In this document: one piece after another, positions 1-13,967 of the stretch
Layout of the letters: each line of letters opens with the position of its first letter
How positions within the stretch are numbered: the stretch's first letter is position 1
From: Candidatus Nanohalobium sp.
Lineage (GTDB): Archaea; Nanohalarchaeota; Nanosalinia; Nanosalinales; Nanosalinaceae
Direction of reading: 5' to 3'
Assembly: GCA_042217555.1 (NCBI GenBank)
Contig: JBDGSL010000017.1
Coordinates: 1 to 13,967, forward strand
Length of the DNA stretch: 13,967 nucleotides
The notes under the pieces: model-generated
What the model was told of the DNA's origin: nothing
Seen by the model: the letters and a program-made list of their open reading frames with translations, nothing else
Database searches by the model: none
Position numbers and translations under genes: made by a program

Positions 1-88
1 GTTCGTCCCAGGTCTGACCTGGCTCTTTCTCTTTACCTAGTTCTTTCCAGGTTTCTTCGGAGACCGGAATTCTCTTTGTCGCAGACAT
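1..88 (-). CDS. Small ribbon-helix-helix/antitoxin-like hypothetical protein (N-terminal part; runs off the window)
   Basis: Manual translation from ATG at 88 gives MSATKRIPVSEETWKELGKEKEPGQTWDE. This matches the 'RIPVSEETW.EL...K.PGQT.DE' pattern I recall from small haloarchaeal RHH-like proteins. Confidence 0.65.
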   Translation of the reverse strand, partial: MSATKRIPVSEETWKELGKEKEPGQTWDE

Positions 89-219
89 AATAACATTGTA
101 AGTGTTGTAAAGATTTAAAAAATTTAACATACTTCTAAGCTAGATTGAATAATTAACAACTCAAGAAATTTCCCGGAGATAATTATATTCAGAAACTGAT
201 CTGAGGTTAAAAATTAAGT

Positions 220-263
220 TGCAGGGGACAGGATTTGAACCTGCGAACCGCTAACGGACAGGA
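220..263 (-). tRNA. 3' half only of a tRNA-Leu (partial gene; probable att site)
   Basis: The minus strand reads TCCTG-TCCGTTAGCGGTTC-GCAGG-TTCAAAT-CCTGT-CCCCTGC-A. These are the 3' anticodon-stem strand, a long variable arm (CCG/CGG), the T-arm, the 3' acceptor strand and A73. No anticodon loop or 5' half was found in the window. Confidence 0.8.
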
Positions 264-337
264 GAAATCGCTTCTTTCACGATTTCACGCCTTAACTCGC
301 TTCCCTTCTTGCTTTGAAAGGATTTAAGCGAGTTAAG
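264..337. repeat. Two adjacent inverted repeats abutting the tRNA fragment
   Basis: GAAATCG (264-270) pairs with CGATTTC (280-286). CTTAACTCGCTT (291-302) pairs with AAGCGAGTTAAG (326-337) as a perfect 12-bp stem. Confidence 0.85.
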
Positions 338-407
338 TGTCGGGATATTGTTGTTTGACTGTCTCCATTAATGAGGTTAAAACCAATCTTTAATTATCTT
401 GTTTATT

Positions 408-825
408 CTAGTTGACTTCATCAAGTAGAGTTTTTGCTTTCTGAGGCGTTATTTCTTTGAAACATTCGGTATGAATTTTTATTGGATCGAAATTATAATC
501 TAATTCCTCTTCTCGTTCCGGATTTTCTAATATCCATACTCTTGATTCGTCATTTTGAATTTTTTTTTGAACATAATTCACACTTTATAGGTCGATCAGC
601 ATCAGAACCAATAGGAAATAGTTTTTCTGGAACAGGAGAATACAGTTGAACTTGCAACCCATTTTCAAACATCTTACTTATCAATTCTCTATTTTCTTCG
701 GAAAACTCCTTTGCTGTTTTTTTGAAAGCATTAAATGTAATTAAACCATTATAATCGGAATTCTCTTCGTATGTAAAAGCGAATTTTGCAGGGCTATCTA
801 TATCTTTGACCGGCTTTGTCTTCAT
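408..825 (-). pseudogene. Hypothetical Zn-finger-like protein (~138 aa), frameshifted at an A9 run
   Basis: ORF 550-825 ends CELCSKKNSK*. Removing one base from the T9 run at 560-568 gives CELCSKKIQNDESRVWILENPEREEELDYNFDPIKIHTECFKEITPQKAKTLLDEVN* (stop at 408-410), which completes a CxxC...HxxC motif. Confidence 0.6.
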
Positions 826-854
826 AATTTATAATCCTCATCGATTTTTACATA

Positions 855-1013
855 TTAACTGATTTCTGGCTGAGCTTCTTCAGGGACTCCTCTAAAAGGA
901 TGCCATTTTCGTTCCCAATCGTAGGAATCAGTTTTGTCGTAATCTCCATCAAATGTTCCAAATCCATAGACTCCGTTTTCATCCTCTACATATACTGAAG
1001 GCTCTCTGGTTAT
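855..1013 (-). pseudogene. Start-less acidic reading-frame remnant
   Basis: Open frame ITREPSVYVEDENGVYGFGTFDGDYDKTDSYDWERKWHPFRGVPEEAQPEIS* has halophile-like composition. It is preceded by an in-frame TAG and has no ATG. Confidence 0.35.
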
Positions 1014-1268
1014 CTAGTCTCCGGAGAAGTCAAACAACCCAAACAGATAGTCAGCTTGCGGGGGACACGCTACAAGACTTATGCATCATTCTATACTTTT
1101 GGTTAAGGCTTTAACCTTGTCTAGGGTTTCTACTTAACTTTTAAATAGCTATTTGATGTTCTAGGTTAGAAAATTAAGTAGCTGGTTAAAAATTTAACCA
1201 GTCTGTGAAGTCCATTCCCGTACCTAGTTAAGAAATTAATCAGATATACGAGCTCAGAGAAAATGAAC

Positions 1269-1850
1269 TCAAGCTACTTTTGTGGCTTGTTCATATGGGT
1301 CTATTTCTTCTAGTCCCATGTCCATTAGTTCGTCGTACGCTTCTCCGCCGATTTCGTACCATTCATCGCCATCCTTACTCCAGTTTGAGCCCTTTAAATC
1401 CCAGTCTGACGAGGTGATGACTTTTCTTCCTGCCATCATTCCTGGTTCCGGGCTGTTGTATACTATCATATGCCACCAGTGTTCGTCCTCATGATATCCT
1501 TGATTATCTCGCCAAGATTCAACGTCAGCTCCAGACATCCCTTCCAGATTAGCGTTTTCAAGTTCTAGAGCTCCCAGAGGATGTGTATGGAAGTATCTAT
1601 GGCTTGTATCGCCTTGTTCTGAGAATTCGTTTAATATTTCATCAGCTTCTTTTGTTCCTGTTACTTCTCCTGTATCTCCTACTTCTAAAGTTATGTAGCC
1701 TGCAATTCCAGCATCTGAATTTGGATCCTGCTCGTAGTCGGTAACTATAAAGGCTCCAAGAACTTCTTTATCTAGTCTTGTTAGATCTGCTAGACCTCCA
1801 TCATGCTCATTATACATTAGGTTTGGAGGCATCACAATGTCGCCAGGCAT
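1269..1850 (-). CDS. JAB/MPN (JAMM)-like metalloprotein
   Basis: It has an N-terminal 'KEVLGAFI' Glu and 'FHTHP...MSGAD', fitting E...HxH...SxxD, although the spacer is longer than canonical. The protein is a very acidic 193 aa. Confidence 0.55.
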   Translation of the reverse strand: MPGDIVMPPNLMYNEHDGGLADLTRLDKEVLGAFIVTDYEQDPNSDAGIAGYITLEVGDTGEVTGTKEADEILNEFSEQGDTSHRYFHTHPLGALELENANLEGMSGADVESWRDNQGYHEDEHWWHMIVYNSPEPGMMAGRKVITSSDWDLKGSNWSKDGDEWYEIGGEAYDELMDMGLEEIDPYEQATKVA

Positions 1851-1908
1851 AGTTATTACTTACCAATCACTACATAAAAAAGTTTTCGAATATTTGAATG
1901 TTTGACGG

Positions 1909-2175
1909 TCAAGATTTTTGCCGTCGACCTATATACCAATCTATCTCACCTACGTCATTGGCTAAAATTTTAGCAATCGCTCGGTGGTTTCCATCATTAA
2001 TCATTCCCCAGGTATCGGCTATTTCCCAGTCCTTTTCTCCGTGGACTTTATTCATTCTATCTCTCTTACTGGCTCTATTTCCAGGAGTTACGACCCATGG
2101 CAGAAATTCGTTCAGGACTTCAGGAACTTCCTTTAACGCCATTATGTATTTCACACTCTGATATTCATCAGGATC
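1909..2175 (-). pseudogene. 5'-truncated ParB/Srx-like domain protein fragment
   Basis: It carries the 'MINDGNHRAIA' (DGxHR) motif. The frame continues upstream of the GTG at 2154 (DPDEYQSVKY) into compositionally different sequence in front of the integrase, with no convincing start. Confidence 0.4.
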
Positions 2176-2204
2176 TGCGTCCGGGATCAGTGACGGATGT
2201 GACG

Positions 2205-3806
2205 ATGCGGATGGGGGTTAGAAAGTCGGTTGCACAACAACCGACCGACACGCATCGTGAAACAACAACCAAGACAAACTATGACAGTTCCGACATACAC
2301 AGAAGACTCGAAACCCTCAAAAACAAAGACTGCGTCTCAAAACGCAACGCACAACTTCTCGACGAGTTCGTAGAAGAACTCCAGGCACGAGACGGCACAA
2401 GCGACAGCAGAACAGTCTGGTACATCTCCAAATTCTCCACAATCCTACAACAATACCTCCGAAAAGACAGGTTCGAGAAAGACACACGAATCGACAGAAC
2501 ACTGGAACACGACCAACTGGACGAACTCACCAAATCCGACCTACTAGCAGTAATCGGCGTAATGAAGAAACTGCCGATGAACGACCTCTGGACAAAAGGA
2601 GTAGAAACCAAAGAAGGAATCCTCACACCGTTACAAGCTGCAGAAAGACTTACAGAGGAAGCATTCAACAGCCTGGAAAAGATCTACTCCGACTCCGTGA
2701 AGTACAAGGACTACGAACCCAGCGAAGAAATCTTCAACCAACTCCAAGACTACTCCGCAGCAAAAGTAGAAGACGGCGACTACAAGCTTACAGAGTTCGG
2801 AGAGAACATCAAAGATGTTAGCGAACCTGAGAAGTATGTGGAGAAAACCATGAACGGGTTCAAGACCGCCTTCAAGATGTTTCTCAAACTCCGCCACCCC
2901 TTGAAGATGGACAGACCTCGGAGAGTCAAGAGAATCATCCAGTCAGGAATTCTCAAAGGCAACACAGACGCAGACAGAAAAACCGAACTCCGCCTGTTCA
3001 GCCCCGAACAAATCTGGAAAATGGTAGAAGCAGCCAGAAACCCCAGAGACGCCCTACTGCCAATCCTATGTCTTGATGCAGGAGCCAGGAACAAGGAAAT
3101 CAGGAAAGTAAAGCTCTCTGACATAGAAAAGCAGTCCGAGACATGGATAGTAGAGTTCATCGACTCCAAAAACGGAAAACCGCCAAGAGACCTACCTTTG
3201 ACACACTGCATCGAACAGCTACGGGCATGGCTCGAAAGCCATCCACGAAAAGAAGAACCTGACGCACCACTGTTCGTAACACTTAACGACAAAGGGTACG
3301 GAGAGAAAGGCAGTGAACTCAAGAAAGAGAACATCAACAAGATCCTGAAACGGTTAGCCAAAAGAGCAGACGTAGTAGACAACCCAGAAACTGTCAAAGT
3401 CTACGATTTCAGGCACTCATCCGCCACATTCAGAGGCACAGAACAGGACTGGGGAGTCTCCAGGATGATGTACTGGTATGCGTGGAAAAAGCCAGACCGG
3501 GCGAAAACCTACTGCCACGAGGACAACAAACGGATGACAGAAGCCATCCTGAAAGACAAAGGAATCAAAACCGAGGATAACACCAACAACTCGATGCAGA
3601 TGCAGGAATGCCCACGCTGCGAGGAAAAACGACCAGCCAACGCCGAATACTGTCCAAAATGCTCTCTGCCTTTGGACAGCGAGACAGCCATGAGAGACGC
3701 AGACCTTAAGAAAGCAGCCAAAATCCTCGTAGACATCAAACTCGACGAAAAAATCGAAGACGAAGAACTCAAAGGACGTCTACAACGAGTCAGAGAAGGA
3801 ATCTAA
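2205..3806 (+). CDS. Tyrosine recombinase/integrase with C-terminal zinc ribbon
   Basis: Catalytic residues are R (GARNKE), K (DSKNG), YDFRH (the HxxR box with Y), W (YAWK) and Y (KTYCH). It also has 'PDAPLFV' and CPRC...CPKC, typical of archaeal integrases. The start is uncertain (ATG 2205 or 2211; the ORF is open from 2097). Confidence 0.9.
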   Translation: MRMGVRKSVAQQPTDTHRETTTKTNYDSSDIHRRLETLKNKDCVSKRNAQLLDEFVEELQARDGTSDSRTVWYISKFSTILQQYLRKDRFEKDTRIDRTLEHDQLDELTKSDLLAVIGVMKKLPMNDLWTKGVETKEGILTPLQAAERLTEEAFNSLEKIYSDSVKYKDYEPSEEIFNQLQDYSAAKVEDGDYKLTEFGENIKDVSEPEKYVEKTMNGFKTAFKMFLKLRHPLKMDRPRRVKRIIQSGILKGNTDADRKTELRLFSPEQIWKMVEAARNPRDALLPILCLDAGARNKEIRKVKLSDIEKQSETWIVEFIDSKNGKPPRDLPLTHCIEQLRAWLESHPRKEEPDAPLFVTLNDKGYGEKGSELKKENINKILKRLAKRADVVDNPETVKVYDFRHSSATFRGTEQDWGVSRMMYWYAWKKPDRAKTYCHEDNKRMTEAILKDKGIKTEDNTNNSMQMQECPRCEEKRPANAEYCPKCSLPLDSETAMRDADLKKAAKILVDIKLDEKIEDEELKGRLQRVREGI

Positions 3807-3871
3807 AACATTTCCTTCTTATCTTCTATTCTTACACCGAACTTTAATTCAAGAAAAGCAAATTAGCTACC

Positions 3872-4867
3872 ATGAACCCTGAAGAAATGGTTCAGAAAAT
3901 CCTTGAGAAAGAGTTTCCTGATAGAGAACCTGTAGATACTTACCCGGCCGAAGGAGGTTTTGCACACGACACATTCTTCATAGATTTCAAGGACGAGAGC
4001 TTTGTACTGAAGATAAACGGTTTAGCTGACTTAGTCGAAAAACAGAACCAAGACTGGAATGCTCGGTTTGAAACTGAACCTTATGTACTGGATTTAATCC
4101 GCCAAAAAACCGATATTCCCGTTCCCGAATGTGTCGCAAGAGATACTTCCGAAACCACTATACCTGAATACTACCACATACTGCGAAAGATGGAAGGCTT
4201 TGCTCCGGCAGAAAGCTCTTCTAACCCTGCCTTCAGAAATTTAAGAGAGAACAAAAAGGAACAGATTTTACAGAAACTGGGAAATAATATCGCAAAACTC
4301 CATCAGATACAGTTTGAGGATTTTGGCGAGTTGAGAGTTAAAAATAAAGAATTGACAGTTGAGAAGGCTGAAGGATGGTCAGAATTATTTCATGAAATGA
4401 TATTATTCTGGATAAACCAATTGGAAGGCGGCAAGTTCGATGATCTAATACCTGAAATCAAGAATGCTGTTGAAAGAAACCTGGATTTGATAGAAAATGT
4501 AGGAGCACCTGTCTTGGTTCACAGAGAGGTAGACACTAAGAACATACTTGTTGAAGATGGCGAGCTTGCAGCGATTCTGGACTGGGAGGCATGTGTGGCG
4601 GGACACGGAGAATTTGACCTTGTGACAACAGAAGGAAGAATGATAGCACACAGCTTCAGCACAGACAGTATCTGGGAAAAATACAGGAAAGAACTGTATA
4701 AAGGCTATGAGAATATAAGGAATTTGGAAGTTGGCTGGGAGGAGAGAAGACAATTATATCTCCTATATCCTATGACTCTGGAAATGGCTTTCCATTCTGA
4801 CTCAGGAGCAAACAGCGAAGAAACAATCAGAAAAAGAACGGGAAAGATTCTCGAAGAATTACTTTAA
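3872..4867 (+). CDS. APH/choline-kinase-family phosphotransferase (atypical HRE catalytic loop)
   Basis: Motifs FVLKI, IPVPE, LAKLH-type helix, LVHREVDTKNIL and ILDWE. Confidence 0.85.
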   Translation: MNPEEMVQKILEKEFPDREPVDTYPAEGGFAHDTFFIDFKDESFVLKINGLADLVEKQNQDWNARFETEPYVLDLIRQKTDIPVPECVARDTSETTIPEYYHILRKMEGFAPAESSSNPAFRNLRENKKEQILQKLGNNIAKLHQIQFEDFGELRVKNKELTVEKAEGWSELFHEMILFWINQLEGGKFDDLIPEIKNAVERNLDLIENVGAPVLVHREVDTKNILVEDGELAAILDWEACVAGHGEFDLVTTEGRMIAHSFSTDSIWEKYRKELYKGYENIRNLEVGWEERRQLYLLYPMTLEMAFHSDSGANSEETIRKRTGKILEELL

Positions 4868-4890
4868 GTCTCAATTGAAAATTAACAGTT

Positions 4891-5907
4891 ATGCCTGATG
4901 AGAAAGTAGCTAGAGAGATAGTCAAGCATGAGTTTGATGATCCTGTAATTAAGAATGTCAGAGATGTTTCAGGTCTTTCTCACGCCGTCTTTATTGTAGA
5001 ATTAGAGGATAGAGAGGTTGCTGTCGCCTACTGTTATGAAGAAGTCCTGGAACATCGTTTCGAAGTGGCAGCCGAAACCACGGAACTTGTCGATGAAAAG
5101 ACAGATGTACCCGTTCCAGAAGTAATTTCTGTTGACCTGAGCAAAGAAAATATTCCGCATATGTACTATGTAATGGAGAAAATTGAAGGAGAAGCGATGA
5201 GTGTTTACGGCGGAACACCAGATTTCAGAAGATTCAGTAGAGAAAAGAAAGCAAAAATATTAGAACAAGTAGGAAAACACCTAGGAGAAATCCATAGCGA
5301 AATCCAGTTTTCAAAACACGGAAACATAAGCTATGACCTGGAAAAGAAAGAACTAACGGTAGAAGAGTGTTCAGAATGGCCTGAAGCACTTAGAGAAATA
5401 CTCAACGAACAAATACAAGACATAAAAGATGGAAGATTCTCCGACCTCATACCACAAATACAGGAAATAATAGACGACTACATCCATCTCGTTGATAGAG
5501 AATTTCAGCCTGTCCTTGTACATCAAGACTGTCTGCCCCAAAACATTATGGCAGATGGAGACCAAGTTACAGCTATAGTAGACTGGGAAAGAGCAGCTTC
5601 AGGACACAAGGAATACGACTTCTTCAAGACCGAAAGAGGATTTATTAGAACCGCATTTGAAACTGAAGAAGTTAAAGAACAATTGAGAAAACATCTTTAC
5701 AGAGGCTATCAGGAAACTAATAGTCTGAAAGAAGGCTGGGAAGAGAGAAGAGAATTTTACAACTTCATCTACTACATCAACAAAATTTGGGCTTATCCCG
5801 GAATAGTAGAAGACTGGAATTCAGAAGACAAGGACGAATTTGAAGGACAAATAAGAGAAGAATTTGAAGACATAGTTGAAAGAACCAAAGAAAGCCTAAA
5901 AACCTGA
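4891..5907 (+). CDS. APH/choline-kinase-family phosphotransferase
   Basis: Motifs VPVPEV, VMEKIEG, LVHQDCLPQNIM and IVDWE. It is a tandem paralog of the upstream gene. Confidence 0.9.
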   Translation: MPDEKVAREIVKHEFDDPVIKNVRDVSGLSHAVFIVELEDREVAVAYCYEEVLEHRFEVAAETTELVDEKTDVPVPEVISVDLSKENIPHMYYVMEKIEGEAMSVYGGTPDFRRFSREKKAKILEQVGKHLGEIHSEIQFSKHGNISYDLEKKELTVEECSEWPEALREILNEQIQDIKDGRFSDLIPQIQEIIDDYIHLVDREFQPVLVHQDCLPQNIMADGDQVTAIVDWERAASGHKEYDFFKTERGFIRTAFETEEVKEQLRKHLYRGYQETNSLKEGWEERREFYNFIYYINKIWAYPGIVEDWNSEDKDEFEGQIREEFEDIVERTKESLKT

Positions 5908-5909
5908 TT

Positions 5910-7412
5910 TTACAGCTCTTTTATCATTACTTTAACGCCTATATCCCTACCTTCTATGTCTTGCTTTCTCTCCTCTGTGACTTCATAACCATTTTTCCTG
6001 TAGAAATCAATTGCTTCCAGAGACGCCAGAGTCTCCATTTCCTCCAAGTTTTCTTCTCTGGCTTTCTCCTCTAGTTTCTGCATCAATTTTGAACCAATCC
6101 CTGATCCTTTCAGGTCTGGATCGACAAATATTCCTGCAACCGTACCGCTCTCCTTCTGAAAACCAGCTACGCCTACAATCTCACCGTCCTTTACAGCCAC
6201 AAAATAAACATATCTATCCTTTTCAGCAAACTCCAGGTTCATATCAGGGATTACTTCTTCCAAATGCCTTTGCTGTTCCTTAGAATAATACTCCAGCTCA
6301 ATATCCTCGACTGCTGCCCGAATTAAATGCCGTATATTGTCTTTATCTTTGTATCTTCTGATTTTCATTAATTCCCCCCCCCGGTCGTAGCTTATTTCCT
6401 TTTCAGCCGCCTTTTTTAGATTCTTCTGACGTTTTCTGAATAGTTGCCTGAAGAATTCTTCCTCTTCTTTTACTTCTTTTTGGCTTAGCCCTTCTCTTTC
6501 AGTCCAATTTTCGAATTTCTTCATACCTTCAAAGTTTTGAATCATGCTGTAATAGGTTATTCTCTGTTTCCATCGACCTTTAAACTCTCTCTGATTTCTA
6601 TATCCTCTGAAGAATTCTCTTTCCAGTTCTTGATTAATGCTCTCTGTCTCAAACCAGCGGTAAATCATCGAAACTCTGGAATTGGCGAGATCCCATTCGG
6701 GCGGCCCTGAGATAGCTTTCTCCCAGTCAATTACAGCATTTATATGATCATCTTTGACTATGAGATTATTTGGAGAGACATCCCAGTGGATGCAACAAAA
6801 GTAGTCGTTTGTATCGGCGAGATCTATATGCTGATCTACGAACTGTCGAGCATCCTCCACCATATCACTGAAACGAGTGTTTTCAAGTTCTTCGAGGCGT
6901 TCAAACGCCATTTGTTTCAAGTATTCTTTCCACTCGTGCTCCTCTATCTCTATTTCGCCATTTTTGTAAATTATTTCGCCGGCAGAGTCGAACTCGACCT
7001 TTTTATGGAGTTCTCCTAGATATTCTCCTGCTTCTTTCACGATATTTCTTTTAATTTCTCTTGGCAGATATTTGAACCTGTTCTGTGGATCATATCCTTC
7101 AATTTTTTCGGCTATGTAGAATAGATAAGGTACTTTTTTCTTTGAAAAGTCCGATTTCAGTATTTTCTGTGTAGGAATATCTGTCTTCTGGTTGACAAGT
7201 TCCACGAGCTTTTCCTCCTTCATGAACCGCCTCTCGTATTCCGTACTGGTATTGGTGCAAAGGTAAACAATTAGGCTATCTCCTGATTCAAGTTTAACTT
7301 CAAGAACATCTCTTGCGAAACCTGAATCATATTTCCTAAAGGATTTTACATCATAAGATGCCTCCAACGAACTCACAGTATTCTGAACCATTTGATCTGA
7401 AATTTCGGCCAT
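5910..7412 (-). CDS. APH-family phosphotransferase joined in frame to a GNAT acetyltransferase (possibly two genes)
   Basis: The kinase part has IHWDVSPNNLI and VIDWE. The GNAT part starts at ATG 6368 (MKIRRY) and has FVDPDLKGSGIGSKL and AIDFYRKNGY. A G9 run at 6374-6382 sits at the junction. Confidence 0.85.
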   Translation of the reverse strand: MAEISDQMVQNTVSSLEASYDVKSFRKYDSGFARDVLEVKLESGDSLIVYLCTNTSTEYERRFMKEEKLVELVNQKTDIPTQKILKSDFSKKKVPYLFYIAEKIEGYDPQNRFKYLPREIKRNIVKEAGEYLGELHKKVEFDSAGEIIYKNGEIEIEEHEWKEYLKQMAFERLEELENTRFSDMVEDARQFVDQHIDLADTNDYFCCIHWDVSPNNLIVKDDHINAVIDWEKAISGPPEWDLANSRVSMIYRWFETESINQELEREFFRGYRNQREFKGRWKQRITYYSMIQNFEGMKKFENWTEREGLSQKEVKEEEEFFRQLFRKRQKNLKKAAEKEISYDRGGELMKIRRYKDKDNIRHLIRAAVEDIELEYYSKEQQRHLEEVIPDMNLEFAEKDRYVYFVAVKDGEIVGVAGFQKESGTVAGIFVDPDLKGSGIGSKLMQKLEEKAREENLEEMETLASLEAIDFYRKNGYEVTEERKQDIEGRDIGVKVMIKEL

Positions 7413-7418
7413 AAAACA

Positions 7419-8210
7419 TCACATCTCTAAAGTTTTGAAGTCGCTCCAGACTTCGTAACCTCTCTTTTCGGCTGCCTCTTCCAGTTCTTCTGTGTGCATC
7501 TGGTTTAGGTGTTCGCTGATGTTGACGAGAACTGTTCTATCGGCGTCTACCTGTTTGATATTCTGTTCTATTTCTTCTGTGTATCCGTGGCTTTCTGCTC
7601 CGAACAGTTGTCCTTCTATCAAAGCAATATCAGCATTCTCGTAACAGTCTTCGTCTTCGGGAATATTGCGGACATCAGGCACATAAACAACCTTCTTGCC
7701 CTCTTTCCGGATCACATAACCCTGTGTTTCTTCTCCGTGTTCGACCTTGAAAGCCTCTACAGTGACATCGCCTACTTCGACTGTCTCTCCCGAACTCATA
7801 GTTTGGAAGTTGATGTTTTCGTTTTCGGCTATGTGGCTTTGCTTTTCCTGCAGGTAGTTCTGGGTTGTCTGGTTCCCGTAAACTGTTATTTTTCTTCCAT
7901 GCCAGCCGTTATAGTCGAAATCCTCAGGATTCAAAACGTGCTCTTCTATAGCGATATGATTAAGTTCACGGATTCCTGAAAAATGATCGAAATGGTAGTG
8001 TGTAAAAAAGAACCCATCAACATCAAAAACTTCGACTTCATGCAGCTGCTCCTTGATCTCAGGACTCATCTCGAAAACCAGAGTAACATCATCCGTCTCA
8101 ACCAGTAGACTTGGTCGTCTTCTCTTCTCCGATTCCTGACAGTATTCACAATTACACATAGGAACAGGCATGCCGATCGCATCGCCAGAACCAAGCAGAG
8201 TCACTTTCAT
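7419..8210 (-). CDS. PhnP-like metallo-beta-lactamase-fold phosphodiesterase
   Basis: N-terminus LGSGDAIGMPVPMCNCEYC and THYHFDH (HxHxDH). ATG 8210 overlaps the upstream stop (ATGA), with GGAGG just upstream. Confidence 0.85.
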   Translation of the reverse strand: MKVTLLGSGDAIGMPVPMCNCEYCQESEKRRRPSLLVETDDVTLVFEMSPEIKEQLHEVEVFDVDGFFFTHYHFDHFSGIRELNHIAIEEHVLNPEDFDYNGWHGRKITVYGNQTTQNYLQEKQSHIAENENINFQTMSSGETVEVGDVTVEAFKVEHGEETQGYVIRKEGKKVVYVPDVRNIPEDEDCYENADIALIEGQLFGAESHGYTEEIEQNIKQVDADRTVLVNISEHLNQMHTEELEEAAEKRGYEVWSDFKTLEM

Positions 8211-8956
8211 TTTTGAACCTCCCAAACCGATCTTACAGGTTTTTCAAGCTCTTCTCTATCAAAGCCCTGATAAACACTCCATTCAAAGAATTCTACCAAC
8301 TTAAGAAGTAGTTCAAACTCTCTTTTGGAGACCAGCTTAGTTTTGAACTCATTCTCCCAAACAATCTCATCCTGAGAGTTGTATAATTCGTTCTTTACTG
8401 TTCTTATCTGTTCTACTTCGCTTTCCCAGTTAACCTCAACTACTCTTTCGTATTCCTCACCTTCAATCTCTACTTTTTCGGTTGATCGTGACCCTTCTCC
8501 TGTTCCTTCCGCTACTTTCTCGAAGTCAGGTATATAGAAATCTACTATCAGCCTTCCGTCTTCTTTCAAATGTTCTTTACAGTTCTCCAGTGTTGATATC
8601 TGTTCTTCGATGGTTAGGTTGTGCATGAAGGTATTGAAAGGTATTATAATCAAGTCAAATTTTTTATCATAGTTAAAGTCCTCCATCTTAGCCTGCCTTA
8701 CTTTCGTATCTAAGCCTCTTTCACCAGCCTTCTCCCGCAATTTTTCCAACATTTCTTCTGATATATCGAATCCATAAATATCGGCTCCATTCTCTAAAGC
8801 ATCAAGGTAAATTCTTCCAGTTCCACAGCCGATCTCCAATACTCTTCCATCAGTCTGTCTTATTTCATCTAGATAGAATTGAACATCTTCTCCGTCTTCT
8901 GAGTAAATATAATCGTAGTATTCTGCCCATCCTTTGAACTGATCTTCATCAACCAT
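8207..8956 (-). CDS. Class I SAM-dependent methyltransferase
   Basis: Motif I VLEIGCGTGR, plus GFDISEEML, FDLII and LKEDGRLIVD. Confidence 0.9.
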   Translation of the reverse strand: MVDEDQFKGWAEYYDYIYSEDGEDVQFYLDEIRQTDGRVLEIGCGTGRIYLDALENGADIYGFDISEEMLEKLREKAGERGLDTKVRQAKMEDFNYDKKFDLIIIPFNTFMHNLTIEEQISTLENCKEHLKEDGRLIVDFYIPDFEKVAEGTGEGSRSTEKVEIEGEEYERVVEVNWESEVEQIRTVKNELYNSQDEIVWENEFKTKLVSKREFELLLKLVEFFEWSVYQGFDREELEKPVRSVWEVQK

Positions 8957-8992
8957 AGAAGAAGCTTTAATCTGTTTGAATAAAAATTCGTT

Positions 8993-9466
8993 CTAATCCC
9001 ACTCCACTGGTTCGTATGCTTCTGGGTAGAGTTCCTGGATCTGGAATTTCTGGATTTGAGGGAACAAATTCCATTCCCCACGTTCCTTTCTGACGAAGTT
9101 GCTGACCAGTACTGTTGTGTCTTTGTCTCCGAACTCGTTTATTGCGTGTCTACAAGCTCCACAAGGCATAGTTCCCTTGTGATCTTTATCTGGTACTGGC
9201 CCCGCTACCAGTACCGCTTCTATCTTTGAATATTCGGTTTCTTCGTACTGTAGCTGGTTTATAGCGTGTCTCTCGGCACAGAAATTGAAACTTGGCTGGC
9301 TCGACTCAAACGGTTTTCCTTCATAGATTTCTCCGCTTTCGGATAATACGAAGGCGTAGATAACATCGTATAGATCGTTTTCCCAGCGATTCTTGGCGTG
9401 CTCCTCGATTCTTTCTCTGGCATACTCTATTAGCTCTTCTTCGTGTTCTGTTAGTTGGTCACTCAT
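8993..9466 (-). CDS. Cytidine deaminase family protein (three-Cys Zn site, as in tetrameric CDA/blasticidin-S deaminase)
   Basis: Zn-binding motifs FCAERHAI and PCGACRH. Confidence 0.85.
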   Translation of the reverse strand: MSDQLTEHEEELIEYARERIEEHAKNRWENDLYDVIYAFVLSESGEIYEGKPFESSQPSFNFCAERHAINQLQYEETEYSKIEAVLVAGPVPDKDHKGTMPCGACRHAINEFGDKDTTVLVSNFVRKERGEWNLFPQIQKFQIQELYPEAYEPVEWD

Positions 9467-9998
9467 AGTACTCGTCCTCTAAAATACTCATCCAGGTGAC
9501 GTTTTTCCATTCTCCGTCTACATACTTGTAGTCTCTTTCTGTGCCTTCTTCTTGGAATCCTGCTTTCTCCATTACCCGTCTTGACGCAGGATTACCTTCG
9601 AGATAACCGCCCCTGATCTTGTGACGATTTAAAGTCTCGAAAGTGTAGGTTACTACCATTTTCAGGCTTTTTGTTCCGATTCCTTGTCCGTGGTATTCTG
9701 GGTGTACAAAGTATCTTATGTGGCTACGTCCATAATCACTTTCCAAACCACCAAGAAAGATATGGCCGACCTTCTCTCCTTGATACTCTATGAGGAAGTG
9801 GACGCTTTCATCATCTGAACTAAATTCTTCAATATACTCTTCTTCTTGAGATACATTAATCGGTCTTGGAGCTCTACCAAGGTATGCTCTGACTTCTCCG
9901 TGGCTTATTGTTTCTGCGATAAACTCTGCGTCTTCCATTTCTACTGGTCGGAGAACTACATCATCCCATTCCATAAACTTACTTGTTGTTTCTGTCAC
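9459..9998 (-). CDS. RimJ/RimL-family GNAT N-acetyltransferase
   Basis: Motifs LRPVEMED, HPEYHGQGIGT and NPASRRVMEKAGF. The likely GTG start at 9998 overlaps the upstream TGA and has AGGTGA 6 nt upstream. Confidence 0.88.
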   Translation of the reverse strand: MTETTSKFMEWDDVVLRPVEMEDAEFIAETISHGEVRAYLGRAPRPINVSQEEEYIEEFSSDDESVHFLIEYQGEKVGHIFLGGLESDYGRSHIRYFVHPEYHGQGIGTKSLKMVVTYTFETLNRHKIRGGYLEGNPASRRVMEKAGFQEEGTERDYKYVDGEWKNVTWMSILEDEYYE

Positions 9999-10525
9999 TG
10001 CCAATCACCTTCTACAACGCCGTAGTAAACGACATCTTTGTATTCTCCCTGTTTGAAGGTGTGGTCTTTGAATACTCCTTCTTTGTCGAATCCAAGTTTT
10101 TCCCAGACACTTTGTGACGCCTTGTTACCTTGATAGGCTCGTGCGTATACTTTGTGGTAGTTTAGCTGGTTGAAGGCGTAATCTGTAATTAATTGTGACG
10201 CTTCTGTGCCGTATCCGTTTCCGTGGTGGTCTGGGTGTATCCAGATACCGATTTCGGCAAGTTTTTCTGCGTTATCGCCTTGAGGCATCAGACTGATTAT
10301 ACCCATTTTTTCTTCATCTCTGGATATCATCAAGTGTACTGTGTCTTCTCCGCAGATTTGTTCTTCAAAGAACTCTTCTTCGTTCTCAAGGTTTTGAGGT
10401 TTTCTGTTACCCATATATACACGGACTTCAGGGTGATTTACTCCATCTCGGAGAAATTCTATGTCTTCCTCTTCGATTGTCCTTAAGTTGATTTTTTCGC
10501 CTTTAAGAAATACTGTTCCAGCCAT
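9995..10525 (-). CDS. RimJ/RimL-family GNAT N-acetyltransferase
   Basis: Motifs LRTIEEED, EIGIWIHPDHHGNGYGTEA and NKASQSVWEKLGF. Confidence 0.9.
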   Translation of the reverse strand: MAGTVFLKGEKINLRTIEEEDIEFLRDGVNHPEVRVYMGNRKPQNLENEEEFFEEQICGEDTVHLMISRDEEKMGIISLMPQGDNAEKLAEIGIWIHPDHHGNGYGTEASQLITDYAFNQLNYHKVYARAYQGNKASQSVWEKLGFDKEGVFKDHTFKQGEYKDVVYYGVVEGDWQ

Positions 10526-10580
10526 AGAGAGGATTTTCTTTCAGGCTGTTATAATTTTAAGGCAATTGCTTCTATATCTG

Positions 10581-10593
10581 GAAAAGATTTAAG
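10581..10593 (+). promoter_or_regulatory. Archaeal BRE/TATA-like promoter for the proS leader
   Basis: GAAAAGA-TTTAAG, with the TATA-like part 25-30 nt before ATG 10618. This spacing is expected for a leaderless archaeal transcript. Confidence 0.55.
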
Positions 10594-10617
10594 AAACTCA
10601 TCACATCTCTGATAGTT

Positions 10618-10647
10618 ATGTCTGGTGACTACGTTCCTCGGCAGTAG
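10618..10647 (+). CDS. Putative leader peptide uORF1 (MSGDYVPRQ)
   Basis: ATG TCT GGT GAC TAC GTT CCT CGG CAG TAG. It sits at the predicted transcript start and shares a motif with uORF2. Confidence 0.6.
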   Translation: MSGDYVPRQ

Positions 10648-10699
10648 AATATTTGAGAGTTCTTTTAGTCGCCAGAATACCGAATTTTCCGTGATTTCT

Positions 10700-10756
10700 A
10701 TGAACAAAGTTTCAACTACAGGTGGATACGTTCCACCACGACAACAGATTCGATAA
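10700..10756 (+). CDS. Putative leader peptide uORF2 (MNKVSTTGGYVPPRQQIR)
   Basis: It has tandem CCA CCA Pro codons at 10733-10738 and shares G-x-Y-V-P..R-Q with uORF1. Confidence 0.6.
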   Translation: MNKVSTTGGYVPPRQQIR

Positions 10757-10862
10757 CTATCGAAACTTTGGAGAAGTTTCTGGTGTTGCAGAAACTCGAA
10801 GAGTTTCGAACCACTCAAAATCCTTTAACAACACTTTTTTCCTCAACTTCTGGTGAACGCTG

Positions 10863-12083
10863 GTGAGACGCAGTAATCTCTTCGTAACCAGTTCCAAAGA
10901 GACAGAAGCCGACACGCACTGTAAAAGTGCCGAACTTGCGGTACAAGCAGGGCTTGTCCACAACTACGGCTCTGGAACCTTTGGATTCTCCCATCTCGGT
11001 CAGAGAGTTCTGAATAACATAGAATCAGTGATCAGAGAAGAAATGGACGAAATCGGGCAAGAAGTGAAGATGAACCTTCTCCAGACCAGTGAACTGTGGG
11101 AGAAGTCAGGGCGTTGGAAGAACTTTGAAGGAGAAGAGTTCTTCAACTTCAAGAACAGAGACGACAAAGACTTCACCATCGCCGCAACACACGAAGAAGC
11201 ATCCGTAGAACTCACAAAGAAGTACATCCGAAGCTACAGGGATCTCGACCTAACGATCTACCAGATCGGCAGAAAGTTCAGAGACGACCACGCCAGAAAC
11301 GGTCTTTTGCGGACGAAAGAGTTCATTATGAAGGACGCCTATAGCTTCCACAAAGACAGAGAAGGGCTACAGGAGAAGTACCGTGAGTTCCTCAACGCCT
11401 ACCGAACTATCTTCGACAAGCTCGGACTTGAGTACTCTGTCGTTGCCACTGACAACGGCTCTATGGGAGGAAGTCAAAGCCACGAATTTATGGCCGAAGC
11501 AGAAATCGGAAGCGACACCTACCTGAAATCCGACAACTGTGAGTTCGGAACCAAGAATCTTGACACTGGAAACTGTGGCAACTGTGGTTCAGAGCTCCGT
11601 GAAGTGAACGGTATAGAGATCGGTCACTGTTTCAAACTTGGAACCCGATACAGCGAATCTATGGATCTAACCTTCGATACCGAAGAGGGAGATACAGAGA
11701 ACGTGGTTATGGCCAGTTATGGGATCGGAGTAAGTCGATTGATTTCAGCGATCATAGAGCAGAATCACGATCAGAATGGCATCACTTGGAATGAAGAAGT
11801 GTCTGCTTTCAACTTTTCTGTGATTGCCGCAAGGCACGAAGAGGAAGTAACGGAGAAAGCAGAGAGCATCTATCAAGAGCTACAGGAGCAGGGAGTAGAC
11901 GTTCTGCTTTATGACGGTCAACTATCTACAGGCGAGCAGTTCAGGGAGTCTGATCTTCTCGGAGTCAACCGCAAAGTTATCGTGGGCAGTAATTTCCTTG
12001 AGAACGGAAAGATTGAGATAGAGTCCAGAAGCGGAGAAAAGAAGGAAGTTGAAGCAGGAGAAATGGTGGAAGAAATGAGCTAA
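10863..12083 (+). CDS. proS: Prolyl-tRNA synthetase, bacterial-type, short form without the INS editing domain; contains no proline
   Basis: Motifs include LWEKSGRW, THEE, motif 2 YQIGRKFRD...EFIMKDAYSF, MGGSQSHEF, GIEIGHCFKLG, motif 3 MASYGIGVSR and a class IIa anticodon-binding domain. It starts with GTG. Confidence 0.93.
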   Translation: MRRSNLFVTSSKETEADTHCKSAELAVQAGLVHNYGSGTFGFSHLGQRVLNNIESVIREEMDEIGQEVKMNLLQTSELWEKSGRWKNFEGEEFFNFKNRDDKDFTIAATHEEASVELTKKYIRSYRDLDLTIYQIGRKFRDDHARNGLLRTKEFIMKDAYSFHKDREGLQEKYREFLNAYRTIFDKLGLEYSVVATDNGSMGGSQSHEFMAEAEIGSDTYLKSDNCEFGTKNLDTGNCGNCGSELREVNGIEIGHCFKLGTRYSESMDLTFDTEEGDTENVVMASYGIGVSRLISAIIEQNHDQNGITWNEEVSAFNFSVIAARHEEEVTEKAESIYQELQEQGVDVLLYDGQLSTGEQFRESDLLGVNRKVIVGSNFLENGKIEIESRSGEKKEVEAGEMVEEMS

Positions 12084-12159
12084 CAACTTCTTTCTCCTAA
12101 TTTTTCGGTGGAATCGAAAACTCAAGAGTTTTCTTAATCCACACGAAATCTCCGATTTC

Positions 12160-12230
12160 GGCGGGATAGTGTAGCGGCATCATCGCACGTTCGGGACGTG
12201 CGGACGGCGGTTCGAATCCGCCTCCTGCCA
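12160..12230 (+). tRNA. tRNA-Pro(CGG)
   Basis: The cloverleaf has acceptor GGCGGGA/TCCTGCC, D-arm GTG/CAT, anticodon arm GCACG-TTCGGGA-CGTGC, T-arm GGCGG-TTCGAAT-CCGCC and discriminator A. It has no intron and no separately encoded CCA tail. Confidence 0.95.
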
Positions 12231-12322
12231 ATTGCATATACCTTAATTTTATAGAAATCCCGAAACTGCCAAAGCATTTCTGTGGAATAAATTCTAAAGT
12301 TTAGCTTACTGAAGGTTTGATT

Positions 12323-13084
12323 ATGGAAGAGAAAGCGAAGGAATGGTGGGAGGTAACAGCAGGCTATTTTCAAGATGAAGCAGATGTACCGATAGCCATC
12401 CATTATGGAACAGGTTCTCCTTTAGAGGACAAACTGGGATTAATAGAACAGGATTTAGAAGGCAAGAAAGTTCTGGAAATGGGCTGTGGTGCAGCTCAAG
12501 GAGGAATAGCATTTGCGAAGAAAGGTGCAAAAGTTACAGGAGTAGATATTTCAGAAGAACAACTGGAGATAGCCACAGAATTGATAGATGAACATGGAGT
12601 TGACATTGAACTACACCAGGGAGACATCAAAGACATGGAGACGATAGAATCAAGCTCTTATGATATAGTATACTCTGCATATGCTTTCCAATGGTTGAAA
12701 GATATTCAAGCAGTATTCTCGGAGGCTCATAGAGCATTAAAATCAGGCGGGATGTTCCTATTTAGTCTTCCACACCCCTTCTTCCAGTTTTTAGGAGGAG
12801 AAATTGAAACCCAACAACTTGATATTGAAGAACATTATCTGGATGCAGATGTATCAAAGACAGAGCAACTTGAGGAAGATGGAGAAGAATATGAAATGAT
12901 TATCTACAGGAGGACTGTAGGCGAACTTTTCAATAGCCTCAGGGAAGCAGGATTTCAGGTAGATAGAATTATCGAACCTGACCCGAGAGAAGCAGCAGGA
13001 GATGAAGGCGAACAATGGGTTGACCAAGACCTGCTTTCCAAAGTTCCATCCACTGTAATATTTAGAGCTTTCAAGGAGGAATGA
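12323..13084 (+). CDS. Class I SAM-dependent methyltransferase
   Basis: Motifs VLEMGCGAAQ, GVDISEEQL, YDIVYS and LKSGGMFLFSLPHP. Confidence 0.9.
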   Translation: MEEKAKEWWEVTAGYFQDEADVPIAIHYGTGSPLEDKLGLIEQDLEGKKVLEMGCGAAQGGIAFAKKGAKVTGVDISEEQLEIATELIDEHGVDIELHQGDIKDMETIESSSYDIVYSAYAFQWLKDIQAVFSEAHRALKSGGMFLFSLPHPFFQFLGGEIETQQLDIEEHYLDADVSKTEQLEEDGEEYEMIIYRRTVGELFNSLREAGFQVDRIIEPDPREAAGDEGEQWVDQDLLSKVPSTVIFRAFKEE

Positions 13085-13200
13085 GCCGGGTCCTGCCATA
13101 TTATTCATAAGTAAGCAAATCAATATACCGTAATATGGAAACCGAGTTTGAATCGGTAGGCGGTAAAGACGCCGACTTCAATCGGAAACAGGGTATCAGC

Positions 13201-13967
13201 CTACTCTCTTTCCTCTAAAAAGTAGTCGGAGACATCCTCTGTCTGACCTGCCTGAACCTTCCAGAGCTTCGCATAGATACCATCTTCTTCCAATAATTCA
13301 TCGTGACTACCTCTCTCAACAATCCTTCCATCATCCAAAACAATTATCTTGTCAGCATCCTTGATCGTAGACAACCTATGAGCTATCGCCAGAACCGTCC
13401 TATCCTGAATTAACTCTTCTATACCTTTCTGAATCTTGATCTCTGTCTCCGTGTCAACATCGCTTGTTGCTTCATCCAGTATCAGGATTTCAGGATCTTG
13501 AAGAATAGCTCTCGCAATACCGATCCTCTGCCTCTGACCTCCCGATAGTTTGACTCCTTCCTCTCCCACTTCGGAGTCATAGCCATCAGGCAGTTCTTGG
13601 ATAAATTCGTGTGCTTGAGCCTTTTTTGCCGCCTCAACAACCTCTTCTCTACTTGCGTCAGGAACAGCATACTCAATATTCTCCTCCACAGATTCAGGGA
13701 ACAAGACATTATCCTGACTAACATATCCTATAGAACTTCTCAAGCTCTTCAAGTTGACATCCTGAATATTTTGATCATCGATTCTGATCTCTCCTTCGTC
13801 TAACTCGTAGAACCGAAGCAAAATTTTGACTACCGTAGACTTTCCTGCTCCTGTAGGCCCAGCTAACGCCAAAGTCTCTTGAGGCTTAATCGTGAAGTTC
13901 AGGTCTTCAACCACAGGTTCCTCATCATATCCAAAGGTAACGGAATCGTATTCAACCTTGCCATCCG
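13201..13967 (-). CDS. ABC exporter (MdlB/MsbA-like), C-terminal ATPase domain; partial
   Basis: Walker A GPTGAGKST, Q-loop VSQD, signature LSGGQRQR, Walker B ILILDEAT and H-loop AHRLS. The frame stays open to the window edge (DGKVEYDSVTFGY). Confidence 0.93.
   Translation of the reverse strand, partial: DGKVEYDSVTFGYDEEPVVEDLNFTIKPQETLALAGPTGAGKSTVVKILLRFYELDEGEIRIDDQNIQDVNLKSLRSSIGYVSQDNVLFPESVEENIEYAVPDASREEVVEAAKKAQAHEFIQELPDGYDSEVGEEGVKLSGGQRQRIGIARAILQDPEILILDEATSDVDTETEIKIQKGIEELIQDRTVLAIAHRLSTIKDADKIIVLDDGRIVERGSHDELLEEDGIYAKLWKVQAGQTEDVSDYFLEERE

Follow-up and report, generated by a model that had tools for sequence, protein, structure and literature searches.

The window, meaning the whole stretch of DNA analysed here, comprises 13,967 nt of Candidatus Nanohalobium sp. 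(contig JBDGSL010000017.1 of assembly GCA_042217555.1, positions 1 to 13,967, + strand) and is contig C9 of a 1.31 Mb genome that is 94% complete. It carries a spare proS gene for a bacterial-type prolyl-tRNA synthetase (ProRS), preceded by a leader that holds a pair of upstream open reading frames (uORFs) and followed by a tRNA-Pro gene. The initial annotation had described the promoter-like box, uORFs, proS and tRNA as co-oriented, and all are indeed present on the + strand, with the tRNA beginning 76 nt past the proS stop (12160 versus 12083). The features are:

10581..10594, + strand: BRE/TATA-like promoter box, with TATA-like TTTAAGA at 10588-10594, 24-30 nt 5' of uORF1
10618..10647, + strand: uORF1, MSGDYVPRQ, an ORF with a conserved motif
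10621..10676, + strand: hairpin 1, in which 10621-10631 pairs with 10666-10676, hiding the SD-like element of site 1
10624..10638, + strand: predicted +1 shift site 1, with SD-like GGUGA, E-site codon UAC, P-site codon GUU (10633) and Pro codon CCU
10634..10699, + strand: relay frame 1, the +1 frame of uORF1, open, Pro-free and in frame with uORF2
10700..10756, + strand: uORF2, MNKVSTTGGYVPPRQQIR, which has an SD-like GUGA and an ATG of its own
10721..10737, + strand: predicted +1 shift site 2, with GGUGG, UAC, GUU at 10730 and CCA, folded as the small hairpin 2
10731..10856, + strand: relay frame 2, the +1 frame of uORF2, 41 codons, open and Pro-free
10755..10808, + strand: 54-nt palindromic insert, missing from the second copy of the locus (contig C83)
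10863..12083, + strand: bacterial-type ProRS with a short Cys-rich insert and without the INS editing domain, GTG start, 406 aa
12160..12230, + strand: tRNA-Pro(CGG), intronless, of host type (G1-C72, A73, G37), RF00005 53.8 bits
12231..13098, + strand: methyltransferase element outside the system (gene 12323-13084), closed by a tRNA 3'-end repeat at 13088-13098

The methyltransferase-bearing segment is probably an element integrated at the tRNA. An integrase gene is also present in the window.

The same genome encodes an archaeal-type ProRS on contig C27 (21 Pro in 511 aa). Its bin shows strain mixing, with a partial extra archaeal proS and a second copy of the spare proS on C83, which is 95.6% identical and likewise has a tRNA-Pro(CGG) on its 3' side. 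That this copy is a true duplicate is doubtful, because an upstream GNAT pair is common to both copies and both alleles occur in the same sequencing runs; it is probably a strain allele.

The spare ProRS and its loss of proline

Family profiles assign the spare ProRS to the bacterial-type proS_fam_II (TIGR00409, 422 bits, cut-off 306.7; TIGR00408, 116 bits, cut-off 437), and it aligns with ProRSs in the PDB at E 1e-87. The catalytic motifs are kept (THEE, R140 and R150 of motif 2, KDAYSF, and YGIG..R of motif 3), and in an alignment of 45 sequences T109, H110, E111, R140, R150, D158-Y160 and G287-R292 are invariant or nearly so. There is no YbaK/INS match to the INS editing domain, and the alignment gap at its place holds a short Cys-rich insert. 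In bacterial-type ProRSs this domain is usual, not universal.

As noted initially, the enzyme lacks proline altogether: 0 of its 406 residues are Pro and the gene has no CCN codon, for which the probability is 5.7e-7 at the 3.5% Pro of this genome. Only three of 701 ORFs of at least 200 aa in the genome are Pro-free, namely both copies of the spare proS and one 271-aa coiled-coil-like ORF. Among the best 120 of 7,994 homologues, 65 of the 72 with at least 60% identity are Pro-free (8 Pro in 27,722 residues in total), and the remaining 48, more distant, have 10-30 Pro each. In a FastTree phylogeny of 63 sequences with a midpoint root, the Pro-free ProRSs form one clade (support 1.0), the sister group of which consists of Pro-containing haloarchaeal-type enzymes (0.997). 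Ten columns hold Pro in 56-98% of the outgroup; Pro is replaced there in all 18 clade members, bar one column at which two keep it. The sequence of a class II synthetase can thus apparently shed every proline, near-invariant ones included. The proposal that a bacterial-type ProRS had been acquired horizontally agrees with its being a second copy of the other type, and the transfer would be old, since the sister group of the enzyme is haloarchaeal.

The spare proS was found in 12 of the 70 genomes of the phylum, all of one family, and in two of the eight single-contig genomes. An archaeal-type ProRS is present in 57 of the 70 genomes and in nine of the 12 carriers, where the spare gene is a second copy beside an intact housekeeping enzyme; the three carriers without it are 75-82% complete. 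The spare ProRS is accessory. Viral contigs contained no relative of it, and a plasmid collection contained distant bacterial ProRSs only and no haloarchaeal neighbourhoods.

Frame architecture of the leader

For comparison of the leader we used 16 loci (L089-L101 and L103-L105), with two duplicates and one partial gene excluded. All have short uORFs with the shift-site motif GGUG(A/G)-N4-[GAC]U[UC]-CCN, present twice in 14 loci, three times in L092 and once in L100, where a sequence gap lies over the upstream part. The motif was read off these same 16 loci, and frames played no part in defining it; alone it is unspecific, with 19 matches in the genome of which four are these sites. uORF1 conforms to M-x-[GC]-[DEG]-x-[VI]-P in 15/15 loci with the first site assembled, one of which has no ATG at the usual place. 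By eye, AT-rich TATA-like boxes lie at a similar distance in most of 15 loci, and the box in the window predicts a leaderless mRNA beginning at or near the uORF1 ATG.

Following the 32 sites of the 16 loci, the +1 frame runs through 922 codons with neither a stop nor a Pro. In the same segments, stops and Pro number 76 and 54 in frame 0 (937 codons) and 51 and 33 in frame +2 (905 codons). All 32 segments are both open and Pro-free, as against 1.7 of 32 expected from shuffles, and in a kin-reduced test that took a single locus per cluster (10 clusters) the log10 P of all being open is about -16.7. The distance from site to site is 3n+1 in 16/16 cases (85-121 nt), so that the +1 frame of each uORF coincides with the reading frame of the uORF after it. 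From the last site to the proS start the distance is 3n in 15/16 loci (60-297 nt), and the TGA stop of the +1 frame overlaps the start codon. This overlap is partly automatic, because codon 2 begins with A in 16/16 loci; only the frame and its openness are informative at this end of the relay. The allele in the window is the exception, as a 1-nt insertion shifts the relay stop (TGA, 10854-10856) to 6 nt upstream of the proS start, inside the proS SD. The 54-nt insert preserves the frame, and it adds neither stop nor Pro to relay frame 2. In L092, no ATG lies between the first two of the three sites, and the middle segment is therefore reachable only by a slip.

The A-site codons of the 32 sites are CCT (12), CCA (12) and CCG (8), with no CCC, and the P-site codons are GTT (28), ATT (2), CTT (1) and GTC (1). 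CCC is the sole Pro codon that yields Pro again after a +1 slip. There is a single Pro codon per site, sometimes two, and no run of cognate codons. The Gly position of the motif is GGT in 31/32 sites, compared to 24.6% usage in the genome, which argues that the constraint acts on the nucleotides. Between the end of the SD-like GGUG(A/G) and the P-site codon lie 4 nt, the commonest spacing of GGTGA at gene starts being 6 nt. No 16S 3' end was found in the assembly, and pairing of the SD-like element was considered with what we take to be the anti-SD sequence. The proS start is GTG or TTG in 11/16 loci. Together, the comparison argues for a frame pattern that is real and strongly selected. The initial annotation had interpreted the Pro-containing uORFs as a sensor leader; the Pro codons do lie at conserved sites, but the frame architecture, which makes them look like more than stall sensors, had been overlooked.

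Related leaders precede other synthetase genes, which we located by family searches (a pattern hunt gave 9 candidates only). In this genome, glyS and valS each have a single uORF with GG-R-F and then the cognate codon, a leader site was seen at 0/12 other housekeeping synthetase genes examined, proS included, and tyrS and serS have no leader within 260 nt upstream. The uORF pattern GG-R-F-[G/V] occurs in 27/70 genomes (reversed control, 1 match), and in 24/30 loci the +1 frame ends -7 to +10 of a synthetase gene, namely glyS in the 14 loci with a Gly codon and valS in the 10 with a Val codon, as assigned by N-terminal likeness to assigned genes. These relay frames use Pro freely and often contain their own cognate residue; full cognate avoidance therefore sets the spare ProRS apart. 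In G039 and G056, two genomes that lack the spare enzyme, one Pro site lies upstream of the housekeeping proS. Of 12 further GG-x-VP matches, two precede a housekeeping proS and three resemble ProRS-type leaders with a cut or partial gene; the other seven (L284, L286-L290 and the gapped L283) were set aside as chance or unresolved. Among haloarchaeal-type metagenome loci, 6/9 (two near-identical) have a uORF ending in ARG[RW]VP with a +1 stop at -3 or +8 of the start, lacking the GGUG element and preceding enzymes that contain Pro; this leader was absent from seven bacterial-type loci. A one-site leader in the haloarchaeal-type loci is only suggestive, because GC-rich frames stay open easily. 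Lastly, the single-copy HisRSs of the phylum contain 0-5 His per about 420 aa in 32/32 matches, compared to about 8 expected at the frequency in this genome, which suggests that sparing of the cognate residue is a habit of the lineage.

Predicted relay and competing explanations

We propose that the accessory Pro-free ProRS is induced translationally, through a serial +1 frameshift relay, at shortage of charged tRNA-Pro, and consider this quite likely. A leaderless mRNA would begin at uORF1. When Pro-tRNA is plentiful, the ribosome would decode GUU-CCU and terminate at the uORF1 stop. When it is scarce, a CCN codon in the A site would make the ribosome pause; GGUG(A/G), which lies just 5' of the E-site codon, would meanwhile pair with 16S rRNA and, by analogy with prfB, tRNA-Val would slip +1 from GUU to UUC. 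The frame thus entered, which is open, Pro-free and that of uORF2, would bring the ribosome to site 2, where a second slip would lead into another frame, likewise open and Pro-free, whose end lies at or next to the proS start; there it would reinitiate on a mostly weak GTG or TTG codon. The spare enzyme could be completed without any Pro-tRNA and would recharge the tRNA-Pro of the host. The serial sites (two; three in one locus) would form a high-threshold switch. The ATG of uORF2 may add a one-step route, and with its conserved SD it may bypass site 1, weakening a strict AND gate. Further points speak against the relay: re-pairing from GUU to UUC would involve a mismatch at the first position, and the conserved hairpins could work by stall-and-refold. 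A start at a near-cognate codon of the +1 frame was rejected because that codon varies (ACG, GCG, GTG and others) and sits ~2 nt from the SD-like element. Transcriptional slippage was also rejected; the sites have no homopolymer run. The initial annotation had envisaged an inducible backup for Pro decoding, which fits the leader, the Pro-free composition and the accessory status, but it missed sensing by a frameshift relay.

As selective cause of the relay, scarce host-supplied proline appears most likely, at a little better than even confidence. It is favoured by the lineage-wide sensors, the missing proline synthesis genes and the linkage to housekeeping synthetases, and the lineage-wide sparing of cognate residues seen in HisRS likewise favours short supply as the principal cause. 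Searches for proC and for ornithine cyclodeaminase came up empty in 5/5 carriers tested (controls positive in 14 and 7 of 14). The sensor itself cannot distinguish scarce proline from an inhibitor or toxin.

The next likeliest cause, distinctly less probable though substantial, is that the same switch serves resistance, with an antibiotic, proline analogue or toxin hitting the archaeal-type ProRS or tRNA-Pro while leaving the bacterial-type enzyme unaffected. An inhibitor would account for the patchiness (12/70 genomes, 2/8 single-contig), the change of enzyme type, the spare being a paralogue of the other ProRS type, and the detoxification-like neighbours: clusters of GNAT, APH-kinase and methyltransferase genes surround the spare proS in 3/12 carriers, and the window has its integrase. 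Duplicate synthetases with differing antibiotic susceptibility are known, according to the part of the source considered here (PMC4787780). However, 5/12 carriers have the spare gene outside such islands, either 0.2-1.5 kb upstream of the housekeeping proS (three carriers) or adjoining class I lysS (two), the other four carriers showing other settings. Moreover, the same type of sensor stands at the housekeeping glyS, valS and proS, and the lack of proC and ornithine cyclodeaminase in the five carriers tested fits resistance poorly.

The linked tRNA bears on a stricter form of the initial proposal, in which synthetase and tRNA are a dedicated, co-evolved pair bypassing host tRNA-Pro. The tRNA-Pro(CGG) folds as a normal tRNA, and an intron-containing host tRNA-Pro(UGG) on contig C88 has the same G1-C72 acceptor type. 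Linkage could be assessed in 14 of the 16 loci, all full-length: a tRNA lies behind the spare proS in five (three CGG, two of them from this genome, and two UGG) and is absent in nine. In these five and in one partial locus it sits 26-76 nt past the stop (26 nt in the C83 copy), which makes co-transcription with proS plausible and could speak for a pair, as could a subgroup (L089, L101, L103 and L035) whose tRNAs share a D-loop and T-stem of their own, whether the anticodon is CGG or UGG, and the genome G047, where the linked tRNA is additional to UGG and GGG genes. A dedicated pair is nevertheless unlikely, given the nine loci without the tRNA, the varying anticodon and the host-like acceptor stem; besides, compared with the housekeeping gene, the linked tRNA of G047 carries two pair-breaking changes in the T-stem, and that of C83 has A37. 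The tRNA is, literally taken, the only CGG tRNA of the genome, which the initial annotation would have held against its proposal; as a test this is weak, because no single-contig relative (0/8) shows a CGG match with a pattern that misses some genes, although the pattern does hit CGG tRNAs in other nanohaloarchaea. As the tRNA is of host type, not a co-transferred bacterial one, and optional (5/14 loci), the description as a self-contained cassette was overstated. We regard the linked tRNA, from its distribution and sequence, as an optional extra dose and not as an orthogonal partner.

Classical attenuation without any frameshift would let a stall on the Pro codon melt the hairpins and so free the proS SD or block termination. 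Two conserved hairpins do cover the sites, and in the 14 of 16 loci that were aligned helix 1 covaries, with 85% of cells paired and 5/11 pairs changed on both sides (14 sequences); 0/500 shuffles reach its covariation score, a figure inflated by relatedness. Helix 2 is 96% paired and has no pair changed on both sides. In E. coli pheL, moreover, frameshifting is described as having turned out incidental to attenuation (PMC5009743, in part). Attenuation is still improbable here, as it leaves unexplained the conservation of frame across many indels, the lack of stops and Pro in the +1 frame alone and the missing CCC. It would also have to accommodate lone Pro codons instead of runs, a whole leader with no more folding potential than shuffled sequences (z -0.9 and -0.6), and helices that pair inside the uORF region and not with the proS SD, over which no conserved helix was found among the aligned loci. 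For the relay, hairpins 1 and 2 hide the SD-like elements and may stop these acting as start signals. A search of Rfam over 10500-12320 returned no T-box or other element, the tRNA alone reaching the gathering score.

That the locus is an assembly artefact, or the housekeeping ProRS of a bacterial contig, is hardly credible in spite of the bacterial-type enzyme and the strain mixing of the bin: the closest homologues (best 120 of 7,994) are named Nanohaloarchaea and the separate archaeal-type ProRS lies on C27, both bearing out the initial reading of an archaeal contig with a spare copy, single-contig genomes hold both enzymes, and public contigs match the leader of the window with zero differences.

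Relation to known systems and implications

The proposed sites resemble that of prfB in the internal SD-like element, a weak Tyr-type E-site codon (UAU in prfB), the NUU P-site codon, the slow A site and the +1 direction, and here, as in prfB, the A site would gauge how active the product of the gene itself is. The internal SD, slippery NUU P site and slow A site of prfB have been described (PMC5009743, in part). In contrast to prfB, where UGA senses the release factor, the trigger here would be a sense Pro codon (CCN), the re-pairing would be GUU to UUC, and the setting is archaeal; the SD-like element leaves 4 nt to the P site instead of 3 nt, and two or three serial sites in uORFs would lead to reinitiation at a start codon, with no fused product. 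In the leader of ermC, a ketolide-induced frameshift activates the main gene (PMC5009743, in part), and in both cases frameshifting in a uORF would carry ribosomes towards that gene and turn it on; ermC is drug-induced and largely sequence-independent, acting via RNA unfolding, whereas the relay would be programmed, amino-acid specific and serial. Similarly, a +1 frameshift in an upstream ORF of C. elegans zip-2 senses elongation defects, although zip-2 is eukaryotic and, as far as its description considered here goes, responds to general elongation stress and makes a fusion protein. Termination-reinitiation in Haloferax volcanii, for which a stop between -8 and +10 nt relative to the start that follows was taken as predictive in the part of the study considered (PMC10666635), has the same proximity of stop and start (here a -4 overlap in 15/16 loci and +6 in the window), but the upstream 'gene' of our loci would arise only after frameshifting.

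Second synthetases induced when their aminoacyl-tRNA runs short have precedents in bacteria. Streptomyces reportedly has an auxiliary antibiotic-resistant TrpRS under leader attenuation, and the second synthetase of the B. subtilis pair thrS/thrZ is said to be induced at aminoacyl-tRNA shortage. These employ transcriptional attenuation or T-box antitermination, whereas the leader studied here has no Rfam T-box match and also lacks the run of cognate codons typical of leader-peptide attenuators. It fails a defining feature each of prfB, attenuators and T-boxes. We know of no cognate-free enzyme among those auxiliary synthetases. Avoidance by an enzyme of the residue whose shortage it repairs has a counterpart in the cognate bias of amino-acid biosynthetic enzymes, such as a Trp-free tryptophan synthase alpha (PMC4209129, in part); here, a synthetase has lost the residue completely, including prolines kept in 96-98% of relatives. 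Our literature search, which left most subscription papers outside, found no description of such a system. The initial statement that no system of this form had been described is in line with this, but has to be qualified for the leader-regulated auxiliary resistant TrpRS reportedly in print.

From its sequence, the leader of the spare proS stands a good chance of being a variant of regulatory +1 frameshifting, with the mechanism as predicted above. More generally, we find it fairly likely that Nanohaloarchaea, and probably some haloarchaea in a one-site form, use hungry-codon +1 frameshifts as a general synthetase sensor, chained in twos or threes into an AND gate at the spare ProRS, with relay frames and enzyme alike Pro-purged and the last relay frame of some loci encoding, in addition, a conserved protein of ~100 aa made only in starvation. 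According to a 2021 review, a single programmed frameshift (-1) has been demonstrated in archaea, and a 2016 review, in the part considered here, gives the starvation-specific product of hungry-codon frameshifting as not known. If true, this would be the first case of programmed +1 frameshifting in chromosomal genes of archaea and the first natural amino-acid-specific use of hungry-codon frameshifting. The leader offers short, exact and mutable sites, and serial frameshift gates would make a compact amino-acid biosensor. Little is known of how archaea adjust the amounts of their synthetases to the supply of amino acids; if our reading holds, programmed frameshifts would fill the role that T-boxes and attenuators have in bacteria, and the leader would be a readout of what limits these host-dependent symbionts.

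Surroundings of the spare ProRS gene and its tRNA

The stretch from the recombinase gene to the tRNA-Pro(CGG) and beyond, together with the corresponding tRNA of contig C83, which carries a second copy of the locus, probably a strain allele, contains the following features.

2097-10525: tyrosine recombinase, then three APH-family kinases (one fused to GNAT), an MBL hydrolase, a methyltransferase, a cytidine deaminase and two GNATs
10755-10808: first short palindromic insert, missing from the C83 allele
about 12103-12155: second short palindromic insert, missing from the C83 allele
12231-13098: methyltransferase gene, flanked by the 3' end of tRNA-Pro on one side and its repeat on the other
10231-10302 of the C83 locus (L183): allelic tRNA-Pro(CGG), with A37 in place of the usual G37

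From its gene content, the region at 2097-10525 is a detoxification-like island. The tRNA-Pro itself looks like an integration hot spot, because its 3' end is repeated at 13088-13098, beyond the methyltransferase gene, because at locus L035 the sequence that follows this repeat in the window adjoins the tRNA directly, and because contigs C11, C39, C40 and C55 carry more fragments of the tRNA-Pro 3' end close to their termini. In tRNA-Pro, G37 is the norm, and the allelic tRNA departs from it. Public contigs hold both forms of the locus, with and without the two palindromic inserts; weak matches to the inserts at other places in the same genome (G000) suggest that they are members of a small repeat family.

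Leaders with a predicted frameshift site

Leaders with a single predicted cognate-codon shift site also precede other synthetase genes in G000.

G000:C3:51530 and G000:C75:9629: single-site leaders, upstream of housekeeping glyS and valS

These glyS and valS leaders are conserved among relatives. In two genomes without the spare ProRS (G039:C6, L279; G056:C23, L280), one GG-x-VP site stands before the housekeeping archaeal-type proS, and the +1 frame runs to a stop at position -6 or -3 relative to the start of that gene. The +1 frame of six Val-codon leaders (L260, L272, L275-L278) does not reach a long ORF at its end; these may be multi-site relays, or lie upstream of other genes. The last relay frame, read after the predicted shift, is acidic and 94-104 codons long in L092, L281 and L282, with similar-looking sequence in the three genomes. 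A Pfam search with the L092 form gave no match, and the frame possibly encodes a small protein, predicted to be produced only through frameshifting.

Cognate-poor synthetases and a histidine locus

Scarcity of the cognate residue is also seen in the HisRS and TrpRS (1 Trp in 367 aa) of G000.

G000:C48:12942-14237: housekeeping HisRS, 1 His in 432 aa

Across the phylum, HisRS (L219-L248) contains 0-5 His. Two loci (L236 in G065, L238 in G049) carry two additional HisRS-like genes in tandem around a tRNA-His, behind an ORF resembling ATP phosphoribosyltransferase. These loci are a possible histidine counterpart of the spare ProRS locus.

Follow-up and report, generated by a model that had tools for sequence, protein, structure and literature searches.

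Upstream of a gene for a bacterial-type prolyl-tRNA synthetase (ProRS) in Candidatus Nanohalobium sp. lies a leader in which two short upstream open reading frames (uORFs) are joined to each other, and to the start of the synthetase gene (proS), by +1-shifted frames that remain open and contain no Pro codon. Sequence comparison provides strong evidence that this leader is codon-specific and frame-changing, and +1 slippage at 'hungry' Pro codons within two copies of a conserved cassette, followed by termination and reinitiation, probably switches proS on. The uORFs and the Pro-free proS are, judging from comparison of related loci, real and conserved within the Nanohaloarchaea. An initial annotation of the same DNA (a stretch of 13,967 nucleotides, termed here the window) had recognized the uORFs and had proposed that ribosomes stall at their Pro codons, but it overlooked the stop-free, Pro-free +1 frames that link the uORFs and proS.

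All features of the leader, proS and the adjoining tRNA gene described here are on the + strand. A BRE/TATA-like promoter box (10580-10595) contains the sequence TTTAAG (10588-10593), which begins 30 nt 5' of the uORF1 ATG, in agreement with the initial annotation, and a purine run precedes the box; with a loose pattern, a TATA-like match beginning 27-37 nt 5' of the ATG is found at 19 of 19 loci. uORF1 (MSGDYVPRQ*, 10618-10647), the translation of which is predicted to be leaderless, has an equivalent at all 19 loci with DNA covering that stretch. It harbors site 1 (GGT GAC TAC GTT CCT, 10624-10638), which is recognized by its conservation and consists of an SD-like sequence, a spacer, a predicted P-site codon GUU and a Pro codon. 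A +1 shift here would lead into a first shifted frame (10637-10732) of 32 codons, none of them a stop or a Pro codon, that passes through the uORF2 ATG and reaches site 2. The uORF2 ATG and an SD-like sequence, GTGAT, together occupy 10691-10702; an in-frame uORF2 ATG with a GTG-containing motif 5' of it is present at 19 of 19 loci, and is likely a second point of ribosome entry. uORF2 itself (MNKVSTTGGYVPPRQQIR*, 10700-10756), which like uORF1 was correctly read in the initial annotation, has its own stop 106 nt 5' of proS and harbors site 2 (GGT GGA TAC GTT CCA) within a hairpin, H2 (GGUGGA/UCCACC; 10721-10737). The second shifted frame (10734-10856) runs for 40 codons, again with no Pro, to a TGA (10854-10856) that is 6 nt 5' of the proS start (i.e., at position -9). 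The SD-like sequence of proS, GGTGA (10852-10856), sits at -11 from the GTG start codon, which is the genome-wide SD peak position. proS (10863-12083; identified by TIGR00409 and Pfam) encodes 406 residues without a single Pro, so that, as originally noted, the predicted path has Pro codons only within the uORFs (CCT 10636, CCA 10733 and CCA 10736). Directly 3' of proS is a tRNA-Pro(CGG) gene (12160-12230); a tRNA-Pro gene also lies 3' of the Pro-free proS at L195, L003/L205, L207 and L208.

The initial annotation had expected YVP(P)RQ uORFs upstream of homologous proS genes, and this expectation is borne out only for its first half: an ATG-led G-x-x-[VI]-P uORF occurs at 26 of 26 nanohaloarchaeal loci with upstream DNA (versus 1 of 143 more distant loci), but the P(P)RQ tail is retained at only 13 of 40 sites. 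Since G-x-Y-V-P occurs just 8 times in the six frames of the 1.3-Mb genome, the motif is not due to chance. Leaders were compared over 20 loci, after removing five duplicates (L113, L116, L117, L191 and L192) and L122, a truncated near-copy of L124 with a wrongly assigned start; at L008 an N gap spans uORF1. Starting from the uORF1 ATG at each locus, a walk was performed in which the frame was shifted by +1 at every in-frame NT(T/C)-CCN, without demanding an SD-like motif. This walk yields 41 sites, two per path except for three in L121 and L193, with each path halting at the proS start.

What these sites share is a DNA cassette, GGTGRN-NNN-NTT-CCN. Each of the 41 has GTG(A/G) at -8 to -5, with the GTG at -8 to -6 and a purine after it; a G precedes the GTG in 40 (at L031 the first G of GGTG is lost and the GTG retained); pyrimidines occupy -3 and -1 in all 41; and the codon before Pro contains TT in 40, being GTT 35 times, ATT three times, and CTT, TTT and GTC once each. 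The Pro codon is CCT (17), CCA (16) or CCG (8) and never CCC, which constitutes 12% of Pro codons genome-wide; because it is never CCC, no shifted frame opens with Pro (0 of 41). At 40 of the 41 sites the codon predicted to be read after a +1 shift is TTC, and a C follows the Pro codon at 38. A second Pro comes next at 7 of 40 sites, leaving a single cognate codon at 33. The proposal of a conserved peptide in place of conserved DNA is thus rejected: the similarity of the peptides arises from the SD-like DNA, the NTT-CC and the C after the Pro codon. The 3' end of 16S rRNA, taken here from five relatives, pairs with GGUG(A/G); relatives were used because a search with three short motifs found no 16S rRNA within the window's own assembly. 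The hexamer GGTGRN ends 3 nt 5' of NTT, and its paired core is 5 nt long; this core starts at -9, about 2 nt closer than the genome's initiation SD peak at -11. A scan that demanded neither SD nor NTT revealed no GGAGG-type variant among the leaders. Within ordinary genes GTT-CCN is not avoided (329 observed versus 221 expected), so that this dicodon alone must be insufficient, and the long ORFs of the genome contain 5 in-frame cassettes.

The spacing of the sites preserves the phase that successive +1 shifts would require. Site-to-site distances are 1 mod 3 in 21 of 21 cases, comprising 8 distinct lengths between 76 and 121, and distances from the last site to the start are 0 mod 3 for 13 of 15 distinct values. 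All 41 shifted segments extend to the next site or to the start region, and at 18 of the 20 loci the terminal TGA overlaps the proS start as NTGA. Among 1,417 shifted codons none is Pro, as compared with 67 in shuffles and with 48 and 69 in the other two frames--a zero that is partly built into the walk, as any Pro codon after NT(T/C) counts as a site, yet every site so defined had the SD-like motif. Over the same segments the other two frames contain 70 and 118 stops. Inserts as long as 96 and 98 codons leave the shifted frame open at two loci. Because the loci are related, these counts are not of independent events. In L193, L124 and L231 the last shifted frame includes an acidic, Pro-free stretch of 95-98 codons that resembles a small captured gene.

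The two exceptions to the NTGA overlap are L121, where the stop is at +11, and the window, where a run of T6 with one extra base (10835-10841) moves the terminal stop from overlapping the start to -9. In all four runs there are variant contigs with one base fewer at 10841; elsewhere they differ by +3 near 10653, by -54, or by indels that balance. An assembly error as the cause of the stop at -9 is not supported: contigs from runs X1 and X2 agree with the window letter for letter, though these may be the window's source. A 54-nt in-frame hairpin insert (10755-10808), which has no counterpart in the genome's second proS copy, resembles one found in the proC leader of genome G029 and in variant contigs, and is always in frame. 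Extra partial copies of an archaeal-type proS (G000 C62:2-751 and C34:2-613) and of a thrS-like start (G000 C70:6486-6759) occur at contig ends; together with the two bacterial-type proS copies these possibly reflect mixing of strains in the assembly.

That ribosomes would need to change frame in order to reach proS is suggested by the distances involved. In Haloferax, reinitiation amounts to 40-60% across a gap of 13-14 nt and all but vanishes once the gap reaches 22-23 nt, according to the experiments described in one report (PMC10666635). The window's 6-nt gap is therefore within the range tolerated for coupling, whereas the uORFs' own stops, which lie 42-246 nt upstream of proS in 19 loci, are incompatible with it. 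The stop-free, Pro-free +1 frames that join the uORFs and proS thus point to frameshifting followed by translational coupling.

The downstream gene is itself purged of proline. It would encode a second, presumably active ProRS, of bacterial type: it scores 422.1 bits against TIGR00409 (cut-off 306.7) and does not reach the thresholds of the models PRK09194 and PRK12325; its core motifs (THEE, FRD, MKDAYSFH, GHxFxLG and YGIGVSR) align with those of the solved bacterial ProRS 8w8j; and both Pfam and comparison with 8w8j indicate that it lacks the editing insertion. With Pro at a frequency of 3.5% in the genome, a protein of 406 residues would contain none with a probability of about 5e-7. Among 775 long ORFs, and setting aside the second gene copy, one other lacks Pro: an ORF of 271 residues (G000 C37:10541-11353, + strand) that, by eye, looks like a coiled coil. 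The genome also contains a native archaeal-type proS, on contig C27, and the second bacterial-type copy, on contig C83, which is 96% identical and has the same leader. The closest named relatives are nanohaloarchaeal. Among 70 genomes of the class the gene was found in 12, which all belong to one family; a native proS accompanies it in 9 of these, and the remaining three are 75-82% complete. Of 63 near-full-length proteins of this clade, 59 lack Pro entirely and the total is 4 Pro in 25,268 residues, compared with 10-20 per protein in 39 sister proteins (several of which are labelled haloarchaeal) and 8-20 in 64 bacterial proteins. Prolines that are nearly universal in the outgroups are replaced within the clade at window protein positions 44, 71, 108, 129, 310, 315 and 369. 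In a quick tree of 59 rows the Pro-free proteins form a single branch with support of 100. A class II synthetase of 406 residues that lacks the family's conserved prolines is structurally interesting in itself. In L203, L204 and L202 (genomes G022, G034 and G033) the native proS is on the same strand as the Pro-free one and no more than about 2 kb downstream of it, whereas in five other loci a tRNA-Pro gene comes after the Pro-free proS.

The same leader also precedes other proline-related genes. Hits to the uORF2 DNA pattern came from 11 of 70 genomes, with none for the same pattern reversed as a control; for uORF1, 19 of 70 genomes gave hits (against 1 for its control), at 24 places, of which 9 are before a Pro-free proS, 1 before a remnant of it, 2 before proC, 2 before a native proS, 3 before an operon ending in native proS and 2 run off contig ends. 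The remaining 5 (three in G042, G025:C26 and G000:C27) were judged by inspection to be chance matches, having neither a TATA-like box nor coupling. The proC assignment in G016 was made by eye across an N gap. In G029 a two-site chain ends on a GTGA overlap with a ProC-ProB ORF, which is followed by proA; in G005 the chain ends 3 nt 5' of the native proS, and the shifted frame holds 2 Pro. Single-site forms of the leader likewise couple to native proS. At L221, L222 and L223 (G052, G050 and G046) a single-site Pro leader is coupled to the first gene of an operon, a gene with no Pro in 259 residues in G050; the operon consists of what we take, by eye, to be a Nif3-like gene, then a CsaA-like gene and the native proS.

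Nor is the cassette confined to proline. A scan of the window's genome that was blind to the identity of the amino acid found 8 coupled cassettes, 6 of which have a TATA-like box. Gly codons lie ahead of glyS and Val codons ahead of valS; Pro codons precede the two copies of proS, with each uORF counted separately; Thr precedes a TGS-domain thrS-like start that a contig end truncates; and the last is a two-site His chain. The control frame (shifts of +2 and -1 being the same frame, and hence one control) gave 2 hits, none with a TATA-like box. Among thrS loci--the best-scoring 30 of 64, of which 29 were analysable and two of the negatives have almost no upstream DNA--a coupled cassette precedes 19 of 29, in every case with Thr as the hungry codon (control frame, 2 of 29). 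For native proS (30 of 57 loci) the corresponding numbers are 4 of 30, all Pro, and 1 of 30. The P-site codon differs between the two sets: at the 19 Thr sites, which have A as the next base, it is TTT (15) or CTT (4) and in no case GTT; at the Pro sites, which have C as the next base, it is GTT or ATT in 38 of 41. One thrS leader, L259, has GCG in place of GTG and retains the overlap, and another has CCT in place of NTT. The shifted frame contains 1 Gly in the glyS leader and 4 Val in the valS leader.

A His pattern was found in 22 of 70 genomes (control, 0), with 20 of 23 places coupled (control frame, 7 of 23); 4 are coupled to a gene that by eye is hisS-like, and 15 lead through a second His site into an AbrB-like frame. 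In this latter arrangement (L307:5367-5752, on the minus strand of G000 C83, and L309-L329; 15 of the 23 places) the two-site chain enters a His-free, AbrB/MazE-like frame that has no ATG of its own and that is coupled in turn to additional ORFs, most of them without His and none belonging to a known family; the AbrB/MazE-like protein may be a regulator that is produced only upon His shortage.

Given that the proS clade has been purged of proline, that the leader recurs on proline genes and that elsewhere its codon matches the target, the initial annotation was on firm ground in regarding the Pro codons as the likely sensor and proS as the likely output. The proposed mechanism, however, is different. 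Ribosomes would initiate leaderless at uORF1. When charged tRNA-Pro is plentiful, the Pro codon would be read and the ribosome would stop at the uORF's own stop, too distant for coupling. When charged tRNA-Pro is scarce, the Pro codon would wait within the A-site while the peptidyl-tRNA on GUU re-pairs with the overlapping UUC, a slip that pairing of GGUG(A/G) with 16S rRNA would assist. Decoding would then proceed in a frame lacking both stops and Pro codons; after a second slip, the ribosome would terminate next to the start of proS and reinitiate at it. Because it contains no Pro, the induced ProRS could be made even during a shortage of proline, and it would restore the charging of tRNA-Pro, thereby closing a negative feedback loop. 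Two sites in series would sharpen the response, and the uORF2 ATG would provide a second entry with one site.

By the wobble rules, the P-site codon fits such re-pairing: a tRNA with G34 would gain a G-C pair on UUC, before C. A weak point is that GUU on UUC re-pairs at 2 of 3 bases, with a first-position mismatch. The push from the SD-like sequence is possibly weak, both because its core is about 2 nt closer than the initiation peak and because it pairs with a different part of the anti-SD than does that of RF2. A weak point of the two-site design is that the uORF2 ATG would bypass site 1. The frameshift reading must also be weighed against certain exceptions: the stop at -9 in the window and at +11 in L121; the Pro, Gly and Val codons within the shifted frames of the G005, glyS and valS leaders; the thrS leader with CCT for NTT; and the presence of a coupled cassette at so few native proS loci.

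Retaining the same sensor and the same frames, one may suppose instead that the ribosome drops off, or is rescued, at the hungry Pro codon and that translation restarts at the GTG of GGTG. This is a real rival, because that GTG lies in the +1 frame, 8 nt upstream. The GTG's retention at every Pro site, even at L031, accords with it, as do the ATG, likewise a start codon, at site 1 of G005, the lack of any GGAGG-type variant, and a report that archaeal reinitiation works at short distance with the SD dispensable (PMC6728339). Yet GTG is also the core of this group's SD, and the L259 thrS leader keeps its overlap with GCG instead; moreover, restarting leaves unexplained both the near-invariant NTT and the switch from GTT to TTT or CTT along with the first base of the hungry codon. 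This difference in P-site codon usage between Pro and Thr sites favors slippage over restart, which is accordingly regarded as improbable, though it is the alternative to be taken most seriously.

The leader's RNA structure bears on a second alternative. A helix, H1, of 11 bp within the window joins 10621-10631, a strand that overlies the SD-like sequence of site 1, to 10666-10676. Across 13 aligned leaders 89.5% of H1 cells are paired and 5 of its 11 pairs have changed on both sides; H2 is 98.7% paired but, because none of its pairs has changed on both sides, lacks covariation support. The structure as a whole, which was derived from the same aligned sequences on which it was tested, scores above all 500 shuffles on three of five measures and above all slid controls. 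Folding of 10618-10900 is unremarkable overall (z -1.29), and the uORF2 ATG is about half open in folding predictions. In ribosome-free RNA both helices are predicted to bury the SD-like motif and the GTG, and they could in this way block starts that bypass the sensor. No Rfam family other than tRNA reached its gathering score within 10450-12300.

According to the model of the initial annotation, a ribosome stalled at the Pro codon would melt H1, and refolding would release proS initiation or transcription with no change of frame. The covariation of H1, and the position of its 5' strand under a ribosome at site 1, are what one would expect; and at 7 of 19 loci the freed 3' strand pairs with the proS start region better than do shuffles (p up to 0.02). 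Such pairing, however, would close proS rather than open it, is missing at 12 of the 19 loci, and in five of the seven occurs among close kin. A bacterial-type pattern scan found no terminator-like site within the window's leader, and T-runs of at least 5 occur at 2 of 19 loci. The residues after Pro vary, so that a peptide-stalling attenuator is probably wrong, and the conserved phase, the stop-free, Pro-free +1 frames (of up to 98 codons) and the NTGA overlaps are left unaccounted for; this model is therefore given little credence, less than restart. It is more unlikely still that these are slip sites of fixed ratio, which, as a class known from set-ratio frameshifting (as a review of archaea describes; PMC8211752), would supply a low, constant level of the second ProRS without responding to Pro-tRNA, inasmuch as this requires neither an A-site codon matching the target's amino acid nor a target purged of Pro.

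Slippage followed by reinitiation is thus the preferred reading, and it may well extend further: the Nanohaloarchaea would possess a single portable, codon-programmable switch for synthetases and amino-acid genes, in which a leaderless uORF carrying an RF2-like cassette converts frameshifting into reinitiation. This would be an archaeal counterpart of the T-box with the ribosome as sensor, in which two or three stacked sites tune the response and whose Pro target has been driven to lose all its prolines. T-box riboswitches likewise apply one design, with an exchangeable codon, to many synthetase and biosynthesis genes; they bind uncharged tRNA directly, whereas here the leader is read in frame from an ATG and, as noted, matches no such Rfam family.

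In its shift site the leader would act like prfB, in its sensing like an attenuator and in its leader frameshift like ermC, though it lacks defining features of the first two. In the RF2 gene, prfB, a slow UGA follows a CUU that is preceded, at 3 nt, by an internal SD, as a 2016 review describes (PMC5009743). The leader resembles it in that a purine-rich, SD-like hexamer precedes a P-site NUU by 3 nt, but the core that pairs, at about 2 nt closer than initiation SDs, is compressed less than in RF2. Also alike would be the sensing through a slowly read A-site codon, the +1 direction of the slip, and a feedback onto the factor that this codon depends on. In contrast to prfB as there described, the A-site codon is a sense Pro codon rather than UGA; the P-site codon is mostly GUU rather than a CUU that re-pairs on UUU; and the shift occurs within a leader, at tandem sites, with predicted reinitiation on a separate ORF rather than synthesis of a trans-frame protein. 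Indeed, unlike prfB, proS is one ORF with its own start, at or beside which the shifted frame stops. In the ketolide leader of ermC, according to the same review, a frameshift within a uORF sends ribosomes into the spacer and turns the downstream gene on; there the trigger is an antibiotic and the output an unfolding of the mRNA, whereas here the predicted trigger is a cognate codon at the cassette and the shifted frame ends on a start codon (PMC5009743).

The leader shares with leuL/ilvL attenuation, as described in one account (PMC8384417), the use of cognate codons within a short uORF to report aminoacyl-tRNA supply, and the pathway's cognate codon is found in a short uORF in the Pro, Thr, Gly and Val cases alike. 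It differs in mostly having a single cognate codon, in having no terminator-like site that was found, and in its conserved +1 frames, which attenuators do not need. In C. elegans zip-2, too, the gene is activated when slowed elongation makes ribosomes shift by +1 from an upstream ORF; that system, as described, is eukaryotic, responds to general elongation defects, yields a fusion protein and is not amino-acid specific (PMC11831180). The proposed output resembles the -4/-1 overlaps of Haloferax volcanii, in which an NTGA overlap has its SD inside the upstream frame (PMC6728339, PMC10666635); those described are constitutive gene pairs, whereas here the upstream frame lacks an ordinary start and is predicted to be reached by frameshift.

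If this interpretation is true, it would be a natural, programmed use of hungry-codon slippage, for which the 2016 review, in its account of such frameshifting, gave no known case yielding starvation-specific functional proteins (PMC5009743). It would also be a conserved +1 frameshift system within archaeal chromosomal genes, where a 2021 review of archaea mentions one reported -1 frameshift in a cellular gene, fucA1 (PMC8211752), and would represent one phylum's way of matching synthetase levels to tRNA charging. No published description of the leader was found in the literature searched, largely open-access papers. A cassette of 15 nt gives sharp predictions regarding codon swaps, changes of phase and the insertion of stops.

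No exact match to the Thr pattern turned up among 151 genomes of the phylum of G059, nor in G060, in searches that had no positive control and that do not imply the mechanism's absence there. Searches aimed at haloarchaeal loci gave no close match in plasmids, and none in viral contigs or in 41 genomes of the phylum of G058. One locus, L125 (about 2780-2950, on a contig of 62% GC), has a proS of the haloarchaeal clade with 14 Pro, preceded by a single uORF that ends GTT CCG CGA TAG; when shifted by +1, the frame continues without Pro over about 40 codons to a stop just within the proS start, but there is no GGTG at -9. Going by L125 alone, the mechanism may reach into the haloarchaea. Finally, profile searches of the rest of the window identified a tyrosine recombinase gene (2097-3806) followed by a cluster (3872-10525) of genes for APH-like kinases, GNAT acetyltransferases, a methyltransferase, a metallo-beta-lactamase-fold protein and a cytidine deaminase-like protein; this region may be a variable island that adjoins the proS-tRNA-Pro unit.

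Follow-up and report, generated by a model that had tools for sequence, protein, structure and literature searches.

Genes and features of the locus

The stretch of DNA that we analysed (the window; 13,967 nt of Candidatus Nanohalobium sp., GenBank contig JBDGSL010000017.1) is contig C9 of an assembly of 1.31 Mb in 88 contigs. The proteins of this genome are acidic, and its close relatives come from brine metagenomes. At the locus, two short upstream open reading frames (uORF1 and uORF2) precede proS, a gene for a second prolyl-tRNA synthetase (ProRS), which is followed by a gene for tRNA-Pro. The features to which we refer below are these, in window positions:

10588..10593, + strand: TATA-like box TTTAAG, assigned by sequence, 30 nt 5' of the uORF1 ATG
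10618..10647, + strand: uORF1, MSGDYVPRQ*, with Pro as codon 7
10621..10631, + strand: 5' arm of stem A, covering the GGTG of site 1 (from covariation and resting folds)
10624..10639, + strand: predicted +1 shift site 1: GGTGA, 4 nt, GTT (P-site), CCT (Pro, A-site), C
10634..10756, + strand: open +1 frame of site 1, the same frame as that of uORF2
10666..10676, + strand: 3' arm of stem A (from covariation and from cognate versus swapped arm pairing)
10691..10702, + strand: Shine-Dalgarno (SD)-like GTGAT and uORF2 ATG, conserved in alignment A1; a possible second entry point
10700..10756, + strand: uORF2, MNKVSTTGGYVPPRQQIR*, its stop 106 nt 5' of the proS start
10721..10737, + strand: predicted +1 shift site 2 (GGTGG, 4 nt, GTT, CCA CCA), with hairpin B over it
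10731..10856, + strand: +1 frame from site 2, ended by the TGA at 10854-10856, 6 nt 5' of the proS GTG
10758..10811, + strand: insert of two GAAACT/AGTTTC palindromes, about 54 nt; frame-preserving (18 codons), with a stop-free +1 frame
10835..10840, + strand: T6 run (as assembled), one T more than in the close relative L038 (compared by eye)
10852..10856, + strand: proS SD GGTGA, 6 nt 5' of the GTG start
10863..12083, + strand: second bacterial-type prolyl-tRNA synthetase, 406 aa (from TIGR00409, Pfam and proline count)
12160..12230, + strand: tRNA-Pro(CGG), immediately 3' of the synthetase gene

The sequence leads us to predict that the transcript of the window's leader is itself leaderless, starting at the uORF1 ATG (10618). 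The position of the TATA-like box was read against the TATA-to-start spacing known from archaeal promoters, and AT-rich boxes lay at a comparable distance 5' of the ATG in the 19 leaders that were printed out and judged by eye. Scanned against Rfam at E<=1, the window matched no leader family; the hits were the tRNA and one chance match over it. Low-threshold ARAGORN predictions were discarded as noise.

A proline-free second prolyl-tRNA synthetase

By its profile matches, the gene at 10863-12083 is a bacterial-type (family II) ProRS. Its 406-aa product scored 422 bits against TIGR00409 (cut-off 306.7), fell below the cut-offs for PRK09194 and PRK12325, and lacks the editing insertion. The same genome carries a housekeeping archaeal-type ProRS (TIGR00408) on contig C27. 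Across 70 genomes of the phylum, the archaeal type was found in 57 and the 406-aa type in 12, nine of which also have the archaeal type; the three genomes in which the latter was not found are 75-82% complete. A second copy of the 406-aa enzyme, 96% identical, lies on contig C83 of the same assembly and possibly derives from another strain in the bin. At 8 of the 25 loci of the window's enzyme group, a tRNA-Pro gene stands 3' of the bacterial-type ProRS gene.

None of the 14 group proteins in alignment A2 (398-410 residues) contains a single proline; the other homologs (n = 93) have 8-19 in the aligned part. Among the 398 proteins of at least 300 aa from the window's own genome, the two copies of the enzyme (ProS2) are the only proline-free ones, and at the proteome's 3.4% proline the expectation of zero prolines by chance is 6.6e-7. 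Positions that hold proline in the haloarchaeal homolog L052 have been replaced, including the residue before the THEE/SHEE motif. An enzyme free of proline can still be synthesized when proline runs out, and the composition of ProS2 fits one built for synthesis at times when tRNA-Pro is uncharged. The neighbouring genes might suggest a role in antibiotic resistance; the proline-free sequence points to starvation instead.

A repeated site and the frames that lead to the proS start

Twenty-four loci of the enzyme group had a 5' end, and removal of three duplicates left 21 distinct leaders; two of these display the last site only (because of a gap or a contig end), so that 19 are complete. Five further loci of the group and one distant locus were dropped for want of a 5' end, and the site counts omit a motif lying within the gene upstream in L034. 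The leaders are related to one another, and the counts that follow therefore overstate independence.

The motif GGTG[AG]-N4-NT[TC]-CCN was present in all 21 distinct leaders, at 42 sites, and the peptide G-[GDE]-x-[VI]-P recurs in every module. The first Gly codon was GGT at 41 of the 42 sites, compared with a genome usage of 24.5%. The codon that would occupy the P site was NTT at 41 of 42, spanning Val, Ile, Leu and Phe, and GTC at the remaining one (L006). In RNA terms this is NUU followed by N, the pattern suited to re-pairing in the P site, and it was found at 11 of 11 thrS sites and 9 of 9 haloarchaeal sites (see below) as well as at the 41. The Pro codon was CCT at 17 sites, CCA at 17 and CCG at eight; CCC, which makes up 11% of the Pro codons of the genome, occurred at 0 of 42, a comparison in which the sites are not independent of each other. 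CCC is the sole Pro codon whose +1 neighbour is again Pro, and its absence fits a +1 shift because a shift from CCC would land on Pro again.

At 41 of the 42 sites GGTG[AG] lay 4 nt 5' of the P-site codon, in the position of a prfB-type internal SD. The genome-wide spacing from GGTGA to ATG has its mode at 6 nt (19 of 56), and the likely 3' end of the 16S rRNA, on contig C56, is complementary to GGTGA. In all but one of 19 leaders the uORF1 ATG stood two codons 5' of the site; in the remaining leader the distance was three codons. In the 64 more distant ProRS loci that had a 5' end, no uORF with G-x-x-[VI]-P was found, and five had only a PP peptide.

The arrangement of the frames was equally regular. 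At every one of the 21 site-to-site junctions the +1 frame was open and in frame with the next site, compared with 0 of 21 for the -1 frame, and the 0 frame terminated ahead of the next site in all 21. A -1 shift was rejected on this count, and transcriptional slippage because the sites have no homopolymer run. In the window, the open +1 frame of site 1, being in frame with uORF2, would lead a ribosome that has shifted there on to site 2. Beyond the last site, the 0 frame reached a stop 39-249 nt 5' of proS, and the stops of the -1 frame were scattered across leaders. Read in +1 from that last site, the frame stayed open for 20 to about 100 codons (60-300 nt) and, except in L048 (+11) and the window's own copy (-9), ended with a TGA that overlaps the proS start (NTGA; 19 of 21 leaders). 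Over the 19 complete leaders, all eight distinct inter-site spacings were 1 mod 3 and 12 of the 14 distinct site-to-start distances were 0 mod 3. Two leaders (L033 and L048) have three sites, with a middle module that has no in-frame ATG.

Sites before other genes and in other genomes

Of 14 thrS loci, 11 carry the site with a codon for Thr, and their +1 frame ends 1-16 nt beyond the start; a locus among the three without the site has just 36 nt of upstream sequence. In the window's genome, a Gly codon occupies this position before glyS (TTT GGA) and a Val codon before valS (TTT GTA). The identities of glyS, valS and thrS were taken from NCBIfam, for thrS by checking three loci. Sites were present at 4 of the 14 synthetase loci examined in this genome (the others mostly named from motifs). 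When the whole genome was scanned for the layout with +1 links, seven matches were returned, consisting of both proS2 genes, glyS, valS and three unrelated genes; the -1 control returned six, two of which were the same proS2 sites. Of 30 housekeeping proS loci, five had a single Pro site, and in two of these the +1 stop was badly positioned (-15 and +35).

A pattern search over the 70 genomes gave 29 matches in 23 of them, compared with six for the reversed control. Leader L246 has a two-site Pro chain that ends on the start of a ProC/amino-acid-kinase gene, L239 has another before a proC-like gene, across an assembly gap, and three single sites precede DUF34/NIF3 genes with 0-2 prolines. Several matches of the pattern search link to nothing. 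The suggestion that the tRNA-His on contig C37 stands behind another synthetase gene preceded by such a leader did not hold up.

The same type of ProRS occurs in Halobacteria, as seen in the best 80 matches of a genome scan. Among the matches listed, 9 of 13 haloarchaeal-type loci have a uORF ending in GTT CCG, and the +1 stop falls at +8 of the proS start in eight loci and at +11 in one. This one-site version is found in Halobacterium salinarum DSM 3754 (L159), Natronorubrum, Halocatena, Halopiger and Haladaptatus, and an archaeal ProRS was also present in all five haloarchaeal genomes checked. The haloarchaeal enzymes keep prolines, 13-17 in the full-length ones. Their leaders have a 9-bp hairpin with three compensatory pairs; at five of nine haloarchaeal sites a hairpin ends 4 nt 5' of the P-site codon, which is where GGTG[AG] ends in the window's group.

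The codon swap, the two +1 links that end on the proS start and the proline-free enzyme had no place in an earlier, sequence-only reading of this DNA, which had described the leader in terms of its RNA folds.

Proposed mechanism

In prfB, an SD located 3 nt from CUU_U stimulates a +1 shift at a slow codon, according to the part of a 2016 review on frameshifting that was available (PMC5009743). The 4-nt SD spacing of the leader sites resembles that of prfB, and on this ground we interpret every module as a point where a hungry Pro codon is predicted to bring about a +1 shift. We propose, with a probability of roughly 0.8 and from sequence comparison, that the leader operates through tandem prfB-like +1 frameshifts at hungry Pro codons, coupled by termination-reinitiation. 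Translation would begin at the ATG (10618) of the predicted leaderless transcript. When charged tRNA-Pro is ample, Pro7 would be read and the ribosome would stop at 10645, and ribosomes on uORF2 would stop about 100 nt before proS, beyond the reach of reinitiation. When charged tRNA-Pro is scarce, the ribosome would pause with the Pro codon in its A site, and the tRNA in the P site would slip from GUU to pair with UUC one base further on, helped by the tight internal SD (GGUG[AG] 4 nt from the P-site codon, as against 6 nt at starts). The shifted ribosome would then proceed in the +1 frame, which is the frame of uORF2, and a second shift at site 2 would bring it into the frame ending at the proS start, where it could reinitiate. 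Two or three such sites in series would steepen the response, and the SD and ATG of uORF2 may provide a one-shift route that is gated by site 1.

A study of reinitiation in Haloferax reports a decrease of 40-60% at a distance of 13-14 nt and a level of about zero at 22-23 nt (PMC10666635). These distances fit an OFF state for the 0-frame stops (39-249 nt) and an ON state for the stop/start overlap. Against the two-step reading counts that the conserved SD and ATG of uORF2 could bypass site 1. The +1 shift itself is weakened by the first-position mismatch that GUU-to-UUC re-pairing entails, GUU being a weaker slip codon than CUU, and by the full SD register, which gives a looser spacing than the 3 nt of prfB. 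Also counting against the frameshift reading are the GTC of L006, the share of loci that carry a site (4 of 14 synthetase loci in this genome, 5 of 30 housekeeping proS loci) and the three unrelated genes among the seven genome-wide matches.

The main rival to the frameshift reading is a stall followed by a restart: ribosomes would stall at Pro, the short peptide would be lost, and translation would begin again at the +1-frame GTG within GGTG, giving the same sensor and the same frames with no frameshift. Since every GGTG carries such a GTG, a restart could yield the frames that we observed. All 19 leaders have this GTG 8 nt 5' of the P-site codon, 17 of them have no other +1-frame start up to and including the site, and the GTG is retained even at the lone site that departs from GGT (TGTG, in L031). 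However, the haloarchaeal leader L149 has no ATG, GTG or TTG in the +1 frame before its site, four other haloarchaeal leaders have their +1-frame start elsewhere, inside or before the hairpin, and the GTG of site 1 in the window has no SD preceding it. A restart would also leave unexplained both the use of NTT in the P site across four amino acids and the absence of CCC, and we consider it unlikely.

RNA stems in the leader

The segments to which the sequence-only reading had assigned pairings were all located where it had placed them and were able to pair as it had described. The longest, between 10621-10631 and 10666-10676 (stem A), turned out to be conserved and covarying. In an alignment of 17 leaders, from which L035 and L050 were omitted as near-identical to the window there, 87.7% of cells were paired and 5 of the 11 pairs had changed on both sides; none of 500 shuffles reached as high a covariation score, and slid controls were paired at 23-58%. 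The arms of stem A also paired better with their cognate than with swapped partners (p = 5e-5, in a statistic that ignores kinship). Hairpin B, the GGTGGA/TCCACC pairing at 10721-10737 that had been thought to sequester the Pro codons of uORF2, can form 5-6 of its 6 pairs at the last site in all 19 leaders; it is without compensatory changes, because its 5' arm is almost invariant. The GGTG under each stem is both an SD and a +1-frame GTG. Stem A and hairpin B probably serve to hide each site's GGUG from free 30S subunits, which may prevent the sensor from being bypassed.

The earlier interpretation of these stems was a switch governed by ribosome position, in which a stall at Pro would free 10666-10676 and the ensuing refolding would open or close the start of proS or uORF2, the frames being incidental. 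The link to ribosome position holds in so far as the element is conserved and appears to be read by ribosomes and to depend on the Pro codons of the uORFs, but the logic of the switch found no support. The covariation of stem A and the pairability of hairpin B agree with such a switch, and the freed strand can indeed pair with the proS SD in the window's leader and in its paralog; this pairing, however, would shut proS under starvation, which is the wrong sign. Neither did the 3' arm of stem A favour its own proS ribosome-binding site over swapped ones (-8.1 versus -7.5 kcal/mol, permutation p = 0.18, 14 leaders), nor its own site 2 (p = 0.17) or uORF2 start (p = 0.57). When blocked ribosome footprints were imposed in silico on the 19 leaders, neither the proS start nor the uORF2 start was consistently opened, contrary to the proposed sequestration of an SD, and no freeing of a sequestered SD or start by alternative pairing, of the kind known from ermC, was found in these leaders. 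Folding of the whole strand from 10600 to 10880 was no better than that of shuffled sequences (z = -1.02; 31 of 200 as good). The mod-3 spacings and the 300-nt open +1 frames that end on the start would also be unexplained by a switch in folding, which we regard as quite improbable.

Insert, T6 run and final stop of the window's copy

Four competing stems had been proposed at 10760-10809. They lie inside the insert of about 54 nt, which is missing from the paralog leader on contig C83. The sequence-only reading had itself named a dispersed genomic repeat of GAAACT/AGTTTC as the finding that would speak against it, and this is what we found: GAAACT-N2-8-AGTTTC occurs 22 times in the genome, more often than any other arrangement among the 120 permutations of its arms (median 0), and 18 of the 22 copies lie outside long ORFs. 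The insert recurs in the proC leader L246, from another genus, with identical arms, different loops and the T6 present, and several other leaders have unrelated hairpins at its position, as judged by eye. The insert is dispensable, and it may have a modulating role. The GTGTTG/CAACAC pairing before the T6, formerly taken for a possible terminator, has its GTGTTG in the insert too; among 19 proS leaders, GTGTTG and a T6 run occur in one, that of the window. The supposed terminator and its competing stems thus amount to a dispensable, dispersed palindrome, and the terminator/antiterminator logic falls with them.

Regulation could also act at the level of transcription, if RNA left without ribosomes beyond the uORF stops underwent cleavage or termination at U-rich tracts and translation in the +1 frame shielded it, an effect that could overlay the frameshift. 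Archaea have polarity of the aCPSF1/FttA type at U-rich tracts, and pyrimidine-rich tracts do lie 5' of the SD, with T6 in the window and L246 and T5 in L038. However, a T-run of at least 5 was present in 2 of 19 proS leaders and GTGTTG in one of 19, no conserved intrinsic terminator hairpin with a U-tract was found before the gene in these 19, and a transcriptional device would have no need of a stop codon overlapping the start codon, so that we hold this explanation to be very unlikely. The idea that nascent GGxVP arrests the ribosome in response to a signal besides the supply of tRNA-Pro draws on the recurrence of G-[GDE]-x-[VI]-P in every module, but is scarcely credible given the 41 of 42 first Gly codons that are GGT, which points to a constraint on the RNA, and a last residue that becomes Thr, Gly or Val with the downstream synthetase.

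Because of the extra T in the T6 run as assembled, the final stop of the window's copy (TGA, 10854-10856) no longer overlaps the proS start but falls 6 nt short of it. With the stop so displaced, it is the -1 frame from site 2 that reaches the start overlap in this copy; the window's copy departs from the rule and, taken alone, cannot tell +1 from -1. Judging from the Haloferax distances, its 6-nt gap should still couple the two frames, perhaps less well.

Relation to known systems

Under the frameshift reading, the leader resembles prfB in having an internal SD directly 5' of an NUU shift codon and a slow codon in the A site, and in that a shortage of the downstream product's function would trigger synthesis of that product. 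It differs in that the codon read slowly is a sense codon, one for the amino acid that the enzyme itself handles, in that two or three sites follow one another in a chain, in its archaeal host, and in that the shifted frame ends on the proS start codon. It thus works like prfB as predicted here but is not a member of the prfB family, having neither UGA in the A site nor a shifted frame fused to a protein, and it is not a member of any attenuator family that was tested.

In ermCL, according to the same part of the 2016 review, a ketolide-induced frameshift in the leader sends ribosomes into the spacer and turns on ermC, and frameshifting in pheL is judged to be incidental (PMC5009743). As in ermCL, a frameshift inside a leader ORF would here activate the downstream gene, but ermCL responds to a drug and acts through mRNA unfolding. 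What sets the present leaders apart from both ermCL and pheL is a trigger codon that changes with the synthetase under control and a new frame that finishes at the start codon.

In attenuators of the trp, his and pheST type, and in Salmonella mgtL and Streptomyces trpRS1, the cognate codons of a short uORF report the supply of charged tRNA; an auxiliary synthetase can be the target of an attenuator, and the leaderless polycysteine sORFs of mycobacteria are said to be of the leader-peptide attenuator type. Like these, the leaders described here have a short uORF with a cognate codon before a synthetase or biosynthetic gene (Pro in both uORFs of the window; Thr, Gly or Val elsewhere). Unlike them, they have one cognate codon per module instead of a run and no conserved terminator/antiterminator pair, and their predicted output is a change of frame and not of fold. 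T-box riboswitches control synthetase genes by tRNA charging, and the GGTGG of the leader resembles the T-box bulge. A T-box was rejected, the Rfam stem I and antiterminator models having no match in the window; also unlike a T-box, the leader is 245 nt long and has conserved open frames, with its 'specifier' codon in a translated-looking frame just after GGTGG.

The 4-nt overlap of stop and start is described as the commonest coupled arrangement in archaea in the Haloferax study (PMC10666635). The final +1 frame ends in such an overlap, but in contrast to ordinary NTGA coupling the upstream ORF would be entered only conditionally, so that the coupling becomes a switch.

A search of the full-text literature, with most subscription papers and supplements outside its scope, returned no such leader, no proline-free ProRS and no control of a synthetase by frameshifting. 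To our knowledge, the tuning of archaeal synthetases and amino-acid pathways to the supply of charged tRNA is a largely open subject, attenuators and T-boxes being known as bacterial solutions. In the available parts of two reviews, one of 2016 on frameshifting states that there is no known hungry-codon frameshifting with starvation-useful products (PMC5009743), and one of 2021 on archaeal recoding gives fucA1 and predicted Mg-chelatase cases only (PMC8211752).

We think it likely that the leaders represent a portable class of amino-acid sensor in salt-loving archaea, distinct from attenuators, T-boxes and riboswitches, in which a hungry-codon +1 shift does the sensing, stacked modules act as an AND-gate threshold, the ribosome passes from the last frame to the gene, and the emergency ProRS has been purged of proline, the motif prolines included. 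If this is true, archaea use regulatory +1 frameshifting on sense codons, serial shifts can form a threshold device, and the sensor can be adapted by swapping a codon. The 400-residue proline-free ProRS is an extreme case of an enzyme that avoids its own amino acid. As the one-site version is present in cultured haloarchaea, for example in H. salinarum DSM 3754, the sensor can be put to the test at once.

Genomic context of proS2 and its tRNA-Pro

The proS2 cassette looks mobile, judging from its surroundings, because the copy of this second prolyl-tRNA synthetase gene on contig C83 of the same assembly has a different gene upstream of its leader than does the copy in the window. The latter lies, together with its neighbours, in an island-like cluster.

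1269-13965: island-like cluster, comprising both the proS2 cassette and its neighbours
5913-7412, - strand: 500-aa single ORF joining a phosphotransferase-like and a GNAT domain
12160-12230: tRNA-Pro gene following proS2; acceptor stem starts G1-C72, no encoded CCA

The cluster contains genes for a tyrosine recombinase, three phosphotransferase-like proteins, an MBL hydrolase, two methyltransferases, a cytidine deaminase, two RimJ/L-type acetyltransferases and an ABC transporter. One of the three phosphotransferase-like genes carries a GNAT fusion.

A tRNA-Pro gene was found 3' of proS2 in 8 of 25 loci (anticodon CGG in three, TGG in five), and this tRNA may be a dedicated partner of the synthetase. 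ARAGORN, run with default settings, detected only 7 tRNA genes in the window's 94%-complete assembly; other tRNAs may be unassembled or unusual. In three genomes, proS2 was located 0.2-1.6 kb upstream of the housekeeping (archaeal-type) proS, on the same strand.

G033:C1:240087-243645: proS2 and housekeeping proS
G022:C8:8727-11584: proS2 and housekeeping proS
G034:C1:201647-205857: proS2 and housekeeping proS

Leader frames, other genes behind shift sites, and repeats

At locus L256/L009 (G002:C47), the leader with its two predicted +1 frameshift sites is intact and its final +1 frame spans 94 codons, and an internal deletion has left only a C-terminal proS2 remnant behind it. The final +1 frames of three further leaders (L033, L049 and L051) are about 100 codons long, contain internal ATGs and have acidic translations resembling real proteins; each may encode a small protein that is synthesised independently.

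In three genomes of another family, a DUF34/NIF3 gene is likewise preceded by one predicted Pro shift site.

L234:664-1431: DUF34/NIF3 gene
L235:1581-2345: DUF34/NIF3 gene
L236:671-1426: DUF34/NIF3 gene

As these genes encode only 0-2 prolines and lie behind such a site, their sequences hint that the DUF34/NIF3 protein is active in proline starvation.

The GAAACT-N2-8-AGTTTC palindrome (window copies at 10762-10807), whose stems the sequence-only reading had placed among competing leader folds, occurred 22 times across the assembly in a genome-wide motif count. The majority of copies are intergenic and many are extended by conserved flanks, consistent with either a dispersed, REP-like element or a putative protein-binding site.

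Follow-up and report, generated by a model that had tools for sequence, protein, structure and literature searches.

The window, by which we mean the whole stretch of 13,967 nucleotides analysed here, encodes a prolyl-tRNA synthetase (ProRS) that contains no proline. Its gene lies between a leader with two proline-codon sites and a gene for tRNA-Pro (Table 1). Read against the archaeal TATA-like promoter consensus, the TTTAAG element and its spacing from the start codon of uORF1 suggest a leaderless transcript. In an Rfam search of the window only the tRNA reaches the gathering score, with no T-box or other RNA leader family. An earlier note on this DNA had interpreted the enzyme as a rescue synthetase purged of proline. 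That interpretation is supported here, although the note missed the leader, the adjacent tRNA-Pro and a second copy of the gene.

Upstream of the leader, window:2097-10525 holds island-like cargo: a tyrosine recombinase, three APH-family kinases (one a GNAT fusion), a metallo-beta-lactamase-fold protein, a methyltransferase, a cytidine deaminase-like protein and two GNATs. Part of this cargo is repeated on contig C83 of the same genome (G000), which carries the second proline-free copy with its leader and tRNA at 90% DNA identity. Two more partial archaeal ProRS genes occur at the starts of contigs C62 and C34. The extra copies on these three contigs may reflect strains mixed in the assembly.

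Table 1. Features of the ProRS locus, with positions in the window.
Feature	Position	Strand	Description
TATA-like TTTAAG	10588..10593	+	25-30 nt before the uORF1 ATG
Leader	10618-10856	+	Two GG-x-V-P sites upstream of ProRS
uORF1	10618..10647	+	MSGDYVPRQ, then stop; sensor site 1 GGT GAC TAC GTT CCT, Pro codon 10636-10638
Relay segment B	10637..10732	+	+1 frame after site 1; 32 codons, open, Pro-free, in frame with site 2
uORF2	10700..10756	+	MNKVSTTGGYVPPRQQIR, then stop; conserved GTGAT..ATG start within segment B
Sensor site 2	10721-10735	+	GGT GGA TAC GTT CCA; Pro codon 10733-10735
Relay segment C	10734..10856	+	+1 frame after site 2; 40 Pro-free codons, TGA stop
Proline-free bacterial-type (P-type) ProRS	10863..12083	+	406 aa, GTG start, TAA stop
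tRNA-Pro(CGG)	12160..12230	+	G1:C72, A73; D-loop shortened by 2 nt relative to the tRNA-Pro usual in the family

Identity of the enzyme

By its profile matches, the 406-aa product is a bacterial-type, family II ProRS without an editing domain. It scores 422 bits against TIGR00409 (proS_fam_II; cut-off 306.7), remains below the 437 bits of TIGR00408 (archaeal/eukaryote-type, family I) at 115.6 bits, and matches the Pfam families tRNA-synt_2b (PF00587) and HGTP_anticodon (PF03129). The INS editing domain is absent, and a short Cys-rich insert occupies its position. An AlphaFold model (pLDDT 87) superimposes on the ProRS of Rhodopseudomonas palustris (PDB 2I4L) with a TM score of 0.93; that enzyme has the same fold and motifs and likewise no editing domain. 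INS-less ProRS of this kind, including the halobacterial sister group described below, nevertheless have at least 8 prolines each, against none in the window's enzyme.

Active-site columns common to bacterial ProRS are present (T109, E111, E112, R140, E153, F154, M156, D158, Y160, E208, E252, H255, Y286, G287 and R292). Some of these we take to line the amino-acid pocket, and a literature search for their roles there found no paper. The columns of motif 2, motif 3 and the pocket are invariant in all 64 full-length members of the proline-free clade, and one change, FRDE to FRDD, occurs in the clade and in the halobacterial sisters alike. The enzyme is predicted to form Pro-tRNAPro. A proline-rich sister is the only ProRS found in three of five halobacterial genomes tested (G070, G077 and G083), so this lineage can probably work on archaeal tRNA.

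Exclusion of proline

Retranslation confirms the absence of proline, and all neighbouring coding sequences contain it, both as first noted. The genome (1.31 Mb, with an acidic proteome) averages 3.33% proline in a heuristic ORF set, at which the probability of no proline in 406 residues is 1.1e-6; the earlier estimate, at 3%, was about 4e-6. Among 523 ORFs of at least 250 aa, only three lack proline: the window gene, the C83 copy (96% identical) and one 271-aa ORF. Seven housekeeping synthetases of the same genome retain their own amino acid.

The sites from which proline was said to have been replaced are proline-bearing columns in outgroups. Of 21 outgroup sequences, proline is found in 18 at H44, 19 at N71, 11 at T75, 19 at A108, 21 at D129, 11 at A144, 21 at N310, 21 at A315, 9 at T356 and 20 at N369. 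One proposed replacement, RPR to HAR, has to be set apart from the purge, because 47 of 66 proline-rich halobacterial sisters likewise have Ala there.

Close homologs are also free of proline. Among the best 120 of 7,993 homologs, a gap in identity separates 72 sequences at >=60% from 48 at <=54%. Of the 73 proteins formed by the former group and the query, 66 have no proline, and the total is 8 prolines in 28,128 residues; the 48 more distant homologs have 10-30 each. The GPTHEE proline is retained in two clade members, and several of the other six prolines lie in extended or apparently shifted protein ends. The nearest named homologs (78-79% identity) carry the source label nanohaloarchaea. 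In an 81-row tree from a quick search, the 19 sampled members form one clade, sister to a proline-rich halobacterial group, with SH-aLRT support of at least 96 for both. These sisters share 42-54% identity with the window's enzyme and the same shortened RDDHAR loop, and have 10-21 prolines per protein.

Parsimony on trees of similar length places 2 changes to proline among 3,890 in the 64 full-length members, compared with 66 among 3,696 in 66 sisters. Per substitution, proline gain is thus about 35 times as frequent in the sister group. Elsewhere, 157 of 171 listed loci yield a filtered ProRS, of which 153 have at least 8 prolines, the exceptions being one clade member and three phage proteins. 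Metagenome and genome scans returned one clade member and one sister among the matches listed. The proline-free homologs and the rarity of proline gains agree with the proposal that selection removed proline from this protein, and from these sequence comparisons we regard selection against proline in the clade as close to certain.

Distribution and genomic context

Of 70 genomes of the phylum, 12 carry the proline-free ProRS; these belong to a single family, within which they are spread across genera. The archaeal-type ProRS that the earlier note had suggested looking for is present in the window's genome (contig C27; 21 prolines, 4.1%; TIGR00408 score 546.5 bits). This type is seen in nine of the 12 carriers, and the other three genomes are 75-82% complete. 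Judged by these gene inventories, the proline-free ProRS is an accessory gene that co-occurs with a housekeeping ProRS. The housekeeping gene directly follows it in G022 and lies within 1 kb in G058. In G015 (L006 / L243) the proline-free gene is frameshifted near codon 95, and a partial second copy lies about 6 kb upstream.

A tRNA-Pro gene, with anticodon CGG or TGG, lies immediately 3' of the proline-free ProRS in 4 of 14 full loci. We therefore rejected the tRNA as a fixed part of a cassette and regard it as an optional passenger. G003 (L251) has a second copy of tRNA-Pro(TGG), located behind the ProRS gene, and the two copies differ at two points in the T stem. The metagenome-assembled genome G000 yields 7 tRNAs at default settings, and an intron-bearing tRNA-Pro(TGG) lies on its contig C88. 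ProC was found in 2 of the 70 genomes and was not found in G000, which is 94% complete; this archaeon appears to take up its proline from external sources.

Architecture of the leader

Upstream of the proline-free ProRS genes we identified a shared motif, GGT-G(A/G)N-NNN-(G/A/C)TT-CCN. To the set of 14 loci examined, the 12 carrier genomes contribute 13 and a metagenome contig one; the partial second copy of G015 and a truncated copy in G002 are left out. The set contains 28 such sensor sites. The pattern was derived from these same loci and widened for two variant sites, and the resulting counts are not independent, because the loci are kin.

The frame layout is consistent throughout the set. 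All 14 site-to-site segments run in the +1 frame without a stop. The last segments, which by definition run to the first stop, end in 13 of 14 loci in a TGA that overlaps the ProRS start by 4 nt; in the window the TGA lies 6 nt before the GTG. Segment lengths take 15 different values, all multiples of three. The relay frames contain no proline in 963 codons, against 86 in 1,870 codons in the other two frames of the same DNA. In G067, which has three sensor sites, and in G002 the last relay segment is about 98 proline-free codons long (L237:2724-3032 and L007:349-642); neither frame has a Pfam match, and the G002 ProRS behind its leader is reduced to a C-terminal part.

The sites themselves are similarly constrained. 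A GGTG(A/G) with a 4-nt spacing to the P-site codon is present in 27 of the 28 sites, and GGTGA is the second commonest pentamer before genes in G000. The P-site codon is GTT in 24 cases, ATT in two, CTT in one and GTC in one, and is followed by a proline codon. The latter is CCT 10 times, CCA 10 times and CCG 8 times. CCC, which makes up 12% of proline codons here, is never used; a +1 shift on it would leave a proline codon in the A site.

Scanned across G000 for any amino acid, the +1 layout occurs only before the two proline-free ProRS copies, a +2 version occurs nowhere, and the same pattern gave no similar relay for other amino acids. None of 30 loci of the proline-rich halobacterial sisters has a site within 500 nt; the sisters also differ in that they can serve as the sole ProRS of a genome. 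Leader folding is no better than that of shuffled sequences (z -1.0), although hairpins are predicted.

The 6-nt gap of the window is a genuine allele: contigs of two sequencing runs, from which the genome may have been assembled, carry exactly this sequence. Another allele, lacking one base at 10841, is present in four runs. In Haloferax volcanii, as described in extracts of one study (PMC10666635), coupling requires that genes overlap or lie very close together; re-initiation of 40-60% is left at a gap of 13-14 nt, and distances of -8 to +10 nt are taken as predictive of coupling.

The same leader before other genes

The site-1 pattern was found 42 times, spread over 30 of the 70 genomes, compared with 11 times for a reversed control, and 30 of the 42 matches were followed. 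Eight lead to the proline-free ProRS. In G057 a clean two-site relay leads into a gene for a ProC-ProB fusion, with a ProA-like gene behind it, and in G016 a relay broken by a proline and a sequence gap precedes the same kind of operon. Three matches have the housekeeping ProRS behind them (one clean, two imperfect), and two precede an operon of DUF34/NIF3, tRNA-binding protein and ProRS. Two run off contig ends. The remaining 13 were rejected as apparent chance matches, which fell inside genes or had no target behind them. Imperfect relays outside the proline-free clade include those of G024 and G038, with a proline inside, and of G061, where the stop comes 12 nt early.

Both genomes with ProC thus have the leader before their proline-biosynthesis operon, and this points to proline supply. 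The ProC-ProB fusion and ProA-like proteins (L342:979-3821 and L343:3305-6126) have 6-7 prolines each in 430-517 aa. The DUF34/NIF3 gene follows a single sensor site and precedes the tRNA-binding protein and the housekeeping ProRS (L345:932-1699 and L346:2299-3141); its product has no proline in G038 and two in G034, counted in G034 from the start reached by the relay.

A parallel in jumbo phages

The viral records G071 (L221), G072 (L222) and G073 (L223), of 480-520 kb, encode ProRS proteins with 0, 0 and 3 prolines, respectively. Among 56 short relatives, selected by identity (>=46%), 51 have no proline and the rest have 1-3. The phage proteins branch apart from the archaeal clade and their replacement residues are mostly different. 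A single origin of proline loss in nanohaloarchaea and phages is not rejected with all columns (p-AU 0.054) and is rejected after 19 proline-rich columns are dropped (p-AU 0.006), in quick LG+G4 trees of 31 of the 81 rows. On this phylogenetic evidence we conclude that the jumbo phage ProRS lost proline separately.

The pattern in phages extends to other synthetases. In the 508-kb record G072 (L222, L296-L301) we recognised 12 synthetases in 140 kb, 11 of which have at most one residue of their own amino acid. Eight have none (Thr, Asp, Pro, Val, Trp, Tyr, Phe-like and Ala-like), three have one (Asn, Gln and Gly-like), and SerRS is partly depleted, with 12 Ser in 423 residues. AspRS, ProRS and GlnRS adjoin clusters of cognate tRNAs. 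TrpRS has no Trp in both G071 and G073, and MetRS has 4 Met in G071. The rule has exceptions: depletion is absent from the GluRS of G071 and G073 and from the IleRS of G073.

Two further phage genes may be mentioned. The G071 GluRS has 3 Gln in 519 aa and adjoins a protein with a GatB-like end. A 391-aa ORF with one Arg (L296:14901-16076) lies beside ThrRS and AsnRS; it has no NCBIfam match at 1e-15 and is possibly an unrecognised Arg-related rescue protein.

A proposed backup synthetase reached by frameshifting

We propose that shortage of Pro-tRNA causes serial +1 slips in the leader, through which ribosomes reach a ProRS that can be made without Pro-tRNA. We give this reading a probability of about 70%. 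Its parts differ in strength: that the proline-free ProRS is an inducible backup we consider very likely, and that frameshifting is the means of control, probable. The proline codons of the leader point to induction on Pro-tRNA shortage.

While charged tRNA-Pro is plentiful, the proline codon of uORF1 or uORF2 would be read and the ribosome would terminate a few codons on, short of the ProRS. When Pro-tRNA is scarce, the ribosome would pause at CCN with an empty A site, held by pairing to the internal Shine-Dalgarno-like GGTG(A/G). The P-site tRNA on NUU could then slip +1 onto UUC, and decoding would continue from a codon for Leu, His or Arg. A ribosome that had slipped twice in this way, each time into a proline-free frame, would terminate at the ProRS start and re-initiate. 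The enzyme could be made at full speed during the shortage, because its gene has no proline codon, and would raise the charging of tRNA-Pro. Some details sit less well with frameshifting: one site has GTC, which would re-pair poorly after the shift, the Shine-Dalgarno-like motif stands at 4 nt, and the window copy has a 6-nt gap in place of an overlap. The first shift may also be dispensable, because uORF2 has its own Shine-Dalgarno sequence and ATG.

As for the trigger, we favour proline starvation over an antibiotic, a toxin or a toxic proline analogue, because the leader precedes the proline-biosynthesis operon in both ProC-bearing genomes of the 70. An extra synthetase would help a starving cell only if charging is limited by the enzyme or if its Km is lower. 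The backup logic could also be kept with a different trigger, namely attack by a toxin, antibiotic, proline analogue, host defence or virus on the archaeal ProRS or tRNA-Pro. The bacterial-type enzyme would then be insensitive and the extra tRNA-Pro a replacement. Arguing for this case, backup and housekeeping enzymes belong to different ProRS families, the backup is patchily distributed (in 12 of 70 genomes), the window copy sits amid kinases, acetyltransferases, methyltransferases and an integrase, tRNA-Pro follows the gene in 4 of 14 loci (in G003 as a second TGG copy), and the purge seen in jumbo phages likewise occurs next to cognate tRNAs. Counter to this, proline-biosynthesis genes and the housekeeping ProRS itself stand behind the same leader, an arrangement that would be no help against most attacks, and what adjoins the gene in other carriers is not defence cargo but the housekeeping ProRS or LysRS. 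We consider attack an unlikely trigger. The leader is blind to the cause of the shortage, however, and starvation and attack may therefore both apply.

The leader might instead sense Pro-tRNA by stalling alone, through transcription attenuation or exposure of a downstream Shine-Dalgarno sequence. In most loci uORF2 does have its own Shine-Dalgarno sequence and ATG, hairpins are predicted in the leader, and frameshifting on E. coli pheL is described as incidental to attenuation in the parts of PMC5009743 that treat it. Stalling alone, though, leaves unexplained the open proline-free +1 frames, with their 15 lengths all multiples of three, and the stop-start overlap in 13 of 14 loci, and the leader folds no better than shuffles. 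We judge it slightly less probable again than attack as the trigger.

A different role for the enzyme would be mischarging. Without editing it could load Ala, Cys or another imino acid on tRNA-Pro, and its proline-free state would protect it from its own substitutions. This would fit the missing INS domain and the variability of position 207 in the clade (H in 42 and R in 17 of 64), where 64 of 66 sisters have E. However, conservation extends to the columns of the core pocket, the genome has a YbaK/ProX-family protein, and INS-less ProRS with normal proline content are common as housekeeping enzymes. Depletion in phages, moreover, spans many synthetase families, and therefore fits bootstrapping without a change of substrate. 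Mischarging is accordingly improbable in our view. We give almost no credence to proline loss through neutral change, halophilic composition bias or codon reassignment: nothing beyond the acidic proteome speaks for it, whereas the genome holds 3.33% proline and the housekeeping ProRS 4.1%, the equally acidic sisters keep 10-21 prolines, proline gains are reduced about 35-fold, and various codons and residues occupy the former proline sites.

Relation to known systems

Auxiliary resistant synthetases, such as the Streptomyces TrpRS and the MupA IleRS, and the regulation of synthetase genes by T-boxes or attenuators offer precedents for the proposed backup ProRS: shortage of charged tRNA induces an additional synthetase from a different family. 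T-box systems differ in that no T-box or other Rfam leader is present in the window. Alves and Savageau reportedly described, in 2005, a cognate amino-acid bias of biosynthetic enzymes, which has in common with our case that proteins required when an amino acid runs short contain little of it. Here the exclusion is near-absolute, takes in otherwise invariant structural prolines, and concerns a synthetase.

The closest likeness to the leader is prfB, the gene for release factor 2, which has a short zero-frame ORF and an internal Shine-Dalgarno-like motif 3 nt before the shift, under negative feedback (PMC5009743, in its section on that gene). Shared with prfB are the short zero-frame ORF, the NUU P-site codon and, as proposed here, a +1 shift at a slow A site, and the Shine-Dalgarno-like motif may be a further likeness; a short zero-frame ORF and a conserved +1 frame are present for all 28 sites of the 14 loci. 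None of the 28 sites has a CUU-U shift site at which the A site holds a stop codon. In the leader described here the A-site codon is a sense codon for proline, two or three sites follow one another, the spacing is 4 nt rather than 3, the organism is an archaeon, and the product would be reached by re-initiation and not as a fusion. In ermC, too, a frameshift on a leader ORF turns on the next gene, but it is ketolide-induced and acts by unfolding the mRNA (PMC5009743, in part). On pheL the shift likewise occurs on a leader ORF, the difference being that it is described as incidental (same source and part). As of 2016, no productive frameshift specific to starvation at hungry codons was known, according to the portion of that review on the subject (PMC5009743).

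Our own literature search, which did not extend to subscription journals or bioRxiv supplements, found no paper on the phage pattern, the leader or this enzyme. The parts of the system are themselves known. Taken jointly, we lean towards the view that serial +1 frameshifts at hungry cognate codons are an undescribed form of sensing in archaea, and that a synthetase stripped of its cognate amino acid is a general rescue design, which would have evolved separately in nanohaloarchaea and in about 11 synthetase families of jumbo phages.

The proline-free clade indicates that a class II synthetase can lose every proline under selection, including those invariant in all 21 outgroups. If the proposed control is true, it would represent a productive use of hungry-codon frameshifting and an amino-acid sensing mechanism in DPANN archaea. 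Through the phage parallel, lack of its own amino acid becomes a simple computable marker of a rescue synthetase. The parallel also yields a testable prediction on how phages counter tRNA-targeting defences. If the reading is true, phage synthetases would restart translation after the host cuts the supply of charged tRNA.
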